Assembly: GCA_963701855.1 (NCBI GenBank) | Contig: CAVPBK010000013.1 | Location: 1-64,000, forward strand | Source of the DNA: Nitrospirota bacterium | GTDB taxonomy: Bacteria; Nitrospirota; Nitrospiria; Nitrospirales; Nitrospiraceae | Direction: 5' to 3' | DNA length: 64,000 nucleotides | Shown here: positions 1 through 64,000 of the stretch, piece by piece | Layout of the letters: every line of letters starts with the position of its first letter | Numbering within the stretch: the stretch's first letter is position 1 | The notes under the pieces: model-generated | Told to the model about the DNA's origin: nothing | Seen by the model: only the letters and a program-made list of their open reading frames with translations | Databases searched by the model: none | Program-made: the position numbers and the translations under genes

Positions 1-14
1 CATGACCATTTCCC

Positions 15-670
15 TCATTGTCTTTCTACCCTCGTCCTTCGGCACAGCCGCCGATATGCGTTTTCTATATCCCTGCGGTTCCTCAAAATAATAGTCCGGC
101 TGAGGCGACAGTCTGAACCGTTCATACTCAAACGACCAATCCCGAGTCCCGGGCTGACGAGCTTCAAGACCACTCCTTTTCCAGATCCACCCATTCGTAA
201 AATCGCTCGACTCGACCATGATAGTCCGTCTGGACTTCGAAAGTAGGGTTGTACGACCAGCCGTCGTCGCATCACCAATCAGATTCGCTCACGCTCCCCC
301 GGTAAAGAGGAGGGGCGAATCGGAAGCAGATCATCGGGGTCCAGCCTGGTTACCAACAGTTCTTTCTATTGCGCCAGCAGATACCAGGTCTCGGACTTCT
401 CCAAGCCGGATGATTTTGATTGCCGCATACCCATGCTCAGTCCGAACGGCATACCTGTATTCCAGCCGTAAACGATATCCCTTCGAAATACCTGCGCATG
501 GTATTGCCGCCCTTTCACGGTCTTCACCAGCGAACCAGAGAACTCTGCAGTAGGAAATGGCTCCTTCGTCATTCGCCGCATTGCTCGGCAGCCCTTCCTC
601 CCCCACCCACAAAACAAGCCCGAGGCAGAACCCCACCTAAAGACCTCGACACCCGCGTATAAATGGACAT
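15..670 (-). pseudogene. Exported hypothetical protein (DUF4412/LolA-like character), split by several frameshifts
   Basis: Overlapping ORF fragments (366..617, 331..636, 15..278) join into one plausible protein: TAEFSGSLVKTVKG..YRLRLEYRYAVRTEHGYAA..WYLL..DPDDLLP..IGDATTAG..GVVLKLVS. Ends are approximate and the breaks may be sequencing errors. Confidence 0.45.
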
Positions 671-676
671 GGAGGT

Positions 677-1586
677 TCAGTGCTCGATGCTCCTACGAGT
701 GGCTGGATATCGATTGAGTATCCCAGCGTGTCTGGACCAAAGCGGGGATTATCTATCACTTTGAACGCGGATACGGTTTCCTTTCGGCGCAGGAGGGAGA
801 GATGTTCGATCAGTTTACTTTCCGGCCGGATCGTGATCATCTTGGTGAGGCCAGGGCCGGTCTGTGGGTGCCAGACCACTAACTGATAGGTGCCAGGCGG
901 AACGTTCTCGATAGAGAATGCGCCGTTCTCATCTGGTTAGCGCGTAGTAAGGATTGTTGACGGCCATCGCCCAACTTTCCATGTAGGCGTGAAAGCCGCA
1001 TTGCATATAGAACGTTCGCCGTCCCTTGTTCAAGATAGAGTGGCCCGACCAATGACTTACCCGGTGCATGATTGTGTATCGCATGGAGGTCGCCGCGGTG
1101 GTGCTGATGATTCATCACCAAGGGTGTATTGAATAACACGCGTGCGCCGGATTCGATCGAGGTTCGTAACCCTGGATATCGTGCATGACCGGATCCATGT
1201 TGACGACTTCCACAGCATGACCGTTCCGAACGACGGTCATAAAGGGGACGAACTGGCAATCCCTCGCTTCGATCAGGGGAACGGATAGTTCGAATGGTTT
1301 GCCCGCATCAACGCCTTCCAGCAGGACGAGAGCATCCTTCAACCCACCATGCTGATTCACCACGAAATCACGAAGGAGTCGCCAACCTCGCCCATTGGAA
1401 ATACGTCCACAATAGGCTGGATCGGGAAACGTGATGAGGTTGAATCCTTTGGGTTCCGGCACTTTGCCATCCAACCTGATCGTACCCTTCAACTGTCCCT
1501 CCATGCCGCACCTCGATGACATCGTACGCGAACGAGGACTCCGCAGCGACCGTCATGGCTCCCACGACCATGCGTGCGGCCACCAT
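677..1586 (-). CDS. Periplasmic carboxypeptidase-regulatory-like / cupredoxin-like protein, paralogue 2 (frameshifted)
   Basis: Fragments 1368..1586, 1115..1522, 879..1259 and 637..879 join: signal peptide, GFNLITFPDPAYCG, IEARDCQFVP, MHDIQ, MQCGFHAYM, VPPGTYQLVVWHP. Confidence 0.7.
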
Positions 1587-1644
1587 GAAGTCTTATCATT
1601 TGATCCCCGTTTACATGGTTTAAAACACTTTCACGTTTGACGCC

Positions 1645-2558
1645 TCACGGCTTCTGCAATTCCAGGGTCGGTCTGATATCGATGGATTTACCCAGTGAAC
1701 CCAGTCCAAAGTGCGTGTTCTCCTCGATCTCATGGGCGGAACGTCGTCCCTTCGGAGACTCAAAGACAAAGTCGGCCTTGACGCATCCGCTTCGCCGGAA
1801 CCGTCACTTTCTTTTCCGTCATCGTGCCCACGCCGGGATGCCACGCCATCAAGGTGTAGTCCCCGGGAAGCACGTCATGAAGCGAGAAGGTTCCGTCGGC
1901 CTGCGTGATGGCAAAATATGGGTTATCGACGGCCATCCCCCAGCTTTCCATATAGGCATGGAAGCCGCATTGCATGACAAAAATCCGGCGGTCTTTCGTC
2001 ATACGAATGACCTCCTTCATCGGCTGGCCAGCCAGGTGTTCGTGACTATCGAACCCGACATTGCGCTTGTGGTGTGAGTTCATGGGCAACGGTGTATTGA
2101 ACAGTACTCGGGGGCCGAGATGCGACGTTTCGTAGGCCTGGATGTCGTGTAACACGGGGTCCAGGTTCACGACTTTCACCTCCGAGCGATCCTTAACCAA
2201 CCACATTGACAAATGGAAGAAACCGGCAGTCCCTCGCTTCAATCGTCGGCGGCTCGAACATAAAGGGCTTCCTCTTCTTCGCATCCACCAACAGGACGAC
2301 CGTGTCTTTAAGCCCTCCGTCTGCGGCGACGGAAAACTCTTGTAGAATGCGCCAGCCCGTTCCAGTGGAAATCCGACCGCAATAGACCGGATCGGGAAAC
2401 GTGATCAGGTTGAACCCTTTGGGAATCGGCGTCCCCTCCGTTATGGTCACCTTACCGGCGATGGTTCCTCCGTCTACGACCTGAATTTCTTCATAGGCCC
2501 AGGCAACAGAAAGGCCCAGCATCAGCCATCCGAAGAAAACGAACAGAGGCACCTTCAT
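1645..2558 (-). CDS. Periplasmic carboxypeptidase-regulatory-like / cupredoxin-like protein, paralogue 1 (frameshifted)
   Basis: RBS GGAGG before ATG 2558. ORFs 2193..2588 and 1760..2284 join near 2195. Motifs GFNLITFPDPVYCG, LHDIQ, MQCGFHAYM, PGDYTLMAWHP. Confidence 0.75.
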
Positions 2559-2627
2559 GAGTCCTCCGCGATTCCTTTTTCTAAGCAAGCCAGACGTTCC
2601 AGCATCCTATCAAAAGGCTGCACCAAA

Positions 2628-2662
2628 GAAAAAGGGGGAAGCCACGGCGCCCCCCCCTTCTC
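2628..2662 (-). terminator. Probable intrinsic terminator/attenuator after the multicopper oxidase
   Basis: G-rich/C-rich hairpin followed by a T run on the minus strand. Confidence 0.5.
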
Positions 2663-2702
2663 CTGATTCGCTATATCCTGCGCGCGGCAGGAACGTTCAA
2701 TC

Positions 2703-5700
2703 TTACTTCGCTGCGACCGGGATTATCTGCACCGGTTGCTCAACCGATGTGCTCTTCATGCCAGCACCGGCGCCGATGAGAGGCAGCAAGCGTGTATCGC
2801 CTGCCGGCAACACACGCACATAACCCCACTGGCCGGACTGGGAATAGGGCAACCGCTGGTTGCTATATACATAGTCGCCAGGCAGACGGTACGGTCCACC
2901 AGCTGAGGGCAGGAACGCATCGAGTACTTCAGACCCAGCGAATTCGACTACGCTGATCAGGTCCGCACCGCGCATGAAGGGCTCGATCGGCCACTCGTGC
3001 TTTTCGACGCTGAACATTCCGTTCTGCTCATTGCTCGCCCCAATCACATGAATACGCACCGGATCGCCTGTATGCGCCTCGATGAGCGGTGTGGCTGGGT
3101 CTTCCGGCTGGTTAGCCTTACAAGGCTGGAACATCTTGCCCAGTGAGCAACCCTGCTCTTCGCGATACTTGTACGGCTCCGACCGATAGTTGACGCCGGT
3201 CAGACCCGCCACGTTTTGCACATAGGGCATAAAGCTTGTGCCGATGATGTTGTCTTCGTCTTGAAAGAATAGAGCCACGTCGCGATAATTGGCTCGCATC
3301 TCGTTGCCGGGCACCGAACGATCGATAATCACGTCGGCGGCCCAGGCGTTCTTGTTTGTGAGATCGGCGCCGGTCTTCGGATCACGATACTTAGATCCCT
3401 TTGGACCAACCACCACGGCTCCGAACAACCCATTCCGTGGGTTCGTCATCACATTACCCCAATCCCACACCAACGACGTGGTTTCACCATTGAATGGATC
3501 CGCATAGTAGGTATAAGTTCGCTCGGCACCAGGTGCGATCGTCTGATCGCCCTGGTTGTTACCGATGTTGGCACCCATGGAATCCTTAGGATCGAAGGCC
3601 AGCCCGATCGCGGAGAAGGAGGCCTTACCCTCCTTCATCTTGTTCTTCAGATTGACCTTGACGCAATCACCGATATTCACACGAATCGTCAGGGGCATCG
3701 GATGCGCACCGCTGGCCACCTTCGCCGTGTCCTCCTCTAATGCATAGATCTTCGCTTCAGGATTTCTGATTTGGATCGTCCGCTCGAAGTCCACCTCGAT
3801 GGCGTCTGGGGCCTTCGCGTTGAACTTCATGGCTGGATAATCCAAGGCCACGACGTTGAAGCTCTTCACTGGCGCATCTGCAGGGCAAACCGGCAACGTC
3901 TTAGGAATCTCCCCCTTGATGGAGAAACCGGCCGGGAGCTTCTTCAAATCAGCCTGCTCCTTGTCATAGACACGGAGAATGCCCCAGGCCCCTTCAGAAA
4001 ACTTCGATGACCGTCCGTTGAAGTGGATATAGTCACCAGCTTGCAACCGCGGTCCGCCAGCTTGAGGTACTACAAGGTCGTAACGCTCTGCAATCCCGAT
4101 ATGCATCGAATTCTTCCGGTTCGCATCGCCTGCATAACGCTCGCTCAAGAAGGTATGGCCAGCAAGGGTCCAGGTCATCGTTTCGTTCATCAACGTATGC
4201 AACAACCGAAAGACCATCGTATCTCCGACATACGCCCTCAGGAGAGGCGTGTAGGGATCACCATGGATCTGACTGTTGAACGCCTGCGATACGTCGGGAT
4301 TGGTCGCCAATCGCTGGGCGATCGGACCGGCCCTGAAGTTCAACCCGCTGCCGGTGGTATGGGTTCCGCCGTTCAGAAACGGCATTGGCGTCATATAAAG
4401 CTTCTCAGGCATCATGAACGACACGGTCTTCCCTGCCTCAAGCGCCACTTCAATCGGCTGCCCCGGCGGATTGCCAGCCGTTACGATGTTGACGGTGTGT
4501 GGCACTGTGTCGTGCACTTGCACCATCAACTCACGGAAGCTGTTGTTCACTCCAAAGCCGACCGGCTCAACCGTACGAATGTCCGCAACCGGACCGCTCC
4601 GAATCATCTTCCCGGTCTTTGGATCGTGATAGGTCGACCCTACTGGTTCAGCGATGAAGGTCCCGAAGCCGCCGTGCGGCCAAGTGGTCGCACCGAATGC
4701 ATGGTCGTGCCAGAACACGGTGCCCACATCCGCATCGACCCAGAACCGCTGCCGAACGAACTCCACCGTCACGATATCATTCGCCGGGTGATCGTTCTTC
4801 AATCCCTTGGTCAAGGTGAGCGTGTTGCCGTTGATCCCCTTGATGCGGGAAATTTCGTTACCCTTCACGTTATCGGCGCCGACGAGTATCAACGTACCGA
4901 CGTGGTACTGGCCTGCATTCTTTACGGTAAGCGAGGTTGCCCCCTTTTTCACCGGTGAGGTCAAGACCGTATTCATCGGGAGAGGCAACCCTTTTTTGTT
5001 CTTCTTCTCCAGCATCGTGAACGGGCGGACCGACTGTTCGTAGGAAAATCCGGTGATCACGCCGTCCGAGGCTTGGTTATCGAACTGGAGGAAATGCCAG
5101 TGGGTATTGATCTTAGACGACTGGAAGTTCGTATAGTCGTCATCGTCCCATTCGCTGGTTAGCGTCCAGTCCACACAATCGTAGATGTTACCGCGGACGA
5201 CCAAGGGATATTTCAGATCGTCGTTCGCACGGATGGCTGCCTCTTCTTCATGGAGCACATAGATCAACCCATTTGGGTCAATCACTGGCGGCTCTTTACC
5301 CTGGGCCTTGGCGATCTTGATCGGCACCTTGATGAAGTGGACATTGAATTCCTTCCGTCCGGCGTTCTCCGGACAGAGACTCCAGATGCCATTCTCCCCG
5401 GCTTGGAATTGTCATTGCTCTCATCCCCATTCGCATCCCGGCGGATCATCTCCAGCCAGGGCGCGCCCACATGGTTCGGGGAGAACATCACCCGCTTACC
5501 GAAGTGCGGCGTCAGGTGAGGCCAGGCCACCTTACCGGTCAACGGTTCAAACATAATCGGATGCCTCTTGCCCGGATGGGAAGACTTGTACTTGGGATTG
5601 TCCGTCGTGCTTTCCTTCTCACTCATCGCACGATTGCCGTCCCAGGCCCAGTCCAACACGGTGGCATCGTAGGATACAAGCTGACCCTTCTCATCATCTT

Positions 5701-7568
5701 TGTGGCCAGGCTTGCCCATTGTCGGCATCTGCATCGTGACCCAATCCTTCACCGTGATGACGGCAGGGTTAGTGGTCCAGTTGCTCTTGCCTTTGTCGAT
5801 GATCGTAAAGGCTTTACCGAACCAATCGACTGTCTGGCCGACCAGCTTGTCCGACGAGATCGGAACCCTGATCCGGCCCTTGCGGTCCGGCAACTCGCGC
5901 AGATCCGGCATCACGTCGTTCCGCAAGTCTCCCTGCTGGATTGTGTTATACACACGCCAGTAACCCCACATACCAGACACATAATGATGCGCGACATGGC
6001 AATGGAAGAGGAAGTCACCCGCCAGCTGCTGGCAGAGGCCTGAACCGCACTCCGTCTCAAGGTCGAGGGCTTCGGAAGGACCGATGACTTCGACATCGAC
6101 CCGGTCTGTTTTTGTACGAATCACGGGATACTTCACCGGACCATTCCCTGCCGTCGCCCAAAGATTCATATCGTCGATCGCCCGTGGGCTGCGCGGCCAC
6201 CGAATGGTTCCACCATGAGGATGATGCGAGTGGAAGACTTCCGATCCACCGTGCACCAGGCGGAACTTGGCAGGATCTCCGATGTAGGAGCGGGGAATTG
6301 TCGGCGAGGGATCGCCAAAGGTATAGGAGCTATAGCCCATCGACTCGTCTTCGAACCCAAAGTACTCGTGCTGAAGATGCATATTGTTGATGCCGAACGG
6401 CTCGCTGCGATAATTGATCGCACGGCCGCCTGGACGATAGGTATCGGTCAACGGATCACGCTGCGGCAGGAAGTCGCCCTTCCTATTGAGAGGGCGGAAA
6501 GCTTCGTCGCCGATTTCATGATAGATCAGCACAAACTCGCGGAAGTCCGGGCCGGTCCCGTTTTTAATGATTGTCTGCCACCCACTGGAGGCCGGCGTGG
6601 GATCGCCTGCGCCAAGCGGCTCGAGATAGCTCGATCCGCGCGGCTCGACGACAAACGCGCCAAACAAGCCCATCACCGTCAACTCACGATCTTGGGCATA
6701 GGTATGGAATTGACGGACACCTTCCTGAATGTTCGGGTGGAGATACCACTCGAACTCGCCGGTCTTCTTTTCTTCAACGATAGAGTCGGGGTTGGTCGTC
6801 GCCGCCGCCGCGCCGGTGGCACTCACCACCATGCTCGACCCGTGAATATGCAGGCTGACCGGTCCGCCGCCTTCTTCCAGCTTGTTTGAGAGCTTGATCT
6901 TGATACAGTCGCCCTGGTTTCCGCGGAAGACGAGGGGCTGAATCCACTGGGCCTGCACGCCTGGAATCACAGCGCCTGGATCGAACCCTTCCTTATCGCG
7001 CGCTTCCTTGTTCTTGGCTTCTTCGGCGCGCACTTTATCTAGATCTTCATCCAGCACGTACATGTAGCCAGGATAGAAATCGAGCCACTGGTTAAGCGTG
7101 ATCTCGACGTTGATCGTGGAGATATTGTACTGCTTCACCGGAGCGGTAGCAGGACACTTTCCCCCGCCTGTCAAAGCCACCGGTTCCACTCGCGGATCGG
7201 ACACAAGGAGCAGGTCCTGACCGCCTGCTCCATACTGGTGCATCATGGAGGAGGTGTTGTACATCCCAGTGTTGACACCCTGCATCTGCGGGTCTTGGGC
7301 CATATGCTCCATGATCCGCTGATGCTGCTGTTCAACCATCGCAGAACGTTCTGGTCTGCCGCTCATCGCATCCTCGACGATTGTCTGGCCTTTGAGTTTT
7401 TCAGCCCAACCAGGCAGCTGATGGTTCATCGCGACGTGCTGCGACGGCGTCTGTCCAGGCTTTGAGGGATTCTCTGCAGATGCGAGCGGTACCCCGATGA
7501 GGGCTATCGACGCTATCGCGCCGAGCATGCGGGTAAGACACGCAAGCCCGTAGTTTGTGTATGAACAT
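2703..7568 (-). CDS. Large (~1,600 aa) multicopper oxidase, MnxG-like; apparent frameshifts near 5398 and just after the start codon
   Basis: ORFs 5282..7528 and 2703..5327 join at a C-run near 5396-5400. Cu motifs SLHIHG, FHSHHPHG, FHCHVAHHYVSGM, NTHWHFLQFD, FWHDHAFG. RBS AAGGAGG precedes ATG 7568; N-terminal signal peptide. Confidence 0.85.
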
Positions 7569-7895
7569 GGACCGGCCTCCTTAAAAATGGGGGTAAAAAA
7601 GCCAATAGCCTATCTAAATCAATACGAAAATCTCAGGTTTAGAAATGATTTGCTGTTATACCAAACCTCCCCGATAAATCTGAGAGAGGGGGCATCTTCA
7701 ATAAGTAGGCGGAAGATACTGAACTTCACATATGCTGTCAACCCCCCGCATAACCTCTTGCTGTTGCTGATACGGCCCGCCTGTCCTCTCATACTGAGGC
7801 CCACCTCGCATAGATGAATGAGGCGTTCGCTCTCTGACATCTGAGAGTTTCTTCTTCGATGCGCATACCTCCATTTATATGCGATAATCAGTGTT

Positions 7896-9707
7896 ATGCT
7901 TCTGAAACGTTGGCTGGTGGGCGATCCGCTCAAGAGTACTCAGGCAGTACACGAAAGGCTGTCAAAAACCCTCGCTCTCGCGATCTTTTCCTCGAACGCG
8001 ATTTCTTCCGTGGCCTATGCCACGGAAGAAATCTTGCTGGTGCTGGTCCTTGCGGGAACCGCCGCCGTTGCCTGGTCCATTCCCGTCAGTTTTGCGATTC
8101 TGTTTCTCGTCGTCGTCCTGACCATTTCCTACCGCCAAATCATCTACGAATACCCGGAGGGTGGCGGGGCCTACATTGTCGCCCGCAACAATTTGGGGGA
8201 ATTGCCGTCGCTGACTGCCGCGGCGGCGTTGATGATTGACTATGTGCTCACCGTGGCCGTCAGCGTGGCGGCAGGCATCGCGGCCCTGACGTCGGCTGTT
8301 CCGAGTTTGTTCGAACATCGCGAAGCCCTCGGGCTCGCCGCCATTATTTTCATTATCGTCATGAATCTTCGCGGCGTGCGAGAGTCGGGGAAATTCTTCG
8401 CTGTCCCCACCTACTTTGCCATCGGCGCTCTCGGTGTAATGGTGGTGGTCGGAAGTATCCAGACCCTGTTCGGACAAGCTGTCCCGATGTCGCCGGACCA
8501 CCAGACGGCGGTCGAAGAACTGACTCTGTTTCTGATTCTTCGCTCATTTGCCGCCGGCTGTTCGGCTGTGACCGGGATGGAAGTAATCTCGAACGGCGTG
8601 AAAGCCTTTCGCCGGCCGGAATCCCAAAATGCTTCGACCACCATGATTCAAATGTCGCTGATTCTGGCCGCGTTATTTATGGGTATCAGCTTCCTAGCTG
8701 ACCATTATGGAGTGCTTCCCAAAACGGATGAGACGATCATTTCTCAATTAGCGCGTCTCACCTTTGGCACCGGCGCGCTCTATTACTCGCTCCAGATTGG
8801 GACGATGCTGCTGTTAATCCTTGCCGCCAACAGCGCCTTTGCCGGCTTCCCCCACCTCGCTTCAATCCTGGCGCGCGACGGCTATATGCCCCGTCAGATG
8901 GCGACGTTCGGCGACCGCTTGGTGTTCTCGAACGGAATCGTCATCTTAGGGATCTTCGCCTGTTTCCTCCTCATCCTCTTTCACGGCGACACGCACGCCT
9001 TGATCCCGCTATACGCCGTCGGCGTGTTCATCTCCTTCACATTATCCCAATCCGGCATGGTGCGTCGATGGCTGACCAAGAAGGGGCCTCATTGGCGAAA
9101 GAACCTGATTGTAAACGGCGCAGGCGCCATCACGACCGGCATTGCCACCGTTATTCTTGCCAGCACCAAGTTTACGCACGGCGCCTGGATCGTCTTTCTG
9201 CTCATTTTCATATTGGTCTTAATGTTCCGTTCGATCCGCTCGCACTACAAGGCCGTTGCTGAACAGATCACGCTCACGCGTGATCACCGGCCTCCACTTC
9301 CACGGCGCAATATCGTCGTGATTCCCATCAACGGCGTCAATCAAGCGGTCATTCGCGCGGTCGATTACGCGCGCAGCCGTCCCGGCGAAATTCAGGCGGT
9401 AATGGTGGATGTGGATGCAGAATCTACGGCGCGCATACAAATCCAGTGGGCCCAGTGGGGCTGTGGTGTCCGGTTGTCGGTGTTGCCCTGCCCATATCGC
9501 TCTGTCCTGAGTTCCTTTCTCGACTACGTCGAGGAACTCTTGAAAAAGGAGCCGGACACCTGGGTGACCGTCGTGATCCCGGAGATTCTTCCCGCCCATT
9601 GGTGGCAGGGCATCCTGCACAACCAGCACGCGCTGCTCCTCAAAACAGCGCTGCTGTTCAAAGAGCGCGTCATCCTGACCGACGTCCCCTTCCACCTGAA
9701 GAGGTAA
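7896..9707 (+). CDS. APC-superfamily permease, KimA/YdaO-like
   Basis: 603 aa; SSxAxSSVAY, SYRQIIYxYPxGGGAY, DYxLTVAVS, TGxExISN, and a C-terminal cytoplasmic domain with LHNQ. Confidence 0.85.
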   Translation: MLLKRWLVGDPLKSTQAVHERLSKTLALAIFSSNAISSVAYATEEILLVLVLAGTAAVAWSIPVSFAILFLVVVLTISYRQIIYEYPEGGGAYIVARNNLGELPSLTAAAALMIDYVLTVAVSVAAGIAALTSAVPSLFEHREALGLAAIIFIIVMNLRGVRESGKFFAVPTYFAIGALGVMVVVGSIQTLFGQAVPMSPDHQTAVEELTLFLILRSFAAGCSAVTGMEVISNGVKAFRRPESQNASTTMIQMSLILAALFMGISFLADHYGVLPKTDETIISQLARLTFGTGALYYSLQIGTMLLLILAANSAFAGFPHLASILARDGYMPRQMATFGDRLVFSNGIVILGIFACFLLILFHGDTHALIPLYAVGVFISFTLSQSGMVRRWLTKKGPHWRKNLIVNGAGAITTGIATVILASTKFTHGAWIVFLLIFILVLMFRSIRSHYKAVAEQITLTRDHRPPLPRRNIVVIPINGVNQAVIRAVDYARSRPGEIQAVMVDVDAESTARIQIQWAQWGCGVRLSVLPCPYRSVLSSFLDYVEELLKKEPDTWVTVVIPEILPAHWWQGILHNQHALLLKTALLFKERVILTDVPFHLKR

Positions 9708-9709
9708 CC

Positions 9710-10771
9710 GTGAAGCGCGAAACGTTAGACGTAAAACGTGAGGCGTGGACTCGTAACTTTTGTCTTTTCGCTTTTGCCTTTTGCCTCGCGCTTCCAGCGC
9801 AGCAGGCGCTCGCTTTCAAAATTACAGAGCCGGTGGAGGGCGGCAAACTCACGTCGGGCACAACCGTCACTGCTCGTGTGGACCTCGGCAAAGATTCCGG
9901 CATCGGCCAAGTCCGCTACTATTGGTATGCCGAGCAGGACGATACCCTGGTCGAACAAGAAGACGCCACAGCCACGGGATCGATCGTTGCTCCGGTGGCC
10001 CTGATCGGATTGTCCGACCATCACCCACCCTTTGGCGGCCCACTGGTGGTTCCGAAAGCCGGCATCGGGCCGATGCGTTTGCTGGCGGTCGCCGAAATTT
10101 CACGCGGACGGTTGGAAACGAGATTCGTCTTCGATGAAATTATGGTGAACGTAGAACCCACCGCCGGTCTCACTACCATCGAATTTGAAACCGACAAGCC
10201 CTTGCAACTCGGACGCGCCGGCCAATCCTCTGCATTCGGTCATGTCGATTCAATGGGCAAGATCTTCGAGTTGCCTGTTGTCGGTGAGTTCGCCGACGGC
10301 GTTACTCGCCGGATCAGCTCACCGGCCAGCGGCACCAGTTACAAGTCTTCCAATGACAAGGTCATCAAGGTCTTGAAAGATGGCCTGCTCCGGATCGTCG
10401 GCAACGGCAAGGCCATGCTCATAGTAACCAATCGCGGTAAGCAAGCTCAGCTGGACGTAGAAGTCAACGTGAACGACGAACCAAATGAACCACCGATCGC
10501 CGACGCAGGAACGAATAAAATCGTGAAGGCCGGCTCGAAAGTGAAGTTGAGCGGATTGAAAAGCCGCGATGCCGAAGGCGAAGCGCTCTATTATTCGTGG
10601 AGTCAGGTACGAGGCAACAAGATCGCACTGCTGGACGTGGATAACGCCGAAGCATCGTTCCTCGCGCCGATCGTGTCAGAGAAACGGACCTATCGGTTCA
10701 AGTTACGGGTGACGGATAAGAAGGGGGCGGACTCTGTGCCGGCCTATGTGGACGTCACCGTCGAGCCCTAG
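9710..10771 (+). CDS. Exported protein with Ig-like domains and a C-terminal PKD/REJ-like domain
   Basis: GTG start right after the permease stop; signal peptide ending ALA; NEPPIADAG..VKLSG..YSWSQV..FKLRVTD. Confidence 0.7.
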   Translation: MKRETLDVKREAWTRNFCLFAFAFCLALPAQQALAFKITEPVEGGKLTSGTTVTARVDLGKDSGIGQVRYYWYAEQDDTLVEQEDATATGSIVAPVALIGLSDHHPPFGGPLVVPKAGIGPMRLLAVAEISRGRLETRFVFDEIMVNVEPTAGLTTIEFETDKPLQLGRAGQSSAFGHVDSMGKIFELPVVGEFADGVTRRISSPASGTSYKSSNDKVIKVLKDGLLRIVGNGKAMLIVTNRGKQAQLDVEVNVNDEPNEPPIADAGTNKIVKAGSKVKLSGLKSRDAEGEALYYSWSQVRGNKIALLDVDNAEASFLAPIVSEKRTYRFKLRVTDKKGADSVPAYVDVTVEP

Positions 10772-10772
10772 C

Positions 10773-10894
10773 AGGCTGCTGAAAACAACCTCCAACTGCG
10801 TTGTCAGTCGCGTGCCCTCCTCACATACCCTCACCGCGTATGCTCCGGTGGTCCCGCTCCCTGCCGCCTTGTTGGAGGCCGTTTTGAGCAGCCT
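10773..10894. repeat. Palindromic intergenic repeat / MITE-like element, copy 1
   Basis: Imperfect terminal IR AGGCTGCTGAAAAC..CTCCAAC / GTTGGAG..GTTTTGAGCAGCCT, with CTAG just upstream; related to 35005-35170. Confidence 0.7.
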
Positions 10895-11007
10895 TCGGGG
10901 TCTCAAAACAAACTCGCCGTAATAACCAAGGCTCTGCGGTCAAGAGGAAGATCCCACTGATCGCATAACTTGACCCAAAATTTTACGAAGCGTAGCATTC
11001 GAGCAAG

Positions 11008-12540
11008 ATGACGATGAGGCAACCTTTATTGCTGATCCTGGCTTCTCTCTTCATACTTATCATTCCCTTCCCCTTCCTCGCTCACGCAGAAACCAAAATC
11101 CTGACCGCCGAAGCCGCCTACACGATGGGTGATGGCGAAACGCCATCCTTCGCTGAGGCTATGGCTCTGCTGAAAGCCAAGCAGATGGCGCTGGAGCAAG
11201 CTGGCACCTATGTCGAGAGCTATACGAAAGTTCAAAACCTCGATTTGACCACTGAGGAGATACAAACCATTGCGGGCGGAGTTCTTCAAGTCGAGGTTCT
11301 GGACAAAAGTCGAACATTGATCGGCGATGGCTTGCGGTTCTTTGTCAAGATCAAAGCCACCGTCACCACCGACAAAATGGAAGAACTCGCCCAGCGGATC
11401 AAGGGGAAAAGTGTAGCGGAAGAGTATAAGAAACTACAGGAAGAATACGCGAGGCTCAGCAAAGATATAGAAACTTTAAAGCAGTCAATAGCAGAGACCG
11501 CTCCTGGCCCGCAACGCAATGAGGCCATACAGCGGATTCAAGAGCGGGAAAGAGCATTTGCAGCAGCCCAAGAAAACGAGGGGACTCTTATTCAGCGACT
11601 GGTTTCCGGTCGAGACTTAGTATCTGCTTCCTCGGATGAGCAGGCCCAAGCGGATCAGATTATTGAGATTATCGCTCAGAAAGGCCATGTCATCATTCTG
11701 GGCGAACCCAAAGCCAAAGCGGTAGCCGGAAAGATGGACCACCTACAACTTGTGATACCCATTAGACTCAAGGTCGCTGCTAGCCTGATACCGACAATCT
11801 CTGAAACTGCCAAGTCTCTTGGAGGAAGTATCTGGCCGGAATTTGAGGTCAAGCTACGCGCTTGTGATCCCAGCAAGATCGATAAATCGAGATCTTCAAG
11901 CAGGCCGACACTCGATGAAATTGATGTACTCCTCGACTGCGGTGGTGAAGATGTCGGACACTTATCTATAGGCGGTTCAGCTGTGAGAATTCGAACCGGG
12001 ACAACAAACTCGCCTAAGGTCGTTCTTACTCTCATTCGCCTTGCAGAAGACCCATATATCGCTCAATACTTCCAGGAAATGCTTCACGGTCTTAGATTCG
12101 CTCTTCAACTTACCGTAGCCAAAGGTGAGAATGCGTTCTGCATCCTGGGAAAGATTCCCGCGCAAGAAAAGAAGCAAGAGAAAGAAAAAAAACTGGGCGA
12201 GGGTGAGCGCCTCCGTATTCTTGAAAAAAACTATAAAGAGTGGGAACCGCTTCGGAGAATTTTCCCTATCGGTGAGGTCAAACGTGAGCCGTTCGGCAAT
12301 TTTGAAATTCGCACAAAGTTTCATCCGGAACATTTTAATCCCCTACCTAGCCCAGGAGCAGACTCTGCGAGCACAGGCTATGTCGCAGTCGTGCACGAGG
12401 AGGCGGAATTTACAGTCAGCCTTGAGGCACCGAAGACGACAGTAAACCAATTAAAGAGCGTTACTGCACTCATGGTTTTGAAGAAAGACACGGGCAGCCA
12501 GCTTAAAGGACGAGAATATGAGTGCAAGGTTTTCCCATAG
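11008..12540 (+). CDS. Exported hypothetical protein with conserved N-terminal domain and coiled coil
   Basis: 510 aa ORF with signal peptide (AHA); YTMGDGETP..ALEQAGTYVES domain; upstream TTGACC-17-TAGCAT promoter-like sequence. Confidence 0.7.
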   Translation: MTMRQPLLLILASLFILIIPFPFLAHAETKILTAEAAYTMGDGETPSFAEAMALLKAKQMALEQAGTYVESYTKVQNLDLTTEEIQTIAGGVLQVEVLDKSRTLIGDGLRFFVKIKATVTTDKMEELAQRIKGKSVAEEYKKLQEEYARLSKDIETLKQSIAETAPGPQRNEAIQRIQERERAFAAAQENEGTLIQRLVSGRDLVSASSDEQAQADQIIEIIAQKGHVIILGEPKAKAVAGKMDHLQLVIPIRLKVAASLIPTISETAKSLGGSIWPEFEVKLRACDPSKIDKSRSSSRPTLDEIDVLLDCGGEDVGHLSIGGSAVRIRTGTTNSPKVVLTLIRLAEDPYIAQYFQEMLHGLRFALQLTVAKGENAFCILGKIPAQEKKQEKEKKLGEGERLRILEKNYKEWEPLRRIFPIGEVKREPFGNFEIRTKFHPEHFNPLPSPGADSASTGYVAVVHEEAEFTVSLEAPKTTVNQLKSVTALMVLKKDTGSQLKGREYECKVFP

Positions 12541-13279
12541 AGCGATGACAACGGACAAAACCAAACTCACACCCTCTTTCTGGACCGACCACCTTCAGTA
12601 TCTGCACAAGTCGATTCTCGCTCAGATTACGAGAATCCGGGCAGGCTCGAAACACCCAACGATTATTGGCACCTCAATTGAAACGGTTATACGGCATGCT
12701 CTCAGAGACTACTTCCCTCATCGTTTTTCGATAGGAACGGGACAAATCGCTGCCCACACTGGGAAACTCAGCCCACAGATGGATATCCTTATCTACGATC
12801 AAACAACCTTTCCACTTCTTGCACTTCATGAAGATGATTCAGTAATTGTGTGCTGCGAAAGTGTGTTTGGTTGCATCGAGATCAAGACCAAGTGGAACTC
12901 CCGCGACATCGAGGATCACTTCGTGAGATTCACCGCAGTTGATAGGGAACGACATCCGAGCTTCAACTCACAATCTTCAGAAGATGCTGCCTCTTATACG
13001 ATGATCTGTGTTGAACCGCTAAAAGATCCTGATCTCACATGGTCCTCATTGAAGAAGCAAGACAGACAGGTACTCATTACGAGTCTTCTGGGAAATGTGG
13101 CTTGGTTTAGCGAATGGGGCGAAGGAGCGTTTCGCAAAGTAAAGACAGAGAACCCGCTGGAAACAGTTTTCCAACATCTTCTCGGAGATTGCATGAGAAA
13201 GAAGTTCATCCAACAAACGGGGCCGGTCGAGACTTATAACGCCGTGGGACGTTATTTTGGGTGGAAGCCAATTGCATAA
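12518..13279 (+). CDS. DUF6602-like PD-(D/E)XK nuclease-family protein
   Basis: GTSIE..L..YFP.RFSIGTGQI..SPQMDILIYD..ESVFGCIEIKT pattern. The start may be ATG 12545. Confidence 0.7.
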   Translation: MSARFSHRAMTTDKTKLTPSFWTDHLQYLHKSILAQITRIRAGSKHPTIIGTSIETVIRHALRDYFPHRFSIGTGQIAAHTGKLSPQMDILIYDQTTFPLLALHEDDSVIVCCESVFGCIEIKTKWNSRDIEDHFVRFTAVDRERHPSFNSQSSEDAASYTMICVEPLKDPDLTWSSLKKQDRQVLITSLLGNVAWFSEWGEGAFRKVKTENPLETVFQHLLGDCMRKKFIQQTGPVETYNAVGRYFGWKPIA

Positions 13280-13429
13280 CTTTGGCATGAATCAGAACCG
13301 ATGCCAAGAACCGTTCTCAGAAACCGAGTGGCAGATCCAAGACTGGCTTGCATCGTTTGCCCTTCCCAGGCCTTTCCAATGTACTGGAACCATCCGTAAG
13401 TATCCTCATATCCAGAGGAGTCAAAGGCA

Positions 13430-13627
13430 ATGGCAACGCTCACGATATCCCTCTCAGATGAAGAAATGCGGCGACTGGAAGAGCTGAGCAAGCGCGAGGG
13501 CCTGACCGTCGAGCAGATGGTGCGCTTCGGCATCAACGACTTTATCGATCAGCCTGATGACGCGTTCCACGCCGCTGCCAAGTGTGTGATGGAGAAGAAC
13601 GCCGATCTCTACCGCCGCCTCTCTTAG
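13430..13627 (+). CDS. Ribbon-helix-helix (CopG-like) antitoxin-type protein
   Basis: RBS GAGGAG; TLTISLSDEE..LEELSKREG..EQMVR RHH pattern; C-terminus VMEKNADLYRRLS typical of Doc-partner antitoxins. Confidence 0.7.
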   Translation: MATLTISLSDEEMRRLEELSKREGLTVEQMVRFGINDFIDQPDDAFHAAAKCVMEKNADLYRRLS

Positions 13628-13639
13628 CCCACCAACTCA

Positions 13640-13762
13640 TTAATCTGCTAGTCGCTTCAACATCGACCCATACTGTTTGCGCAGCTCTTTGATCACAGCT
13701 TTGATTCGTGACGAGCCGACCCCAATCTTCGCTTTCTTCTGACTCACCATGTTGGCTTTCAT
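13640..13762 (-). CDS. 40-aa antitoxin-like peptide (not in ORF track)
   Basis: Manual translation MKANMVSQKKAKIGVGSSRIKAVIKELRKQYGSMLKRLAD; TACTAT 6 nt before the ATG (leaderless-type promoter). Confidence 0.5.
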   Translation of the reverse strand: MKANMVSQKKAKIGVGSSRIKAVIKELRKQYGSMLKRLAD

Positions 13763-13885
13763 AGTTCAATAGTAGCGAAGACTTGACGGAAGAATAAATG
13801 CCGGTCACGCCATACTCATCCGCACCAGCCCGTAGATTATATGGGGCTTACCGAAGCGTCCCGACGTAGCGACGGAGAGCAGAGG

Positions 13886-14278
13886 TCAACGCGATTTTTT
13901 CCGAACTGTCTTGGCGCGGAACCAGTCGGCAATCGTATCGACACTTGGCTTCAAGGTCGTCACGTACATCGCAAATTGTTCCAGCTCAGGATTTGTTGCG
14001 GTCAGGCGATAACTATTCACTTGAAGAAACAGAACGGCGGTGGAAATGCTGATCCGCTTGTTGCCATCAATGAAAGCGTGATTCCTCGTCAGGCCGTCCA
14101 TCAATACCGCAGCTTTGGCGAAGATGTCGGGATAGAACTCTGTGTCGCCAAAGGCAGCTTGCGGGCGCGCGAGGGCAGACTCCAGCCCTCCAAGATCGCG
14201 CACACCATGCTCTCCGCCGGTCTCTTCGATCAATCGATCGTGAAGAAACAGGACTTGCTCGGCACTGAGGTAGATCAC
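13886..14278 (-). CDS. doc: Death-on-curing (Doc/Fic family) toxin
   Basis: 130 aa; GVRDLGGLESALARP and HAFIDGNKR motif. Confidence 0.9.
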   Translation of the reverse strand: MIYLSAEQVLFLHDRLIEETGGEHGVRDLGGLESALARPQAAFGDTEFYPDIFAKAAVLMDGLTRNHAFIDGNKRISISTAVLFLQVNSYRLTATNPELEQFAMYVTTLKPSVDTIADWFRAKTVRKKSR

Positions 14279-14454
14279 CGCTTTGCGAGGACTTCTAGAG
14301 CAGGGCGATATCGCTTGATAAAGGCTTCGACTTGATCTGCAAAGGTCTGTTTCACCTTACGCCGCATGACAGCCGTGTCAGAAGAAGAGCCTTTCTTCTG
14401 TTTACTAACTGCCGATTTATTGGCCTTGAGAACGTTGCTCTTCATGGATGCCAT
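14275..14454 (-). CDS. Cognate antitoxin-like peptide upstream of doc (59 aa; not in ORF track)
   Basis: MASMKSNVLKANKSAVSKQKKGSSSDTAVMRRKVKQTFADQVEAFIKRYRPALEVLAKR; stop overlaps the doc start (GTGA). Alternative start at 14445. Confidence 0.7.
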   Translation of the reverse strand: MASMKSNVLKANKSAVSKQKKGSSSDTAVMRRKVKQTFADQVEAFIKRYRPALEVLAKR

Positions 14455-14502
14455 GATACCTCAGTCCCCATGTGAAGACAACGCACGGTACAAACTCAGC
14501 TA

Positions 14503-16068
14503 TCACACCTTCCCCAGTCGCACTGGCCCATAGGTTTGCCTGGCTTGTTGGAGTTCCTTCACGTGCCTGCGGAGGGCTAGGCCGAATTTGGAGGCGAGGA
14601 CTGCTTTTCTGTGAGGTGCGATGTTGTGCTCGACCTGCTCGATCGTTTCTGCCAACTGCTTGACCAGCCGCTGACCTGAGCCTGTGAGCCACTTGAGATG
14701 CCAGCTGGCATATTCCAAATCCTGGATCGAGTAGCGGACGGATTCCACTTCTTCGAGACAACGAAACCTCGCTCGTTGCAGATCGCGTTGGGTTAGACCT
14801 GCACGTTTCCATCTAGCCGATCCACCCAGCCCGGACGCCCACGTCGAGAGTCGCTCGAACAGCATTGCTCCCATGGTAAAGGTAAAGGCCGCATGGAGAA
14901 TACCTCTGAGCGGACGCAGGCTGCGGCGCCAGGGGGAATAGAAGATCTGCTGGTTGCGATCCCCGTGATAGAGAATCTGTTTGCGAAGCAGTAGGTTTAA
15001 ATGGTGATGGCTATTCTCGTGAATCATATCGTCGATTAAATCGAGATTGTCCCGATCGAAGCAGTTGATAAAGGAAAGCCCTGGCCGGTGGCGGTAGCTG
15101 AAACTGACGACGCCCTTGGCCTTGAGGGGGATGATCCGGGTGGTCAAGAGTGCAAGGACCTCCTGCCCTTCCGGCCAGGACTCTTCCACGATTGTCCATG
15201 CCCGCCCAATTCGTGCAACCTGATCAGCCGAGGTGGCGGCCACCGTACGAGGCTGACGATCCTTATCATAGACGAGCGCCGGCCCGACTGTGACGGCTCC
15301 GGATCGAGTCTCCATTGCCACGACCGGTGGCCGGTAAGCCCAGTGCCACTCCAATCGATTGCCTCTCCTTATGCACAGAGGCATCGCGGTTCGCCCGATC
15401 TTCAAAGACAGCTCTTGCGGCTGAACTAGAATGGTTGCCTGGCCAGATACTTGTTTGAGGACTTTCTTCACCGGGGGAGGCGCCTCGCAGAAATCACCCT
15501 CCATCCCAACGGCCATCGTTCCGAACATCTCTGCCCGTTCGACATTGTGACCGAGCTGTACCGCTACGGTCCAAGAGGGAACCTTGCGAGAGGCGCACCA
15601 CAGCATCGGCAGTCCCGGCACGAGACAGAGCGATTCCTGTGTCAGCTCCTGCGTAAGACGGGCACAGAGGTCGTTGAGGCGCCGTTTGAGTCCCGATGCC
15701 TGCGAAACGCCGCGTGGGAATAGATCGTCCAGATAACTGTTCTCGAAAAACTTCTCTTCGCACTCGGCAAACAACTGCGCCGAAAACTCACGGGGATTCT
15801 TCTCCTCGCGGATTTGTTGCACCAGATCGATGAAGTAGACTAGGTCGTTCAGCGCTTCGATCCAGCCGACCACTTTCCAGTGGGCATAGGCATCCCGTTC
15901 GAGCGCTTGCCCAAGGAACCGGAAATAGGCCACTGGCAAGGCCAGCGATTTCGCAACATCTGCATATTGGTTTTCCAAGTCCAGGCAGAGGTCGCCCAAC
16001 AATCGCTTCATCGACAGACGAAACTCTTCCTGAAGACGAGCCAGCAATGGCACATCAAGCAACGGCAT
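14503..16068 (-). CDS. HExxH-motif protein (aKG-HExxH peptide hydroxylase-like)
   Basis: IHENSHHHL followed by FYSPWRRSLRPLRGILHA, the signature of RiPP-associated HExxH domains. Confidence 0.8.
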   Translation of the reverse strand: MPLLDVPLLARLQEEFRLSMKRLLGDLCLDLENQYADVAKSLALPVAYFRFLGQALERDAYAHWKVVGWIEALNDLVYFIDLVQQIREEKNPREFSAQLFAECEEKFFENSYLDDLFPRGVSQASGLKRRLNDLCARLTQELTQESLCLVPGLPMLWCASRKVPSWTVAVQLGHNVERAEMFGTMAVGMEGDFCEAPPPVKKVLKQVSGQATILVQPQELSLKIGRTAMPLCIRRGNRLEWHWAYRPPVVAMETRSGAVTVGPALVYDKDRQPRTVAATSADQVARIGRAWTIVEESWPEGQEVLALLTTRIIPLKAKGVVSFSYRHRPGLSFINCFDRDNLDLIDDMIHENSHHHLNLLLRKQILYHGDRNQQIFYSPWRRSLRPLRGILHAAFTFTMGAMLFERLSTWASGLGGSARWKRAGLTQRDLQRARFRCLEEVESVRYSIQDLEYASWHLKWLTGSGQRLVKQLAETIEQVEHNIAPHRKAVLASKFGLALRRHVKELQQARQTYGPVRLGKV

Positions 16069-16165
16069 GGGAAAAACAGGCTCCGAGGTAGAGGAAAGAA
16101 TCAGACTGTACCGGAGGAAGGGATGCGCTGCAAGAAGAGCGGGCGAGTGAAGTGGTTGCCGGGGG

Positions 16166-16936
16166 TTAGCGGGTGAGTATACCTATTTTTTTCGGGACCC
16201 TGTGAAATGCCTTCTTCGGTAGGTAGCCAAGTTCTTCAAGGCGCAGTTCTTTGACATGCTGCATCACGTGATCGCTGAGATCGGTCTGCACAGATGCTTC
16301 CTGAGACGGTGTGGAGACTGTTACCTGCTTGAAGGGTAGTTCATCCTTCCAGAGCAGTTGGCCATCGCGAGTTATCAGGTATAGATAGAGGCGACGTGAG
16401 CCCTCTGCTTTCCACCCCCATTCGCTCGGGTGCGAGGCTGAACCGGCGACAACTCGACTGACGAGAACGGTGTCGACGCCCAGATCCCGCGTGACCTCTT
16501 TGGCTAGGGCACTACGATTTGCGTCATCGGCTTGTTTCGATTGTGTGTCGGCGGCGGCGATTCCTGTCGCGATGCTCACCGGCATTTCGACACGCAACGC
16601 GGTTTCTTGCTGCAACAGGGTGGCAAGCCGCGCGCCCATCTCCGGATCGCCCTCAACTGGAAGGATTGCTACGCTCGTCACCTTCGAATTGGGAACAGCA
16701 CCGCTCGAAAGTCCCTGCTGTGCCACCCATGATTGCTCGAACGGCTCAAAGGTCGCATTGCTGCTCCTCATGGAATCCACTGCCACCATTGCCACCCAGG
16801 CTCCGGCGAGGCAACCCTGCAGCAGAAAGGATCCGGTCACAACCAGACTGAGGGTCATGACACGCACCCAACTACACCGACTACCGACTCGAACTGTTGC
16901 CACACTGAAGGGTCTTGTCATGGTGTCGCGTTCCAT
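16166..16936 (-). CDS. Hypothetical lipoprotein
   Basis: Hydrophobic stretch with LQGC lipobox; true start may be 16921. Confidence 0.65.
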   Translation of the reverse strand: MERDTMTRPFSVATVRVGSRCSWVRVMTLSLVVTGSFLLQGCLAGAWVAMVAVDSMRSSNATFEPFEQSWVAQQGLSSGAVPNSKVTSVAILPVEGDPEMGARLATLLQQETALRVEMPVSIATGIAAADTQSKQADDANRSALAKEVTRDLGVDTVLVSRVVAGSASHPSEWGWKAEGSRRLYLYLITRDGQLLWKDELPFKQVTVSTPSQEASVQTDLSDHVMQHVKELRLEELGYLPKKAFHRVPKKIGILTR

Positions 16937-16948
16937 AAGAGGTGTTTC

Positions 16949-16964
16949 AGCAAGAGAAGTGCCT
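16949..16964 (-). promoter_or_regulatory. Sigma-54 -24/-12 promoter candidate
   Basis: Minus strand AGGCACTTCTCTTGCT (GG-N10-GC). Confidence 0.55.
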
Positions 16965-17230
16965 TACTAGGGCGAGCCTCACACATCACCTCCAACCTGT
17001 CGAGTTATTTACTATTTTCGCCAAGCCATCAGAAGTACGCCCCGTCACTTCCGCTGAGCAGAGCGCCTAAAGCATATAGCTGGATGAACAAGGTTGAACG
17101 TCGATGAAGAAGAACGCGCGGGACACCAGAAGGCTGGGAACGGAACCGAAATCTTATTGAGCAGATCGTGATATCACGACAAGGGGTCAAGGCTCGTTAA
17201 TATCGTCGGGCAGCGATACCAAGCCCGGAG

Positions 17231-17458
17231 TCAGGCCGTCGCTTTGAGCGCGTAACGGAGCCGCGGCATGGCCGTTTTTGTTTCGAGTAAACGCATGGCT
17301 CCCGCCTGTTGGATCATCCGATGTTGCTGAATGAGCGGATCGACAATGTTCCCGCAGGACACACATCGCCAGCCTTTCATCCACATCGGAATACTGCTCT
17401 CCCGTATGTCGAGCAAATTATCAGTAACCATGAAACCGTCACATCTTGCACATTGCAT
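17231..17458 (-). CDS. Small zinc-ribbon protein (75 aa)
   Basis: RBS GAGGAGG; CARC...CVSCG motifs. Confidence 0.75.
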   Translation of the reverse strand: MQCARCDGFMVTDNLLDIRESSIPMWMKGWRCVSCGNIVDPLIQQHRMIQQAGAMRLLETKTAMPRLRYALKATA

Positions 17459-17545
17459 GGGGCCCTCCTCTGTGAACGCTGGAGCCCACGACGCCACACC
17501 CACTACCTTAGCAGCCGTGTGACCAGCCGTTTGCCTGCTTAAGAG

Positions 17546-17561
17546 AGCAATCGCAATGCCA
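17546..17561 (-). promoter_or_regulatory. Sigma-54 -24/-12 promoter candidate
   Basis: Minus strand TGGCATTGCGATTGCT. Confidence 0.65.
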
Positions 17562-17784
17562 CGGGTGTTGTTATGACCGCTTGCGTGTTTTAGCAGTGAA
17601 TCGTAGAGTGCGGTCGAGCAGCATTCGGCTATACCGCTTATACGTGTGACACATATTGGTCCCATGCGGCAAAAATGGTCTGGACACGCGCCGACCGAGC
17701 CGATAGCCTGGGATGGGAAATCCCGTCATTCATTGTAGATCGACGCCACTCTCTTCAAGCACAGCGGCCAATCGAAGACGAATC

Positions 17785-19233
17785 ATGGCACTGACCGCGA
17801 CAGAAATTGCGAAGGTGATGGGTGAATGTGCGCTGGCCTTGGCAGGAGGCTGGATTCAGAAAGTTTACCAACCGACGGATCGTACGCTGGTATTGGAGAT
17901 TCGTGTGCCAGGGCGGACGCACCGACTTCTCATCTCGTGCCACCGGGAGACCGCCCGTCTGCACCTCACCACAGCGGCCTTTCAGAATCCACCGACGCCG
18001 CCACCATTTTGTCAATTTCTTCGTGCCCATCTGCAAGGAGCACGAATCGACCAAGCCGAACAGATTCACGAAGACCGGATCGTTCAGCTTGCACTGACAG
18101 CCAAAGAAGGCTCCTGCAGATTGGTCGCGGAGCTGACAGGGAAGACTTCGAATCTCCTTGTACTCGATGAAGCTGGCCGTATCCAACGAGACCTGAATGG
18201 GGTAAAGGGTCTTGTCGGACAGCTATACGTTCCTCCCGCTCACCAGCAACGAGAACGCGGTGCCGCCGACCACACGCGATTCAACCAGCACCTCCCAGCG
18301 TCACCATTTTCTCTGTCGGCTGCTATCGAAGATCATTACCACGAGGCAGAAGCCGCTTCCGTCGTTGAGACCGTGCGGAACGCCAGGGCAGGGATACTCA
18401 GAAAATCCATCAAGAAGCTTCGCCGCCGTATTGAAGCATGGCACGAAGACCTCACAAAGGCGGAGAAATACCAGACCTATGCTCGCTACGGCGAACTCAT
18501 CAAGGCGAACCTCGGGACCATCCGCAAGGGTCAAACCGATGTCACCCTGGTGGATTATTTTAATGAGGAACTTCCCAATCTGACAATCCCGCTCGACCAA
18601 GCCAAAACTCCCCAAGGTAATATGGATGATTACTTCCGAAAGCATCGGAAGCACCTGGCGGCAGAGCGGGAGCTACGGCCACGTATCGAGGAAGGGCAGA
18701 AGGAATTGGAGACTCTGTCCCAAGAAATGACTACTATTGAACAGGGAATCTGGCAGCCGCCAGATAAACTCCATTCCATCGTGCGCGCACGAACCCTCTC
18801 ACGGACAGGAGCGGGAAAGGGCCGCCAGGAACAACGACAGGGTCCATTCCGCCGCTTCATTTCATCAGACGGTTTGACGATTTATGTCGGAAGAAACGCG
18901 CGCGAGAACGATGAGCTGACGTTCGGCCTCGCCAAGAGCGATGACCTCTGGCTGCATGCCCGCGGTACGCCTGGCTCACACGTCGTGGTGCGCTTGGAAA
19001 AAGGAAGCGATCCACCGCCTGAGACAATACGAGACGCCGCCACCCTGGCGCTTCTCTACAGCGATTTAAAGAAAAACGGCAAAGGCGATGTGATCTACAC
19101 TCGTCGCAAGTGGGTCAAGAAAGCAAAGGGCCAGGCGCCAGGCGCCGTCATCGTCACCCAGGAGAAATCGCTGCATGTGAGTCTGGAAAAGAAACGGTTG
19201 GATGCATTCAAGGCCCGATCATCTCACGAGTAA
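17785..19233 (+). CDS. rqcH: NFACT family ribosome quality control protein (RqcH/FbpA)
   Basis: IQKVYQP, LRAHLQGARI, IYVGRNARENDELTF..DLWLHARGTPGSHV motifs. Confidence 0.9.
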   Translation: MALTATEIAKVMGECALALAGGWIQKVYQPTDRTLVLEIRVPGRTHRLLISCHRETARLHLTTAAFQNPPTPPPFCQFLRAHLQGARIDQAEQIHEDRIVQLALTAKEGSCRLVAELTGKTSNLLVLDEAGRIQRDLNGVKGLVGQLYVPPAHQQRERGAADHTRFNQHLPASPFSLSAAIEDHYHEAEAASVVETVRNARAGILRKSIKKLRRRIEAWHEDLTKAEKYQTYARYGELIKANLGTIRKGQTDVTLVDYFNEELPNLTIPLDQAKTPQGNMDDYFRKHRKHLAAERELRPRIEEGQKELETLSQEMTTIEQGIWQPPDKLHSIVRARTLSRTGAGKGRQEQRQGPFRRFISSDGLTIYVGRNARENDELTFGLAKSDDLWLHARGTPGSHVVVRLEKGSDPPPETIRDAATLALLYSDLKKNGKGDVIYTRRKWVKKAKGQAPGAVIVTQEKSLHVSLEKKRLDAFKARSSHE

Positions 19234-19395
19234 CTGCCAGAATTGCTCACTACCTTTCCGCTCATTCCCTTACCGTGCTGCGTGCCCATACATATATGAG
19301 CAGCTCCTCATCTCTCTATCCATGCTGCCAGAAACGTGGATTTACTCGCCATGGACTCTGTCCGGTACTATAGTGTCGGCATAGGTAACTACACT

Positions 19396-19911
19396 ATGTC
19401 CGGACAGCAGAACACTAGATCTCAATCCCCGTCGCCCACCATCTTGGTGGTCGATGACGAGCCGAGCATCACGAGGCTGTGTAAGACGATACTTCAACAG
19501 GCAGGTTTTCTGGTTCTCGATGCAGACGATAGTTCAGTGGCCCTCAAAATCTGCGCTCAGCACGAAGGGCCCATCGATCTGCTGGTTACAGACATCATCC
19601 TCCCTCCTCCGGATTTTCAATTGGCCTCAAGCTCCAATCAATTCCCTCACGTGCACGGCCACGAGCTGGCTGTCCGCGCCCTCAGCATGCGAAAAGACTT
19701 GCGAGTGATTCTTATGTCCGGCAATATCGATAAAGATATGGCAGGGTACGGCGTACACCGGGGGGAAGTCCCGTTTCTTCCCAAACCACTTGAGGCCCAA
19801 TCCCTGGTGGCACTTGTGCGACAGACTCTCCAAGCGCCTCCGCCCTCGGTTGAAAGCCTGACAGCTGGCCCGTCAGAAACTCCAAAAGTCGGTGATGGGT
19901 GGGTCGATTAG
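19396..19911 (+). CDS. Single-domain response regulator
   Basis: ILVVDDE, LLVTD, ILMSG, FLPKP receiver motifs, with an insertion after the phospho-Asp. Confidence 0.85.
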   Translation: MSGQQNTRSQSPSPTILVVDDEPSITRLCKTILQQAGFLVLDADDSSVALKICAQHEGPIDLLVTDIILPPPDFQLASSSNQFPHVHGHELAVRALSMRKDLRVILMSGNIDKDMAGYGVHRGEVPFLPKPLEAQSLVALVRQTLQAPPPSVESLTAGPSETPKVGDGWVD

Positions 19912-19967
19912 CTGACGACCCCCACCTACTCGACAAAGCGACCATCTCTGGTTCTGCGGCAATATGC

Positions 19968-20004
19968 AAAACGGGGCTGCCATCATGTCAATGGCAGCCC
20001 CGTT
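19968..20004 (-). terminator. Intrinsic terminator downstream of the RRM gene
   Basis: 14-bp IR AACGGGGCTGCCAT/ATGGCAGCCCCGTT with T tail on the minus strand. Confidence 0.8.
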
Positions 20005-20022
20005 CAGATTTGAAAGTACGTA

Positions 20023-20355
20023 TTACCAGCGATCGCGCTTGCCGCCGCCGGCACCGCCACGACCGCCACCGCCTCCCCCACCGAATCCACCGCCACCAGT
20101 GCGCGGCTCCTGGGGCCGCGCCTCATTCACAGTTAAAGTCCTGCCACCCATTTCCGCACCGTTGAGAGCGGTAATGGCCGCCTGCGCTTCCGCATCCGAG
20201 GACATCTCGACGAAACCGAAACCGCGCGACTGTCCCGTGAACTTATCCGTAATGATCCGCGCGGAAGCGACTGCGCCATGTCGCCCGAAAAGATCGCTCA
20301 ATTCCTGCTCGGTCGCCGAGTAAGGCAACCCACCGACATAGATCTTTGAACCCAT
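20023..20355 (-). CDS. RRM RNA-binding protein with Gly-rich tail
   Basis: RNP2 IYVGGL and RNP1 RGFGFVEM; RBS AAGGAGG. Confidence 0.95.
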   Translation of the reverse strand: MGSKIYVGGLPYSATEQELSDLFGRHGAVASARIITDKFTGQSRGFGFVEMSSDAEAQAAITALNGAEMGGRTLTVNEARPQEPRTGGGGFGGGGGGGRGGAGGGKRDRW

Positions 20356-20605
20356 CTGGGGTTCCTCCTTATGAGTATGATGACATTGCCTTGTCCACGA
20401 GGAACGGAGGAAGGAGCGGGCCGAAGACGCGAAGGATGCGGCGGCTCAGGTCTGACTTCCGACGAGATTCTCGAGCAAGGCAACATCGATGCTGCAGACC
20501 TGAATGTTTTGCTCCACCTCACCGCCAGGCCCCTGCAATAAGGTAGCCGTAGGCTATCATAGCCTTTTTAAAAATGGCAATCTGAACCCCAAACCCCCTG
20601 TCGAC

Positions 20606-21397
20606 TTACTCCCCAATGCGCACCAACAGTCCACGTTCCCTGCAAAGCTCAAACATCCAGTGGAAGATCGCAATTACCACACCGAGAAACAATAGATTGA
20701 GACCTGTCGCCCACCCAAGATGGGTGATCGGCTCAGCCGAGGTGCTGAGTACGGCGCGCATCCCTTCAAATACATGGGCTGCCGGGTTCATCCAGGCAAT
20801 GGCCTGCAACCACCCTGGAAGCACCTCGATCGGATAGAACACACAGGAGATGGGCTGGAACAGAAACACCATGCTCCAAGCCAGGACTTCTGCTTCCTGG
20901 CCGAATCGCATGATGAGGGCAGTGGTCAGCACCCCGATAATCCATCCTGTCACCACGAGATTCAAGACGAATGGAACCAGCCACATCCCGATCACAAAGA
21001 TATTGTAGGAGTAGAACAGGCCCGCACAGACGACCATGACCACAGAAACGGCCAGTACTTTGAAGATGCTCATCACCATCGTCGCAGCAAGAAACTCGCT
21101 CGGCTTGAGCGGACTGGCAAACAGGTTCATAAGATTTCTCGCCCAAATCTCCTCCAGAAACGAAATAGTGATCCCCTGCTGAGCTCGAAACAGGATATCC
21201 CACAGGATCAATGCTCCCAAGAAAAACGTCACCGCCCCCGGAATCTGTCCCTGGAATTTCATGAGGTAGACCGTAATGAATCCCCAAATCACGAGGTCCA
21301 GAAACGGCCAATAAAAGATTTCCATCATGCGCGGCAAACTACGACGATACAGGTACAAATGCCTCGCCACCAGCGCATAGATTCGATGGGTTTTCAT
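20606..21397 (-). CDS. ABC-2 type transporter permease
   Basis: Multiple TM helices; EEIWARNL, VFYPIEVLPGWLQ..NP. Confidence 0.9.
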   Translation of the reverse strand: MKTHRIYALVARHLYLYRRSLPRMMEIFYWPFLDLVIWGFITVYLMKFQGQIPGAVTFFLGALILWDILFRAQQGITISFLEEIWARNLMNLFASPLKPSEFLAATMVMSIFKVLAVSVVMVVCAGLFYSYNIFVIGMWLVPFVLNLVVTGWIIGVLTTALIMRFGQEAEVLAWSMVFLFQPISCVFYPIEVLPGWLQAIAWMNPAAHVFEGMRAVLSTSAEPITHLGWATGLNLLFLGVVIAIFHWMFELCRERGLLVRIGE

Positions 21398-21444
21398 CGC
21401 ACTTTTTCCCCCACCTCCACTCCAAAAGCTTGGCGCACATCATG

Positions 21445-21534
21445 GGCTGGCAGGGACGTTCCCCACTGCGCGCATCGACCGAGCACCTTCTCAGTGTGCG
21501 CGGTCTACGAGCACAGGGAACGTCCCTGCCAGCC
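21445..21534. repeat. Palindromic intergenic element with a perfect 19-bp inverted repeat
   Basis: GGCTGGCAGGGACGTTCCC (21445-21463) / GGGAACGTCCCTGCCAGCC (21516-21534). Confidence 0.8.
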
Positions 21535-21541
21535 AGCGCTC

Positions 21542-22270
21542 TTACTTCTCTCGCGCCAACTTCACAAACACTTCTTCTAAGTCCACCTGCCCAAACCGCG
21601 CCACAATTTCCTGCGCTGTTCCCTCTGCCACAATCTTTCCCCGCTGGAGAAAAATGATTCGATCCGACATCTCTTCCATCTCGTGCATATTATGCGACGA
21701 ATAGAGCACACTGAGTCCGGACGATCGTCGCTCCTCTTTGAGGAAGCTTCGAATCTTTTGCGCGATATCGGGATCCAGGCTCGCCGTCGGCTCGTCCAGA
21801 AACAGGATCCTAGGTTCGGTCAAGAACGCTTTGGCCAACCCAAGACGAGTGCTTTGCCCCGAAGACAGCTTGCGCGTCACCTTATGACGGAACCCCTCCA
21901 TCTCCAACCGCTTCACAATGTCATCGACCCGCTCTTGGATCTGAGACAGACCGTATAGCCGCGCAATCACCCAAAGATTTTCCTCGACTGTAAGCGCCTG
22001 AGGCAAGGACACATAGGTCGAAGAAAAATTCACTTGCCGCAGTATCTCTTCGCGGTTGGCCGACAAATCGAGCCCAAACATTTGAATAGCGCCGGCGGTC
22101 GGCGTCACCACCCCGAGTAACATTTGAATGGTGGTGGTTTTCCCTGCCCCGTTCGGGCCCAGCAATCCAAGAATTTCACCCGGTCTGATGTCGAATGAAA
22201 TATCGTTGACGGCGACGAATTCACCAAAGCGTTTCACCAGATGTTGGACGTGCAGAACGGGTGTGGACAT
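21542..22270 (-). CDS. ABC transporter ATP-binding protein
   Basis: GPNGAGKTT, LSSGQ, LFLDEPT, SSH. Confidence 0.95.
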   Translation of the reverse strand: MSTPVLHVQHLVKRFGEFVAVNDISFDIRPGEILGLLGPNGAGKTTTIQMLLGVVTPTAGAIQMFGLDLSANREEILRQVNFSSTYVSLPQALTVEENLWVIARLYGLSQIQERVDDIVKRLEMEGFRHKVTRKLSSGQSTRLGLAKAFLTEPRILFLDEPTASLDPDIAQKIRSFLKEERRSSGLSVLYSSHNMHEMEEMSDRIIFLQRGKIVAEGTAQEIVARFGQVDLEEVFVKLAREK

Positions 22271-22342
22271 GAATGATCAGCGACTTAGCAGGCTACTGAA
22301 CTTGCGCGAGCACCAACAATGAGCGCCAGGACAACGGCGGCT

Positions 22343-22867
22343 TTAGGTTTCCAGCCCTTGCTCCATACGAGATGGTGATCGTGGGAACTGCTTCATGATC
22401 AAGGCAGCCACGCCGGCGACATCGTCCAACCCGAACAGCGGTACGGATAGATTCAGAGACTTGTCAGACACCACCGCGAGCAACCCTTCCGTAGAAACAG
22501 GAATTTCGCCGACCTGCTCACGGACGATGACAATCTTCGGATACCCTTCGTGTTTCCACCCTTCGGCAATGATCAGGTCGTAGGTGTGATCGAGAAACCG
22601 ATCCCGCACGTCTTCAACCTTCATCTGGTCTGACGCATCGGCAAACATCGCCATACTCCCCTTGGAAAGCACCACCACGCTGCTGGCGCCGGCTCGCTTG
22701 TGGCGCCAGCTATCTTTCCCTTCCGTATCGAGGTCAAACCCGTGGCCGGCATGTTTCACCGTTGCCACCTTGTAGCCTGCCCGGACCAACTCAGGAATTA
22801 TCCGCTCGATCAGCGTGGTTTTCCCGCTGTTCGACCGACCGACAAAACAAACAATGGGCACGGCCAT
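22343..22867 (-). CDS. mobB: Molybdopterin-guanine dinucleotide biosynthesis protein B
   Basis: GRSNSGKTT, VKHAGHGFDLDTEGKDSWRH. Confidence 0.92.
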   Translation of the reverse strand: MAVPIVCFVGRSNSGKTTLIERIIPELVRAGYKVATVKHAGHGFDLDTEGKDSWRHKRAGASSVVVLSKGSMAMFADASDQMKVEDVRDRFLDHTYDLIIAEGWKHEGYPKIVIVREQVGEIPVSTEGLLAVVSDKSLNLSVPLFGLDDVAGVAALIMKQFPRSPSRMEQGLET

Positions 22868-22968
22868 TGATCTTACTGGTCAATGGCCCATCGTCACTGG
22901 TCAACGGCGATCAAGAATGATTCTTGCCAATGACTAATGACTGATGACGATTGACCTCCTTCTCTTAG

Positions 22969-24267
22969 TTAGCAACAGGACAGCCGGTGAGGGTCGATGT
23001 GACTATGTTCGGAATGGCTGGCCCAGGCTTCTCCACTCAACAATTGAACCGATACCAAATCACCCTGGTTCACTCGTTCAACTTCGACCGGGATATCGAT
23101 CAAACAATTGGCCTTCACCATAGAAGTCAATATCCCGGACCCTTGTGCACCGGTCGTGCGAACCTTGAAGACCTCTTCTTCTCTTGTGAGCACACCGCGT
23201 AGAAAATGGCGCCGATCCGTCCCTTTGGAAAACTTTTCCTGGAAAATCGCCTGCACGATCGGACGGCCATAGCTACGGTGCCCGCTCATTTTAAGCATGG
23301 CCGGCCGCACGAGCTGCTCAAACGTCACCATGGAGGACACGGGATTCCCCGGCAAGCCGAAGGCCAGTTTGCCATGGATCTTGCCGAAGGCAAGCGGCTG
23401 TCCAGGTCTGATCGCCAATTTCCAAAAGTTCATTTCCGCGCCCAGTTCGTGGAAAACTGCCTTGGTGAAATCGTAATCGCCCATCGAGACACCGCCGGAC
23501 AGCACAAGAATATCCGCCGTCAGTCCCTGCGAAATCTTTTCCTTCAACGCAGCGGGGGTATCCCTTGCAATCCCCAGCAACAAGGGAATGCCGCCCGCCT
23601 CCTGCACCGCTGCCGCAATCCCATAGCTGTTGGAGTTGATGATTTTTTCATCGCTGAACCGCTCATCCAAGTCTGCCAGTTCATCGCCGGTCGAAAGAAT
23701 CGCCACCCGAGGACGTTGATAGGCAAAGATGAATGACTTGGCGAGGATCGCTAGCATTCCCGCTTCACCAGACCGAATCTGCGTCCCCTTGCCGATAATG
23801 CACTCGCCTTTCTTCACGTCTTCGCCTTGAGGCCGAATATTGGCGCCTTGCTGTTCGGGCTTGAAGACGCGAACGGAATCCGCTGTATGCTCGGTGTCTT
23901 CGACCTTCAGGACCGTATCCGCCCCCTTCGGAAGCGGAGCCCCGGTCATGATGCGAATCGCCTGACCTGCGCCGACGGATTTTGACGGCATCTTGCCCGC
24001 AGGAACATCCTCTATTACCGTAAGCGTCACCGTTTTCTGAATCGCATGCTCTCGCTTGATATCGTCCCACCGCACGGCAAATCCATCCATCGCACTGTTG
24101 TCCCAGGGTGGGTTAGCCCGTTCCGCCACAATGTCCTCTCCGAGAACACGGCCCAGCGCATCGAGGATCGAAATCTTTTCCAAGCCCAGAATTGGCGTGG
24201 ACTCCAACACGATCCGTTGCGCCTCCTCCAGCTGCGTAAGCCCCCCTGTAGAGTCTGTGGCCTTCAC
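22969..24267 (-). CDS. moeA: Molybdopterin molybdotransferase
   Basis: SAMDGFA, RIMTGAPLP, STGDEL, SGGVSMGDYD, GLPGNPVS. Confidence 0.95.
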   Translation of the reverse strand: MKATDSTGGLTQLEEAQRIVLESTPILGLEKISILDALGRVLGEDIVAERANPPWDNSAMDGFAVRWDDIKREHAIQKTVTLTVIEDVPAGKMPSKSVGAGQAIRIMTGAPLPKGADTVLKVEDTEHTADSVRVFKPEQQGANIRPQGEDVKKGECIIGKGTQIRSGEAGMLAILAKSFIFAYQRPRVAILSTGDELADLDERFSDEKIINSNSYGIAAAVQEAGGIPLLLGIARDTPAALKEKISQGLTADILVLSGGVSMGDYDFTKAVFHELGAEMNFWKLAIRPGQPLAFGKIHGKLAFGLPGNPVSSMVTFEQLVRPAMLKMSGHRSYGRPIVQAIFQEKFSKGTDRRHFLRGVLTREEEVFKVRTTGAQGSGILTSMVKANCLIDIPVEVERVNQGDLVSVQLLSGEAWASHSEHSHIDPHRLSCC

Positions 24268-24280
24268 CGTCTCTCCTTCA

Positions 24281-25234
24281 TCAGTGTGCCTGCCGGGATG
24301 CGATTTTCACGAGCGACCCACTCTTCTTGCAGAATGTCTCAACCTTATTTGCAATTTCGTGATAACACTCGGCCGTGGCCGTGTCGGAATTGAACATCGC
24401 AAAGGGCTCACCGGCATCGGACTGGATTACGACATCGGGATCGAGCGGAATCCGCCCGAGGAAAGGCACGCCCATATCCATCGCGGAGGCTTCCCCGCCG
24501 CCTTTCCGAAACACCTCAATGTGGTTGTGACAATGAGGACACTCCAGCCCGCTCATGTTTTCGACAATCCCAATGATCGGGACTTCGCTATCTTTGCAGA
24601 ACGTGACCGACTTGCGTGAATCCAGCAAGGCCACTTCCTGCGGTGTCGTCACAATCACCGCGCCACTGACATTGCCGAGTAGATCGATGGTTGTGACCGA
24701 TTCGTTGCCGGTTCCTGGAGGCAAGTCGATAAACAGGAAATTCAGATCTTGCCACTCAACACCGCCCAAGAGCTGGTTGATGAACTCATACTTGTACGCA
24801 TCGCGCCAGATGATCGGATCATCCGAATTCTGCAACAGGAAGGACATCGAGGCAATCTTGAGGTTATATGCCTGAAAAGGGATGATCCCACCTGAGCTGC
24901 TGATCTTGAGTTTCTGCCCTTCAGCCCCCACCATTTTTGGAATATTGGGGCCATGGATATCCATGTCGCAAATTCCGACATGCCACCCTTTGAGCGCGAG
25001 ACTCACGGCTAGATTCGTCGTACAGGTACTCTTTCCGACTCCACCCTTGTTGCTCATGATAAGCACTTTGTATTCGATCCGCTCCATCCGTTTGGACACC
25101 AACCAGCGACTGTGCCCTTCCTTGTCCTTCTGACAGGTTTCGTTTTCATCGCAGATCGCGCAGGCCCACATGTAGACACAGGCATCGCTGCCGCCGGAGC
25201 TGGGAGGCTGAATGACATTCAATTCACGAGCCAT
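24281..25234 (-). CDS. mrp: Mrp/NBP35 (ApbC) Fe-S cluster carrier ATPase
   Basis: KGGVGKST, DIHGPNIP, DLPPGTG, ENMS..CPHC. Confidence 0.92.
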   Translation of the reverse strand: MARELNVIQPPSSGGSDACVYMWACAICDENETCQKDKEGHSRWLVSKRMERIEYKVLIMSNKGGVGKSTCTTNLAVSLALKGWHVGICDMDIHGPNIPKMVGAEGQKLKISSSGGIIPFQAYNLKIASMSFLLQNSDDPIIWRDAYKYEFINQLLGGVEWQDLNFLFIDLPPGTGNESVTTIDLLGNVSGAVIVTTPQEVALLDSRKSVTFCKDSEVPIIGIVENMSGLECPHCHNHIEVFRKGGGEASAMDMGVPFLGRIPLDPDVVIQSDAGEPFAMFNSDTATAECYHEIANKVETFCKKSGSLVKIASRQAH

Positions 25235-25280
25235 ATCTCATCCTTCTATAAAACCGTTACGCACAATCTGCGTGATTTCG

Positions 25281-26225
25281 TTATCGTCGTCGATCTGTCG
25301 GCACGCCGACGTAGTCGCTCTCTCCCACGTTAGGGAGCCCCACTGACGGAGCCTTGCCGTTTCCTGCCGCTGCGGTGGCCATCGCCGGCATGCCCACCCC
25401 CTCCGTCACCGGCTTCTTTTTGTTAAAAAACCCTGCGCTGATGATCCCTACTTCGTAAAAGATATACATTGGCAGAGCCATCAAACATTGGTTGAAGGGA
25501 TCGGGCGTCGGAGTCAGTACTGCAGCAAAGATAAACGATCCTAGCAAGGCCCACTTGCGATACCGTTTGAGAAACGGCGCATCGACCCACCCAAACTTTG
25601 CCATGAGGGTGATCGCGAGCGGGACTTCGAAAATCAGCCCGAAGATCATCAAAAACCAGAGAGCAAATCCAACATACTGCGCAATGGAGATCTGGGGAAC
25701 GAAGCCGGCATTGACGCCATAGGAAATCAAAAAATTCAGCGCAAACGGGAGTACAAAGAAAAATGAAAAGCCCACCCCTGCATAGAACGCCACGGCAGTC
25801 AACAGCACAAACGGCGCGACGAAACGCCGTTCCTGGGCATGGAGACCCGGCACGACGAATTGCCAGACTTCCAACAGAATATACGGGGTTGCAGCAACAA
25901 GGGCAAAAAGCCCGGCCACTTTGACGTTTTGCCACAACGCTTCAGCCGGCGCGAGAAAGACAAACGGAACGGTCGGCAGATCGGTCGGCACCCACGACAG
26001 GGAGCCAGGTGTAAACATGTTCTGGAGAGGGATACGCAGCCACTTAACCAACGTGTCAGCATAGAAAAACGTAACGACAAACACCACTGCGGTAATGATC
26101 ACCGTGCGCGTCAGCCGGACCTGAAGCTCCACGAGGTGCTCCATTACCGGCATTTTCTTATCTTCCAGCGGCTTGAAGATTGTGTCTTGCAACCACTGGT
26201 TAAGTGAATTCAGGCCGTTAGGCAT
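25281..26225 (-). CDS. tatC: Twin-arginine translocase subunit TatC
   Basis: HLVEL..RL, WQFVVPGL...E, FEVP, TPTPDP. Confidence 0.95.
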   Translation of the reverse strand: MPNGLNSLNQWLQDTIFKPLEDKKMPVMEHLVELQVRLTRTVIITAVVFVVTFFYADTLVKWLRIPLQNMFTPGSLSWVPTDLPTVPFVFLAPAEALWQNVKVAGLFALVAATPYILLEVWQFVVPGLHAQERRFVAPFVLLTAVAFYAGVGFSFFFVLPFALNFLISYGVNAGFVPQISIAQYVGFALWFLMIFGLIFEVPLAITLMAKFGWVDAPFLKRYRKWALLGSFIFAAVLTPTPDPFNQCLMALPMYIFYEVGIISAGFFNKKKPVTEGVGMPAMATAAAGNGKAPSVGLPNVGESDYVGVPTDRRR

Positions 26226-26295
26226 ACGTTTCGTTCATCCGATGGCTGACCGCGACCGCTCGGCATCAGAGCGATCGCAGCCAGCGTCAGGCCTG

Positions 26296-27813
26296 TTATT
26301 TGGGATTGACCGCAACAAACAGGTTATTCCCCTGCCGGCTTAACAGCAGGACGGCCAACTCATCTTTCTTCAACTTACTCGAAGCCTTCTGGTAGTCTTC
26401 GAACGTCTTCACGACTTCGTGGTTCACTTCCTGAATCACGTCGCCGCGCTGCAGACCCGCCGCTTCCGCAGAACCACCGCTCTCAACTGATATTACGACG
26501 ACACCCGTCATCTTCGCCGGAATGTTCAATTGACTCATCGTGGCCGCATCCAACCCCTGCACACGAAGGGAAGCCAAGACATTATCGGGCAACTTCGCTG
26601 TCTCGACCGGTTCCTTGGGAGCTGACGGCTCCTTTTTCGCCAACATTTCATCTGTCGGTCGTTCCGCCACCTTCACAGAGATGGTCTGTTCCTTGCCATC
26701 CCGCAACACCTTCACCTGCGCATCCTTGCCGACCATTGTACGCGCGACAAGGTTCCTCAATTGGCTCACATTTTGGACATCTTTGCCGTTGAACGAGATC
26801 ACCACATCGCCACGCTTCACACCCGCAGCATGGGAAGGGCCATTTTCATTCACATCGCTGATCAAAACCCCCTTGCGCTGCTCAGGCAACTTGAACGACT
26901 TTGCCAAAGCCGGCGTGATCTCTTGAATGGCGACACCCATCCAGCCGCGCACAACTTTGCCGGTTTTCTGGAGGCTATCGACAATGTCCAACGCGATGCT
27001 GCTGGGAATGGCAAATCCAATCCCCTCTGACCCGCCGGTCCTTGAGAAAATAGCCGTATTGATTCCGATGAGTTCACCGCTCAGGTTGACCAACGCTCCT
27101 CCGGAATTGCCTGGATTAATCGCGGCGTCGGTCTGGATGAAATCTTCGTAGTCTGCAATTCCGACATTGCCTCGCCCCAAGGCGCTGATGATGCCCAGGG
27201 TCACGGTGGAACTTAATCCAAATGGACTGCCGACCGCCAATACCAGATCGCCAACCTGCAATTTCTCATACTCAGCCCATTTTAAGGATGGGAGATCTTT
27301 CGCCTCGATCTTGACCACCGCCAAGTCCGTCTTTGGGTCGGCTCCCACAACTTTCGCGCTGAATTCACGTCGATCGCTGAGTGTGACAGTGATCTGCGTA
27401 GCGCCTTCGACGACGTGGTTGTTGGTCACAATAAATCCGTTCGGATCAAAAATGACGCCTGATCCGGCGCTTTGATCCGGGCGTCCATGCCCTCCGCCTG
27501 GCGGCATCGGCGGAGGAGTCGGAAGTTCTCCCTCCGGCGCTTCCTCACCCGGAGGTCCACCAAATGGACCTGGTGGAACCGGCGACTTCCGGCCTCGTCC
27601 CCGGCCTTCTCCACCCCCGGTAACCGCTATATTCACCACAGCCGGCGTAACCTTCTTGACGATCTCCGAAAATCCTTGTGTCATCCCTGCAGGAACCCCG
27701 GCGGCAAAGGCTGTGGGTTCACTGGGCAGGCCAGTAAAGGCGACGGCACCCGTAACAAGACCGATACCTGCGACAAGACCTCGAATACTCCATCCCTTAC
27801 TCCGCGTGACCAT
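26296..27813 (-). CDS. HtrA/DegP-DegQ serine protease with two PDZ domains
   Basis: TNNHV, DLAV, GNSGG triad; ATG 27813 has a GGAGG RBS. Confidence 0.93.
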   Translation of the reverse strand: MVTRSKGWSIRGLVAGIGLVTGAVAFTGLPSEPTAFAAGVPAGMTQGFSEIVKKVTPAVVNIAVTGGGEGRGRGRKSPVPPGPFGGPPGEEAPEGELPTPPPMPPGGGHGRPDQSAGSGVIFDPNGFIVTNNHVVEGATQITVTLSDRREFSAKVVGADPKTDLAVVKIEAKDLPSLKWAEYEKLQVGDLVLAVGSPFGLSSTVTLGIISALGRGNVGIADYEDFIQTDAAINPGNSGGALVNLSGELIGINTAIFSRTGGSEGIGFAIPSSIALDIVDSLQKTGKVVRGWMGVAIQEITPALAKSFKLPEQRKGVLISDVNENGPSHAAGVKRGDVVISFNGKDVQNVSQLRNLVARTMVGKDAQVKVLRDGKEQTISVKVAERPTDEMLAKKEPSAPKEPVETAKLPDNVLASLRVQGLDAATMSQLNIPAKMTGVVVISVESGGSAEAAGLQRGDVIQEVNHEVVKTFEDYQKASSKLKKDELAVLLLSRQGNNLFVAVNPK

Positions 27814-28071
27814 ATCAGCATTCCTCCACAGGGTTAATCGACGCGACCACATGAGCTGAACGGTACATTGTACACTATCCGTTCCGAGGGCTTCAAAGAC
27901 TAATAGTCCCCGCCGGCCCCTCACCCAAGAGAGCCCGAAGGAGACAACGCGCAGACTGCGCTAGATGAAGCGCGAGGACGGTTTGGTCTGTCTCGTTTGT
28001 TTGCTTGAACCAGATAGCCCAGATCAACCCTCCCCCGTTTCGCTTGTCATACGAAGCTATTTCGTCACCTA

Positions 28072-28851
28072 CTACAATCTAGGTTTCCGGGCCTCTGCCT
28101 CGGATTCTAATACTCCGATCCAAGAGTTCCTGAGTTTCAGCGCCAGCCGCTTAGCCGCTTGCTCAAAGGACACGACACGGAGCGTATTCGGCGCACCCTC
28201 GTACGTCGGAGGCCAGATACGCCGCTCATCCTGCGGGCGCAGGTAGATAGCCGGATACCATTGATCGATCCTTGGTGCACTCGGACGATCCAGCGTGCCC
28301 CAGCCCCGCCCCTCGGCCTGCATCAAGATCTGATTGTGCCCCACATCCAACAGAGCGAATTCCAGCAGTGACCAGTTATCTCGACGAAATCCAGGCTGCC
28401 CGTGTGTGGTCAATCCTAGAAAGAACGTCATGGGATATTCCTGTTCGGTGCTAGAGACCACGACGACGGCTAGATAGTCGAGCCCACGCTGTCGCCCCAG
28501 TTCAGCAAACTGGGCCCAATCCCCATGCGGTTGCGGCCTGATACGGTCGGCAGAAATCACCTCTGTTATCGCCACAGGAATTGCACGAATGAGGTCCCGT
28601 TGCAGGCTTTCTCCGAGGCGAGCCAGCGCCTCTTCCGGCAGGCTCGGAGCTGCATCTGGCTCTGTCGCATCCGATACCACGACAAGCCCTGCCTGTAGTG
28701 GTCGCTGATTGATCTTCGCAAACGCATCGCCGTCGACCTGGCGCCATGAGGAGAGATAATCGCCAATCCGTGCAGGCGGAATAGCGGAGGCACAAGAAAC
28801 CAGGAATACCGCGCTGAACATGATACTGAATTGAGTGAGCACCCGGCGCAT
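28072..28851 (-). CDS. Hypothetical lipoprotein
   Basis: LVSC lipobox; 259 aa; GGAGG upstream. Confidence 0.7.
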   Translation of the reverse strand: MRRVLTQFSIMFSAVFLVSCASAIPPARIGDYLSSWRQVDGDAFAKINQRPLQAGLVVVSDATEPDAAPSLPEEALARLGESLQRDLIRAIPVAITEVISADRIRPQPHGDWAQFAELGRQRGLDYLAVVVVSSTEQEYPMTFFLGLTTHGQPGFRRDNWSLLEFALLDVGHNQILMQAEGRGWGTLDRPSAPRIDQWYPAIYLRPQDERRIWPPTYEGAPNTLRVVSFEQAAKRLALKLRNSWIGVLESEAEARKPRL

Positions 28852-28996
28852 CCTCCATTCTCAGATCATCCAGGTCTATCCACCGCTTCATTCTCCACCG
28901 TTCTACGTTCGCTCCCCATCTGCGGATCTGTCAAGTCCAGCGGGCTAGTGCGGTAGTGGGCTATTTTGGTTTGTCCGCCTATTTGTTTTTGCAGTT

Positions 28997-29818
28997 TTAT
29001 TTCATTCGATTATAGGGGTAATAAAGGTAGACGCCGATGTCGGATGGATTAGAGGTTCCAGGGAAATAGGCCCCAACTTCAGTAATTCGTTCTTTATCGG
29101 TGAGTACATCATGATAGGTAGCGCATCCGTGAATGAACAGTTTGGCGGTCCTGTTTCTGACCATCTGCTCTTGTGCTTCAGACATGCCGTATGTCCCACT
29201 GTGGAGTTTAGTGCCCCAAACTTTATCAGGCGGAAGGATACCTACATGAACAGTCGCCTTTGGGCATTTGTAAGGGTCAAATTTAGGAATGTTAGTGAGA
29301 TCATATGGCCCGCTTGGATTTATGAAGGAAAACTCCCAGCCAGATTCAGCCTTGAGGGCTGGAGTCTTACCGATATTTTTAAAACCAATTTCGAAAGTGA
29401 TTTGGTCTTTGTCAATACTTGTAATTCCGAAACCGTCCACTGCAATCCATGCCGCAGTGGAGGCTGCAGCAGCATCAGCAGAGAGTTTAGTAGCCTCGGT
29501 GGTCTGTTTGATCTCACTCCAAATATACCAATTAATCATTACAGTAATGCCAACAAAAAAGGCGGTCGCCACTTCAAGACGGAATTTCCATTTATCTCTG
29601 GACTCTTGCCGTTTCTGATTGGCGTTGTAACTTTCTTCTATTCTGCGTGGAAAATTAACTTCGACAGTAGATGTAAGTGGTGGGTAGATATTTGGCTGGT
29701 TGCTGGGTTTTGTATTTTTCTGTACGGAGTCAGCGGTATTTTGACATGGAGCGTCTCCTTCTAATGCCATCGTTTTATTTTTGGCCTTCTTTTTTCGTCT
29801 TTTTGAATGCCTTGACAT
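28997..29818 (-). CDS. Transposon passenger: single-pass membrane protein of unknown function
   Basis: 273 aa; basic N-terminus, one TM helix, beta-rich C-terminal domain; starts 1 nt after the transposase stop. Confidence 0.7.
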   Translation of the reverse strand: MSRHSKRRKKKAKNKTMALEGDAPCQNTADSVQKNTKPSNQPNIYPPLTSTVEVNFPRRIEESYNANQKRQESRDKWKFRLEVATAFFVGITVMINWYIWSEIKQTTEATKLSADAAAASTAAWIAVDGFGITSIDKDQITFEIGFKNIGKTPALKAESGWEFSFINPSGPYDLTNIPKFDPYKCPKATVHVGILPPDKVWGTKLHSGTYGMSEAQEQMVRNRTAKLFIHGCATYHDVLTDKERITEVGAYFPGTSNPSDIGVYLYYPYNRMK

Positions 29819-29819
29819 A

Positions 29820-30634
29820 TTAAACGAGTTCGCCGAGTTCCCAAATGCGATCTGTAATGCCCGCTGCCATGGCTGGCGTCATACGAAGTGACCGATGAAT
29901 CAGACAGAAGTTGTAGCTCCAGAAGTAGAGCGCGACAGCAGCTTTCAGATTGGCCAACTTACGGGAGAAGGCCAAGGTGAGACGGTGAAATCTAGCAACC
30001 TTCATCCGCAAGGTCAAATTCTGCCGCTCAACATAGGACGTACAGACCTTGCTGTAATCCGGGATGCCCAACACTTCAGTAATCTCCGTTCCAGACACGC
30101 GAGGCGGGGCATAGCGGCCTGGTCCAGGATTCTGCGAGGCGTACAGCTTCGTGATTGTGGCATAGGTGGCACGATTGCCGAAGTATCTCGCAATGGCTGG
30201 ACTATATGGTCCCCACGCGTCGGTACTGACCTGGGTAGAACCTTCAATGCGTCGGCTCAGATCCTCGATGAAATGATGTGTATTGATCGAGTCCCGCTTG
30301 CCCACATGGAAGGCTGGAATGACTTTGGAGATAGGATCAAGCGCGATATATGTATACTGGTCGCCAAGCTCAGGATTGGCCTTCCGTTCCTCAGCTTTCA
30401 TCACACCGTCTTTTTTCCCAACGAACGTCCAGATTTCGTCACATTCAACAGCCTCACACCGAATGCCGCGCATGCGCTCATCCATCATTTGCTGACAGCG
30501 CGTTCCCACTTCCACCAACAGCTTCATGATGGTTTTCTTATGTACGCCGGTCATGCGGACTATAGAACGGATCGAACAGCCCTCAGTGAGAGCGGAGATA
30601 ACAGCCAACTTTTTTCTGCTTTCAGCACATTCAT
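29820..30634 (-). CDS. IS1-family DDE transposase (apparent frameshift in an A6 run near 30610-30615)
   Basis: HTH EGCSIRSIVRMTGV; ECDEIWTFVGKK, STDAW, TSYVERQNLTLR, TPAMAAG. SD AAGGAGG precedes ATG 30634, which is out of frame with the body by one base. Confidence 0.88.
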
Positions 30635-30644
30635 GGGACCTCCT

Positions 30645-30673
30645 TTGATTGGAGATCCCGGAAGGTGTATACT
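30645..30673 (+). promoter_or_regulatory. Sigma-70 promoter firing antisense to the transposase leader
   Basis: TTGATT-17 nt-TATACT. Confidence 0.65.
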
Positions 30674-30679
30674 TTGAAT

Positions 30680-30765
30680 CGCCTTCATGGGTGCGATCCG
30701 GTTCGACCTTCGCGGGACCTACCGGGTTGCGGTTGCTCGGTGCTAGTAACACCGGGCAACCATTC
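30680..30765 (+). ncRNA. Predicted ~85-nt cis-antisense RNA
   Basis: Lies between the antisense promoter and a 12-bp hairpin GGTTGCTCGGTG/CACCGGGCAACC (30731-30761) whose G-U pair forms only on the plus strand. Confidence 0.5.
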
Positions 30766-30777
30766 CTACTTACATGA

Positions 30778-30853
30778 TGGTGGCGGGGGCCAGTCTCGAA
30801 CTGGCGACAGCCGGGTTAGTAATCCGGCGTTCTATCCCCTGAACTACCCCGCC
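30778..30853 (-). tRNA. Atypical tRNA / tRNA-like gene, anticodon ACT, short variable arm, encoded CCA
   Basis: 76-nt cloverleaf: GGCGGGG TA GTTC AGGGGATA GAAC G CCGGA TTACTAA CCCGG CTGTC GCCAG TTCGAGA CTGGC CCCCGCC A CCA. Confidence 0.85.
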
Positions 30854-30901
30854 ATTCATCTTGCTCTTCTCCATTGTTTCAAATCCATCCTACTATTGTT
30901 T

Positions 30902-30955
30902 AAAATAATATATATAATTGTTGACAATAAGTCAACTGTTTGTTATATATATTTT
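30902..30955. promoter_or_regulatory. Overlapping divergent sigma-70 promoters within an AT-rich quasi-palindrome
   Basis: Plus strand TTGACA(30921)-17-TATATA; minus strand TTGACT(30935)-17-TATATT; IR GTTGAC-N5-GTCAAC flanked by ATATATATAA/TTATATATAT. Confidence 0.7.
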
Positions 30956-30985
30956 AACTATTGTTATAAAAAGGATGGTGCAACC

Positions 30986-32113
30986 ATGAAAAAGAGAGAA
31001 AAAAGCGAAAACATTCAGCACTTCATAGTCGATAATCTCATGATTAATAAGGCCAATGTATCTGAGGCGTCGTCATTTCAGATGTCTCATCTTGCTCGCC
31101 TAACGGCAGATCATTTTCAAATTTCACGGGCGGCGGTCGCAAGACACATTGCCCTATTAGTGAAAAGAAATATTCTTAGTGCCTCTGGTAACACGAAGGC
31201 ACGAATGTATGCGCTAGTTCCTTCAGTTGACGAAAGATTCAGTCTTTCAACAGTAGGGCTACAGGAGGATGTGGTTTGGCGTGAAAGAATCAGCCCTTTG
31301 TTCTCCAATGATACCCCTGAGAACATTCTCACAATCTGTAATTATGGTTTTACTGAGATGCTGAATAACGCAATTGACCATTCAGAGTCTGACACCGTGC
31401 ATATCACTGTTACGGTCGATGCAGCACAAATTTTTATTTGGATTCGTGACTTCGGAATAGGAGTTTTTAAAAAGCTAATGCGAGATCTTCATTTACATGA
31501 TGCGCGTCACGCTCTGTTAGAGCTAAGCAAGGGCAAGCTAACCACTGCTGCGGGTGGGCATACCGGACAAGGGATATTTTTTACTTCGCGCATATTTGAT
31601 GAATATATGTTTTGGGCCAATGGGTTCTCATTTTGTCGCTTTGGCAAGGATGATGATTGGTTATTTGAGCCCAAAGATCCCCAAAAGGATCCTGACGTAG
31701 GCACGCTAGTTATGATGAGAATTTCTCTAAGGGCCACACAAACAGCGGGCGAAATTATGAGCCAATATTCATCAGAATTGCATGATTATGGATTTACGAA
31801 AACCCATGTTCCATTGGTGTTGGCCAAATATGAGGGAGAACAGTTGGTTTCTCGGTCACAAGCAAAGCGATTGATGTTACGCGTGGATCAGTTCAAGGAA
31901 GTCATGTTGGATTTTACGGGTATTACTACTATTGGGCAGGCGTTCGCGGATCAAATATTTAGGGTGTTTCAAGGCGAGCATCCAAAACTATTAATCGTTC
32001 CGATTAATGAGAATGAGGAAGTAAAGAAAATGATTACTCGGGCGAAGGGAGAGACGGTTGTAGAGCTTACCCCTTCCCTTTTTGATGCCATTAAGGATGA
32101 TCCAACCACATGA
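30986..32113 (+). CDS. wHTH + HATPase (anti-sigma-like) + STAS-like (DUF4325) fusion protein
   Basis: ISRAAVARHIALLV (HTH); TEMLNNAIDHS, DFGIG, GQGIFF (N/G1/G2 boxes); VSRSQAKRL..LDFTGITTIGQAFADQIF. Confidence 0.85.
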   Translation: MKKREKSENIQHFIVDNLMINKANVSEASSFQMSHLARLTADHFQISRAAVARHIALLVKRNILSASGNTKARMYALVPSVDERFSLSTVGLQEDVVWRERISPLFSNDTPENILTICNYGFTEMLNNAIDHSESDTVHITVTVDAAQIFIWIRDFGIGVFKKLMRDLHLHDARHALLELSKGKLTTAAGGHTGQGIFFTSRIFDEYMFWANGFSFCRFGKDDDWLFEPKDPQKDPDVGTLVMMRISLRATQTAGEIMSQYSSELHDYGFTKTHVPLVLAKYEGEQLVSRSQAKRLMLRVDQFKEVMLDFTGITTIGQAFADQIFRVFQGEHPKLLIVPINENEEVKKMITRAKGETVVELTPSLFDAIKDDPTT

Positions 32114-32243
32114 GTGATTTTCAAAATAGCCCACTACCGTCTAGAGCCCGCTTCCTTGCAATCCTGTCACAGGCTCGCTACCATATTTCGTGTAGATTCT
32201 GGTCTAATACCACGGTACTTCACCACAACAAGGCTGGTTTCCT

Positions 32244-33059
32244 GTGCCCTGGCAAAAAGCTTCAGGCTCCATTCAATGGTCGATCATCATTCCAGCTCAT
32301 AACGAGGCTGCCCGCATTTTGCCCTATCTTCGAAGCATCACCTCATACATGCAAGACCGAGGACAGCCTTACGAAGTTCTCGTGGTTGACGATGGCAGCA
32401 TCGATGCCACGGCTTCCATTGTGGAAACCCTGGCTTCTACGGCCCCAGAAGTTCAATTACTGAGGATACCACTGCGCCGAGGTAAAGGCGCAGCCGTACG
32501 GCGAGGGATGCACGCCGCCGTCGGACGACTACAACTCTTTACCGATGCAGACGGCGCCACTCCAATTCAGGAACTCGCCCGGCTTGAGGAAGCCATGGCG
32601 AATGGAGCTGACGTGGCCATCGGATCGCGCTCACTTGCCTCCCGGTTACCGGACTATGCAGTCCAGGCTCGCTGGTATCGGACCATTTTGAGCAGCCTGT
32701 TCAATTCACTCATACAGAAGAAGGGCCTCAGAGGGATCGCCGACACGCAATGTGGATTCAAACTGTTCCGTCAAACTGTGGCAGCAGACCTCTTTGGAGT
32801 CTCTTCAATCGACGGCTATGGCTTCGACCTCGAACTGCTCTATGTGGCGCAACAACGCGGATACCGCATTGCAGAAATTCCGGTGAATTGGTCCCATCAG
32901 CCCGGCTCAAAATTTCGCGTCTTCAGAGATGGGGTCGCCATGCTGCGCGAATTGGCTGTGATCAGACGGAATAGGGCCAAGGGCTGCTATGCGGCTCCAT
33001 CACACCCAAGGGATTTTCATCCGACCCCAGTCAGCCGACTCGGGCTCCCTCCGCAATGA
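32244..33059 (+). CDS. GT2 glycosyltransferase, dolichyl-phosphate beta-glucosyltransferase-like
   Basis: IIPAHNE, VDDGS.D, GKGAAVR.G, DADG, DTQCGFKLF. Confidence 0.9.
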   Translation: MPWQKASGSIQWSIIIPAHNEAARILPYLRSITSYMQDRGQPYEVLVVDDGSIDATASIVETLASTAPEVQLLRIPLRRGKGAAVRRGMHAAVGRLQLFTDADGATPIQELARLEEAMANGADVAIGSRSLASRLPDYAVQARWYRTILSSLFNSLIQKKGLRGIADTQCGFKLFRQTVAADLFGVSSIDGYGFDLELLYVAQQRGYRIAEIPVNWSHQPGSKFRVFRDGVAMLRELAVIRRNRAKGCYAAPSHPRDFHPTPVSRLGLPPQ

Positions 33060-33098
33060 AATCCCCCGCAAAATAACCGAGCGAGACAGGCGAGACTT

Positions 33099-35000
33099 GT
33101 GAAGATGAAATATCCGACCCCTCCCGCTTTTCGCGCGAGTCTCGCGCAAATAACGCGATGGGCCACCCTCGTGTGTCTCCTCATTTCAATAGGCGGGCTG
33201 TGGGGATGCGAGAAACTAACCTCGGCGCTTCACCGAACCTCCTTACCAGACATGGGCCCGCGTCTAGCCAACTCCGTCAAGCTAACTTTCGACCCCTCCT
33301 TCACCAATCTCAAGATGCAATACGTAGATGGATGCAGTAGCCCTCGCGATCTCAACGTGGGGGAAGAAGTCGAATCGATTATGATTGACGCGGCTTCCCA
33401 AAACTTTACGGCCGTGACCGTCATCGGTGGAATCCCGGCACAAATCCAGCCTGACACGGAGATCGTAGTCACGCTCCAACGCTCAGGCCTCAAACTTTGG
33501 GCTGATAATGTCTACGACAGGGTGCCTGCGGACATGACCCTTGAGGCGCGGGTAACCCTGAAGGATGCCAGGGGGAAAGAGCTTGGCCAGCAGACCATTT
33601 CCATCACACACAACCAACGCCTTATTCTAGAACCGGCCATACGCCGATGCGATTATGGCAATATAGGGGAGTTCGTACATGACGCCGGGATTGCACTCAC
33701 AACGCAATTCATGCGCACCGTTCGAACCCAGTTGGCAGCAACGGGCGGAACCGCTCCTGCACCAGTGGCAGCATCGCCTGTGAAACCAGTCCCGCCGACA
33801 CCGACCATACTATCCCAAGGCGCTCCATCGACACTTTTTTTTAAGGCCACTCTGCTGGACGAGAACAGCAATTTGCTCTTTGAAGGAGGCGAGCACATTC
33901 GGGTACGCATCGACCTCGTAAACGAAGGAGAGCAGGAACTACAGGGTGTCACAGCCGCCTTGACGGGAACCGCCTCGCTGCTCGCCCAGTTTCCTGCCAG
34001 CTCGCTGGCGATCGGACGACTGCAACCGGGCCAATCCCGCTCGATCGAATTTGTGGCGACGGTACCGCCGTCAATGCAACAGCAGAAGGCCGAAATCCAC
34101 GTGGCAGTCTCTGATTCTGGAACCCATGCTCAGCCGCTGACTCAAACTCTGGCCCTGACGATCCAACCAACCGGCATCAAGGCCGATGACGTAGATCACA
34201 TCCCTCCTGTGCTCACCGGATTTCGGCAGCCCCATACCTATTTGATCTCAATTGGGATCGGATCCTACCGAAACCGGCAAGTCCTATCCCGCAAGTTCGC
34301 TTCCTTGGATGCCCAGGTGGTCTCGAACTATTTTCAGGCCCTCGGTGGCTTACCGGCTTCCAATATTCTTCTACTGCAAAACTGGAAAGCCTTACGCTCT
34401 GATATTGACGAAGCGCTGCTGGATTGGCTGCCACCTTATATGAATAAGGACGCGGTTGTTATTGTCTATTTCGCCGGTCTAGCTTCGGTCTCTTCGACGG
34501 GAGAGACGTTCCTGATACCGTACGATGGAATCGCCACGACCGCCTCAAAGGCCTACTCGATCAAAGATTTGGAGGCAGCGCTGGCTCGATTGAAAGCGAA
34601 ACAGACAGTATTTCTGTTCGATGGCATCGTGTCTCGCATGGAACCGGATAACCGAACTAAGATTGCCCGGCCTCAATGGAGTCCCACGGGAAGCTCGACC
34701 ATCCATGTCATCGGGACCAGCGGCATCGGGCAAGGGTTAGAGGATGACCAGCATCAGCATGGCCTATTCACCTACTATCTGCTGCGAGCACTGCGTGGTG
34801 AGGCCGACACCAACCGGGACGGCGACGTGACGCTCGGCGAAACGGTGACCTATCTCAGCCAGAAAGTGCGCTGGGCATCCAAAACCCGCATGAACCAGGA
34901 GCAACGCCCCTTTGCTGTTCCGGCGATTCTCCCAACCGATCCTTCCGCTGCCTTGATTTTGACCAAGCAAGCTGCGATCCAGGGCACCGAAGCTCACTAA
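33099..35000 (+). CDS. Lipoprotein with Ig-like domain and C-terminal caspase-like (C14) domain, catalytic dyad apparently lost
   Basis: LWGC lipobox; ISIGIGSY, YFAGLA, FDGIV, HGLFTYYLLRALRGEADTNRDG. Confidence 0.8.
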   Translation: MKMKYPTPPAFRASLAQITRWATLVCLLISIGGLWGCEKLTSALHRTSLPDMGPRLANSVKLTFDPSFTNLKMQYVDGCSSPRDLNVGEEVESIMIDAASQNFTAVTVIGGIPAQIQPDTEIVVTLQRSGLKLWADNVYDRVPADMTLEARVTLKDARGKELGQQTISITHNQRLILEPAIRRCDYGNIGEFVHDAGIALTTQFMRTVRTQLAATGGTAPAPVAASPVKPVPPTPTILSQGAPSTLFFKATLLDENSNLLFEGGEHIRVRIDLVNEGEQELQGVTAALTGTASLLAQFPASSLAIGRLQPGQSRSIEFVATVPPSMQQQKAEIHVAVSDSGTHAQPLTQTLALTIQPTGIKADDVDHIPPVLTGFRQPHTYLISIGIGSYRNRQVLSRKFASLDAQVVSNYFQALGGLPASNILLLQNWKALRSDIDEALLDWLPPYMNKDAVVIVYFAGLASVSSTGETFLIPYDGIATTASKAYSIKDLEAALARLKAKQTVFLFDGIVSRMEPDNRTKIARPQWSPTGSSTIHVIGTSGIGQGLEDDQHQHGLFTYYLLRALRGEADTNRDGDVTLGETVTYLSQKVRWASKTRMNQEQRPFAVPAILPTDPSAALILTKQAAIQGTEAH

Positions 35001-35004
35001 CTAG

Positions 35005-35170
35005 CAGGAAACTGAAAAAGTTCGCCAGCGGCGTTCTCGCTTCGTTCAGACCCTCAACGTACCGCAAGAGTACGCCTCATGTCTTCACTCGCTGCGGCCT
35101 TGCTTGGGACAAGGGTGTCTCGGCGCGCCAGGGTTGGGTAGGCGAGAAGTCCGACCTTTTGAGCATCCTG
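35005..35170. repeat. Palindromic intergenic repeat / MITE-like element, copy 2
   Basis: CAGGAAACTGAAAAAG ... CTTTTGAGCATCCTG termini, preceded by CTAG; internal motifs shared with 10773-10894. Confidence 0.7.
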
Positions 35171-35282
35171 AGGGATTACGCTTCTGTTACAGTCGCTCTC
35201 CTCATCCGCCGAACCCCGTCGCGCCGCACTACGCCTTTCCCTTCCACGGATGTTCAACCAGACAGAGTCACACGGTCTGAAG

Positions 35283-35319
35283 AAAAACAGAGGGTGGAGG
35301 ATTCGATCCTCCACCCTCT
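35283..35319 (-). terminator. Intrinsic terminator after cytochrome c
   Basis: IR AGAGGGTGGAGGAT/ATCCTCCACCCTCT with T tail on the minus strand. Confidence 0.8.
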
Positions 35320-35341
35320 TAAACTGACACCTGCGATGAAA

Positions 35342-35788
35342 CTACTCGCCCTTACAGAAGGTCCGCTCGTAGTTGATGATCAGCCAGGCTTCCTCTTCCG
35401 TGATAATTGCTGGGGTCAAGGAGATCATGCCTGTGCCGGCACTACCGTTCTTAATCACCCAGAATAATTCGCCATCTTTCCGCTTCTTATGGAACTTACA
35501 GTTCGTGAAATCGCGGGGGCTCGGATTGAGAACCTTCCCGGCTTCGCCCTGGCCATCCCCGTTCTTGCCATGGCAATTGAAGCAGGTACCCTTACCCTCG
35601 AAGAGTGCCTTTCCTTTTGCAATGCTCTCTGGAGTCGAAGCAATCGGATTCTTGTTGGCCTTCGCGTCGGCAATCTGATCAGCCGGGACACGGGCCTTGA
35701 GTGGATCCTTCTCCTCGGCTCCCACTACTGAAACCGACAGCATGATCAACGCTGCGCTGATTCCCAGAAACTTAGCAAAATGCCCCAT
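35342..35788 (-). CDS. Periplasmic monoheme cytochrome c
   Basis: Signal peptide, CFNCH, distal Met (GTGM), RBS GGAGG. Confidence 0.92.
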   Translation of the reverse strand: MGHFAKFLGISAALIMLSVSVVGAEEKDPLKARVPADQIADAKANKNPIASTPESIAKGKALFEGKGTCFNCHGKNGDGQGEAGKVLNPSPRDFTNCKFHKKRKDGELFWVIKNGSAGTGMISLTPAIITEEEAWLIINYERTFCKGE

Positions 35789-36199
35789 CAGACTTCCTCC
35801 TTTGTGTTTAACCACCGCATGTGAACCCGGCATCGGGCCACATGGCTCATGAGATCCATGTTAAAGCGACAAAACGCGGGCGAATATAACAATGGCCTTC
35901 CACTCATGTCAAGCAATCCAGGGTGCGATCGGAAAGTCTCCACACTCCGCCACTCCTTCACCACTTCACAATCTCGTTCTCGGCCCCATACTCACTTCCG
36001 CACAGTCTGACTTTGCTCAGTCCTACCAAATACTGATCAAGGTTCGTGCCAGAACACTCTCACAGCAAGGCATGATATTCCAGCTAGTTAGGGCATTTAG
36101 AATCACGGCAATCTCAGAAGTCTCAATAGGGTGGCACCATTGCGCCTCAGTCCTTGCTGTGGCGCCCCATTCTTTGATATCCCACACCTGTGCAGCTTC

Positions 36200-36305
36200 T
36201 ATTCGGTCTGTCTGCCTAGTTTGCTTAGTCTGTCTGGTTCTTTGGTTGAACGAAACTAACCAGGTTAACCAGACGGACCAGACAGACTAGATAACCAGAT
36301 AGACC
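36200..36305. repeat. Degenerate 9-nt tandem repeats arranged as an inverted pair
   Basis: (GTCTGTCTG/GTTTGCTTA)n followed by (ACCAGACAG/ACCAGATAG)n; a similar tract lies at 27980-28030. Confidence 0.6.
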
Positions 36306-36368
36306 GGGCGTATCCGAGGCGGGTGCGAAGGTCACATACTGTGACCGGATGAACGGGCTAGAGGACGG

Positions 36369-37319
36369 TCAGCGTTTGATGACAATATCGCGGGCAACTT
36401 TTCCGCTTGGGCCGAAGGGTTTTTGAGGTTTGCCGTTGAGTTCGGCCTTGACGCCTCCGGCGTTGCCAAGCGTCAGGATAAACTGGTCTTGGCCTTTCCA
36501 TCTGGCCTTTTCTCCAGGCCGGAGCAAAGCCTCTTGAGGACTGCCGCCATCGATTTGAACGACGACCCAACTCAGCTCTGTCGCCTCAAGGTCGAGCGCC
36601 AACTGTCCCTCCGTTGCTTCAGACCCTTCAAGTGAAATTCCCCCCAGAGGTCCATCACTCCCAAGCGACGAAGGAGCCGGAACCGCAGGTTCATGCGCAA
36701 CCGAAGCTGTAGATACTGAACCGGTCACTGGCCCAGCATTACGTCCACCTTCTTCACTTACTTTTGCTGGCACGGCAGGAGGTTCGCTTTGTTTAGTCTT
36801 GGGAAGGGCCGGTGGAGCCGGCGGAACCACCTCGGTCTGCTGGATTGGGGGCGTGTCCTGAGATTCTGGAATCGTTGTAACGGTCCGCTTGGATGAGGTA
36901 GGTGGAGTGTCTGAGCTCGAACGACGGACCAGAAGCGACGACTGTTCCCGGCTTAAGAGGAAGATGAGCGTGAGGATTGCGATGCCGATCGCGATCGCGA
37001 CGGCCTTTCGATTGGATTGGCGCTTCCGCTCTTCTTCTGCCTGCCTGACTTTTAAACGTTCCCGCTCGCCTTGCTTGTCGTAATAGGCGCCTGCCGATTG
37101 TGCGAATCGGTGGATCGCATCGTCTTCATCGAGTCCGAGGGACCGGGCATAGGACCGGACAAACCCTCGCGCAAACACTTGATCGGGCAACTTGGCGAAA
37201 TTTCCATCTTCCAGCGCCTTCACAAAATCAGTTCGGATTCGCGTCTTGGACGCGACTTCATCGATGGTGAGCCCCTTGGTCTCTCGCACCTGTTTAAAAA
37301 ATTCGCCGATCGATTCCAT
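36369..37319 (-). CDS. rodZ: RodZ-like protein (HTH + TM + DUF4115)
   Basis: N-terminal XRE HTH with FARGFVRSYAR, one TM helix, C-terminal LGNAGGV. Confidence 0.85.
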   Translation of the reverse strand: MESIGEFFKQVRETKGLTIDEVASKTRIRTDFVKALEDGNFAKLPDQVFARGFVRSYARSLGLDEDDAIHRFAQSAGAYYDKQGERERLKVRQAEEERKRQSNRKAVAIAIGIAILTLIFLLSREQSSLLVRRSSSDTPPTSSKRTVTTIPESQDTPPIQQTEVVPPAPPALPKTKQSEPPAVPAKVSEEGGRNAGPVTGSVSTASVAHEPAVPAPSSLGSDGPLGGISLEGSEATEGQLALDLEATELSWVVVQIDGGSPQEALLRPGEKARWKGQDQFILTLGNAGGVKAELNGKPQKPFGPSGKVARDIVIKR

Positions 37320-37329
37320 GGGTTTCTCT

Positions 37330-38019
37330 CTATGGCTTAAGCCGTGTCAGCAATTCCTTCGCGGCTGCCGCATGCTCACCACCCTTATCGAGTGTCGTCA
37401 CCTTGGTCAGGGTTTCCCTTGAGCGTCGTTCGAACCCCAGCTTATAATACGCTCGCCCCAGCTCCAAATATAGTTGCGCTGGAGGAACATTGGGAGGATT
37501 GACCACTAAAGCATCCTCAAATGCCTCTATCGCTCCCTGGTAATCATTCTCGTGAGCCAGCGACCGTCCGAGATGGAATCGAGCCAGGTCCGGCGTTGCA
37601 TACAACGGATTAGTCAGCGCCTGACGGAATGCCGCGATCGCTTCCGTCCACCGTCCCTGTTTCTCCAAGATCTGGCCCAGATAGGTGTACGCTTCCGAGT
37701 AATTTTCATCGAGCTTCGTCGCGGCCAGAAATTCTTCCTCGGCCTGGGGTAACTTCCCCTGCAACGCCAGAATATGGCCGAGCCCGTATCGTGCCTCTTT
37801 ATTGTTCGGATCGAGCTTCACGGCCTTCTGGAACGACACAAAGGCCTTCTGCTTATCGTGCTCCAGGCTCGCGACACCTTCCTGGTAGTACCCTTTTGAC
37901 TTCTGTACCGAACCTTCCGATGTGGCACAGCCTGGCAGCCATCCGATCAACAGGGCCAACACAAGCAATGGACCCGCCAATGCTCGAACAATCGAACCGG
38001 CAAAGAGATTCTGCATCAC
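37330..38019 (-). CDS. TPR lipoprotein, PilF/PilW-like
   Basis: LPGC lipobox, TPRs, NPLYATP motif, adjacent to rodZ. Confidence 0.75.
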   Translation of the reverse strand: MMQNLFAGSIVRALAGPLLVLALLIGWLPGCATSEGSVQKSKGYYQEGVASLEHDKQKAFVSFQKAVKLDPNNKEARYGLGHILALQGKLPQAEEEFLAATKLDENYSEAYTYLGQILEKQGRWTEAIAAFRQALTNPLYATPDLARFHLGRSLAHENDYQGAIEAFEDALVVNPPNVPPAQLYLELGRAYYKLGFERRSRETLTKVTTLDKGGEHAAAAKELLTRLKP

Positions 38020-38930
38020 GAAATATCCTCGAAATGAGTCAACTGCTTAAATGCTCGAAACCGTTCTTGAATCTCTTTGTAGTCCAGGATTCGCAAACGG
38101 TCAAGACTAAAGGATTCTACCGCAAAAGACGCCATGACGCTCCCAAAGATAATCGCCTGCTTGAAGGCCTCGACCGAACGATTGCCGGTGGCCGTCAAGT
38201 AGCCCAGGAAACCGCCGGCGAAGGTATCCCCTGCACCGGTAGGATCGCGCACGTCTTCAAGTGGAAAGGCCGGAGCCCCGAACACCTGCTTCCCGTTGAA
38301 CATCAAGACCCCATATTCACCACGCTTGATGATGAGGTGCTTGGGTCCACGCGCGAGTATTTTTTGTGCGACCTTCACCAGATTTGTATCTTCGCCGAGT
38401 GCCCGGGCCTCCCCATCGTTAATGATGAGAATATCGACCTTCTCCAAGACTCGCCACAATGCATCGCGCTTGCCGTTAATCCAAAAGTTCATCGTATCGC
38501 ACGCGACTAAGGGCGGACGCGGAAGCTTCTGCAGCACATCCAACTGAAGCTCCGGATCGATATTGCCCAAGAACAAAAGGTCCGGGGATCGATATGCCTC
38601 GGGAATCTTTGGCCGAAAGGTTTCGAACACGTTGAGTTTCGTATCGAGCGTATGCGCTTCGTTGAGCTGGTGCGTATACTCCCCTTTCCATCGAAACGTC
38701 GCCCCTGGCCTCCGCTCCAACCCAGTCAAGTCGATGCCACGGCTCTTGAGAAAGGCCAAGTGTTGCGGGGGAAAATCTTCCCCCACCACAGCAATGAGAT
38801 CCACGCTGGTAAAGTAACTGGCCGCGGTTGAAAAAAATGTAGCCGAACCTCCAAGAGCCTCACTGACCTCCCCGAATGGTGTTTTCACCGTATCTAATGC
38901 GACCGACCCGACGACAAGCAGTTTTCCCAT
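38016..38930 (-). CDS. PfkB family sugar/nucleoside kinase
   Basis: GSVALD, GGSA, DPTGAGDTFAGGF. Confidence 0.92.
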   Translation of the reverse strand: MGKLLVVGSVALDTVKTPFGEVSEALGGSATFFSTAASYFTSVDLIAVVGEDFPPQHLAFLKSRGIDLTGLERRPGATFRWKGEYTHQLNEAHTLDTKLNVFETFRPKIPEAYRSPDLLFLGNIDPELQLDVLQKLPRPPLVACDTMNFWINGKRDALWRVLEKVDILIINDGEARALGEDTNLVKVAQKILARGPKHLIIKRGEYGVLMFNGKQVFGAPAFPLEDVRDPTGAGDTFAGGFLGYLTATGNRSVEAFKQAIIFGSVMASFAVESFSLDRLRILDYKEIQERFRAFKQLTHFEDIS

Positions 38931-38933
38931 GGC

Positions 38934-39833
38934 TTACCGAATTCCTTTCTTTCCCGGAACGACCCGATCCATCAACAAGGCCAGCTTCCGTCGGAGCGAG
39001 GCAGGCATCCGATCCGGCGCCGTGATAATGGCATCCTGCAATGCGCGCTGACAGCTGCAACCCTTGACATCGGTCACCGCAGGCATCGCCGTCCGCAACA
39101 GCCGCTTGGCCAGTACGACATTCTGACGGAGCGTGGTCAGGATCGCCTCGACAGTGACTGCCTCTTCCGTCTCATGCCAACAATCGTAATCGGTCGCCAG
39201 GGCCACTGTGGCGTAGCAAAGTTCCGCCTCGCGTGCGAGCTTGGCCTCAGGGAGATTCGTCATCCCGATCACACTCGCACCCCACTGACGATACAACCGG
39301 GACTCCCCTTTGGTCGAAAACTGTGGGCCTTCGATGCAGAGATAGACACCGCCCTGATGCACGGTGGCGCCGACTGTTCGAGCCGCATCCAACAATGCCA
39401 CCCCGAGCGAGGCACAGACCGGATCGCCGAACGCCACATGGGCGACAATACCGCCCTCAAAGAATGTTGACACCCGCCGTTTGGTGAGATCGATAAACTG
39501 ATCAGGCAATACCACATCGCCGGGTTTGATTGATTCCTTCATGCTGCCAACCGCACTCACAGAAATCACCCGCCGAACACCTAGCGACTTCAGCGCATAG
39601 ATATTCGCGCGATAGTTGATTTCGGAAGGATTGATTCCATGTCCGCGTCCATGCCGTGAGAGAAAGGCGATACGAATCCCCTCTAATTCTCCGAGCATCA
39701 CCTTGTCGGAGGGAGCCCCGAAGGGGGTCTTGATAGAACGTTCCTTGACCCTCCGAAGGCCCTCGATGTCGTAGAGCCCACTACCGCCGATGATCCCGAT
39801 GTCTGCGCTCGCTGCATTCCCCTGCCGCGCCAT
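38934..39833 (-). CDS. mtnP: S-methyl-5'-thioadenosine phosphorylase
   Basis: GIIGGSG, RHGRGH, EGPQFST, GMT, TDYDCW. Confidence 0.93.
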   Translation of the reverse strand: MARQGNAASADIGIIGGSGLYDIEGLRRVKERSIKTPFGAPSDKVMLGELEGIRIAFLSRHGRGHGINPSEINYRANIYALKSLGVRRVISVSAVGSMKESIKPGDVVLPDQFIDLTKRRVSTFFEGGIVAHVAFGDPVCASLGVALLDAARTVGATVHQGGVYLCIEGPQFSTKGESRLYRQWGASVIGMTNLPEAKLAREAELCYATVALATDYDCWHETEEAVTVEAILTTLRQNVVLAKRLLRTAMPAVTDVKGCSCQRALQDAIITAPDRMPASLRRKLALLMDRVVPGKKGIR

Positions 39834-39842
39834 CCTAAGCCC

Positions 39843-40844
39843 TCACAATAGTGTGGTGAGAAATCGATCCACTTGCCCGATCACCCGTGCGGCCGTGTGC
39901 TCGACCGATTCCGACTCCCCGATCGTCAACCACTGAATCCCCGGCTCCTTTCGAAACCAGGTCATTTGCCGTTTGGAAAAATGTCTCGTGTCCCGTTTGA
40001 ACCGCCGAACCATTTCAGCAGCGTCATACTCACCGGCTAAATGCCCGGCTACCTGCCGATACCCCAAGCCCTTCATGGCCGCACTGTTGCGCTGATTCCC
40101 CTGGGCCAGGAGTTGTTGCGTCTCTTCGATCAAACCGTGAGCCAGCTGCCAATCGATCCGCTCCTCGATACGCCGATACAACGCATCGCGGTCTCGGTTC
40201 AAGCCGACAACTAAGGCTGAATAAGGCCGCTCGGCAAATCCATGCTTCTCCTGGAACTCCGACATCCGACGACCGGATAGCTGGTACACCTCCAGCGCTC
40301 GGATCACTTTCGATTCGTCACGCGGGTGCAACCGCGCCGCGGCCACAGGATCGACATCCACAAGCCTTGCATAAAGGCGGTCATATCCTTGGTCCTTCGC
40401 CTCCTGCCGCAGGGCCGCCCGCACAATCGGTTCGGCCTGTGGCGCGTCACACAAGCCCTTGAGGAGTGTCCGCACATAGAGCCCTGTGCCACCCACTACC
40501 AAGGGAAGGCGGCAGTCTCGATAGAGGCGCCCGATCTCATCGACCGCCTGGCGGCGATACAATCCTGCATTAAACTGTTCGTCTGGATCGACAAGATCGA
40601 TCAGTCGATGGGGAATCGCCTGGCGCTCCTGCGTGGATGGTTTATCCGTCCCGACATCCATGCCACGATAGACTTGCCTTGAATCCGCCGTGAGCACCTC
40701 GGTCTCGAAGGCTTTTGCGACTTCGATCGCAACGCGGCTCTTCCCCACAGCAGTCGGTCCAACTATCACGACAACAGGCTTGAACCGGACCTGCGTCTCG
40801 GAGAGACGACATGTCGCTCTCTCTGGAATAGCCATCATGTCCAT
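39843..40844 (-). CDS. miaA: tRNA dimethylallyltransferase
   Basis: GPTAVGKS, DSRQVYRGMDVGTDKP, GGTGLY, KRQMTWF. Confidence 0.95.
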   Translation of the reverse strand: MDMMAIPERATCRLSETQVRFKPVVVIVGPTAVGKSRVAIEVAKAFETEVLTADSRQVYRGMDVGTDKPSTQERQAIPHRLIDLVDPDEQFNAGLYRRQAVDEIGRLYRDCRLPLVVGGTGLYVRTLLKGLCDAPQAEPIVRAALRQEAKDQGYDRLYARLVDVDPVAAARLHPRDESKVIRALEVYQLSGRRMSEFQEKHGFAERPYSALVVGLNRDRDALYRRIEERIDWQLAHGLIEETQQLLAQGNQRNSAAMKGLGYRQVAGHLAGEYDAAEMVRRFKRDTRHFSKRQMTWFRKEPGIQWLTIGESESVEHTAARVIGQVDRFLTTLL

Positions 40845-42667
40845 CCAACCCGCCCGAACAGCTTCGCAAGCTCATCTATCGAAAGGCGAAACGCCGTGCG
40901 GCGCCCATGCGGGCAGGTCATAATCAATCCTTCTTGCACCCAATCGTGAATCAGCTGTTGAATTTCAGGAAGGGCCAAGGAGCGTCCGGCCCGCACCGCT
41001 CCATGGCAGGCCAGCGATGCCAAGACGGGTTGAACTCGCAGCTCCAGAGACGATGCACTGTCCCACTCTGTCACATCGTCAAGCAGATCCTGCACCAAGA
41101 CCGCCGCATCTATCTTGCCAAGCCCAACTGGCACTCCGCGAATCGCCACGGCCGTGGAGCCAAATGGTTCGATCAGAAGACCGAGCTTCTCCAGATCATC
41201 AGAGCATTTGAGCAACAGCATGCTCTGCGCCGCCGATAGCTCGATCGGCTCAGGAATTAAAAGCGGCTGCGAGGGGATATCCCGGCTCTGCCACCCACGC
41301 CAAAGCCGTTGAAAGAGGACACGCTCGTGCGCCGTATGTTGATCAATCACTTGGAGCTCTTCGCCCACCTGCGCCACGAGATAGGTCCGGAGGATTTGCC
41401 CGAACGGCATAATGTCTGGCTTCTCTGCTGGCTGATACGCTGCGGCTGCCTCGTGGGCGAAGGCCAACTGACTTCCCTCAGCAATGCCGGACAGCGACAC
41501 CATGTCATGACCACTGGCCAGGGAATCCTGCCTAAGAGCTGAGATCGAGGCTGCCGGATGAGAATCCTGGAACGATGAAGTCTGCCGCTCAGACGTGGGA
41601 GAGAAGCCCGGCGCCGTCTGCGACAACCCGGACGGCGTGAGACCCGACAGAACCTTCTGCTCGAAAATACCAAGTGCATGACGAACCGACTGGCGCACCA
41701 ACTGATGAAGCGCTTCTGTTTCCGCGAACCGCACTTCCTTTTTTGTGGGATGCACGTTGACATCGAGCCGATCCGGCTCGATGTCAAGAAAGAGCACGAA
41801 CGTCGGGCGAGACCCTTTGGGAAGAAACGATCCATACCCTTCCATGACCGCATGAAATACGGTCGCATTGCGAACGGGACGCCGGTTTACAAACAATTCC
41901 TGCGGTATTTTCGAGGACCGCGCATGGACAGGATCGACCATCACGCCGCGGATTGACAATCCCCCTGTCCTGCCTCGCACCTCAATGGTCCGATCGAGAA
42001 ACCCCTGGCGAAATACTTGGAGGATTCGATCGCGATCCGCTGTCACGGCAGGATAGTTCAGAACCTCCTGGCCGTTATTGGTCAAGCGAAAATGCACGGA
42101 TGGCCAAGCGAGGCCTGCGAGTTGCACAACATGGCTGATATGGGAGAACTCGGTCGTGGTCGATTTGAGAAATTTCTTCCTGGCCGGTTGGTTGAAAAAT
42201 AGATTGGAGACGTCGATCCGGGTTCCAGGAACGTGGGGCGCGTCCACGATTGCACTGGCGGCCCCTGCAACCAAGGTGAACTGCGACCCCACCATATCCT
42301 GCCTGGTTGCGGTCGTCACCAGCACATGGGAAACGGAGGCAATACTCGGTAACGCCTCGCCGCGAAAGCCCATCGTCGTCACCGAGGCGAGATCCCGATC
42401 GGATCGGAGCTTGCTGGTGGCGTGCCGCTCGAAGGCAAGGGGGAGATCGGTACGGTTGATCCCCTCTCCATCATCCGCAACTCGAATGAGGGCTAGTCCA
42501 CCATCTTTCACATCAATCGTAATGTGCAGAGCCCCTGCATCGAGGCTGTTTTCCAGTAATTCTTTGACGACGGCGGCAGGACGCTCGACAACCTCGCCGG
42601 CTGCGATTCGGCTGACTACGTCGTCTGTGAGGATATGGATCTTGGCGGAACGACTGGCGGCGGGCAT
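40835..42667 (-). CDS. mutL: DNA mismatch repair endonuclease MutL
   Basis: IAAGEVVERP, GFRGEAL, DQHTAHER, CPHGR. Confidence 0.97.
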   Translation of the reverse strand: MPAASRSAKIHILTDDVVSRIAAGEVVERPAAVVKELLENSLDAGALHITIDVKDGGLALIRVADDGEGINRTDLPLAFERHATSKLRSDRDLASVTTMGFRGEALPSIASVSHVLVTTATRQDMVGSQFTLVAGAASAIVDAPHVPGTRIDVSNLFFNQPARKKFLKSTTTEFSHISHVVQLAGLAWPSVHFRLTNNGQEVLNYPAVTADRDRILQVFRQGFLDRTIEVRGRTGGLSIRGVMVDPVHARSSKIPQELFVNRRPVRNATVFHAVMEGYGSFLPKGSRPTFVLFLDIEPDRLDVNVHPTKKEVRFAETEALHQLVRQSVRHALGIFEQKVLSGLTPSGLSQTAPGFSPTSERQTSSFQDSHPAASISALRQDSLASGHDMVSLSGIAEGSQLAFAHEAAAAYQPAEKPDIMPFGQILRTYLVAQVGEELQVIDQHTAHERVLFQRLWRGWQSRDIPSQPLLIPEPIELSAAQSMLLLKCSDDLEKLGLLIEPFGSTAVAIRGVPVGLGKIDAAVLVQDLLDDVTEWDSASSLELRVQPVLASLACHGAVRAGRSLALPEIQQLIHDWVQEGLIMTCPHGRRTAFRLSIDELAKLFGRVGWT

Positions 42668-42733
42668 GAAGCTAGACTCCGGGGAACGCCAAAAATACGG
42701 GGGCCATCACGAACCGTTTCAATGGACATCCGA

Positions 42734-43525
42734 TCATCGAATTTCTGCCAACTTATTCTTAGCCAGCTTCGCCTCGTCCGACGTGGGAAACTCTTCGATG
42801 ACCCGTTTGAGATTCGTCTTTGATTTGGCGAGATCTCCGGTTTCTCCCGCCGCCAGTCCTAATTTAAACAGCGCCGCCGGCACCTTCTCGTTTCCCGGAT
42901 ACTCTGTTGAAAGATACTCGAACGATTGCATCGCACGCACGTAATCTTTCTGCTGATAGGAGGACTCTCCCAACCAGTAGTAGGCATTCGGCGTCAGCGA
43001 CGTACCGGGGAAATCTTTTACAAATCGCTGAAAGCCCGCCACGGCAAGATCGTATTTCCCATTGAGATAGTCGTTATACGCCAGATTGAACGCCGACGTC
43101 GGAGTAATTGAGGAAATGCCGGGCATCGTTGTCGGCGCATCTGCCGCGGAGACCGGCTTCTGTGGTTTAGAGAGACGAGCAGGGTCAACTTGAGACGGCT
43201 CCACCTTGGGCATAACCGGAGCACCCGATGTCTCGTCGAGTTTGGCCAACCGACCCTCTATCTTTTGGACCCGTACAGACAGTTCATCGAACTTCGGATC
43301 GAGCTTCTGTCTAGCGGACTCGCTATCCTTCACCCGCTCCAGCGACTCCAACCGTCGTTGCAGCGCATCCAGCCGTTTTTGATCTTGTTCCTGAGACTTC
43401 GACACCGTCGCCAAGTGATCACGCAATCCCACAAAATCTGCGTGATTGGCGCATCCGGAGAGCCACAGCATCGCCCCGGCCATGAGAATGGCCGATCCCC
43501 TTGAACCTGCTTTTTTGCGCATCAC
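42734..43525 (-). CDS. cpoB: Tol-Pal system protein YbgF/CpoB (lipoprotein)
   Basis: LSGC lipobox, coiled coil, TPR with NAYYWLGE and KVPAALFKLG. Confidence 0.85.
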   Translation of the reverse strand: MMRKKAGSRGSAILMAGAMLWLSGCANHADFVGLRDHLATVSKSQEQDQKRLDALQRRLESLERVKDSESARQKLDPKFDELSVRVQKIEGRLAKLDETSGAPVMPKVEPSQVDPARLSKPQKPVSAADAPTTMPGISSITPTSAFNLAYNDYLNGKYDLAVAGFQRFVKDFPGTSLTPNAYYWLGESSYQQKDYVRAMQSFEYLSTEYPGNEKVPAALFKLGLAAGETGDLAKSKTNLKRVIEEFPTSDEAKLAKNKLAEIR

Positions 43526-43527
43526 AG

Positions 43528-44982
43528 TTATCGCGACTCCTTTAACTGGGTTAGTTTATCGGATGCTTTCCCTGCCTCGGGAGTCCGTGGATACAACGTC
43601 ACCACCTGTTTGAAAGCCGAAGACGCGCGCTTCTTATCTTTCATCGCCAAGTACGCGTACCCTTTCTTCAAAATCGCCGCCGGCACTTTCTCGCTCTGAG
43701 GGAAATCCAGTTCGACGCGGTCATAGGAGTCAATCGCCTGTTTATAATCTTTTTTCCCATAGTGCGATTCACCGAGCCAATAGCGCGCATTGGGGGACAG
43801 ATCCGAATTCTCATAGTCACGCAAAAATGCGGCGAACCCCTGCCGGGCTCCATCCAAGTCTCCATCACGAAACAGCGCCAGGAGACGTTCATACTCGACT
43901 TTATCGGGGCGTTCACTACTCTGACTGACCTGCGGTCGCGGCGACTCCTCGGTCTCAGCTGCCAACGTCGCCCCTTCAGCTTGCGCAGAGAGCGAAGCCG
44001 AAGGCATTTCCTGCTCAGCCGTTGGGGTTTCAGACGAAGGCACCGCTCCCAATCGGTGTGCCGGCTTGGTGGGTGACTGTCGCGCCCCTCCCTTGTTTCC
44101 CCGTACATGCGCACCCTGATCAACGGCCTTTGAGAGGGCATCTAGACGACGATCCTGTTCATCGAAGCGAGCAGCAAATTTCTGCGCAACAGATGCGACA
44201 CTCTTATTGACCTCGCCTAAATGACCGGTCACTGCTTTGTTCATCTCATTGATATGAGTTGCCGAGGCTTTGCTTGCCTGCTCTTCTTGGCTCACCCGCT
44301 CGCTCAATCCTGTCAGTGAATCCCTGAATGCCGCTAAGGACTGACTGAATTGTACGAATTTTGCCGACAACTGTTCGTCCCGAACCTGGTTATCCGCCAG
44401 CGTCTTATGCTGTTCCTCCAAACGCACGTCAAGACTCTTGGCGAGTCCGCTGTTTGTCTTCTGCACAACCTCGATGATCTCTTTTCGCACCACCTCCATC
44501 TGTCGGGTCACGTCGTCAAGGCGAGCATTCACATCCATGCGAAACTGATCGCGATCCTGCTTGTTTTTGACATCTTGCGCATTCAGGCTCTCGCGCGCCT
44601 GGTTGTAGCGAGTCGCGCTATCCGCTTCCAGCTTGCCGGCCAACTGTTCGAGCCGCTTGGTTTGCTGCTCAAGTTGCGCAGAGCGCTGCTTGAGATCTTC
44701 CTGTTTGCCTTGGAGCTCCTGAGCCTGATGCAACGCCCGCTCCAGTTCGCCACGTAACTGCGGCAGCTCCTGTTCCCGAAGCACCGAAATCTCCTGACTC
44801 TGTCGCGCGCGGGTTTGTGCAGACTCATCGCTCGACTGCTTGATGCGCTGCTGAAGATTCTTCTCGGTCTGTTTGAGATCGGCTTGTTGGGCAATGCAGC
44901 CGGTCGACAACAAAACACAGGTTGTAAAGATCGCTGTCCAGGCTCCCTTAGTATCCGAATGGTTCCACATTGTTCCACCCAT
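43528..44982 (-). CDS. cpoB: Second YbgF/CpoB paralogue with an extended coiled coil
   Basis: STGC lipobox, long coiled coil, TPR NARYWLGE..KVPAAILKKG. Confidence 0.8.
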   Translation of the reverse strand: MGGTMWNHSDTKGAWTAIFTTCVLLSTGCIAQQADLKQTEKNLQQRIKQSSDESAQTRARQSQEISVLREQELPQLRGELERALHQAQELQGKQEDLKQRSAQLEQQTKRLEQLAGKLEADSATRYNQARESLNAQDVKNKQDRDQFRMDVNARLDDVTRQMEVVRKEIIEVVQKTNSGLAKSLDVRLEEQHKTLADNQVRDEQLSAKFVQFSQSLAAFRDSLTGLSERVSQEEQASKASATHINEMNKAVTGHLGEVNKSVASVAQKFAARFDEQDRRLDALSKAVDQGAHVRGNKGGARQSPTKPAHRLGAVPSSETPTAEQEMPSASLSAQAEGATLAAETEESPRPQVSQSSERPDKVEYERLLALFRDGDLDGARQGFAAFLRDYENSDLSPNARYWLGESHYGKKDYKQAIDSYDRVELDFPQSEKVPAAILKKGYAYLAMKDKKRASSAFKQVVTLYPRTPEAGKASDKLTQLKESR

Positions 44983-45055
44983 TTATATAAAGGAATCCCC
45001 TACTTCTCTCTCTCAGACAATGGAATCACAACCGCTACGATAAAGAACGCGTCGC

Positions 45056-45727
45056 CTACTTCCCGGTCTTCACCGCAAGATGTCCTCGCCGATTCTGCTG
45101 ATAGCACGACTCTGCATGTTCATTGCAGGATGGTCGCTCTTTTCCATACGATACCACGGACAGACGATTGGCACTGACACCAAGTTCGACCAGATAGTTC
45201 CGGGCAGCCTTCGCCCGTTTTTCACCGAGGACAAGATTGTAGGCAGTGGTCCCGCGCTCGTCACAGTGCCCTTCGACCTTGACCAGCGTGCTCTGGTTGG
45301 ACTTCATCCACTCGGCATCGCGAGCCAACGATTGACGTCCATCCTCGGAAATCACCCAGCTGTCATAGGCGAAGAACACATCTCGCAAGCCCGCTGCGGC
45401 TGAAGCGGCCTGCTCAGCCCTGATCTCATCCATTTGTCGTCCGGCACTGCTGGAGGGATCCACTTTTGCCAGCATCGTACCACCGCCCACTCGCTCTTCC
45501 GAAGGGTTCTTGTCGAGACCCCGGAGCCCACCGCCACCCGACTGAACGCCGGTGTCTGGAAAGCTGCCGACACCGGACCTAGGACTATCTGTCCCTCCCT
45601 TTGCCATCCCTTGAGCAGACTGGGAGTCGCTACCGGACTGTACGGATTTTTTAGAGCAGCCAGGCATACCAATCAATGCCATGCTCATCACCAGGGCCGC
45701 CCCATATAAATAGACCGTCTTGTTCAT
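45056..45727 (-). CDS. pal: Peptidoglycan-associated lipoprotein
   Basis: Lipobox; EGHCDERGT..YNLVLGEKRA, SYGKERP, NRR. Confidence 0.95.
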   Translation of the reverse strand: MNKTVYLYGAALVMSMALIGMPGCSKKSVQSGSDSQSAQGMAKGGTDSPRSGVGSFPDTGVQSGGGGLRGLDKNPSEERVGGGTMLAKVDPSSSAGRQMDEIRAEQAASAAAGLRDVFFAYDSWVISEDGRQSLARDAEWMKSNQSTLVKVEGHCDERGTTAYNLVLGEKRAKAARNYLVELGVSANRLSVVSYGKERPSCNEHAESCYQQNRRGHLAVKTGK

Positions 45728-45806
45728 ACCTCTATCTCCTTTATCCCAGGTTAGTTATCTCTAGAACTTATCCCTTGATTCATCCAGCACGGTCAATCTC
45801 TTAGAC

Positions 45807-47147
45807 TCATGATGCCGGAGACCAGGAGGGCGCACTATTGTGCGTGCCCTGGAAGGTAAGCCGTTCTATGTCCTTACCATCGGCATCAATCATATAGATC
45901 TGGCTCTTTCCATCGGACGTTGAACTGAACACCAAATGCCGGCCATCCGGCGACCAGGAGGGTGAATCATCGACACCAGGTCCTGTCGTCAATTGCATTC
46001 GCTTTTGTCCATCCGGCGAGATGACACAGAGTTTATACTCTCTATGCGTCCGGCACACATAGGCGATCCAGTTCCCGCGCGGCGACCACACCGGCGCCGC
46101 ATTGTAATCGCCTTCAAACGTCAGGCGGCGCACGTTCGACCCATCTGACCCCATCAGGAACAACTGCGGCCCGCCACCTCGATCTGACACAAACACCAAC
46201 TCTCTCCCATTCGGAGACCAGGAGGGAGATAAGTCGCCGGACGGGTTTACAGTCAATCGTTGAATGGCTTTTGTTCTTGTATCCAACCGATAGAGTTCGG
46301 AATTGCCTTCGTGGCTGGAGGCAAACGCCAGGAAGTTCCCATCAGGAGACAATGACGGAGTGATGTTCAGTCCCCCCAGGGAAATCACCGTCCATCGCTT
46401 GCCCGTTGCCAACTCGATCATGTCGATATCCTGCGAATTGCGATTGCGATAGGCGGTGAAGATCAGGAACCGGCGATCGGGAGACCATTGCGGCATGAGG
46501 TTCAGAAATCCATCAGCGGTGAGTTGGCGCGTATCGTGGCCATCGTAATCCATCACGAACAACTCTCGAGCAGCACCCTGTTCAGCCACATACGCGATCT
46601 TCGTCCGCGCGATGCCCGGCTCGCCCGTATAACGAAATACCAACTCGTCGGCAAAGCGGTGCGCCATCAGCCGCACAACTGAGGTCGATCCAACATAGCG
46701 CTTCCCCCCCACGAGTTCATCGCTGCCGCTGTCATAGACGAAGCCCTCCATATTCACGTCGGCTTCTTTGTCTGTCCCTTTCAGCCCTGCTTTTCCCCAG
46801 ACCAACACCGAGACACCCTTCTCAGCCGCCTGCCTAAATATGGCTTTAGAACCGGCCCCCGTCCCGTTGCCGATATCGGGTGTTTGAATTCCAAGACTGG
46901 GCAAATCCACCAGATCGAAAACCAAGGAGCGCTTCACATCCTTTTTGAGAACTTCTTCAATCCGCCCCCCCAACCAATCGGGGCCGCCCGCGTTTTGTAT
47001 TCCCGCCACACCCAGGGCAATCTTTTGGAAGTCGGGACGAGTGGCTTCGAGGAACACATCCGCTGCCCCGGACTCAAGAGTGCCGACAACTCCTGCGAGC
47101 AACAACACTCCCCCAACCCAGGCACTGATTAACTTCAGCTGTGTCAT
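45807..47147 (-). CDS. tolB: Tol-Pal beta-propeller protein TolB
   Basis: AHRFAD..TGEPG, repeated PxWSPDG. Confidence 0.95.
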   Translation of the reverse strand: MTQLKLISAWVGGVLLLAGVVGTLESGAADVFLEATRPDFQKIALGVAGIQNAGGPDWLGGRIEEVLKKDVKRSLVFDLVDLPSLGIQTPDIGNGTGAGSKAIFRQAAEKGVSVLVWGKAGLKGTDKEADVNMEGFVYDSGSDELVGGKRYVGSTSVVRLMAHRFADELVFRYTGEPGIARTKIAYVAEQGAARELFVMDYDGHDTRQLTADGFLNLMPQWSPDRRFLIFTAYRNRNSQDIDMIELATGKRWTVISLGGLNITPSLSPDGNFLAFASSHEGNSELYRLDTRTKAIQRLTVNPSGDLSPSWSPNGRELVFVSDRGGGPQLFLMGSDGSNVRRLTFEGDYNAAPVWSPRGNWIAYVCRTHREYKLCVISPDGQKRMQLTTGPGVDDSPSWSPDGRHLVFSSTSDGKSQIYMIDADGKDIERLTFQGTHNSAPSWSPAS

Positions 47148-48145
47148 CCTACCGACTCTCCAACTCGAAACACCATCTCTACATCTTTGTGACTATCTGC
47201 CATATCGGCAGGAAACAGGGGTAGGACTCGTGGCCGCAGCACGGCGCGCTGGCCCGCTATATCAAAATACGCATTCCCGGACGACTGTTGTACGACCACG
47301 TCTTTAATCGTCCCATCCCGTTGAAGCCGAAACTTGATGATCACCGTATAGGTTTGTCCCGCCATATCGATCGGAGGCGGCTCCCACTGGCTACTAATAA
47401 TAGACTGTACCCGCGCCCAGTAGGGATTCGACCCAGCCGAACCGGAAATCTTCAGAGCCGTCTCGGGAGCCTTGACTGTTGGAACTTTTACCTCCTGCTG
47501 GGGCACCGGTTTGACTGACATTTCACTCGGCTTCACCTCTTTTGGAATATCCAGCTTGGCCGCAGGCTGAAACTGTTTGACCTTTTTCAGTTCTTCTTCT
47601 AGTTCCCTACTCACATCCTCGCTGACCGAAGACCGTTGCAGAACCTTTGCAACCGGGGCTTGCACCACATCCGGCACATGGGGGATATCGAGCACCTTCG
47701 CCGCCTGCTGAGGCTGTCCCGCCGACTTTGTTGCAGGACTCAAGTCTCCGAACTTCGGCGCATCCGGTGGAAGCTCAAGATCCCGCAACATGTCCCTTCT
47801 TTTCTCGCCTACTGGAGGCACGGCAGCCAAGACTGCGCTGGGGATCACCGCCTTGACTAACGGGACAGGAATCGGCTTCGGATCTGAAACTTTCGCAGAC
47901 TCGACAGGCTTCACCGATTCAGCTTGCCTCACAGGCGTCGGCAGACTGACCAGCGACACCTCCACAGACGTCAAAGGCCGTTCACCCTGTTGTGGAAGTC
48001 GAAGCCCTGCCACCACGAGCAGGACAACCACATGCACGACGAGCGACAGCGCCAATGTTCGCTTGAGTCGAGCTGACAGTCTGGATTGATCGTCCCGATC
48101 GAACCCCATACCCGACAAGAGCGATACCTGGGACGCCATCATCAC
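47144..48145 (-). CDS. tolA: TolA/TonB-like energy transducer
   Basis: N-terminal TM with SxxxH, Pro/Lys-rich linker, C-terminal SSGN..FD; position in tol-pal. Confidence 0.8.
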   Translation of the reverse strand: MMMASQVSLLSGMGFDRDDQSRLSARLKRTLALSLVVHVVVLLVVAGLRLPQQGERPLTSVEVSLVSLPTPVRQAESVKPVESAKVSDPKPIPVPLVKAVIPSAVLAAVPPVGEKRRDMLRDLELPPDAPKFGDLSPATKSAGQPQQAAKVLDIPHVPDVVQAPVAKVLQRSSVSEDVSRELEEELKKVKQFQPAAKLDIPKEVKPSEMSVKPVPQQEVKVPTVKAPETALKISGSAGSNPYWARVQSIISSQWEPPPIDMAGQTYTVIIKFRLQRDGTIKDVVVQQSSGNAYFDIAGQRAVLRPRVLPLFPADMADSHKDVEMVFRVGESVG

Positions 48146-48166
48146 CGGCCTCTCGAACAGATTGCG

Positions 48167-48619
48167 TCAACTTTTTCGCAACGGGAGACGCGGAGCTTGC
48201 GATGACCCCACACGCTCGGGACCAACTGGCTCCGTAACCATCCCAATTTTCTCAATCCCGGCTTTCTTGACGCCGTCCATGACTTGCACCACAACGCCGT
48301 ATGGCACGTCACGATCCGCCCTGAGATAGAGGGACACATCGGGATGGTCTCGTTTCAAGATTTTCAATTTCTGTTCCAGCTGGGCCACCCCGACAGGATC
48401 TTTGTCGAGATACAGTCGTTGATCTTTTTCAATCGTGAGCACCGTGCGCATGTCCGGTTTGATGGTATTCGAAGCAGAAGTCGGTAGCTTAATGTCCATC
48501 CCCCGGTACAACATCGGCGCAGTGACCATGAAAATCACCAAGAGGACGAGAACCACATCGACGAGGGGGATAACGTTGATCTCTGCCAGAAATCGGCGGT
48601 GACGGGACTCCAGGGTCAT
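48167..48619 (-). CDS. tolR: TolR/ExbD
   Basis: EINVIPLVDVVLVLLVIFM, RADR.V.YG. Confidence 0.92.
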   Translation of the reverse strand: MTLESRHRRFLAEINVIPLVDVVLVLLVIFMVTAPMLYRGMDIKLPTSASNTIKPDMRTVLTIEKDQRLYLDKDPVGVAQLEQKLKILKRDHPDVSLYLRADRDVPYGVVVQVMDGVKKAGIEKIGMVTEPVGPERVGSSQAPRLPLRKS

Positions 48620-49321
48620 CCTTGAACTCCGACCGGAATTGGTTTCTTCTTCGATGAAGAGATCGAGAGGGATGACAGAATCTCAATGGTAACCGAATCC
48701 AATCGGAATGCCGTCCTGCGAATCCGGCTGAGGAAGTAGTTATAGGCAATGACCGCTGGGATAGCGGTGAACAGACCGGCTGCCGTCGCGACTAACGCTT
48801 CCGCAACGCCGGGAGCGACAGCGGAAATACTGGCGGTTCCTTGGGTGCCGATTTCACGAAACGCATCGATGATTCCCATCACGGTCCCGAGCAATCCGAC
48901 AAACGGTGTAATGTTTCCCGTCGTAGCAAGGAACGGGAGATAGGTCTCGAGGCGGGAGAGCTGGCTCTGTGCCAGATGAGAGGCGGCCCGCTCTATCACA
49001 TGGTGATCAACTGGTCCTGTGCTGGCGCCGTTCCTCCCCTCACCCCGTTCAGCTCCTACACGTTCCATCACCCCTTCAAATACGACCGCGCTAGGACTCC
49101 CTTCGATTCGTCGAACTTGCCGATATAGCTCGTCGAGATCTCAGAGTTTTTACTAAGAGTGCTAAGAACTGCTTATCCTCGCGGTCTGCCACACTAAACG
49201 CACGCCATTTCGAGAAAATAACAGCCCACGAGAAAACTGAGAAGACGAGCAGGAGCAAGAGGACAACTTTTGAAACCGCGCCGAGCGAACCGACCAGTCC
49301 GATTAAACCCGTTTGAAACAT
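48616..49321 (-). CDS. tolQ: TolQ (MotA/TolQ/ExbB), apparent frameshift near 49140
   Basis: ORFs 49091..49354 and 48616..49071 join; PFVGLLGTVMGI, EALVATAAGL. Confidence 0.88.
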
Positions 49322-49395
49322 GCGGCGATAACCTCTCCAGGCTCTAAAAAGCACTCACTGCTCTACCTGCGGAGTCTAACAGACACAGGAGAAAA

Positions 49396-49472
49396 TGGCG
49401 GGGCCGACGGGATTTGAACCCGCGACCTCCAGATTGACAATCTGGCGTCCTAACCAGCTGAACGACGGCCCC
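49396..49472 (-). tRNA. tRNA-Asp(GTC)
   Basis: 77-nt cloverleaf, anticodon loop TTGTCAA, G73, CCA. Confidence 0.97.
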
Positions 49473-49591
49473 TTAAAACTCTACGTATAGCGGAAGATGT
49501 GAGTGACAAGACTATATCTAGCGGTTTGTCCCGTCTGAAGTTCTTATTTTCGTATTCTATTCTGTCCTGTCCCCTTAACCCAGCATTTCCC

Positions 49592-49667
49592 TGGTAGGCG
49601 GAACAGGGATCGAACCTGCGACATCCACCGTGTAAAGGTGGCGCTCTGCCAACTGAGCTATCCGCCC
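49592..49667 (-). tRNA. tRNA-Val(TAC)
   Basis: 76-nt cloverleaf, anticodon loop TTTACAC, CCA. Confidence 0.97.
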
Positions 49668-49690
49668 GATTTCGTTAGCAACCTTGGCGG

Positions 49691-49719
49691 ATGCTACCAA
49701 CTCCACTTCCCCTTGTCAA
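49691..49719 (-). promoter_or_regulatory. Sigma-70 promoter of the tRNA-Val/Asp operon
   Basis: TTGACA-17-TAGCAT on the minus strand. Confidence 0.75.
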
Positions 49720-49790
49720 TCGAATCTCGCACTCTTCTTGCATTTTTCGGTCGCTGCGCACTCCGCTCATTATGAGTTGCCTCTCCTCGA

Positions 49791-50712
49791 TTATTTTTTT
49801 TGCCTCTGGTGGGGCCGGCCCACCCGAGGAAAATACCTGTCATGGACCCGCTTTAGAACGTCCCCGTTCAATGTGCGTGTAGATCTGCGTCGTCGCAATA
49901 TTCGCATGGCCGAGCATCACTTGAACAGACCGAAGATCCGCGCCGCCTTCAAGCAGATGCGTCGCAAACGAATGCCGAAGCATGTGCGGCGAGATCACCT
50001 GTCTAATTCCTGCTCTCTGTGCACGGCGTCGCAGCAATTTCCAAAAGGCTTGTCGCGTCAATGGCCCGCCCCGCCTCGACACAAACACATACCGTGAAAC
50101 CCGCTTCTTGAGAAGTCGTGGCCGCGCCTCTTCCACATACTGCTGCAGCAGCTGTCGAGCCCTCTCACCCACCGGCACAAGGCGCTGCTTCGCGCCCTTG
50201 CCGGTGACCCGGAGGTATCCGACATCGAGATTCACCAGCGCCATTTCAACCATTACCAGTTCCGACACGCGAAGCCCCGTTGCATAGAGCAACTCCAACA
50301 TCGAGCGATCACGCAGATCTTCAAGGGTCGGGACTGCCCCCAAATCTAACAACGCGGTGACATCCTGCTGCGATAGAGCTTTCGGCAGTCGAACGGCTCG
50401 CGATATCGGGGCCAAACCAATGGTAGGATTCTCCTCGATCATCCGTTCCCGCATCAGAAACTGGAGCCATCCACGAATAGCAGAGAGACAGCGTAGGGAA
50501 GAAGCGCGAGACAATCGTGCCTCGTGCATGAAACGGAGAAATCCCGTCAATGTCTCCGGCATAAGAGGCCCGATCGGCACGACACCGATTCGCTGCAAAT
50601 AGGAATGAAACTTATGCAGGTCGCGACGGTAGGCTTCGATTGTATTGACGGACAGACCGCCCTCTACCCGGAGATGGCTCAAATATCGCTCTGCTAGCGG
50701 ATGTAACATCAT
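49791..50712 (-). CDS. xerD: Tyrosine recombinase XerD (apparent one-base insertion near the 3' end)
   Basis: LYATGLRVSEL, GKGAKQR, HMLRHSFATH, LGHA..TTQIYTH; removing one base near 49858 restores RLKRVHDRYFPR. Confidence 0.9.
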
Positions 50713-50846
50713 CTTTTGCCATGATAGCCAACGCTGATACTGAACACAACGAGCCCTGCGGGCCATGGGGGTTTACCTTGACACCCCACAGGGTTTCCGA
50801 TAGTAGTCACATGCGAATGACATAGCCGTCAGACCGCCAGGAGCTC

Positions 50847-52829
50847 ATGGCCCGCCCGTTGATATCTCTGTTCTCATATCGCACGTATGCCCTTTCGGCA
50901 CGGTGGTGCCTATCGCTGACACTTGTCTGGAGCATACTTTGGCCAGTCACTGGGTTCGAGTTCAATTCGCCCGTCTATGCGGAAACAGGGCCAGCCGGCC
51001 AGGCGAACAATCCCACGCTGAAGCAGGCGAAGCGCCTGCTCGACGCAGGTCAGGCTGAAGAGGCCATCACTACGCTCCGTCGTTTTCTAGCCACCTCTCC
51101 GAAGCCTGATCTGCTGGACGACACCTATCTACTCCTCGGTGCCGCCTTACACAGCTCGAAGCAATATGGGGACGCCTTAAAATACCTGCTGCAGCTGCAA
51201 ACCGAGTTCCCCGATTCAGAAGTAACGGATCGAGGCAAGCTGATGCAGGCTCGAGTCCATGCGGCAATGGGCAACCTCGATCTTGCCCTCCCGATCTTGA
51301 ACGGGCTGCGCAATCTTTCAAAAGATGAAGGCACGAAACGCGAAGCCCTGCGGCTGAGCGGTGAGTTCTATGCGCAAAAAAAGGACGCGCCCCGTGCCAT
51401 TCAGGCGTGGCTCGATGAAGTGGCCTTGGGAACCGAAGACCAGGCGGAAGACGTGCGGACCCGGATTCGCGAGCTGGCCAGCGAGACCTCCGACAAGAAA
51501 GCCCTCGAACAAATCCGGGACACCTTTCCACGCAACTTTCCCGGTGATCTCGCGTCCCTCCGGCTCATCGATCTCTACATCGGCCGTGGAGAGGACCACC
51601 AAGCCATCCGGCAGATCCAACAATTTCTCGTGAATTTCCCGACTCACCCGCAAGCAGCGAAAACCTCTGAACTCCTCGCTACACTCCAAGCCAAACAAAA
51701 ATCCAACCAGTTTTTCATCGCCGGAGTCCTGCCACTTTCAGGAAAGCTCGCCCCCTATGCCGGTGAAGTCCTCAGCGGAATTCAGCTGGCCGTCGAAGCA
51801 ACTAGAGACAAGGCAGGGAGCCCATCGATCGGTCTCATCGTCAAAGATTTGGAATCCGATTACGCCTCGTTTTTAGACGAGTTCTCCGAATTGCTGAATA
51901 CCGATCGCCCCCTCGCCGTGATCGGTCCGCTCCTCTCAAAGAATCTGCCGGTCATGGCAGAACTCGCCGAGCGAGCCCACATCCCTCTGATCACGCCGAC
52001 GGCAACCCTCCCCAACGTCAGACGACTCGGCAACTATGTGTTCAGCACGGCGCTCACCTATGAACTTCAAGCCAAACGAATCGCGGCCTATGCCATCAAA
52101 GAACAAGGCTTCCGCCGATTCTGCATCCTGCATCCTGACACCGCGTATGGCCGCGAGTTGGCCCGGCTCTTCGCCCACGAAGTTCGCCAACACGAGGGGG
52201 AAGTGATTGCCATCGAATCTTACAAAGAGGGCGAAGCCGATGTGAGTGCGCAACTCAAACGCATGAAAGTGGAGGATCTCAAGAAGTACGGCTTGTCCGT
52301 GCCGGCTGATCAAACGAAATTGACAGGGAAACTGACAAAACTGGACAAGAAAGTCTTCTATACGCCGGGCTTCGACGCCATCTTCATTCCAGGCCGCGCA
52401 GCCGACGCCGGCCTCATTACAGCCCAGCTCAATTTCCACGACATGAAAGTGCCTTTCCTCGGCGCGAATGGATGGAACTCGCCCGACTTCGCCCGCACGG
52501 ACGATTCGTCGAGCGACGGAGCCGTATTCGTCGACGGCTTCTTTGTAGACAGCCCCACTCCAACGGTGCAGGATTTTGTCGCCCGGTACAAAAAACGATT
52601 TGAAACCAGCCCGACAGTCTTTGCGATGCAAGGCTACGATGCCGCAAAGTTGGTGCTCGATGCAGTTCGAAAAGGCGCCTCCTCCGGCGAAGCCGTCCGC
52701 GATCAACTGCTGACACAGCCGGACCTTTCCTCCCTTGCGGGACCGGCGGCGTTTGGACCGGACGGAACATTGAACCGTCCGCTCTTTCTCATACAAATCA
52801 AACGAGGCCGATTCCTTCAGGTGAACTAA
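50847..52829 (+). CDS. TPR + periplasmic-binding-fold protein, LpoA/LppC-like PBP activator
   Basis: N-terminal TPRs; LPLSG, VIGPL, YG..LA..F, GYDA. Confidence 0.8.
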   Translation: MARPLISLFSYRTYALSARWCLSLTLVWSILWPVTGFEFNSPVYAETGPAGQANNPTLKQAKRLLDAGQAEEAITTLRRFLATSPKPDLLDDTYLLLGAALHSSKQYGDALKYLLQLQTEFPDSEVTDRGKLMQARVHAAMGNLDLALPILNGLRNLSKDEGTKREALRLSGEFYAQKKDAPRAIQAWLDEVALGTEDQAEDVRTRIRELASETSDKKALEQIRDTFPRNFPGDLASLRLIDLYIGRGEDHQAIRQIQQFLVNFPTHPQAAKTSELLATLQAKQKSNQFFIAGVLPLSGKLAPYAGEVLSGIQLAVEATRDKAGSPSIGLIVKDLESDYASFLDEFSELLNTDRPLAVIGPLLSKNLPVMAELAERAHIPLITPTATLPNVRRLGNYVFSTALTYELQAKRIAAYAIKEQGFRRFCILHPDTAYGRELARLFAHEVRQHEGEVIAIESYKEGEADVSAQLKRMKVEDLKKYGLSVPADQTKLTGKLTKLDKKVFYTPGFDAIFIPGRAADAGLITAQLNFHDMKVPFLGANGWNSPDFARTDDSSSDGAVFVDGFFVDSPTPTVQDFVARYKKRFETSPTVFAMQGYDAAKLVLDAVRKGASSGEAVRDQLLTQPDLSSLAGPAAFGPDGTLNRPLFLIQIKRGRFLQVN

Positions 52830-52842
52830 GAAAGCCAACCGT

Positions 52843-53586
52843 ATGAACTCTTTACCGCAGATCCTCCATACGATTTCCTACATGGGGCTCCCGCTCCTGT
52901 TCGCGATGGTGTTGCACGAGTACGCACACGGCTGGGTTGCCTATCGGTGCGGCGATTCGACGGCCAAACTCCAGGGCCGGCTTACCATGAATCCGCTGGC
53001 GCACATCGATCCGTTCGGAACCGTCATCCTACCGCTGCTGTGCCTACTCATGCCGGGAGGATTTCTCCTCGGCTGGGCGAAGCCAGTCCCGATCGATCCA
53101 CGCGCCATGCGCCAACCACGTCGCGACATGGCGCTCGTCGCGGCGGCTGGGCCGGTTATGAATCTCGCCCTGGCCATCGGCAGCGCTCTTCTCTTCGCAC
53201 TCCTCTTATCGATCGATTCCTCGATTGGAAGCTACTGGTCCAAATCGGAAGAGGCCCCGCCTCCGGATACGTGGCACCAACTGTTCCTCTTGCCGATCGC
53301 CGTGATGTCGGTCTACTCCGTCTTGATTAACGTGCTCTTGATGCTGTTCAATCTGCTGCCGCTTCCCCCATTGGACGGTGGGAGAATTCTCACAAGTCTT
53401 CTCCCTCACAACGCGGCGATTGCGCTCTCCCGCGTAGAACCCTATGGCATGTTCATCTTGATGGGGCTGATTATCCTCGATCCGCAGATTCACCTGATCC
53501 ATACCATCACCAGCACCTTTACCCACAGCCTCTCCAATACGATTCTCTCCACCGCCATCGGTCTCGGAGCGGGAAACACACCATGA
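52843..53586 (+). CDS. Site-2 protease (M50)
   Basis: HEYAH, AGP..N, NLLPLPPLDG. Confidence 0.93.
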   Translation: MNSLPQILHTISYMGLPLLFAMVLHEYAHGWVAYRCGDSTAKLQGRLTMNPLAHIDPFGTVILPLLCLLMPGGFLLGWAKPVPIDPRAMRQPRRDMALVAAAGPVMNLALAIGSALLFALLLSIDSSIGSYWSKSEEAPPPDTWHQLFLLPIAVMSVYSVLINVLLMLFNLLPLPPLDGGRILTSLLPHNAAIALSRVEPYGMFILMGLIILDPQIHLIHTITSTFTHSLSNTILSTAIGLGAGNTP

Positions 53587-54572
53587 CCACACCCAGGAAA
53601 CGAGTCCTCAGCGGCATGCAGCCGAGCGGGCTGCTGCATCTCGGCAATTACCTCGGCGCCTTGGAGAATTGGAAAGGCCTTCAGAACGAGTTCGAGTGCT
53701 ATTTCTTTGTCGCCGACTGGCACGCGCTCTCGACAAATTATGCCGACACCAGTCGCATCCGAGAGTTCGTCCACGAGTTGTTGATCGACTGGCTGGCTGC
53801 CGGCATCGATCCTGCGAAAGCCACGGTGTTCGTGCAATCGCGTATCCCGGAACATGCCGTCCTGCATCTCTTACTCTCCATGATCATTCCTGTCGCCTGG
53901 CTGGAACGGAATCCGACTTATAAGGAAAAACAGGAAGAGATAAAGGAGCGTGATCTGAGCACGTACGGATTTCTCGGCTATCCAGTCCTCCAAGCCGCAG
54001 ATATCCTCATCTACAAACCGGATTTCGTACCGGTAGGCAAAGACCAGCTGCCGCACCTTGAGCTCACCAGAGAACTCGCCCGCCGGTTCAATAGCCTGTA
54101 CAGGCCGGTATTCCCTGAGCCGTTGGAGCAGCTCACGAAGTTTCCGAAAGTGCTCGGCACGGATGGCCGGAAGATGAGTAAAAGCTACGGCAACACGATC
54201 AACCTCTCAGACCCCGAGCCGGTCGTGCGCCAGAAACTCAAGACGATGGTCACCGATCCAGCCCGAGTCCGACGCCACGATCCCGGGAACCCGGACCTCT
54301 GCCCGGTGTACGATTTTCACAAAATCTTTTCATTGCCGCCGATTCAGGAGCAGATTAATACCGAATGTCGAACCGCCGCCATCGGCTGTATTGACTGCAA
54401 GAAACTTGTCGCCGATCGAGTGGTCGAACGCATGACACCGATGTGGGATGCTCGTGCGCGCCTAAGTCAAGATTCCGCATACCTGAACGACATCGTAGCA
54501 GAGGGCAGCCGTCGGGCCGGCGAGGTCGCCAAAGCGACGCTCCATGACGTGAACGAGGCGATGAACATTTAA
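53583..54572 (+). CDS. trpS: Tryptophanyl-tRNA synthetase
   Basis: SGMQPSG..HLGNY, YPVLQAADI, KMSKS. Confidence 0.97.
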   Translation: MTTPRKRVLSGMQPSGLLHLGNYLGALENWKGLQNEFECYFFVADWHALSTNYADTSRIREFVHELLIDWLAAGIDPAKATVFVQSRIPEHAVLHLLLSMIIPVAWLERNPTYKEKQEEIKERDLSTYGFLGYPVLQAADILIYKPDFVPVGKDQLPHLELTRELARRFNSLYRPVFPEPLEQLTKFPKVLGTDGRKMSKSYGNTINLSDPEPVVRQKLKTMVTDPARVRRHDPGNPDLCPVYDFHKIFSLPPIQEQINTECRTAAIGCIDCKKLVADRVVERMTPMWDARARLSQDSAYLNDIVAEGSRRAGEVAKATLHDVNEAMNI

Positions 54573-54974
54573 ATGAGGAAGAAGATAAGGAGTTGCAAGG
54601 TTTGGCAAGGAGGACTCTCGGGCTGCGGAACCTGGATGCACTCCGACAAACAGTCTGTCACCATTTTCACCAACCCGCCGGAAAGCACGGTCGTCATTGA
54701 CGACTACCTGCACCTCACCGCGCCAGGCACAGTCACCCTCAGCCGCAAAGGCAACCACCTCGCCCAGGCGAACAAATACGGCTATGAATAGGCATCGCTC
54801 AAGATCGACCGGAACTGGTCCTGGTGGGTCGTCGGAGATATTTTGGACTGCCTCATTATTTTTTCACCGCTCTGCATCATGCACGACATCGACAAAGGCG
54901 GCTACTATACGTTCGACGACAAGATCTATCTGACGCTCGATTGCCGGACGACTGAACCTCTTCCCCTCAAATGA
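54573..54974 (+). pseudogene. PEGA-domain lipoprotein remnant with in-frame TAG
   Basis: LSGC lipobox lacking a hydrophobic leader; TNPPESTV..TAP PEGA-like segment; TAG at 54789-54791, then the frame stays open to TGA 54974. Confidence 0.6.
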
Positions 54975-55016
54975 ATACCGTTGACGGTTGGGCTGGGCGT
55001 GGGATAGACTGACCCC

Positions 55017-55388
55017 ATGCAAATACATACTCATCGATCTCTTTCAGTGCTGGCAGGCACACTCGTCGTGCTCTTTTTCGCATTGAGCTTCAATGCCTAT
55101 GCTTGCCTCCTCCCGGTAAATGGTGTCACGTCTTCTGCAATGGACAATGGATGTTCGACTCCGGATGAACAACCAACCTCTCAGTACTGCGATGCGTTTA
55201 AAACGCTCGGCGTCCAAGCTGCAGATAAGCTTCCCCTCAACAGTGACTATCAAGCCCTCTGTCCAGAAGACACTGCCTCGCTAGCGCTTCTTGTCATCCT
55301 CACTTCACACAGCAGCCGCTTGTCCGATCATCCCGCGGTTAGTCCTCATCAGGATCTCCTGCTCAAGATTTCCGTGCTTCGCATCTGA
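55017..55388 (+). CDS. Small exported Cys-containing protein at the head of the metal-efflux operon
   Basis: Signal peptide AYAC, several Cys, C-terminal VLRI of the type often seen before cus/czc operons. Confidence 0.65.
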   Translation: MQIHTHRSLSVLAGTLVVLFFALSFNAYACLLPVNGVTSSAMDNGCSTPDEQPTSQYCDAFKTLGVQAADKLPLNSDYQALCPEDTASLALLVILTSHSSRLSDHPAVSPHQDLLLKISVLRI

Positions 55389-55547
55389 TCTTTCTCCTTC
55401 CATATCTTGCAATCGCTCCTGTGCCATCACGTGTGCCGTTCGACGCTTAGTTTCAGCGTCCGGGTTCCCTTCTAATTCTCTGGGGCAACATATAGCCAGA
55501 GCGCAGACGGGTCGTCGAACGTGTAAGAACTTCGGGAGGTCATCTCT

Positions 55548-56837
55548 ATGAAACGGAATAGACGACGTCAATGTCTAACGGTCGTGTACGTGTTGGTGAT
55601 GTTCTTCAGCAGCGGACCGTTGTGGGCGCAAGATGACGACTCCGTAGTGCGCAACAGGCTGGTGCTGCCGGAATTGATCCAAGAGGTCCTAGCTCGGAAT
55701 CCCGAGCTTGTGGCGGCACGCAAGCAATGGGAAGCCGTCACGAATCGGATTACGCCGGCACGGTCATTAGATGACCCAATCCTGTCCCTCCAGTTGTGGA
55801 ATTTCCCCCAGAGCTTCAATGTCACGCAGACGCAGAACAATATTTTCGGTCTCGCGCAGAATCTCCCCTTTCCCGGCAAACTCGCGCTCAAAGGCAACGT
55901 GGCGAGTCGTTCGGCTGATATGACCGAGCAGGCGGTCCGTGCGAAGGAACGGGAGTTGGTCGCTCGCATGAAGCAGGCCTACTACGATTTGTTTCTCGCG
56001 CAGAAGGCACTCCAGATTCATCATGAACAGGTGGAGCTGTTCAAACAATTTGTGGAGATTGCGAACGCAAAGTTCCGTGCGGGCAAGGGAAGCCAGGCCG
56101 ATGTCTTCAAGGCTCAAGTCGAGTTGTCCCTGCTGTTCCAACATCTTCCCGTCCTGGACCAGCGTCGAGAAACCGCCGAAGCGATGCTGAATACGCTGCT
56201 TGATCGAGATCCCGCATTCCGCTTGGGCCTTGCGCAAGAACCCTCTCAACTCCCACTCGAGACGCCCATGAACGATCTGCATCAGTTCGCGTTAAACGAC
56301 AGACCGGAACTCAAATCCGCCGAACTCGCAGTGCAGCGGAACGAGCAATCCCACGCGCTGGCCCAGCGTCAGTACTATCCGGACTTCAACGTGGCGTTTC
56401 AGCGCTTTCAAAACTATCAGGCCAACGACGGATTCGGCGCCTATGTGGCGATGAGTATTCCGTTCGCGTTTTGGACCAAGCCGAAGTATGACGCGGGCGT
56501 GCAGGAGGCCGCGGCGGCGGTAGCGGTCGCGCGGGCGGAGCAACATACCTTAGAAAACCTGACCCGGTTTCAGATCAACGATCTCCTGGCCAAGCTCCGG
56601 GCGACTGACCAGACGGCCACGTTGTACCGCACCACCATCCTGCCACAGGCCGAGCAGAGCGTGGACGCGGCGCGGGTCGGGTATCGTGCGGGCAAAGCAG
56701 GGTTTCTGGAGCTGATTGACGCGCAGAAGGCCTGGCGAGGATTTCAGCTTGAGTATTTCCAGGCGCTCGTGGACCGCCAGCATCGACTGGCTGAACTCGA
56801 GCAAGTCGTCGGCATCACGCTTGATCGGCACAGCTAA
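55548..56837 (+). CDS. TolC-family outer membrane efflux protein (CusC-like)
   Basis: NPEL.AA, QNLPFPGKL, YRAGK..FLELIDAQ; operon context. Confidence 0.9.
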   Translation: MKRNRRRQCLTVVYVLVMFFSSGPLWAQDDDSVVRNRLVLPELIQEVLARNPELVAARKQWEAVTNRITPARSLDDPILSLQLWNFPQSFNVTQTQNNIFGLAQNLPFPGKLALKGNVASRSADMTEQAVRAKERELVARMKQAYYDLFLAQKALQIHHEQVELFKQFVEIANAKFRAGKGSQADVFKAQVELSLLFQHLPVLDQRRETAEAMLNTLLDRDPAFRLGLAQEPSQLPLETPMNDLHQFALNDRPELKSAELAVQRNEQSHALAQRQYYPDFNVAFQRFQNYQANDGFGAYVAMSIPFAFWTKPKYDAGVQEAAAAVAVARAEQHTLENLTRFQINDLLAKLRATDQTATLYRTTILPQAEQSVDAARVGYRAGKAGFLELIDAQKAWRGFQLEYFQALVDRQHRLAELEQVVGITLDRHS

Positions 56838-56859
56838 CGCAATCAATAAGGAGGAGCAC

Positions 56860-58617
56860 ATGAATCAGCAGACATACAGAAAAAGTTTCGTGGTTGGCGC
56901 TGTGGCGATCGGTTTGATCGCCGGAGTCACCGTCGGCTTCTTCGCTGCTCACAGAACGATGGCTGACATAGTTGGCATGATCATCGGAACAGGAGTCGTC
57001 TCGGCGGCCCCAGAGCGGACGGGTGATATCGGTGACATGAAACAGATGGAGATGAAGGGCGGAACCATGCAGGGCATGCCAGGCATGTCTGCTGCACCGT
57101 CCGGGGCTGTGGTGGTTCCGGCTGTGATGAGACAGTTGATCGGGGTCCGAAGCGCGCCGGCCAGCATCGTGCTATTAGGGCAAGAGATTCGCGCGGTCGG
57201 CACGGTCGGCTACGACGAACGCGGCTTTACTCAGGTCACAGTGAAAACCTCCGGGTGGGTGCGAGAGGTCTTTGTGAATTCGATCGGTCGCCCCGTACGC
57301 AAAGGCGACCCCCTCTTCACCCTCTACTCACCGGACCTTCTGGCCACGCAAGACGAATATCTCCTCGCCGTGAAAACGCAGGGTCAACTGGCTGCCAGTC
57401 CGCTCGCTGAAGTCAAAGCGAACGCGGTTTCCCTCGTGGGCAGTGCGCGGGAACGCCTGCGATTGTGGGACGTGACCGATGCACAAATGGCCGCGCTGGA
57501 ACGTCGAGGTAAAGCGGAGCCGGTGCTCACGGTCTTTGCCCCATCCTCCGGGATCGTCCTGAAGCGAGAGGCCGTGCCTGGAAAATATGTGGAGCCGGGC
57601 ACGACACTGTACGAGGTGGCGGATCTCTCCACGGTCTGGATCTCTGCCGACATTTATGAGTCCGAGGTCGCGGCGGTGACACTCAACCAGCCAGCTTTAG
57701 TCACCTTCGCCGCGTATCCGGGAGAAACGTTTGAAGGCACGGTTTCGTACATTTATACCACCCTGAATACCGAAGCCCGCACGGTGCGGGTGCGGTTGGA
57801 CATGCCAAATCCTGGGCTGAGACTGAAGCCGGGCATGTTCGGCACCGTCACCTTGCAAACCGATGCGGCGAGGGCGTTGGTTGTGCCCAAGGAAGCCGTG
57901 CTGGACACCGGACTTCGGCAACTCGTGTTCATCGATCGTGGCGAAGGAGCTTACGCGCCGTATCCAGTCAAGCTTGGCCGCAGGAGCCAGGATCACGTGG
58001 AAGTGCTGGAAGGACTCAAAGAAGGAGATCGCATCGTGACCTCGGCCAATTTCCTGTTGGACGCAGAGAGTAAGTTGGCTTCAGCGTCGAGCATGCAGGC
58101 CATGATGGGCAGGATCGGCATGGGCGATTGGCAGATGCGCGGTGCGCACGAGGGCAAGATGCAAGGCATGGACATGGGCGATATGCAAGGCATGAAGGGG
58201 ATGCCGATGGGGGATATGAAGGGAATGGAAGGGATGAAGGGGATGGAGAACATGCCTGGCATGGGGATGGGAGGCAAGAAGGAGGGAGCTGAGACTCGCC
58301 AGATTAACGGCCTTAGCCTCGCTCTCACGACGGTGCCGGAACAGCCCAAGGCAGGTAATGTGCTGCTCAAGCTCACGCTCACAGATCAGGCCGGCAAGCC
58401 AGTGACCAATGCGCAAGTCGTGTTCGTCTATACGATGCCGATGCCGGGCATGACCGATTCCAAGGTGACGGCTCGCCATACCAAGAATGGGCTCTACGAA
58501 GGTACGGTGCTCTTCGGTATGGGCGGCACGTGGGTGGTGACGGCCAATGTGACGGTACCAGGACAGCCGCCCCTTGCCGAAAAGTATCAGTTCGCGGTCG
58601 GCGGGGGAGGCATGTAA
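56860..58617 (+). CDS. cusB: CusB-like periplasmic adaptor with Met-rich linker and C-terminal YtkA/FixH-like domain
   Basis: RBS AAGGAGG; YSPDL..TQ.EYL, LKPGM, FLLDAES, MPMPGM. Confidence 0.88.
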   Translation: MNQQTYRKSFVVGAVAIGLIAGVTVGFFAAHRTMADIVGMIIGTGVVSAAPERTGDIGDMKQMEMKGGTMQGMPGMSAAPSGAVVVPAVMRQLIGVRSAPASIVLLGQEIRAVGTVGYDERGFTQVTVKTSGWVREVFVNSIGRPVRKGDPLFTLYSPDLLATQDEYLLAVKTQGQLAASPLAEVKANAVSLVGSARERLRLWDVTDAQMAALERRGKAEPVLTVFAPSSGIVLKREAVPGKYVEPGTTLYEVADLSTVWISADIYESEVAAVTLNQPALVTFAAYPGETFEGTVSYIYTTLNTEARTVRVRLDMPNPGLRLKPGMFGTVTLQTDAARALVVPKEAVLDTGLRQLVFIDRGEGAYAPYPVKLGRRSQDHVEVLEGLKEGDRIVTSANFLLDAESKLASASSMQAMMGRIGMGDWQMRGAHEGKMQGMDMGDMQGMKGMPMGDMKGMEGMKGMENMPGMGMGGKKEGAETRQINGLSLALTTVPEQPKAGNVLLKLTLTDQAGKPVTNAQVVFVYTMPMPGMTDSKVTARHTKNGLYEGTVLFGMGGTWVVTANVTVPGQPPLAEKYQFAVGGGGM

Positions 58618-58623
58618 GACGTC

Positions 58624-61600
58624 ATGATCGCGCGACTCATTGAAGGAAGTGCCCGCAATCCGGTTCTGGTCATCCTTTTTGTCTTGCTGTTGGCAAGCTG
58701 GGGCCTGTGGGCGGGATTTCAGGTTCCGCTGGATGCGATTCCTGATCTGTCCGATGTCCAAGTGATCGTCTACACCGAGTGGCAGGGGCGCAGCCCCACG
58801 TTGATTGAGGACCAGGTCACCTATCCAATCGTCGCCTCCCTGCTGGCCGGTCCGAAAGTCAAACGGGTGCGTGGCGTCTCGGAGTACGGGGTCTCGTACG
58901 TCTATGTGATCTTCGAAGACCGGACGGACTTGTACTGGGCACGCAGTCGTGTGCTGGAGTACATGCAAAAGTTGACCGGGAAGCTGCCCTCCGGTGTCGC
59001 ACCGACGCTAGGTCCTGACGCGACCGGGGTCGGGTGGGTGTATCAGTATGCACTGGTTGATGAGTCTGGCGCACACGACTTGGCGCAGCTCCGCAGTCTG
59101 CAAGATTGGTATTTGCGCTACCAACTGGAAAGTGTGCCAGGCGTCGCAGAAGTGGCGGTGGTCGGCGGGTTCGTCAAACAGTATCAAATTGAAGTGGACC
59201 CGAACACATTGGCCACCTACCGGTTACCGATCAAGACGATCATCGAAGCGGTCCGGAACAGCAATGCGGAGGTGAGCGGCCGCGTCTTAGAAATGGCCGG
59301 CACGGAATACGTGATTCGAGGGAGAGGCTACCTGCGATCTGTTGATGATATTGAGCTGATCCCAGTCGGGACGGATGGACGCGGCACGCCCATCTTGATC
59401 CGGGACATCGCCCATGTCCACATCGGACCGGACCAGCGTCGGGGCGTGGCCGAATTGGACGGCAAGGGCCAGACGGTCGGCGGCATCGTGATCATGCGGG
59501 CCGGAGAAAACGCGCTTGCCGTGATCGAGCGGATCAAAGCCAAGCTGGCAGAAATTACGCCGGCCCTACCGACAGGCGTCCACATCGCTCCCACCTACGA
59601 TCGGTCTGATCTCATTCATCGAGCCATTGCCGTACTCCGCGAGAAGCTCGTAGAGGAAAGTATCATTGTCAGCCTGGTCGCAGTGGTTTTTCTGTTCCAT
59701 CTGCGTAGCGCCCTGGTGGCGATTCTCATCCTGCCCGTGGCCGTGCTGCTGGCCTTCATCCCGATGGCGTACTTGCATATTACGTCCAGCATCATGTCGC
59801 TCGGTGGCATCGCCATTGCCATCGGCGCGATGGTGGACGCGGCCATCGTCATGGTAGAGAACGCCCATAAGCGGTTGGAGCAATCTCCGCATGCGGACCG
59901 GATCGAAACCATCATCGCGGCAGCCAAAGAAGTCGGCCGTCCCCTGTTCTTTTCATTGTTGGTGATTGCCGTATCGTTCCTGCCAATCTTTGCACTGGAA
60001 GCCCAAGAAGGACGATTGTTCACACCCCTGGCCTACACCAAGACCTTTGCAATGCTCTTTGCTACAGCACTTTCAGTGACCTTGGCTCCAGTGCTGATGG
60101 TCCTCCTCATCCGAGGGCGTATCCGAGCGGAGGCCAAGAATCCGTTGAATTGGCTGTTGGTCGCGTTGTATCGGCCCATCCTTTCCGGCGCGCTACGCGC
60201 CCGGTGGATGACACTCGGACTGGCTGTGGTGGTCGTGGGATTCACGGCGCCGATCTTTTCCCGCCTCGGCGCGGAATTCATGCCGCCGCTGAATGAGGGA
60301 ACCATCCTCTACATGCCGACTACCGTCCCTGGTCTCTCGATTCCTGAATCGGCCAAGGTGTTGCAGGTCCAGGATCACTTGCTCACGACCCTCCCTGAAG
60401 TGGAGCGAGTGTTCGGCAAGATGGGAAAGGCCTCGACGGCCACCGATCCGGCCTTTGTCGGAATGGGCGAGATCACGGTCACCCTCAAACCGGAAGCGCA
60501 ATGGCGTCCCGGCATGACCTGGGACCGTTTGCTGGATGAAATGGATGCGAAGCTACGCATTCCCGGCTTTCCAAACATCTGGTGGATGCCGATTCAGACT
60601 CGCACCGAGATGATCACGACTGGTGTGCGCAGCCCGGTCGGCATCAAAGTCCTGGGGCCGGATCTGAAGACCATTGAGAAAATCGGCTTGGAGATCGAGC
60701 ACGTCTTGACAAACGTGCCAGGCACGAAAAGCGCGTTTGCTGAACGGCTCAACGAAGGCTATTACCTGGATCTAACCGTGAACCGGCGTGAGGCGGCCCG
60801 CTATGGACTGACGGTGGGAGATGTGCAAGGGGTGATCACCTCAGCCATCGGGGGAGAAACTGTGACAACCACGGTCGAGGGGCGCGAGCGATATCCGGTC
60901 AATGTCCGCTATAAGCGCGAACTGCGCGATGATCCCGATCGGCTCAAACGGGTGTTGATCCCCACGCCGAGCGGCTCACAGATTCCACTCGGACAAATCG
61001 CAGAGATGGTCATTACGCAGGGGCCTCCGTCGATCACGGATGAGGCAGGAGCGCTGGCAGGTCTGGTTTCGGTCGCGGTCAGCGGCCGCGATCTCCGCGG
61101 CTACGTCGAAGACGCCCAACGAGCCGTCCGAGCCCGAGTAACGTTACCTCCTGGCTACCGGCTGGTCTGGGCTGGCCAATACGAGCATCTGGTGCGGGCC
61201 GAAGAGCGGTTAAAGCTGGTCGTCCCTGTCACCATTGGGATCATCCTCTTGCTGCTTTATCTCAATTTCGGTTCACTGTCAAAATCCCTCATCGTGCTCT
61301 TATCCGTCCCCTTCGCCACGATCGGGGCCATCTGGTATCTCGACTATCTGGGCTACAACTTGAGCGTGGCGGTCTGGGTCGGGATCATCGCTCTGGCCGG
61401 CGTGGCAGCGGAGACAGGCGTGGTGATGCTGGTCTATCTCGACGAGGCCTATGAGCGGCGAGTACGCGAAGGCCGCATGGCAACAGCACAGGACCTGCTC
61501 GAAGCCATTATGGAAGGCGCGGTTCAGCGGGTGCGGCCCAAGATGATGACGGTCGCCGCGATTATGGGCGGGTTGCTCCCCATTATGTGGACCACTGGTA

Positions 61601-61734
61601 CGGGCGCTGATGTGATGAAACGAATCGCCGCACCGATGATCGGCGGCATGGTCAGTTCAACAATCCTGACGCTTCTGGTGATTCCCGCACTGTATTTTGT
61701 CTGGAGGCGTTTGAGGTTGACTTCGAAATCTTAG
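58624..61734 (+). CDS. cusA: CusA/SilA heavy-metal RND efflux pump
   Basis: DAIPDLSDVQV, GPDATGVGW, GAMVDAAIVMVEN; Met triad LYMP / VGMGE / TEMIT. Confidence 0.93.
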   Translation: MIARLIEGSARNPVLVILFVLLLASWGLWAGFQVPLDAIPDLSDVQVIVYTEWQGRSPTLIEDQVTYPIVASLLAGPKVKRVRGVSEYGVSYVYVIFEDRTDLYWARSRVLEYMQKLTGKLPSGVAPTLGPDATGVGWVYQYALVDESGAHDLAQLRSLQDWYLRYQLESVPGVAEVAVVGGFVKQYQIEVDPNTLATYRLPIKTIIEAVRNSNAEVSGRVLEMAGTEYVIRGRGYLRSVDDIELIPVGTDGRGTPILIRDIAHVHIGPDQRRGVAELDGKGQTVGGIVIMRAGENALAVIERIKAKLAEITPALPTGVHIAPTYDRSDLIHRAIAVLREKLVEESIIVSLVAVVFLFHLRSALVAILILPVAVLLAFIPMAYLHITSSIMSLGGIAIAIGAMVDAAIVMVENAHKRLEQSPHADRIETIIAAAKEVGRPLFFSLLVIAVSFLPIFALEAQEGRLFTPLAYTKTFAMLFATALSVTLAPVLMVLLIRGRIRAEAKNPLNWLLVALYRPILSGALRARWMTLGLAVVVVGFTAPIFSRLGAEFMPPLNEGTILYMPTTVPGLSIPESAKVLQVQDHLLTTLPEVERVFGKMGKASTATDPAFVGMGEITVTLKPEAQWRPGMTWDRLLDEMDAKLRIPGFPNIWWMPIQTRTEMITTGVRSPVGIKVLGPDLKTIEKIGLEIEHVLTNVPGTKSAFAERLNEGYYLDLTVNRREAARYGLTVGDVQGVITSAIGGETVTTTVEGRERYPVNVRYKRELRDDPDRLKRVLIPTPSGSQIPLGQIAEMVITQGPPSITDEAGALAGLVSVAVSGRDLRGYVEDAQRAVRARVTLPPGYRLVWAGQYEHLVRAEERLKLVVPVTIGIILLLLYLNFGSLSKSLIVLLSVPFATIGAIWYLDYLGYNLSVAVWVGIIALAGVAAETGVVMLVYLDEAYERRVREGRMATAQDLLEAIMEGAVQRVRPKMMTVAAIMGGLLPIMWTTGTGADVMKRIAAPMIGGMVSSTILTLLVIPALYFVWRRLRLTSKS

Positions 61735-62105
61735 CCTGCATCATTCTGTATCGCGTCGAGCGATGAAATTGATCCACCGTCCCTTGCACGGTGCCGATGA
61801 TAACAACCTCCTGTTTATGAGCGACCGGTCTGGGGAGAAGAACGGCCTCGAACCCTCCGTCATTTTGAGGACTCCTCAGCATGCCTGCGGTGATCATCAG
61901 GAGCAGGCTTCGCAAGATTCTATTCTTATGAAGTAGGCAGAGGCCAGCCGCCACGAGGATCCTCGTGGTCTCCTTCCGTTCTCAATGCTCAAACATGCAA
62001 CTTTCGTGACTCACCTCACAGATCGATATACGATGTCGCGTGCCCTCTCAAATACAGAGAGTCACCTGCAATACTTCTTCAGCACTATCGGTTGAGACCT
62101 TTCTT

Positions 62106-63350
62106 ATGAACCAAGTTCGGCACAATGGGAGCGCGGAAGTCAACGGCCTTCATATGCCGACAGGCCCTGAAAGTTCGATCTACTCTCAATCGTTTCTTAT
62201 TCCTGCCCGCTACCCGATCTACTTTACGAACGACGCCTTCGATCCATCTAATTCTTGCCTACTCCAAGCGGTCACCCATGCCGAATCGAATCGCCGCCAC
62301 CGCCTCTTTGCCATCATCGACCAAGGTTTGCTCAAAGCCAGACCATCCCTTCCCAAGAATCTCACTGCCTATGTCAAGAACCATAAACAGCATATGGAAC
62401 TGGCGGCACTGCCCTATGTAGTGCCAGGAGGGGAACGATCAAAAAATGACCCAAGCCTTCCGGCAAGGCTGCAAAAACGGCTCTACCAACTCAACATCGA
62501 TCGGCAATCGATCGTGCTCATTGTGGGAGGCGGCGCTGTGTTGGATATGGTGGGATACGCTGCTGCAACGACTCACCGAGGCGTGAGGGTGATCCGCCTC
62601 CCCACCACGGTTCTTTCTCAGGGAGACGGAGGGCTTGGCGTCAAGAATGGAATCAACGCCTTTGGAGTCAAGAATTTCCTGGGCACCTTTGCCGTACCCT
62701 TTGCCATCGTGAACGACGTACAGTTCATCGATACGCTGCCGGCGCGTCACCGAACATCCGGCATGGCCGAGGCCGTGAAGGTCGCCCTGATTCGCGATGC
62801 TGGGTTTTTTGACTGGCTGGAAGCTAATACGGCAGCCCTCTCTAAATTCGAGCCCTCCGCACTGGCTTACCTGATCCGCCGCTCAGCGGAGATCCATCTT
62901 GGCCACATCGCGTCATCGGGCGACCCGTTCGAATCCGGCAGCGCCCGGCCGCTTGATTTCGGACATTGGGCCGCTCATAAACTCGAAACGCTCAGTGGGT
63001 ACCGACTGCACCATGGCGAGGCCGTCGCGATCGGTATGGCAATCGATTCACGTTATTCCAGCGAGATCGGCTTGTTGAGCGAACAGGCCTGCGAACAGAT
63101 TCTCTGTCTGCTCGATCGTCTGAAACTTCCCTCCTGGCATCGCACGCTCGACCTCAAGGGACCGGATGGCCGCCCGAAAATTCTCCAGGGTCTCGATGAA
63201 TTCAAAGAACATATCGGCGGAGAACTCACCATCACCTTGCTCAAGCAGATCGGGCAAGGCACGGAGGTGGGCCAGATCGACCAAGCAATCATTCATCGAG
63301 CGCTGTCCTGGCTCAGGAAAAGGCATTCCAGCCGATGCGTATCGAGATAG
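62106..63350 (+). CDS. 3-dehydroquinate synthase-like sugar-phosphate cyclase (EboD-like)
   Basis: GGGAVLD, PTTVLSQ.D.G.GVKN, RPLDFGHWAAHKLE, HGEAVAIG; start may be 62154. Confidence 0.85.
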   Translation: MNQVRHNGSAEVNGLHMPTGPESSIYSQSFLIPARYPIYFTNDAFDPSNSCLLQAVTHAESNRRHRLFAIIDQGLLKARPSLPKNLTAYVKNHKQHMELAALPYVVPGGERSKNDPSLPARLQKRLYQLNIDRQSIVLIVGGGAVLDMVGYAAATTHRGVRVIRLPTTVLSQGDGGLGVKNGINAFGVKNFLGTFAVPFAIVNDVQFIDTLPARHRTSGMAEAVKVALIRDAGFFDWLEANTAALSKFEPSALAYLIRRSAEIHLGHIASSGDPFESGSARPLDFGHWAAHKLETLSGYRLHHGEAVAIGMAIDSRYSSEIGLLSEQACEQILCLLDRLKLPSWHRTLDLKGPDGRPKILQGLDEFKEHIGGELTITLLKQIGQGTEVGQIDQAIIHRALSWLRKRHSSRCVSR

Positions 63351-64000
63351 CCGGACGTCCCCACCTGACGTACTGCACCAATATCCACTCCGGAGAAACC
63401 TGGCCGGAGATTCTCAAGAATGTGGAGCAGTACGTGCTCCACATCAAAAGGAAAGTCGCGCCGGACTGTGCCTATGGAATCGGGCTCCGGCTTTCCGGTC
63501 AAGCCGCTCAAGCCCTTGCAGACCCTAAGGAACTGAACGCCTTCCGACAGTTTCTTCACAACCAGAACCTCTATGTCTTCACCATCAACGGATTCCCGCA
63601 GGGCACCTTCCACGGAACACGGGTCAAAGAGAAGGTCTATCTACCGGACTGGCTGGACGAGGAGCGGCTCGACTATGCCGATCAATGCGCACATGTTTTG
63701 GCGGCATTACTTACCGACCACCCAGATATCGAAGGCAGCGTCAGCACCGTCCCCGGTGCGTTCAAGCCACGTGCTCGATCAGACCAGGCAACTTCCCGTA
63801 TCGCCGGTCAGCTCCTGCGACACGCGGCTACGTTACATCGACTTCAAGAAACAACGGGTCGCATCATCACATGCGCTCTGGAGCCGGAACCCTGCTGCCT
63901 GCTCGAAACGATGGCGGAAACCGTGTCCTTCTTTAAGACCCATCTGTTCGGCGCCACGGCTGTCGCGGATTTCTCCAGACTGACCGGTCTCAAGATCCCC
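63335..64000 (+). CDS. eboE: EboE metabolite traffic protein (TIM barrel), runs off the window
   Basis: Manual translation MRIEIAGRPHLTYCTNIHSGE..GIGLRLS..VFTINGFP.GTFHG..VKEKVYLPDW..LEPEPCC. Confidence 0.88.
   Translation, partial: MRIEIAGRPHLTYCTNIHSGETWPEILKNVEQYVLHIKRKVAPDCAYGIGLRLSGQAAQALADPKELNAFRQFLHNQNLYVFTINGFPQGTFHGTRVKEKVYLPDWLDEERLDYADQCAHVLAALLTDHPDIEGSVSTVPGAFKPRARSDQATSRIAGQLLRHAATLHRLQETTGRIITCALEPEPCCLLETMAETVSFFKTHLFGATAVADFSRLTGLKIP

Follow-up and report, generated by a model that had tools for sequence, protein, structure and literature searches.

Why would a short insertion element carry a tRNA gene directly in front of its transposase, and is that tRNA a stray host gene, a processing signal or a product maintained by selection? 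In the window, by which we mean the whole 64,000-nucleotide stretch of Nitrospirota contig CAVPBK010000013.1 analysed here, this question is raised by a 3,187 bp region at 28952-32138. Our comparative analysis favours, with moderate confidence, the reading that this region is a passenger-carrying IS1 element built around a constant core of promoter, tRNA, leader and transposase, in which the tRNA is under selection.

Ends and target site of the element

The region is enclosed by a perfect 18-nt inverted repeat (28951-28968 and 32122-32139, 100% complementary). Following the target-duplication logic of its relatives, the element proper extends over 28952-32138 and has 17-bp ends starting with GGTAGTG. 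The right-hand terminal repeat IRR (GGTAGTGGGCTATTTTG, 28952-28968) lies 3' of the transposase and recurs as an end in relatives, and the left-hand repeat IRL (32122-32138), its perfect inverted partner, lies 5' of it. An empty site is present in soil-metagenome contigs and lacks the element together with 9 bp: the joint, found in contigs of runs X1 and X3, passes directly from 28944 to 32141 and leaves out 3,196 nt (3,187 plus 9). The delimitation by perfect 17-bp repeats proposed in the initial annotation is thus borne out by both the inverted repeat and the empty site, and all the parts listed for the element were found where they had been placed. The two 9-bp copies of the duplicated target, GGCTAGTGC at 28943-28951 and GTCTAGAGC at 32139-32147, are identical at seven of nine positions in the window assembly; relative to the empty-site 9-mer GGCTAGAGC, the left copy is mismatched at 28949, where contigs of runs X1 and X2 carry A, and the right copy at 32140.

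Ends of the GGTAGTG type were found in 61 delimited relatives, and an exact target duplication of 8 or 9 bp flanks 54 of the 61 delimited elements of the clade. Five complete close relatives share the ends of the window element and duplicate their differing targets exactly (9 bp in L022, L023, L025 and L028; 8-9 bp in L030). Ends beginning with GGT and target duplications of 8-9 bp are features that the element has in common with the IS1 family. Judged by the comparison with relatives and by the empty-site allele, the region is a real mobile element of this family, which duplicates 8-9 bp of its target. Its G+C content is 0.39-0.53, compared with 0.55-0.58 outside.

A single-ORF transposase with a private frame break

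The transposase gene (29820-30634, minus strand) is a single-ORF gene of the IS1-family DDE type, and its open frame spans 29820-30752 on the minus strand. The product scores 29.5 bits against Pfam DDE_Tnp_IS1 (cut-off 24.1), over only 33 residues; its best NCBIfam family is transpos_IS1, with 72.4 bits, below the cut-off of 100; and plasmid homologues sharing about 41% identity carry the annotation 'IS1 family transposase'. Taken together, these matches support the family assignment made earlier, and by its sequence the transposase is a distant member of the IS1 family.

A strong Shine-Dalgarno sequence and an ATG (30634-30632) are present in another frame than the transposase body, which is in frame from 30614, owing to a 1-nt deletion in the run 30610-30615 (codon 8/9); the initial annotation had overlooked this frame break. 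In seven close relatives the gene is a single ORF and MNVLKAEKKLAV... is read in one frame, so that compared with relatives the deletion is private to the window allele. The run is covered by contigs of X1, X2 and X3 with no indel listed there, and a loose end at 30612 suggests that a related copy in X3 is in frame. Because of this private deletion the window copy is probably inactive, and the element is probably immobile unless ribosomes slip by -1 on the A6 run.

Classical E. coli-type IS1, which has insA and insB' linked by a programmed -1 frameshift, is about 0.77 kb long and carries no passengers, was rejected as a description of the element, given the single ORF in the seven close relatives, the length of 3,187 bp and the two passenger genes. 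The window element differs from it by having neither the InsA/InsB' pair nor the programmed A6C frameshift, its own frame break being the private deletion. The IS1 subgroups of ISfinder include single-ORF and passenger-carrying ('transporter IS') members, and since passenger-carrying relatives of IS1 are already listed there, the cargo alone is not new. What sets the window element apart within the IS1 family is a conserved tRNA and structured leader directly 5' of the transposase, together with the passenger DNA at the left end; in 60 of the 61 delimited elements at least 748 nt of such DNA separate that end from the start of the transposase.

Passenger genes

The downstream passenger (28997-29818, minus strand) ends 28 nt from the repeat and encodes a 273-aa protein of no known family, whose N-terminus is basic and for which one membrane helix is predicted by eye. 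It had no match in Pfam, NCBIfam or PADLOC, and the ESM Atlas returned only 'hypothetical protein' clusters; a homologous gene occupies the same place in L023. The divergent upstream passenger (30986-32113, plus strand) ends 8 nt from the repeat and encodes a 375-aa protein composed of a winged HTH, HATPase_c_2 and the STAS-like DUF4325. Its winged HTH matches an SdpR-type model weakly, and the protein has at least 7,975 homologues, named 'anti-sigma regulatory factor' or 'DUF4325' by different sources. The same kind of gene is found at the same place in L022 (by DNA homology only), L028, L030, L055, L059, L060, L061 and L063. The earlier description of a membrane protein and a divergent HTH-HATPase-STAS gene reaching almost to the repeats therefore stands, and we infer that the latter protein may regulate the element itself.

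On both sides of the core the passengers vary among relatives. Related elements carry genes for GmrSD, AIPR, a STAND ATPase, a C5 methylase, HicB, DUF433 and P63C proteins, and RES-Xre and Shedu genes adjoin plasmid-borne relatives.

A canonical tRNA fixed in front of the transposase

ARAGORN and Rfam both detected a 76-nt class-I tRNA with encoded CCA at 30778-30853 on the minus strand, to which ARAGORN assigned the anticodon ACU. The Rfam tRNA model gave 57.1 bits (gathering score 29, E = 7e-11). The acceptor stem has 7 bp and the T stem 5 bp, the variable region is short, and the anticodon stem contains an A31.C39 mismatch.

Close relatives were defined as the 23 rows in which transposase identity is 78% or higher (78-100%), of which 22 were assessable, L069 being left out of the tRNA-position count for too little upstream sequence. 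A tRNA was present in all 22, and in 20 of them it lies 132-147 nt 5' of the transposase start; the two displaced copies are located 28 nt (L089) and 1.2 kb (L070) before the start codon. Homology of the relatives to the window begins at the tRNA and continues through the transposase, and the flanks differ. In the aligned cloverleaf, pairing holds in 96.1% of cells and both partners have changed in 16 of 21 pairs, which none of 500 shuffles matched. U8, A14, G18, G19, A21, U33, G53, T54, T55, C56, A58 and C61 are invariant or nearly so, and U33, a purine at 34, C35, U36, A37 and A20 are kept at 90% or more among variable adjoining loop positions. The closest host tRNA shares 71% identity.

With its covarying stems and tertiary nucleotides the gene has the attributes of a canonical elongator tRNA, and comparative evidence indicates that it is a canonical cloverleaf under selection and not a chance capture. 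The initial annotation was right about the presence of a tRNA with anticodon ACT, but its label 'tRNA-like' proves too weak for a fully canonical, covarying cloverleaf. The collection of homologues which it had proposed shows tRNA and leader to be conserved in homologous elements, contrary to the possibility that homologues would never contain them.

Promoter and structured leader

Upstream of the tRNA and facing it lies a sigma-70-like promoter (30907-30935, minus strand; TTGACT, 17 nt, TATATT) with 10 of 12 matches, which is weak on its own, as 5.6 promoter-like sites would be expected by chance and the scan returned 6. The palindrome GTTGACAATAAGTCAAC (30920-30936) overlaps it and is likely an operator of the divergent promoters. 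A similar palindrome and promoter precede the tRNA in relatives that share the same passenger gene. In L023, L025, L056, L064 and L065, which have another upstream passenger, no obvious promoter was found before the tRNA, and a terminator-like hairpin stands about 25 nt before it, an arrangement that speaks against the unit proposed below.

Between tRNA and start codon, folding, alignments A1 and A3 and RNAalifold revealed a conserved structured leader of about 143 nt (30635-30777, minus strand), whose fold of -58.4 kcal/mol (z = -4.26) was equalled by none of 200 shuffles. Hairpin P1 (30731-30761, minus strand), with a stem of about 12 bp and a 7-nt loop, begins about 16 nt past the tRNA 3' end; it is taken from the minimum-free-energy fold and shows covariation in 4-5 pairs, and RNAalifold reports compensatory pairs in helices P1 and P4. 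In the last hairpin, P5 (30635-30659, minus strand), a 9-bp stem joins the Shine-Dalgarno GGAGG to a UCUCC lying upstream of it. A hairpin sequestering the Shine-Dalgarno sequence recurs in 7 of 7 lineages folded, each time with a different sequence. The leader matched no Rfam family at E <= 1. In the sister lineage of L071, L072 and L074 the leader is kept and the tRNA is absent, L072 having its own promoter, which indicates that the leader does not need the tRNA. A promoter and structured leader on the minus strand, as initially annotated, are thus recovered, and the folds agree with the term 'riboregulated' in that the last leader hairpin would hide the ribosome-binding site.

Occlusion of the ribosome-binding site is known as 'fold-back inhibition' from the transposases of IS10 and IS50. 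The 5' UTR of IS200 is a further case of such translational control (PMC5435999). In the window, too, a hairpin takes up the Shine-Dalgarno sequence directly ahead of the start codon, but here it forms the last part of a conserved leader of several helices, about 140 nt long, placed behind a tRNA.

An arginine identity set with a serine-codon anticodon

The arginine determinants of bacterial tRNAs comprise A20, C35, U/G36, A/G73, G2-C71 and C3-G70 (Table 1, PMC9976931). The window tRNA has all six (A73, G2-C71, C3-G70, A20, C35 and U36) and thereby the complete identity set of a bacterial tRNA-Arg; A20, C35, U36 and A73 are conserved at 90% or more among the 23 aligned copies, and some tRNA subtypes have C2-G71 in place of G2-C71. 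The D-loop GGAUAG occurs in 5 of 5 host tRNA-Arg, and inspection by eye found it in none of the remaining 39 tRNAs of the host. The anticodon, ACU in the window and GCU or ACU in relatives, is not one for an arginine codon; both forms pair with the serine codons AGU and AGC. At position 34, 22 of the 23 aligned tRNAs have G or A and none has U; the sole C is that of L073 (CGU). The ARAGORN label tRNA-Ser was rejected, as that identity calls for G73 and the long variable arm of class II. In the window tRNA the variable region measures 5 nt and position 73 is A, whereas all five tRNA-Ser of the host have the long arm and a length of 83-92 nt. The tRNA is therefore predicted to be charged by arginyl-tRNA synthetase while pairing with serine codons AGU/AGC, which would make it a dual-identity tRNA.

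Codon usage gave no sign of AGY being read as arginine. At the nine invariant-Arg columns of the close-clade transposase, AGY was used once, at column 27, and at the Ser/Thr columns 103, 183, 220 and 240 it swaps with TCN and ACN codons. Host genes use AGY at 20.3 per 1,000 codons; the element does not avoid it (17 of 59 Ser codons), and transposases linked to this tRNA show no enrichment, with a mean of 4.96 such codons versus 5.82 in those without.

In the wider clade, different lineages have differing tRNA types at the same position, and a tRNA is kept where the transposase has diverged to 38-51% identity (L077, L033, L041 and L160). The tRNAs of L034 (CCA) and L125 (UAU) combine G3.U70 with A73, i.e., the alanine set, L109 has a tRNA-Ser-like class-II body with anticodon GAA, and L005, L141 and L161 have class-II tRNA-like genes with alanine anticodons. 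All six of these off-code genes lie between the repeats of their elements, and all tRNAs examined keep synthetase determinants.

Alternative explanations

The combination of a full arginine identity set with an AGY-pairing anticodon, in which position 34 is never U, would be expected of a mobile mistranslation device, whose Arg-charged tRNA inserts arginine at AGU/AGC in a stress, addiction or conflict role. The off-code character of other in-element tRNAs of the clade points the same way, as do transposase column 127 (AGY in 29 of 29 close-clade rows, Arg in the seven nearest outgroups) and column 145 (28 AGY and 3 Arg codons), and the accessible text on the dual-identity tRNA-ProX of soil actinomycetes offers a natural precedent (PMC11415595). 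Column 127 is, however, variable in distant homologues, mostly Ala, and the codon tests oppose such a device; moreover, the element encodes no dedicated synthetase, and about 2% of host codons would be targeted, for which strong toxicity is expected. According to the accessible text of Mukai et al., six transposon- or toxin-antitoxin-associated allo-tRNA(UAU) variants were inactive in E. coli translation (PMC5389517), which speaks against efficient AGY decoding. We regard the device as possible but doubtful, and hold AGY-to-Arg decoding at a low level to be equally tentative; for a role outside translation, in processing, insulation or regulation for example, the probability is rated slightly higher, though still below even odds. 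Were the tRNA a processing signal only, serving as RNase P and 3' cut site, insulator and fixed mRNA 5' end, the anticodon would be irrelevant. The fixed distance to the transposase start, the varying upstream passengers, the conserved U at -1, the AU-rich stretch after CCA and the different tRNA types filling one position all suit this proposal; yet the anticodon loop and A20, which processing does not need, are highly conserved, and so are the synthetase determinants, which leaves it unlikely.

Sensing of the tRNA by the leader in the manner of a T-box, with the ribosome-binding site opening when arginine is scarce, has a slim probability. The tRNA does adjoin a leader occluding the Shine-Dalgarno sequence, and visual inspection of alignment A1 suggests two putative, mutually exclusive anti-Shine-Dalgarno pairings, but no T-box or other Rfam family matched at E <= 1, and neither a conserved UGGN nor an AGY specifier is visible by eye in the leader alignment. 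The C/U polymorphism of the leader motif GCAA/GUAA does not track G34/A34, fitting 4 of 8 ACU elements by hand count, the P1 loop is variable, and L071, L072 and L074 have the leader without a tRNA; a T-box leader was accordingly rejected, there being no Rfam match and, by eye, no leader position covarying with the anticodon. Slimmer still is the chance of a decoy or spare tRNA in a conflict system, which guards against tRNA-targeting toxins or joins them. This would fit the defence-type passengers of the clade (GmrSD, AIPR, HicB and others), the RES-Xre and Shedu genes beside plasmid-borne relatives and the irregular tRNAs near toxin-antitoxin genes noted in the accessible text of Mukai et al. 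(PMC5389517); the tRNA is nevertheless linked to the transposase and to no particular passenger, and the window element contains no known tRNA-targeting toxin, PADLOC finding nothing. Chance capture, or a decaying and functionless host tRNA pseudogene, could be suspected from the A31.C39 mismatch in an element with a broken transposase. Against it stand the presence of the tRNA in all assessable close relatives and the covariation of its stems, by which we consider it refuted, as well as its persistence in strongly diverged members and the low identity of the nearest host tRNA; its probability is close to nil.

Proposed mechanism and relation to known systems

In the reading that we favour, that of an IS1 element with a selected tRNA in a constant core, the core would form one transcription unit running from the promoter through tRNA and leader (about 140 nt) into the transposase gene, with interchangeable passengers around it. 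RNase P would cleave the primary transcript at the tRNA 5' end, where position -1 is U, and a second cut would fall in the AU-rich stretch directly after the encoded CCA, yielding a mature tRNA and a transposase mRNA whose start is constant whatever lies upstream. This mRNA would carry the long hairpin P1 near its 5' start and the terminal hairpin over the ribosome-binding site, the hiding of which is proposed to keep transposase synthesis low. Conservation of the anticodon loop and of the nucleotides for arginine identity is as strong as that of the fold, and the tRNA is accordingly read as a selected product in its own right, beyond its use as a cutting signal. Co-transcription with the transposase, processing and charging are steps that we infer from sequence.

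The initial annotation did not recognise this architecture as described, and our literature search likewise found no description of the tRNA-leader-transposase order, apart from a passing hint in the accessible text of Mukai 2017 (PMC5389517); a search on 'ISMhu11' found no paper. The allo-tRNAs of that study (Mukai et al. 2017, NAR, PMC5389517) are, in its accessible text, also off-code tRNAs of uncultured soil bacteria, and the long-arm tRNA-like genes of L005, L038, L109, L141 and L161 resemble this class. Allo-tRNAs, as presented there, have an 8/4 or 9/3 fold and a long variable arm; the window tRNA, with its canonical 7-bp acceptor and 5-bp T stem and short variable region, was rejected as a member. 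The same accessible text defines no IS1 element, element ends, tRNA-leader-transposase order or arginine identity set. As far as the accessible text on tRNA-ProX of Streptomyces and Kitasatospora goes (PMC11415595), that tRNA likewise joins the identity of one amino acid to the anticodon of another, and some members have A34; it has a dedicated ProRSx and unusual core nucleotides, whereas the window tRNA has a canonical core, no co-encoded synthetase and an insertion sequence as its carrier.

Going by the literature search, an arginine identity set joined to an AGY-pairing anticodon, together with a conserved leader, appears to be new for an IS1 element. A tRNA predicted to accept arginine and pair with serine codons would be an unusual cargo for so small an element, and if the mistranslation device were true, the element would spread a tRNA that bends the genetic code.

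Delimitation and mobility of the element

An insertion sequence is usually pictured as a transposase gene between two ends. Passenger-carrying relatives of IS1 are already catalogued in ISfinder or TnPedia and, to our knowledge, the passengers of insertion sequences, i.e. the non-transposase genes inside them, are protein genes. The compact transposon with an internal tRNA gene proposed in the initial annotation proved to be real, every part listed there being found between perfect inverted repeats. The repeats are 18 nt long (28951-28968 and 32122-32139); because of the target duplications of its relatives, the ends of the element were set at 28952 and 32138, with 17-bp repeats beginning GGTAGTG. 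ORF listing placed a 273-aa ORF (28997-29818) and an IS1-type transposase frame (29820-30752) on the minus strand, which also carries a 76-nt tRNA gene (30778-30853; anticodon ACU by ARAGORN, Rfam tRNA score 57.1 bits). A 375-aa gene on the plus strand (30986-32113) showed a weak wHTH match together with HATPase_c_2 and DUF4325 domains. The coding regions stop 28 and 8 nt short of the repeats, in agreement with the initial annotation. The G+C content is 0.39-0.53 inside the element versus 0.55-0.58 outside, and the element is present once in its own genome.

Five complete relatives revealed the identical end type and exact duplications of unrelated targets: TGCGCGGAG in L022, GAACCCTCC in L023, CTGGCCTCT in L025, ACAAGCGGC in L028 and GGGGCTGG in L030 (8-9 bp). 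For an empty-site test, contigs from four soil-metagenome runs were aligned to the window. Runs X1, possibly the window's own source sample, and X3, from another study, each have a contig joining 28944 to 32141, which skips 3,196 nt and corresponds to the 3,187-bp element plus 9. The empty site, a near-palindrome, reads CCAGCGGG joined to CTAGAGCCCGCTT. The duplication copies in the window, GGCTAGTGC and GTCTAGAGC, each have one mismatch to the target 9-mer; contigs of X1 and a further run, X2, have A at 28949, and the left copy is thereby restored. The element is a well-delimited and polymorphic member of the IS1 family, and it is mobile now or was until recently.

The near-palindromic insertion target, AGCGGGCT AG AGCCCGCT (28930-28951 and 32139-32160), is flanked by a 259-aa ORF and a glycosyltransferase-like ORF. 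In L022 the element is inserted upstream of a host tRNA-Met gene of the initiator type (L022:5380-5456), 48 nt away. Elsewhere in the window, ordinary host genes for tRNA-Asp(GUC) and tRNA-Val(UAC) occupy 49396-49472 and 49592-49667.

Transposase and its reading frame

The Pfam DDE_Tnp_IS1 match of the transposase exceeds the cut-off and spans only 33 residues; the NCBIfam IS1 model was the top match at 72 bits, under its cut-off of 100, and plasmid homologues of about 41% identity are annotated as 'IS1 family transposase'. Close relatives (86-95% identity) occur in metagenome-assembled genomes of Nitrospira and Nitrospiraceae and also in metagenome contigs. Alignment to the homologues begins in every case at residue 47 of the window's long frame; the N-terminus of the homologues follows the pattern MN.L....K(K/R) behind a strong Shine-Dalgarno sequence. 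This Shine-Dalgarno sequence is kept in the window along with the ATG (30634-30632), and one base is missing downstream, where relatives read GAA AAG AAG CTC versus GAAAAAAG-TTG in the window. Owing to the missing base, the ATG frame ends after 24 codons and the body of the transposase lies in another frame.

This A6 run is spanned by contigs from three metagenome runs, which showed no indel there in the contig comparison, and at 30612 an X3 contig has a loose end that seems to come from a related copy with the frame intact. For these reasons the window copy is a frameshift mutant, and it is probably disabled; intact relatives would appear to coexist with the window allele if this reading of the loose end holds. 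The frame would be regained if tRNA-Lys slipped by -1 on the A6 run, and nothing was found pointing to programmed slippage at this run. In the ATG frame, the codon following the A-run is AGU, readable by a tRNA with anticodon ACU. A programmed frameshift controlled by the element's tRNA was nevertheless rejected, since seven close relatives have a single frame; the break in the window is thus a private deletion and the AGU codon a coincidence.

The tRNA-leader-transposase core

The homology of relatives to the window starts at the tRNA and continues through the transposase, and the sequences outside this core differ. Over 23 transposase rows of at least 78% identity, the tRNA lies on the same strand 132-147 nt ahead of the start codon in 20. 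It lies 28 nt ahead of the start in L089, a rearranged copy, and 1.2 kb upstream of the transposase in L070, and the upstream sequence of L069 is too short for a tRNA call. Five partial copies (L046, L078, L088, L099 and L120) also carry the tRNA. The core of tRNA, leader and transposase is conserved and, as far as we found, undescribed in print: a full-text literature search, with most subscription journals outside its coverage, returned no description of an IS1-type element with an internal tRNA. The closest published work is that of Mukai et al. 2017 (PMC5389517).

The leader measures 136-147 nt from tRNA to start codon and is conserved, its columns averaging 80% identity over nine copies. 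RNAalifold predicted a long hairpin of about 12 bp with a 7-nt loop (P1), a long-range helix (P3), a hairpin (P4) and a last hairpin (P5) in which GGAGG is paired with UCUCC; compensatory changes occur in 7 of the 37 predicted pairs. When the 3' 50 nt of the leader were folded for seven lineages, with transposases 51-100% identical to that of the reference copy L028, the Shine-Dalgarno sequence was covered by a 9-13-bp hairpin in all seven, its sequence differing each time. A 27-sequence leader alignment gave a weak RNAalifold consensus because three distant leaders were misaligned. The leader matched no Rfam family, and an Rfam search of 14 relatives without a tRNA call yielded no tRNA-like match. 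In a sister lineage (L071, L072 and L074) the leader is present and the tRNA absent, and L072 has a good promoter directly ahead of the leader. An in-frame open stretch spanning the leader was judged to be a chance product of G+C-rich sequence, given the single-base indels present there.

Ahead of the tRNA, elements with a HATPase passenger have a palindrome overlapping the promoter, followed by a purine-rich tract. This Shine-Dalgarno-like tract and a conserved ATGAAT adjoin the first base of the tRNA (30854-30880) and recur at the matching site in L022, L028, L030, L059-L063, L066, L078, L088 and L120. A small ORF running from ATGAAT 14-60 codons into the tRNA was dismissed, its peptide not being conserved. 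Elements whose upstream passenger is the 175-183-aa gene of the L023 and L025 type have a terminator-like hairpin about 25 nt ahead of the tRNA.

Fold and predicted identity of the tRNA

Cloverleaf pairing holds in 96.1% of cells across 23 aligned tRNA copies, with the universal tertiary nucleotides kept; 16 of the 21 pairs have changed on both sides, a value matched by none of 500 shuffles. Most copies have the anticodon GCU, and ACU recurs in several unrelated subtypes of the tRNA; no copy among the 23 has U at position 34, and one has C (L073, anticodon CGU). Annotation pipelines would name these genes 'tRNA-Ser(ACU)', almost certainly wrongly. The tRNA has a 5-nt variable region and A73, on which grounds a serine tRNA was rejected; the host has a tRNA-Ser(GCU) of its own, with the usual long arm. 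The positive determinants of bacterial arginine identity in Table 1 of Giegé and Eriani 2023 (PMC9976931) are A/G73, G2-C71, C3-G70, A20, C35 and U/G36, and the window tRNA has every determinant of that table. A20 is at least 90% conserved, though not required by the fold, and its neighbours are variable. All five host tRNA-Arg have the D-loop GGAUAG, which inspection by eye found in none of the 39 other host tRNAs. The complete set of determinants and the D-loop match lead us to predict charging by ArgRS, so that under the identity rules the tRNA would accept arginine. The A31.C39 mismatch of the window tRNA may relate to the 4-bp anticodon stems that are the subject of a 2026 paper (PMC13092985).

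Distribution across the clade

We delimited 61 elements by GGTAGTG-type repeats, duplicates included. Exact duplications of 8 or 9 bp flank 54 of them, at least 748 nt separate the left end from the transposase start in 60, and 30 contain an internal tRNA. A quick maximum-likelihood tree of 90 transposases grouped the 23 close rows with a support of 100 as a clade with tRNA(NCU); its neighbours include L077 (ACU), L073 (CGU) and the tRNA-less L071, L072 and L074. Within the close clade, tRNA subtypes (three bodies, GCU or ACU) disagree with the transposase tree, which suggests that tRNA modules have been swapped between elements, as by recombination at module boundaries. Homologues at E of at most 1e-40 were present in 45 of 401 drawn Nitrospirota genomes, the close type in the window's genome and one other only.

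In 16 of 73 assessable distant rows (13 of 63 with identical rows removed), a tRNA on the same strand lies at most 800 nt upstream, as it does in 3 of 25 further distant Nitrospirota loci. The tRNA lies inside the repeats in 13 of the 16 distant cases, i.e. wherever repeats were found. Judged by their identity marks, the distant tRNAs looked at in detail are off-code too, their marks pointing to one amino acid and their anticodon to a different one. L160, L077 and L041 again have A20 tRNAs with anticodon ACU or GCU. The alanine marks G3.U70 and A73 accompany anticodon CCA at L034:3646-3721 and UAU at L125:1767-1839, a tRNA-Ser-like long-arm body carries GAA at L109:1428-1522, and 95-nt long-arm tRNA-like genes with CGC or UGC lie at L005:1264-1358, L141:1260-1354 and L161:1245-1340. 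The off-code pairings of the clade comprise arginine marks with serine AGY (AGU/AGC) anticodons, alanine marks with tryptophan or isoleucine-AUA anticodons, and a serine-type body with a phenylalanine anticodon. The closest functional analogue is the dual-identity tRNA-ProX (PMC11415595).

Possible roles of the tRNA

It is conceivable, in our view unlikely, that this IS1 clade is a vehicle for off-code tRNAs and that the window element rewrites the code locally, with arginine inserted at serine AGY codons whenever the element is expressed and with tRNA and transposase output coupled by a shared transcript. The reading of AGY codons as arginine in the transposase found no support apart from weak hints. 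Column 127 has AGY in all 29 close-clade rows and arginine in the seven nearest outgroups, and column 145 has 28 AGY, three arginine codons and one TCT; both hints are weak, however, and both columns are variable farther out. Across the nine columns with at least 85% arginine in distant homologues, AGY occurs once in the close clade (column 27), the two invariant serine columns use TCN codons only, and in the Ser/Thr columns 103, 183, 220 and 240 AGY interchanges with TCN and ACN, as expected of serine. Transposases accompanied by the tRNA contain a mean of 4.96 AGY codons, versus 5.82 in elements without it, and the element does not avoid AGY, which is common in the host (20.3 per 1,000 codons). 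A function in reading a rare codon was rejected as well, AGY being neither rare in the host nor enriched in transposases with the tRNA. For the UAU class, represented by only three elements, the mean is 1.67 AUA codons versus 1.84 without a tRNA.

If the tRNA served purely as a processing signal, its constant place, the U at -1 and the occurrence of various tRNA types would be accounted for, but not the conservation of the anticodon loop and A20. A T-box-like pairing of tRNA and leader was rejected for want of any support and of an Rfam family match for the leader. As the processing-only and T-box roles fall short, the best account is a shared transcript of tRNA and transposase from which a real, probably arginine-accepting tRNA would be released. 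Such release would leave a transposase mRNA whose 5' end is fixed and whose ribosome-binding site is hidden.

Passenger genes

The upstream passenger of the window, the HTH-HATPase-DUF4325 gene, was also identified by Pfam in L028, L030, L055, L059, L060, L061 and L063, and by DNA homology alone in L022 and L046; L023 and L025 carry an unrelated gene of 175-183 aa at this place. At least 7,975 homologues make the HATPase-DUF4325 proteins a very large family. The 273-aa downstream passenger is shared by the window and L023, is absent from L024, L029 and L030, and is replaced by a different gene elsewhere. PADLOC gave no significant match for the passengers, and ESM Atlas returned hypothetical clusters only for the 273-aa protein.

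Passengers of the clade are often of conflict type: GmrSD restriction enzyme, AIPR, STAND ATPase, C5 DNA methylase, HicB, DUF433 and P63C-domain proteins. Upstream passengers of this kind lie at L111:282-1982, L038:1635-3470, L098:1396-2601, L076:817-1896 and L130:593-1174 and in L080, L142 and L147. Members of the clade give the impression of small vehicles for defence genes.

IS1-family homologues of about 41% identity are present on plasmids of cultured Methylocapsa (L163), Mesorhizobium loti (L164) and Acidiphilium (L166). Each homologue is accompanied by a divergently oriented HTH gene of about 1.1 kb, and the space ahead of its transposase gene is too small for tRNA and leader. One of the three adjoins a RES-Xre toxin-antitoxin pair and one is near a Shedu gene.

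Implications

In the present element a canonical tRNA under selection is a constant component of the putative transcription unit that contains the transposase gene. The presence of such tRNA genes marks a small mobile element, often one with defence-type genes. Should the tRNA act only as a cutting signal, it would be a natural counterpart of the tRNA-based insulators used by engineers. If it is charged and used, these elements would spread tRNAs that break the codon table, which would have consequences for the origins of codon reassignment, for mistranslation in nature and for synthetic biology in its search for orthogonal tRNAs.

Follow-up and report, generated by a model that had tools for sequence, protein, structure and literature searches.

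Two competing leader folds and a predicted antisense RNA suggest translational control of an IS1-family transposase

The 5' leader of the transposase gene in a 3.2-kb IS1-family transposon (28952-32138) can fold in two mutually exclusive ways, one of which buries the Shine-Dalgarno (SD) sequence, and a promoter on the opposite strand points away from the SD into the leader. The two folds and how far they are conserved, the conserved opposite-strand promoter and a strand-specific antisense structure were computed from the window, that is, the whole stretch of 64,000 nt of a Nitrospirota contig that was analysed, and from its relatives. We propose that the region is a translational control module in which an antisense RNA refolds the leader and represses the transposase, and we give this reading a probability of roughly 0.6.

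The transposon and its transposase gene

The ends and genes of the element are as follows.

28952-28968, plus strand: left terminal inverted repeat GGTAGTGGGCTATTTTG; the exact 16-mer was found inverted at both ends
32122-32138, minus strand: right terminal inverted repeat, identical to the 17-bp repeat at 28952-28968
29820-30634, minus strand: IS1-family transposase gene, 815 nt, frameshifted (PF03400)
30610-30615, minus strand: A6 run with one base missing in the window copy; relatives show AAAAGAAG, and locus L045 shows AAAAAAAG
28997-29818, minus strand: passenger ORF of 273 aa (from the ORF list), beginning 1 nt past the transposase stop codon
30986-32113, plus strand: divergent passenger gene with a winged-helix N-terminus, HATPase_c_2 and a STAS-like DUF4325 domain (domain matches)

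Terminal inverted repeats and direct target duplications, a trait of the IS1 family, are present, and the same repeat flanks the relatives. Outside the inverted repeat, exact direct repeats of 8-10 bp, mostly 9 bp, were found in relatives (L004, L006, L008, L009, L012, L015, L031, L032, L035 and L039); in the window, the 9-mers flanking the element match at 7/9 positions. Inverted repeats sought near the gene (29700-31000) gave weak chance pairs only, the real ends lying further out. No further copies were found in the window's genome, so that the element is single-copy there, and among 151 sampled genomes of the phylum the leader model matched one, the window's own. In scans with protein patterns, genome contigs gave 29 loci and metagenome contigs 51, and about 45 related elements support the observations on the leader. 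The rare, patchy occurrence makes the wider biological impact of the element modest.

The ATG frame of the transposase gene ends after 24 codons, and the main frame runs on to 29820. The window ORF matched PF03400, the IS1 DDE profile, with 29.5 bits (cut-off 24.1), and the relative P0003 matched NCBIfam NF033558 with 71.8 bits, under the equivalog cut-off of 100. Judged by these profiles, the transposase is a divergent member of the IS1 family. Its homologues are 271-272 aa long, start with MNVLKAEKKLAVIS and are encoded by one uninterrupted ORF. The 1-nt frameshift at the A6 run is present in the window copy and absent from the 35 full-length intact relatives among the fetched loci; it appears to be a mutation, or an assembly error at the homopolymer, rather than a trait of the family. 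If tRNA-Lys slipped by -1, or if the transcript gained an A, MNVLKAEKKLAV would be restored. Two ORFs (insA and insB') joined by programmed -1 frameshifting, the trait of IS1 proper, were not found, the relatives being single-ORF. We take ISMhu11 to be the name of a single-ORF IS1 subgroup; the name was absent from the literature searched.

The 273-aa passenger ORF had no match in Pfam, NCBIfam or PADLOC, and a homologue with 58% identity occupies the same place in L006. Among the fetched loci, 15 have a homologue of the divergent passenger gene in the corresponding divergent position, and PADLOC returned no match for either passenger protein.

Two competing folds of the leader

The elements of the leader are listed here on the mRNA strand.

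30635-30659, minus strand: SD hairpin (OFF fold), with anti-SD arm 30659-30651, loop 30650-30644 and SD arm 30643-30635
30651-30666, minus strand: shared middle segment ACCUUCCGGGAUCUCC, both anti-SD and 3' strand of the long-range helix (folding, duplexes in relatives)
30706-30723, minus strand: upstream strand (anti-anti-SD), GG-U-AGGUCCCG-C-GAAGGU (folding, duplexes in relatives)
30676-30699, minus strand: inner hairpin (GGAUCGC / GCGAUUC), inside the long-range helix (folding, covariation)
30730-30762, minus strand: hairpin 1 of the leader, which on the plus strand corresponds to the terminator-like hairpin of the predicted antisense RNA (folding, covariation)

A first-pass annotation of this DNA had described a 9-bp hairpin that buries the SD and a 14-bp alternative pairing that would free it, and folding recovered both. 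In the hairpin, GGGAUCUCC (30659-30651), the loop AAUCAAA and GGAGGUCCC (30643-30635) are followed by AUG at 30634, and the GGAGG of the SD arm lies at 30643-30639. The free energy of these 9 bp in a 56-nt context was -20.4 kcal/mol (z -3.94), a value equalled by none of 200 shuffles. In the long-range helix, AGGUCCCGCGAAGGU (30720-30706) pairs with ACCUUCCGGGAUCU (30666-30653); together with GG:CC the 14 bp make a helix of 16 bp with two bulges, and the minimum-free-energy fold of the 153-nt leader contains it (-57.7 kcal/mol, z -4.59, 0/200 shuffles). The middle segment, which contains the anti-SD, pairs either with the SD region or with the upstream strand (30723-30706), and the two folds are therefore mutually exclusive. 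When 29500-31500 was compared with Rfam 15 at E up to 1, only RF00005 (tRNA) matched.

The two states differ by about 1-6 kcal/mol, and the minimum flips with the ends chosen. In equilibrium folding, the mean predicted probability that the SD is unpaired was 0.15 without antisense RNA and 0.03 when the part covered by the antisense RNA was masked. The same masking lowered the unpaired probability of the SD core in 39/39 leaders, with the median falling from 0.14 to 0.0007. Since masking of hairpin 1 alone also lowers SD accessibility (from 0.15 to 0.06), this measure is context-sensitive. Moreover, because the SD is mostly paired at equilibrium even without antisense RNA, the open state may be kinetic and the antisense RNA may add little at equilibrium.

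These values bear on a different explanation, which we consider unlikely: the bistable leader is real and is operated by the order of co-transcriptional folding, by processing at the tRNA-like gene (which sets the 5' end), by temperature or by a protein (the transposase or Hfq), not by an antisense RNA. The promoter on the opposite strand would then mainly collide with the convergent tRNA promoter or feed the divergent passenger gene. Such an explanation gains from the nearly equal energies of the two folds, from the sensitivity of the minimum to the ends and from the predicted closure of the SD at equilibrium. It also has a precedent in IS200, where, according to the accessible part of PMC4513863, an SD-sequestering stem in the 5'UTR and the antisense RNA act independently. 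The terminator-like hairpin with a U-rich tail, found on the opposite strand in 23/39 sequences, speaks against this explanation.

Conservation of the competing helices

Covariation in homologues had been named as a check of the switch, and it was found. Both pairings are kept, with compensatory changes, in 35/35 distinct relatives (counted as sequence triples), the long-range duplex ranging from -12.8 to -27.6 kcal/mol and the SD hairpin from -11.8 to -20.5 kcal/mol. For each of the competing helices, the strands' own partners beat swapped ones in 5000/5000 permutations. The distant relatives L016, L025, L055, L057 and L062, which have no tRNA-like gene, keep the three-strand design with different sequences.

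In the structure on the mRNA strand, 96.2% of cells pair, compared with 38-47% in slid controls, and 12/27 pairs change on both sides; its score was reached by 0/500 shuffles. For the structure on the antisense strand, the corresponding values were 99.5% of cells, 8/19 pairs and 0/500 shuffles. For both structures, then, covariation was higher than in any of the 500 shuffles or any slid control; as the sequences are related, shuffle tests overstate significance. The covariance-model alignment (R1) did not place the bulged and the unbulged register of the distal helix in a single frame, and two pairs of this helix have 18-19 unpaired cells of 44. Because the registers were not reconciled in the alignment, support for the distal helix comes from the per-sequence duplexes.

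The strand on which a structure is selected can be read from its G·U pairs, as these become A·C mismatches on the opposite strand. The SD hairpin pairs in 271/280 cells on the mRNA strand (48 G·U) and in 223/280 on the other strand, and the inner hairpin in 255/266 cells on the mRNA strand and 231/266 on the antisense strand. The bias is reversed for two predicted antisense stem-loops. On the antisense strand, one of them is paired in 278/279 cells (60 G·U), versus 218/279 on the mRNA strand, and the terminator hairpin in 476/479 (37 G·U), versus 441/479. These counts show selection of the SD hairpin on the mRNA strand and of the two stem-loops on the antisense strand.

A promoter and a predicted RNA on the opposite strand

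Two features were assigned to the strand opposite the leader.

30645-30673, plus strand: antisense promoter TTGATT-17-TATACT, 9/12 consensus matches
30680-30775, plus strand: predicted cis-antisense RNA of ~90 nt, start and end predicted (fold, consensus structure, covariation, strand bias)

The -35 of this promoter lies within the loop of the SD hairpin and the -10 within the linker before the middle segment. In 45/49 distinct leaders the best antisense promoter-like site is co-positioned, the last base of its -10 lying between -34 and -40 relative to the start codon, and 40 of these sites score at least 8/12. The -10 occurs as TATACT, TATAAT, TACAAT, TACACT or TAAAAT, with T1, A2 and T6 constant. 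Some leaders carry sites up to TTGACA-16-TATAAT, with 12/12 matches in L034, L043, L046 and L048, while distant relatives have a poor -35 and total scores of 6-9/12. Over the same region, promoter sites on the mRNA strand reach best scores of 3-9. One of these, ATTACA-17-nAGTAT on the palindromic GTATAC, was considered as an mRNA-strand promoter and rejected; at 3-9/12 it is weaker than the antisense site in almost every sequence, and the antisense stem accounts for its -35.

The position of the antisense promoter is also what could be expected if transcription itself, rather than its product, mattered. It faces the tRNA promoter ~230 nt away, in favour of promoter collision, and it is directed at the divergent gene present in 15 loci, in favour of read-in to a passenger. 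Transcriptional interference by itself needs no structured transcript, yet two antisense stem-loops are kept via G·U pairs. As for the feeding of passengers, the promoter is strongest (12/12) in L034, L043, L046 and L048, and no homologue of the divergent passenger gene was found in the 96-1286 nt of upstream DNA available for them.

With a start predicted ~7 nt past the -10, the antisense RNA (30680-30775) would fold at -45 kcal/mol (z -4.86) with a 12-bp hairpin at its end. Its stem-loop at 30691-30730 holds the complement of the anti-anti-SD in the apical part, and the terminator-like hairpin at 30731-30761 is followed by AUUCCUACUU. Of the 8 nt behind hairpin 1, an average of 3.8 are U on the antisense strand, compared with 0.5 on the mRNA strand. 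The terminator hairpin has a U-tract of moderate strength: 4 or more of these 8 bases are U in 23/39 sequences, and the tract is weak in 16/39. Since the last base of the -10 is 30673 and the promoter is directed away from the SD (30643-30639), the RNA would overlap neither the SD nor the start codon. It begins at least 37 nt upstream of the SD on the mRNA, and its predicted overlap with the leader extends from 30680 to ~30775. In the first-pass annotation, TTGATT-17-TATACT was held to drive an RNA of ~85 nt that ends in a 12-bp hairpin and covers the upstream segment without touching the SD. The promoter, the predicted fold and the coverage agree with that description, with both anti-SD and SD outside the RNA. 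Together, these predictions support a structured cis-antisense RNA of ~90 nt that would cover the upstream strand and not the SD. In three soil metatranscriptome contig sets, no cover of 30400-31000 was found at 80% likeness, and a look for RNA runs that contain 29800-31000 gave none.

Perfect complementarity over ~90 nt, as in cis-antisense systems, would make a substrate for RNase III. The antisense RNA might exist and act without refolding, through a ~90-bp duplex that is cut by RNase III and destabilises the mRNA, or through activation of translation as by Asr9; we regard both variants as improbable. The first fits the perfect complementarity of the predicted RNA over its ~90 nt, and the second has a parallel in ISPpu9, where tnp translation drops without Asr9, as described in the accessible part of PMC8450116. 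Opening of the SD hairpin by pairing is, however, geometrically excluded here, because the antisense RNA can reach neither the anti-SD nor the SD. Cleavage of the duplex alone would hardly explain an upstream strand conserved as an SD mimic, nor the three-way covariation.

A tRNA-like gene upstream of the leader

Further upstream, the transcription unit contains two more features.

30778-30853, minus strand: tRNA-like gene, class I cloverleaf with anticodon ACU, encoded CCA and an A·C mismatch at 31:39 (ARAGORN; Rfam tRNA, 57.1 bits)
30907-30935, minus strand: promoter-like site TTGACT-17-TATATT, 5' of the tRNA-like gene (consensus match; overlapped by the palindrome GTTGACTTATTGTCAAC)

In 41/44 leader matches, the leader is immediately preceded by a class-I tRNA-like gene (anticodon ACU or GCU) whose 3' end lies a few nucleotides 5' of it. 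No terminator-like site was found between TTGACT-17-TATATT and the transposase start. The first-pass annotation had mentioned neither this gene nor the transposon ends and the frameshift. ARAGORN labels the gene tRNA-Ser. At 76 nt and with a 5-nt variable region it lacks the long variable arm of class II tRNA-Ser; the host's own tRNA-Ser(GCU) has 92 nt and is class II. With GGAUAGA in its D arm and with A73, the body resembles the host's five tRNA-Arg genes, and we take these features to be Arg identity marks. A20, C35, U36 and A73 are present, and the anticodon loop R34-C35-U36-A37 is conserved.

Two possible functions of this gene were discarded. Recoding of AGY codons in the transposase as Arg by the element's tRNA does not agree with the alternation of AGY with TCN at the conserved Ser columns 21, 24, 204 and 228. 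Kissing of the anticodon loop with a loop in hairpin 1 or in the antisense RNA fits the window by eye and fits neither L002 nor L006.

Very tentatively, and with more doubt than belief, we suggest that the tRNA-like gene is no passenger and belongs integrally to the control module, acting in cis. Cuts made at this gene by RNase P and in 3'-end processing would give all transcripts, whether from the internal promoter or read in from outside, one and the same leader 5' end, from which the switch would fold correctly. A host tRNA-binding factor that reads the anticodon loop could then tie transposase output to the state of tRNA processing or charging. If true, the element would offer the first case of a DDE transposase under tRNA-dependent control. 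The conserved gene, with its Ser-codon anticodon on a non-Ser body, is possibly more interesting than the switch in the same transcription unit.

A role of the conserved RNAs (tRNA-like gene, leader or opposite-strand RNA) in transposition, as scaffold or guide for the transposase rather than in expression control, seems highly improbable to us. Such a role would suit the finding that the tRNA-like gene and the leader stay beside the transposase gene in several phyla, even where protein identity has fallen to 53-61%. It would also suit the marked target preference, GTCAA lying at -21 to -23 outside the repeat in 13/36 distinct flanks. Nevertheless, SD sequestration and antisense structure explain all conserved pairings, and inspection by eye found no variable loop that matches the flanks or the inverted repeats. 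We also know of no RNA requirement for IS1-family DDE transposases.

Proposed mechanism

We return to refolding by an antisense RNA as the preferred reading. The transposase mRNA would be transcribed through the tRNA-like gene. In the ON fold, the upstream strand (30723-30706) would pair with the middle segment (30666-30651), with the inner hairpin enclosed and the SD free; in the OFF fold, the middle segment would form the 9-bp hairpin with the SD region. A putatively constitutive, sigma-70-type promoter on the opposite strand would supply the structured antisense RNA of ~90 nt. The complementarity of this RNA would extend from the inner hairpin over the upstream strand to hairpin 1 and would leave out the middle segment and the SD. 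At the apex of its stem-loop, it would expose the bases that can pair with the upstream strand. Its binding would sequester the upstream strand, so that the middle segment closes the SD hairpin and translation of the transposase is blocked. Presumably, then, the RNA is made, pairs with the leader and represses, the direction of the effect being suggested by the geometry. Transposition would be limited, and repression would grow with the copy number of the element.

Comparison with known systems

An RNA mechanism has been worked out for few elements only (IS10, IS200, IS30 and ISPpu9), and transposases are kept very low. In IS10 RNA-OUT and in art200, the pairing covers the start region. The system proposed here resembles both IS10/Tn10 RNA-OUT (accessible part of PMC5006887) and art200 of IS200 in that a small RNA opposite the transposase 5' end, encoded inside the element, limits translation; art200 pairs with the transposase mRNA and blocks ribosome binding (PMC4513863, likewise in part). 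As in IS10, the antisense promoter lies opposite the 5' part of the transposase transcript, but the overlap with the SD and start codon is missing. Starting at least 37 nt upstream of the SD, the predicted RNA could act only via the competing helix. The transposases also differ in family, IS10 belonging to IS4, IS200 to IS200/IS605 and the present element to IS1.

The counter-transcript RNAs of plasmids are closer in logic. RNAI of pSK41 and the repABC ctRNA bind upstream of the ribosome-binding site and induce a fold that hides the SD. In IncI1 and IncB/O plasmids, an antisense RNA prevents a pseudoknot that RepZ translation requires, according to the accessible part of PMC8053102. Common to these systems and to our proposal is an antisense RNA that binds the leader 5' of the ribosome-binding site and stops a long-range interaction or induces an SD-hiding fold. 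We found exclusive leader folds, one of them SD-sequestering, and a predicted stem-loop antisense RNA upstream of the SD with a terminator of moderate U-tract. Unlike the plasmid systems, the leader here uses a 16-bp helix instead of a pseudoknot, has no leader peptide, serves a transposase and is fused to an upstream tRNA-like gene. The refolding logic is thus known from plasmid copy-number control and, as far as our literature searches reached, undescribed for an insertion sequence or for the IS1 family.

In ISPpu9 (IS110 family), the antisense RNA Asr9 to the tnp 5'UTR activates translation; it appears to open a structure and raise translation, and a second sRNA, Ssr9, counteracts it (accessible part of PMC8450116). 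In contrast, the geometry here predicts repression, and no second RNA was seen.

IS1 of Escherichia coli makes 9-bp target duplications, has inverted repeats that begin with GGT and is controlled through InsA and the -1 frameshift that makes InsAB'. The present element shares the Pfam DDE family, the 9-bp duplications and the GGT start. It differs in that its relatives have one ORF of 271-272 aa, together with passenger genes, the tRNA-like gene and the proposed RNA switch; the full text of the literature searched yielded no antisense RNA or tRNA-like gene in an IS1-family element. Since each strand has its own strand-specific covariation, two overlapping functional RNAs can be argued for from sequence. 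The design would be a compact one, in which a cis-antisense RNA works the three strands SD, anti-SD and anti-anti-SD without ever contacting the ribosome-binding site.

The leader lies inside an IS1-family transposon

An IS1-family transposase gene (PF03400, 29.5 bits, cut-off 24.1) starts at the ATG at 30634 and is single-copy in the window's genome; its homologues have 271-272 aa and the N-terminus MNVLKAEKKLAVIS. A 16-mer found 3' of the stop codon in two relatives occurs in the window as inverted copies at 28952-28967 and 32123-32138, and the terminal repeat to which it belongs also delimits the unit in relatives. There, exact direct repeats, usually of 9 bp (range 8-10), abut its outer side (fetched loci L004, L006, L008, L009, L012, L015, L031, L032, L035 and L039), and the 9-mers flanking the window's copy agree at 7/9 positions. 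Given these terminal inverted and flanking direct repeats, the leader module therefore sits within a 3.2-kb IS1-family transposon.

Features of the transposon in the window
28952-28968 and 32122-32138: terminal inverted repeats GGTAGTGGGCTATTTTG, 17 bp, identical ends
30986-32113, plus strand: divergent passenger gene; winged-helix N-terminus, HATPase_c_2 (kinase-like), STAS-like DUF4325
30935-30907, minus strand: promoter-like site TTGACT-17-TATATT, 5' of the tRNA-like gene
30853-30778, minus strand: tRNA-like gene, 76 nt (ARAGORN anticodon ACU; Rfam tRNA, 57.1 bits)
between tRNA-like gene and hairpin 1, minus strand: AU-rich spacer
30762-30730, minus strand: hairpin 1, strong, then a structured stretch toward the SD
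30643-30639, minus strand: GGAGG (SD)
30634, minus strand: transposase start codon ATG
28997-29818, minus strand: passenger ORF, 273 aa, Lys-rich N-terminus, beginning 1 nt past the transposase stop codon

In 15 fetched loci, a homologue of the divergent passenger is encoded upstream of the tRNA-like gene in the same divergent orientation, at 43-75% identity apart from two weaker matches that are partial; PADLOC gave no match for its protein. The 273-aa ORF has a 58% identical homologue in the same place in L006, and family searches with it gave no match. GTCAA occurs 21-23 nt outside the terminal repeat in 13/36 distinct flanks, often on both sides (expectation about 4% anywhere within 31 positions), which suggests a preferred target of palindromic type. 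The palindrome GTTGACTTATTGTCAAC (30920-30936), between the tRNA-like gene and the divergent passenger gene, shares the GTCAAC motif with the target flanks, overlaps the -35 of the promoter-like site and may be an operator.

Protein-pattern scans yielded two sets of loci: 51 on metagenome contigs and 29 in species-representative genomes, the latter belonging to Nitrospirota, Nitrospinota, Smithellaceae, Acidobacteriota, Methylomirabilales and others. Almost all fetched loci share the order tRNA-like gene, hairpin, leader, transposase gene, and a leader covariance model found 44 full-length matches (E < 1e-9). Among 151 sampled Nitrospirota genomes, scanned with strict filters and 21 candidates scored in each, it matched only the window's own. 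The transposon is rare and patchy, as expected of a mobile element. In L045, the tRNA-like gene and leader (38-263) lie about 1.07 kb from the transposase gene (1335-2148); L081 carries two tandem leader copies (325-467, 713-853), of which the first follows the remnant of a truncated tRNA-like gene.

In the window, translation from the transposase ATG would meet a stop after 24 codons; the main frame stays open as far as 29820. An A6 run (30615-30610, minus strand) replaces AAAAGAAG of the relatives compared, or AAAAAAAG of L045, and produces a 1-nt frameshift after codon 8. As the transposase is intact in 35/35 full-length relatives from the fetched loci, the window copy is one base short. 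Decay or a homopolymer assembly error may account for the loss, or the site may require slippage; a -1 slip on the A6 run would give back the normal N-terminus.

The mRNA leader has two competing folds

All sequences given in the first-pass annotation are present at their coordinates. It had proposed that a 9-bp hairpin between a middle segment (30666-30651) and the SD region (30643-30635) buries the SD, and this hairpin was recovered at -20.4 kcal/mol (z -3.94, 56-nt context). The alternative that it described, a long-range helix of the middle segment with an upstream strand that frees the SD, appears in the minimum-energy fold of the 153-nt leader (upstream strand 30723-30706; 16 bp, two bulges; -57.7 kcal/mol, z -4.59). 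Choosing other leader ends makes the SD hairpin, together with proximal GAAGG:CCUUC pairs, the minimum instead; the energies of the two states differ by about 1-6 kcal/mol.

Forty leaders were aligned with MAFFT and folded with RNAalifold. The mRNA-strand consensus contains hairpin 1, an inner hairpin (30699-30676), the proximal long-range helix and the SD hairpin. Its pairs form in 96.2% of cells, compared to 38-47% with slid partners; 12/27 show two-sided changes, and 0/500 shuffles reached the covariation score. The GGG of the middle segment is contested between the distal long-range helix and the SD hairpin. Because some distal helices have a bulged C and others do not, which gives two registers, column counts are too low for that part, and per-sequence duplexes back it better than alignment columns. 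Both helices form in 35/35 distinct triples (long-range duplex -12.8 to -27.6, SD hairpin -11.8 to -20.5 kcal/mol). Mean energies with own versus swapped partners were -22.97 and -20.88 kcal/mol for the long-range helix and -16.86 and -15.52 kcal/mol for the SD hairpin; 0/5000 permutations did as well for either. These shuffle and permutation figures ignore kinship among the sequences and are not probabilities. The three-strand logic recurs, built from unrelated sequences, in distant relatives that do not carry the tRNA-like gene (in L055, GCGAAGGCC / GGCCUUCGC / GGCAAGGCC).

A conserved promoter-like site and a predicted structured RNA on the opposite strand

The proposed antisense promoter TTGATT-17-TATACT is indeed found on the plus strand at 30645-30673. 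When every -35/-10 pair was scored on both strands of 49 distinct leaders, the best antisense site placed its last -10 base at -34 to -40 relative to the start codon in 45 of them (exceptions: L024, L071, L012 and L073), and 40 of those 45 sites scored at least 8/12. L034, L043, L046 and L048 have a perfect TTGACA-16-TATAAT; the best mRNA-strand sites scored 3-9. The -10 (TATACT, TATAAT, TACAAT, TACACT, TAAAAT or TATAGT) lies within a single-stranded linker of the mRNA, and the -35 within the SD hairpin loop. We read the -10 as a candidate promoter element because tolerant positions vary while T1, A2 and T6 stay constant, a pattern that is the mark of a promoter and not of an RNA helix.

An RNA starting near 30680 (about 7 nt past the -10) and ending at about 30775 would lack the 5' half of the inner hairpin's mirror image. 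In agreement with the earlier claim of a 12-bp end hairpin, it is predicted to form two stem-loops (-45 kcal/mol, z -4.86):

30691-30702 with 30721-30730, plus strand: antisense stem-loop, 10-bp stem
30731-30761, plus strand: antisense terminator-like hairpin, 12 bp, then AUUCCUACUU

The apical part of the former bears ACCUUCGCGGGACCU, the complement of the upstream strand. RNAalifold predicted the same stem-loops from the antisense alignment; 99.5% of cells pair, 8/19 pairs show two-sided changes, and 0/500 shuffles reached the score. We then determined the strand on which each helix is selected.

Strand test: paired alignment cells (G.U pairs in brackets)
Antisense stem-loop: antisense strand 278/279 (60 G.U), mRNA strand 218/279
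Terminator hairpin: antisense strand 476/479 (37 G.U), mRNA strand 441/479
SD hairpin: antisense strand 223/280, mRNA strand 271/280 (48 G.U)
Inner hairpin: antisense strand 231/266, mRNA strand 255/266

These counts indicate that each strand bears structure selected on that same strand, and they are the strongest available evidence that the predicted antisense RNA is real. In the tail 3' of the hairpin, an average of 3.8 out of 8 nt are U when the antisense strand is read, compared with 0.5 for the mRNA strand. Since at least 4 U follow the antisense hairpin in 23/39 sequences, a terminator is plausible and not uniformly strong.

The antisense RNA would favor the SD hairpin

As had been proposed, the predicted antisense RNA does not overlap the SD. 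It would pair with hairpin 1, the upstream strand and the inner hairpin only, leave the middle segment and SD uncovered, and so remove the sole competitor of the SD hairpin. When the covered part was masked, the predicted probability of an unpaired GGAGG fell in 39/39 leaders (median 0.14 to 0.0007). The free leader is itself predicted to be mostly closed (mean probability unpaired 0.15), and masking hairpin 1 alone reduces this to 0.06. Both predictions argue against a simple ON/OFF picture, so the open state may be co-transcriptional and transient, forestalled by the antisense RNA. The geometry does not allow the antisense RNA to activate by opening the SD hairpin directly. The predicted sign of regulation is repression; Asr9 of ISPpu9, however, is an activator (PMC8450116). 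Overall, we assign a probability of roughly 0.6 to an antisense-operated leader switch, for which comparative evidence comes from both strands, its expression and sign being predictions.

The tRNA-like gene

ARAGORN found a tRNA-like gene just 5' of 41/44 leader matches, with a Ser-codon-family anticodon (ACU or GCU) or an 8-base loop containing GCU; L069 and the first leader of L081 have degenerate remnants, and L018 has none. The gene has a good cloverleaf with stems covarying across relatives, an anticodon loop kept as R34-C35-U36-A37, and an encoded CCA. It is class I, without a long variable arm, whereas the host's own tRNA-Ser(GCU) is a normal class II tRNA of 92 nt. Its D arm (GGAUAGA) and A73, which we take to be Arg identity marks, resemble those of the host's five tRNA-Arg genes. 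Recoding of the transposase was considered and rejected, since AGY swaps with TCN at conserved Ser columns. Most likely, the tRNA-like gene provides the leader with a promoter and, through processing, with a defined 5' end. In distant relatives without it next to the leader, ARAGORN found a tRNA of 87-95 nt with anticodon UUA (ochre-suppressor type) about 500 nt 5' of the transposase start (L025:912-1006, L062:909-1000, L016:928-1014), with a class-II, Ser-like body in L025 and L062.

Comparison with known systems

Rfam holds no family for the leader, and a full-text literature search found neither such a module nor a tRNA-like gene described in an IS1-family element. IS10 RNA-OUT and IS200 art200 pair with the transposase mRNA and thereby keep ribosomes from binding. 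IS200 additionally has an SD stem, which is independent (PMC4513863). The leader module falls outside this start-site-masking class of antisense repressors. The closest logic is found in plasmid copy-number control. There, pSK41 and repABC are the counter-transcript cases cited for induced refolding. In its proposed working, the leader module resembles such a counter-transcript refolding switch.

Follow-up and report, generated by a model that had tools for sequence, protein, structure and literature searches.

A maintained tRNA gene with arginine-type identity bases and a serine-type anticodon, built into an IS1-family cargo transposon ahead of its transposase

tRNA genes are usually viewed as part of the host's housekeeping set, or as cargo with which phages correct codon bias. 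The E. coli thrU-tufB operon and the phage P1 C4 antisense RNA are known examples of tRNA-mRNA co-transcripts or RNase P-processed regulators, in which a single transcript carries a tRNA or a tRNA-like RNA ahead of a coding region. The tRNA described here is predicted to share this arrangement, but it falls below the C4 gathering score and has no loop-to-mRNA complementarity that covaries. Classical IS1 elements generate target duplications of 8–9 bp and control the ratio of InsA to InsAB' by frameshift, and the ends of IS1-family elements follow the pattern GGnnnTG. In our literature searches, no publication described a tRNA within IS1-type elements.

Mukai et al. (PMC5389517) linked allo-tRNA(UAU) and other odd tRNAs to transposable elements, and the part of that paper available to us contains its authors' suggestion that such tRNAs may not serve general translation. 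The present locus likewise holds an unusual tRNA together with transposon genes. It differs from allo-tRNA(UAU), as described in that part, in its normal 7/5 cloverleaf with a 5-nt variable loop, its arginine rather than serine elements, its anticodon and its host phylum. In tRNA-ProX of Streptomyces and Kitasatospora, the available excerpt of PMC11415595 describes a body identity and an anticodon that belong to different amino acids, the occurrence of A34 and the loss of U33 in some members, all of which resemble the present case. Compared with that excerpt, the element studied here has no dedicated synthetase gene beside the tRNA; moreover, the tRNA is linked to a transposase and is known from sequence alone. 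A dedicated synthetase would not be needed, because the arginine identity set listed in the excerpted text of PMC4615739 consists of A20, C35 and G/U36, and position 34 is not among the listed elements.

We analysed a stretch of 64,000 nucleotides from a Nitrospirota bacterium (contig CAVPBK010000013.1, positions 1 to 64,000; hereinafter the window). The tRNA lies in an IS1-family cargo transposon of 3192 bp (28949–32140), which was delimited by its composition (GC 43–50% vs 55.6% for the genome), its inverted repeats and an empty site, and which is present once in the genome. Specifically, a close relative, G015, carries the empty site (GCGG-CTAG-AGCCC) between flanks that are 95–97% identical, and CTAG occurs on both sides of the element as a 4-bp target duplication (left copy, 28945–28948; right copy, 32141–32144). 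The 18-nt terminal inverted repeat CGGTAGTGGGCTATTTTG (28951–28968) is 100% complementary to the opposite end (32122–32139). The element resembles the IS1 family in its transposase, which matches Pfam DDE_Tnp_IS1, in its inverted repeats, which start with GGTAGTG and fit GGnnnTG, and in having a target duplication and an empty site. Unlike classical members, it has a single-ORF transposase, cargo genes on both sides, a duplication of only 4 bp, and its own tRNA and structured leader.

Besides the tRNA, the element contains the transposase, an ATPase-STAS protein and an ORF of no known family, without a synthetase paralogue. The ATPase-STAS protein is encoded by a divergent cargo gene (375 aa; 30986–32113, plus strand; Pfam and homologues) and comprises an N-terminal winged-helix-like part followed by HATPase_c_2 and DUF4325 (STAS-like); cargo of this type is also found in the sister loci L006 and L008. 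The other cargo ORF (273 aa; 28997–29818, minus strand; taken from the ORF list) matched no Pfam or PADLOC family and has a homologue at the equivalent place in L007. The idea that the cargo is a defence system was rejected: neither of the window's cargo proteins belongs to a PADLOC family, nor do two of the three sister proteins examined, and the third gave a weak match to PDC-S14 (E 0.003).

ARAGORN called a single tRNA of 76 nt at 30778–30853 on the minus strand, with the anticodon act, and the gene matches Rfam RF00005 with 57.1 bits (gathering score 29, E 1e-9). Read letter by letter, it is a class I cloverleaf. The acceptor stem GGCGGGG/CCCCGCC forms seven perfect pairs, the D stem GTTC/GAAC encloses the D loop AGGGGATA, which includes A20, and the T arm is GCCAG-TTCGAGA-CTGGC. 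The anticodon stem is CCGGA/CCCGG, in which A31 faces C39, leaving a 4-bp stem in this copy; the anticodon loop is TT-ACT-AA (ACT, 30818–30820), the variable loop is CTGTC (5 nt), and the 3' end consists of the discriminator A73 and an encoded CCA. With stems of 7/4/5/5 bp and the core bases U8, A14, G18G19, T54–C56 and A58, which are invariant across 13 family members, the gene has the complete architecture of a tRNA. All features listed in the preliminary description were recovered in the sequence, on the minus strand. The anticodon that it had proposed to confirm in sequencing data is also ACT in contigs X1 and X2, assembled from two DNA runs of two studies, one of which may be the source sample; because both contigs span the tRNA gene without a difference, ACT is not an assembly slip. 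Contigs X15 and X16 from RNA libraries span the tRNA and 33–56 nt of the leader, with small word shares and with DNA carry-over possible.

The CAU anticodon is the main determinant for MetRS. The preliminary description had called the body Met-like, which was correct in part. With the anticodon excluded, the nearest host tRNA by identity is elongator tRNA-Met (0.72 to the gene, 0.68 as the family mean), and the acceptor pattern, searched elsewhere, was found in tRNA-Met in 49 and in tRNA-Phe in 29 of 79 fitting ARAGORN calls (80 loci, among the matches listed). In contrast, the D loop and C35-U36 are those of tRNA-Arg, and the family model favours Arg. Specifically, the family covariance model scores host tRNA-Arg(TCT) at 88.4, tRNA-Arg(CCT) at 82.8 and elongator tRNA-Met at 72.8 bits, compared with 91.1 bits for the gene itself, and Arg(TCT), Arg(CCT), Arg(ACG) and Arg(CCG) are among its five best host tRNAs. 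The D-loop arrangement GG-A20-N-A21 occurs, among the host tRNAs of this genome, only in its five tRNA-Arg genes. In place of the elongator tRNA-Met anticodon CAU, the gene has ACT and its sisters have ACT or GCT. Distant family members have other acceptor stems, one of which is Arg-like.

The serine alternative agrees with the anticodon and not with the body. Host tRNA-Ser is encoded by five genes of 83–92 nt with long arms; the present tRNA has a 5-nt variable loop and A73 in place of the long variable arm and G73 of tRNA-Ser. It does carry A20 and C35 with U36, the bases expected of a tRNA-Arg, but its anticodon is none of the arginine anticodons (ACG, CCG, UCG, UCU, CCU), A or G at position 34 followed by CU being that for serine AGY. 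Judged from its letters, the body is of arginine type and the anticodon of serine type: the bases read by ArgRS are kept and serine identity is absent. It shares with bacterial tRNA-Arg(UCU/CCU) the class I cloverleaf, GG-A20-N-A21, C35, U36, A37 and A38. The transposon tRNA differs from it by a purine at position 34, which places it in the serine AGY box, by the Met/Phe-like acceptor stem of its core group, and by its location inside a transposon, ahead of the transposase.

The module of tRNA, structured leader of ~140 nt and transposase recurs in sister transposons in 11 of 371 same-family genomes, with one copy per genome where it is present. The sister tRNAs always lie on the transposase strand ~140 nt upstream of the start codon, and similarity among sister loci starts 6–7 nt before the tRNA. 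In L007, L008 and L009, which are bounded by the same inverted repeat as the window's element, the repeats enclose the tRNA, and the cargo on both sides differs. A metagenome search returned distant transposases alone (41–59% identical). Other IS1-type relatives have anticodon-less tRNA-like minihelices at the equivalent place.

In the family alignment of 13 tRNA sequences, 96% of 273 stem cells are paired. Changes on both sides occur in 15 of 21 stem pairs, including all five pairs of the anticodon stem, and all four stems have compensatory changes. When the partners were slid along, pairing fell to 41–50%, and among 500 shuffles the observed value was never reached on four of five measures and was reached by three shuffles on the fifth. 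Recurrence and pairing of the tRNA are far beyond chance. The tRNA gene is real and built into the transposon ahead of the transposase, and it is evolutionarily maintained, as the preliminary description had supposed; homologues decaying at random across the stems, which it had named as contrary evidence, were not what the four compensated stems revealed.

G18, G19, A20 and C35 are invariant (13/13), T36 is present in 12 of 13, and T36, A37 and A38 are each at least 90% conserved. GG-A is kept in 13/13, although the D loop otherwise differs among members both in length and in sequence. The anticodon, which the preliminary description had proposed to compare among sister elements, is ACT or GCT (purine-C-T) in every sister copy. 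Because the wobble base is always a purine, the anticodon (ACU/GCU) pairs with the serine codons AGU/AGC. The changes at position 34 are exclusively transitions, so that the constant purine may reflect mutational bias. L010 and L057 have C33, L009 has T37, and L076 retains the body of the tRNA although its anticodon arm has decayed; these members, together with the 4-bp anticodon stem of the window's copy, look like relaxed decoding constraints. T at −1 and A at −2 are found in 13 of 15 listed sequences, the exceptions (L030, L023) being truncated or decayed copies, and the encoded ACCA end is kept in intact sister copies. Whether the tRNA decodes or only marks a processing site, annotation pipelines gain a concrete rule: a short-variable-arm 'tRNA-Ser(ACT/GCT)' beside an IS1-type transposase is not a pseudogene.

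The transposase gene (29820–30634, minus strand; ATG 30632–30634) was assigned by its homologues and by Pfam PF03400 (29.5 bits, cut-off 24.1). Frame analysis places a 1-nt deletion in an A run of the window's copy (plus-strand T6, 30610–30615); homologues of 271–273 aa are read in one frame, with the N-terminus MNVLKAEKKLAVIS. Of 85 relatives, 85 have D66, 84 have D139 and 85 have E203, and Asp139 is probably catalytic. Two residues before this near-invariant Asp139, the codon alignment places a serine encoded by AGT (30225–30227, minus strand). The serine 137 codon is AGT in 13 of 13 distinct tRNA-bearing loci, and the five codons flanking it vary synonymously in these loci. Among invariant degenerate columns of nine core transposase genes, a single codon is used in only 4 of 100 (3 of 36, or 8%, for two-fold columns). 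Position 137 of tRNA-less homologues is Thr in 57, Ser in 16 and Asn in 1 (n = 74), with AGT in only one of the 16 Ser; four further Ser copies use AGC, AGC, AGC and TCT. We regard the AGT signal at position 137 as modest, since those 3 two-fold columns likewise use one codon and the tRNA-bearing transposase genes form one clade.

In the nine transposase genes, 29 of 41 AGY codons stand in four fixed columns, two of which have one member with an Arg codon instead (CGT, AGA). At these four columns, no link was seen between A34 or G34 and the choice of AGT or AGC. Reading of AGY as Arg throughout the transposase was rejected: at AGY columns, TCN codons occur as alternatives and the aligned residues are S/T/A, and no such column corresponds to a conserved Arg. 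Extended pairing of the anticodon loop to the mRNA around AGT137 was dropped after the codons were compared by eye, because the base facing A37 is never U.

On these comparative grounds, the tRNA is a working part of the transposition module and not a broken host tRNA. Being arginine-like yet pairing with serine codons, it probably helps control the making of the transposase. Our leading, still tentative, reading is that the tRNA is co-transcribed with the transposase, released by RNase P and used as a private partner of that message. A promoter-like site (TTGACT-17-TATATT, 30907–30935, minus strand; 10/12 consensus matches), whose −35 lies inside the palindrome GTTGACTTATTGTCAAC, is located ~45 nt upstream of the tRNA and would drive a single transcript of tRNA, leader and transposase. 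RNase P (U at −1, G1–C72, ACCA end) and 3' trimming would free the tRNA, and the leftover leader would hide or free the ribosome-binding site. The host enzyme, which ignores position 34, could load arginine onto the freed tRNA, and the tRNA could then compete with host tRNA-Ser at the fixed AGU of its own message. Part of the transposase, with Arg beside the active site, would then be dead and possibly inhibitory, giving a built-in brake on transposition in the role of the InsA/InsAB' ratio.

The more specific proposal is doubtful: that the element recodes one AGU beside the active site with its own dual-identity tRNA, the ratio of this tRNA to tRNA-Ser setting active versus dead transposase as a copy-number brake. 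Such a tRNA would need no special synthetase, as position 34 is not read by ArgRS. The compensated anticodon stem and the matching AGT fixed in the transposase argue that the anticodon matters, contrary to the non-decoding role suggested in the preliminary description. Against the private-partner reading, AGT is no rare codon in the host (6.8 per 1000), a tRNA that efficiently inserted Arg at AGU would harm proteins throughout the cell, and transposase AGY codons elsewhere behave as serine. The anticodon-less minihelices of other IS1-type relatives likewise point to a role without need of an anticodon. We infer charging, processing and decoding of the tRNA from the letters. If the tRNA does decode, no natural route to Ser-to-Arg recoding would be simpler, and a mobile element would have a new way to regulate itself; the module offers a directly testable system of a single small RNA, a single codon and a single enzyme.

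It is possible, and nearly as likely as the private-partner reading, that the tRNA is only an RNase P and 3'-processing site and that the mature RNA has no job. The transposase message would be cut from upstream cargo or host transcription, with its 5' end set at leader hairpin H1. The processing-signal idea of the preliminary description fits the layout, the tRNA being directly upstream of the same-strand transposase with no promoter-like site on the minus strand between them. Position and strand are fixed, the leader is conserved, and T at −1 and the ACCA end are present in intact copies. In L007 and L009, the cargo gene upstream of the tRNA points in the same direction, which makes read-through likely. 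This explanation is also favoured by the minihelices, which occupy the equivalent place and have no normal anticodon arm, and by L076, whose body is kept despite the decayed arm. The anticodon arm is not needed by RNase P. However, double changes have preserved all five pairs of the anticodon stem, C35, T36, A37, A38 and A20 are conserved, and the fixed AGT codon is left unexplained. If the tRNA is a processing site only, bacterial transposons isolate the transposase message by tRNA punctuation.

The structured leader (143 nt; 30635–30777, minus strand) was defined by alignment and RNAalifold, with compensatory change in 21 of 52 pairs. It contains the 12-bp hairpin H1 (30730–30762), a long-range helix, and a local hairpin (30637–30657) that covers the Shine-Dalgarno GGAGG. 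The single-sequence fold has a z of −3.5, and lowest-energy and centroid folds disagree at the Shine-Dalgarno site. Two exclusive folds, with GGAGG freed or hidden, are both supported by covariation. Together with the aminoacylation identity set kept in the tRNA, this switch could suggest a sensor pair, in which the charged or uncharged tRNA binds the leader T-box-like, sets access to the ribosome-binding site and ties transposition to arginine supply or growth state. We consider this improbable. The T-box model gave no match at E ≤ 10 in the tRNA/leader region, an Rfam scan of 30560–31000 yielded the tRNA alone at E ≤ 0.5, and the leader matched no Rfam family at E ≤ 10. Across 12 leaders, no AGY triplet tracks the anticodon, no specifier covaries, and no UGGN with which the ACCA end could pair is conserved; the T-box reading is without support. 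The C4 antisense reading fares no better, there being no loop-to-mRNA pairing that covaries or tracks the anticodon. The weak likeness to C4 (RF01695) in an acceptor-like stem (18.6 bits, E 0.55) is far below the gathering score of 45, and the tRNA region is therefore not a C4 member.

There is a slim chance that the tRNA serves as a decoy or spare copy against anticodon nucleases or other defences that target tRNA, or that it is a captured tRNA hitchhiking as a neutral relic. The mobile-element location and the uncharacterised ATPase-STAS protein among the cargo would suit this, but the tRNA stays while the cargo varies, PADLOC has no family apart from the weak PDC-S14 match on a sister protein, and the strong compensatory evolution excludes neutrality; nothing in the analysis supports the decoy for anticodon nucleases put forward in the preliminary description. 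Slimmer still is the chance of a general mistranslator, an Arg-charged AGY reader causing host-wide Ser-to-Arg errors and stress-induced variability that benefits element or host: it would account for an arginine identity set joined to a serine anticodon, and mistranslating dual-identity tRNAs are known in Streptomyces (available excerpt of PMC11415595), but its cost would be high because AGT and AGC make up ~2% of host codons, and the tRNA is tied to the transposase rather than to variable cargo, and only 11 of 371 genomes have it, each with a single copy.

As to origin, a host-gene remnant or broken host tRNA was rejected, the gene being single-copy and lying inside a transposon; 60 relatives gave no full-length match to the tRNA gene, only a 25-nt piece in G044. 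Viral contigs searched for the transposase did not contain it, and a phage or plasmid origin was rejected with blastn matches that were partial only. These were three Streptomyces phage tRNA-Arg(CCT) genes (82–83% over positions 7–58), one phage tRNA-Met (73%), one plasmid match and one E. coli tRNA-Asn (E 0.2).

ARAGORN finds three tRNA genes in the window. One of them, with anticodon ACT, lies on the minus strand at 30778-30853 and scores 57.1 bits against the Rfam tRNA model (gathering score 29). Read 5' to 3' on the minus strand, the acceptor stem (GGCGGGG/CCCCGCC) has 7 bp, all paired, the D stem GTTC/GAAC closes the loop AGGGGATA, and the T arm reads GCCAG-TTCGAGA-CTGGC. A31 faces C39 in the anticodon stem (CCGGA/CCCGG), the anticodon loop is TT-ACT-AA, the variable loop has 5 nt, position 73 is A, and CCA is encoded. 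All structural features named in the preliminary description are present in the minus-strand sequence. Two DNA runs, each from a different study, have contigs that cover the gene with an identical sequence, one run possibly being the source sample. The genome (4.30 Mb, 15 contigs, 55.6% GC) contains 45 tRNA genes by ARAGORN; because three CAT tRNAs and five long-armed tRNA-Ser genes are among them, there is no gap in the host set for the ACT gene to fill.

The tRNA is embedded in a low-GC region (43-50% GC) bounded by perfect 18-nt inverted repeats at 28951-28968 and 32122-32139. In the close relative G015, whose flanks are 95% and 97% identical, the flanks are joined and read GCGG-CTAG-AGCCC, and CTAG is present on either side of the insert in the window. 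These features define the insert as a transposon of 3192 bp (28949-32140) that duplicated 4 bp of its target. The element is mobile and occurs once in the source genome. Along the minus strand it carries a divergent cargo gene encoded on the plus strand (30986-32113), an AT-rich promoter region, the tRNA, a 143-nt leader, an IS1-family transposase (Pfam PF03400), and an ORF of 273 aa without known family. The divergent gene encodes a protein with winged-helix-like, HATPase_c_2 and DUF4325 (STAS-like) domains, which has matches at E<=0.001 in at least 7975 among 8000 scored candidates. The 273-aa ORF (28997-29818, minus strand) has a lysine-rich N-terminus and matches neither a Pfam nor a PADLOC family; its position downstream of the transposase is shared with the sister element L007 (2536-3357). 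The element inserted at the CTAG in the middle of a short, imperfect palindrome between two host genes (28941-28948 with 32141-32151 in the window; 1497-1515 in locus L252), which may be a terminator-like hairpin. The adjoining host gene, outside the element (33099-35000, plus strand), encodes 633 aa with a caspase-like Peptidase_C14 domain.

When the whole element was compared with every one of the 371 genomes in its taxonomic family, part of it was matched in 41, and the recurrent part consists of transposase, leader and tRNA. Of the 29 loci returned, 10 have an ARAGORN call for a short-armed tRNA, act or gct. In one of these, L007 (1504-1581), the anticodon arm is one base longer, and the call has a loop of 8 nt and the four-letter anticodon gcta; blastn adds three partial or decayed copies. 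Comparing anticodons across sister elements, as the preliminary description had proposed, a pattern census finds a class I tRNA with a purine-C-T anticodon in 11 of the 371 genomes, one copy each, with ACT in six and GCT in five; the reversed control pattern has 0 matches in the same 371 genomes. Two genomes are flagged as unpublished, namely G122, among the six with ACT, and G118, the source of locus L019. In sister elements L007, L008 and L009 the tRNA is enclosed by the same inverted repeats as in the window, cargo varies between elements on both sides, and similarity between loci begins 6-7 nt ahead of the tRNA. For both the transposase and the cargo protein, those close homologues that carry names come from Nitrospira/Nitrospiraceae assemblies, and in a sample of 401 genomes of the phylum only G000 and G326 have transposases at least 60% identical. 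One cargo protein of L009 (2599-2922, 107 aa) has a weak PADLOC match to PDC-S14 (E 0.003, 14.6 bits).

Within the tRNA-leader-transposase module, the tRNA is a constant component under selection. In an alignment of 13 family members (ten from genomes, three from metagenome contigs), 96.0% of 273 stem cells hold standard pairs, and 15 of 21 pairs, including all five in the anticodon stem, have changes on both sides, which bears out the earlier suggestion that the tRNA is maintained; these counts, like those by genome, come from representative genomes and from 13 tRNA sequences whose elements are related and hence non-independent. Among 500 shuffles, the observed value was reached by none on four of five measures and by 3 on the fifth, and pairing falls to 41-50% when partners are slid by 1-3 columns. 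Invariant positions are T8, A9, G10, A14, G18, G19, A20, A21, C35, G53, T55, C56, A58, C61 and A73, while T36, A37 and A38 are at least 90% conserved. Position 34 is A in five members and G in seven, the thirteenth (L076) having a decayed anticodon arm; since all changes at this position are transitions, the constant purine may reflect mutational bias. Judged from the sequences, there are signs of relaxed constraint on the loop, specifically C32-C33 in L010 and L057, T37 in L009 and the A31-C39 mismatch in the window copy.

The tRNA retains arginine identity bases together with a purine-C-U (RCU) anticodon. This anticodon fits the serine codons AGT and AGC (AGY), but the long arm and G73 of tRNA-Ser are missing. 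SerRS needs both of these features and MetRS needs CAU, which the tRNA also lacks. The Met-like body noted earlier holds when plain identity is compared outside the anticodon columns: the nearest host tRNA is elongator tRNA-Met (0.72 to the gene, 0.68 on average to the family), with host tRNA-Arg genes at 0.61-0.62. It does not hold in the covariance model of the family, where covarying stems count for less and which ranks Arg(TCT) first among host genes (88.4 bits), followed by Arg(CCT) (82.8), Ile(GAT) (81.8), Arg(ACG) (78.5) and Arg(CCG) (77.9), versus 72.8 for elongator Met; the ACT gene itself scores 91.1. Among host tRNAs of the source genome, the D-loop form GG-A20-N-A21 is confined to the five tRNA-Arg genes. 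The acceptor pattern points to Met and Phe: among the matches listed in species genomes (80 loci), the 79 fitting ARAGORN calls are 49 Met(CAT), 29 Phe(GAA) and one ACT, the last in a Nitrospirae assembly, and five matches in viral contigs comprise two Met(CAT), one Phe(GAA), one undetermined and one without ARAGORN call. Distant members have other acceptor stems, namely GCGCCTG (Arg-like) in L014, GCTCCTG in L057 and GTCCCCG in L076. PMC4615739 gives C35 as a major arginine identity element, with G or U tolerated at 36, and A20 as the major element for the E. coli enzyme; PMC11415595 places A34 in bacteria almost exclusively in tRNA-Arg(ACG). On our reading, the molecule is probably an arginine-type tRNA whose acceptor stem resembles those of Met and Phe tRNAs and whose anticodon is that of serine (AGY).

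A matching AGT codon is fixed in the transposase beside a conserved Asp. Of 85 relatives, 85 conserve D66, 84 D139 and 85 E203, which form the putative catalytic triad. All 13 distinct loci that bear the tRNA, or all 12 if the unpublished L019 is set aside, use AGT for the Ser of the motif Q-[VIL]-S-T-D, whose codon (30225-30227, minus strand) lies two residues ahead of Asp139, and the neighbouring Gln, Val/Ile/Leu, Thr, Asp and Ala/Gly codons vary synonymously. In the 74 homologues without the tRNA family, the same position is Thr in 57, Ser in 16 (12 TCN, 3 AGC, 1 AGT) and Asn in 1; four more Ser copies from the phylum sample use AGC, AGC, AGC and TCT. Nine core genes have 4 single-codon columns (GAT, AGT, TAT, TTC) among 100 invariant degenerate columns, and 3 among the 36 that are two-fold, so the chance level is about 8%, in genes that form one clade. 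In the host, AGT is no rare codon, at 6.8 per 1000 codons and 11% of those for Ser.

General recoding of AGY in the transposase is ruled out: these codons interchange with TCN, align to S/T/A and are thus read as serine. They are neither enriched nor avoided (50/2945 in 11 tRNA-bearing genes vs 404/19931 in the 74 homologues). In the nine core genes, 29 of 41 AGY codons sit in four fixed columns, two of which include one member with an Arg codon (CGT, AGA).

The only minus-strand promoter-like site, TTGACT-17-TATATT (30935-30907), lies about 45 nt upstream of the tRNA, and none was found on that strand between tRNA and transposase. A perfect palindrome, GTTGACTTATTGTCAAC, at 30920-30936 overlaps its -35 element and could be an operator for the HATPase_c_2/DUF4325 cargo protein. 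Bacterial RNase P prefers U at -1; ahead of the tRNA, -1 is T and -2 is A in 13 of 15 sequences, the exceptions (L030, L023) being truncated or decayed copies. The leader (30635-30777, minus strand, 143 nt; alignment A3 columns 80-238) is a conserved structured RNA with two mutually exclusive predicted folds. The RNAalifold prediction for 12 aligned sequences contains the cloverleaf, a hairpin of 12 bp with a 7-nt loop that resembles an anticodon loop, a long-range GAAGG/CCUUC helix, a third hairpin, and a last hairpin in which the Shine-Dalgarno GGAGG is paired, with compensatory change in 21 of 52 pairs. In the lowest-energy fold of the window leader (z-score -3.5), the long-range helix is prolonged to take up the last hairpin's 5' strand and leaves GGAGG free, whereas GGAGG stays paired in the centroid fold. 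Rfam gives no family besides tRNA at E<=0.5 in the tRNA-leader region, and the C4 antisense RNA model scores 18.6 bits vs 45. Sensing of the tRNA by the leader is a less likely explanation.

We infer co-transcription, RNase P and 3' processing, arginylation and decoding, and tentatively propose a model with two steps. The tRNA would be excised from the transposase transcript, and would then be the private partner of the fixed AGU codon; with an Arg-charged RCU tRNA, part of the output would become an active-site variant, limiting transposition.

A role in processing or insulation alone is a tentative reading too, nearly as likely as the two-step model. It is favored by the relaxed loop positions and by anticodon-less tRNA-like pieces in other lineages, but leaves the kept anticodon stem, A20, C35 and the fixed AGT codon unexplained. 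Such a piece, with an acceptor stem containing G3:U70, a T arm, a CCA-like end and sub-threshold matches to tmRNA and mascRNA models, lies upstream of the transposase in relatives L042 (1387-1457), L046 (1368-1438), L061 (1393-1465), L044, L057 (1067-1137), L104 (1180-1250) and L086 (482-552); in the six of these loci with coordinates, the transposases behind it are IS1-type and 42-50% identical. About 130 nt more, upstream of the minihelix, are also conserved in L042 and L046. Among the 80 metagenome relatives kept from 599 confirmed (41-59% identity), L040, L057 and L076 have strong same-strand upstream matches to the tRNA family model. A FastTree tree of 85 transposases unites the core group with the tRNA in one clade and places L057 and L076 elsewhere. 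We found no literature on a tRNA as a component of an IS1-type element. A general mistranslator and a decoy or relic are less likely than either reading.

Compared with intact homologues, which start MNVLKAEKKLAVIS, the window transposase is frameshifted within 30610-30634 (minus strand), where an A run is 1 nt short (GAA AAA AG for GAA AAG AAG), and the X2 DNA contig has the same A run with no indel relative to the window. From the ATG at 30632-30634 the frame ends after 24 codons, the long ORF being in the -1 frame. Without slippage on the A-rich run to bring back the reading frame, the window copy may be inactive; A AAA AAG looks like a slippery site, at which a -1 slip would yield exactly the consensus N-terminus.
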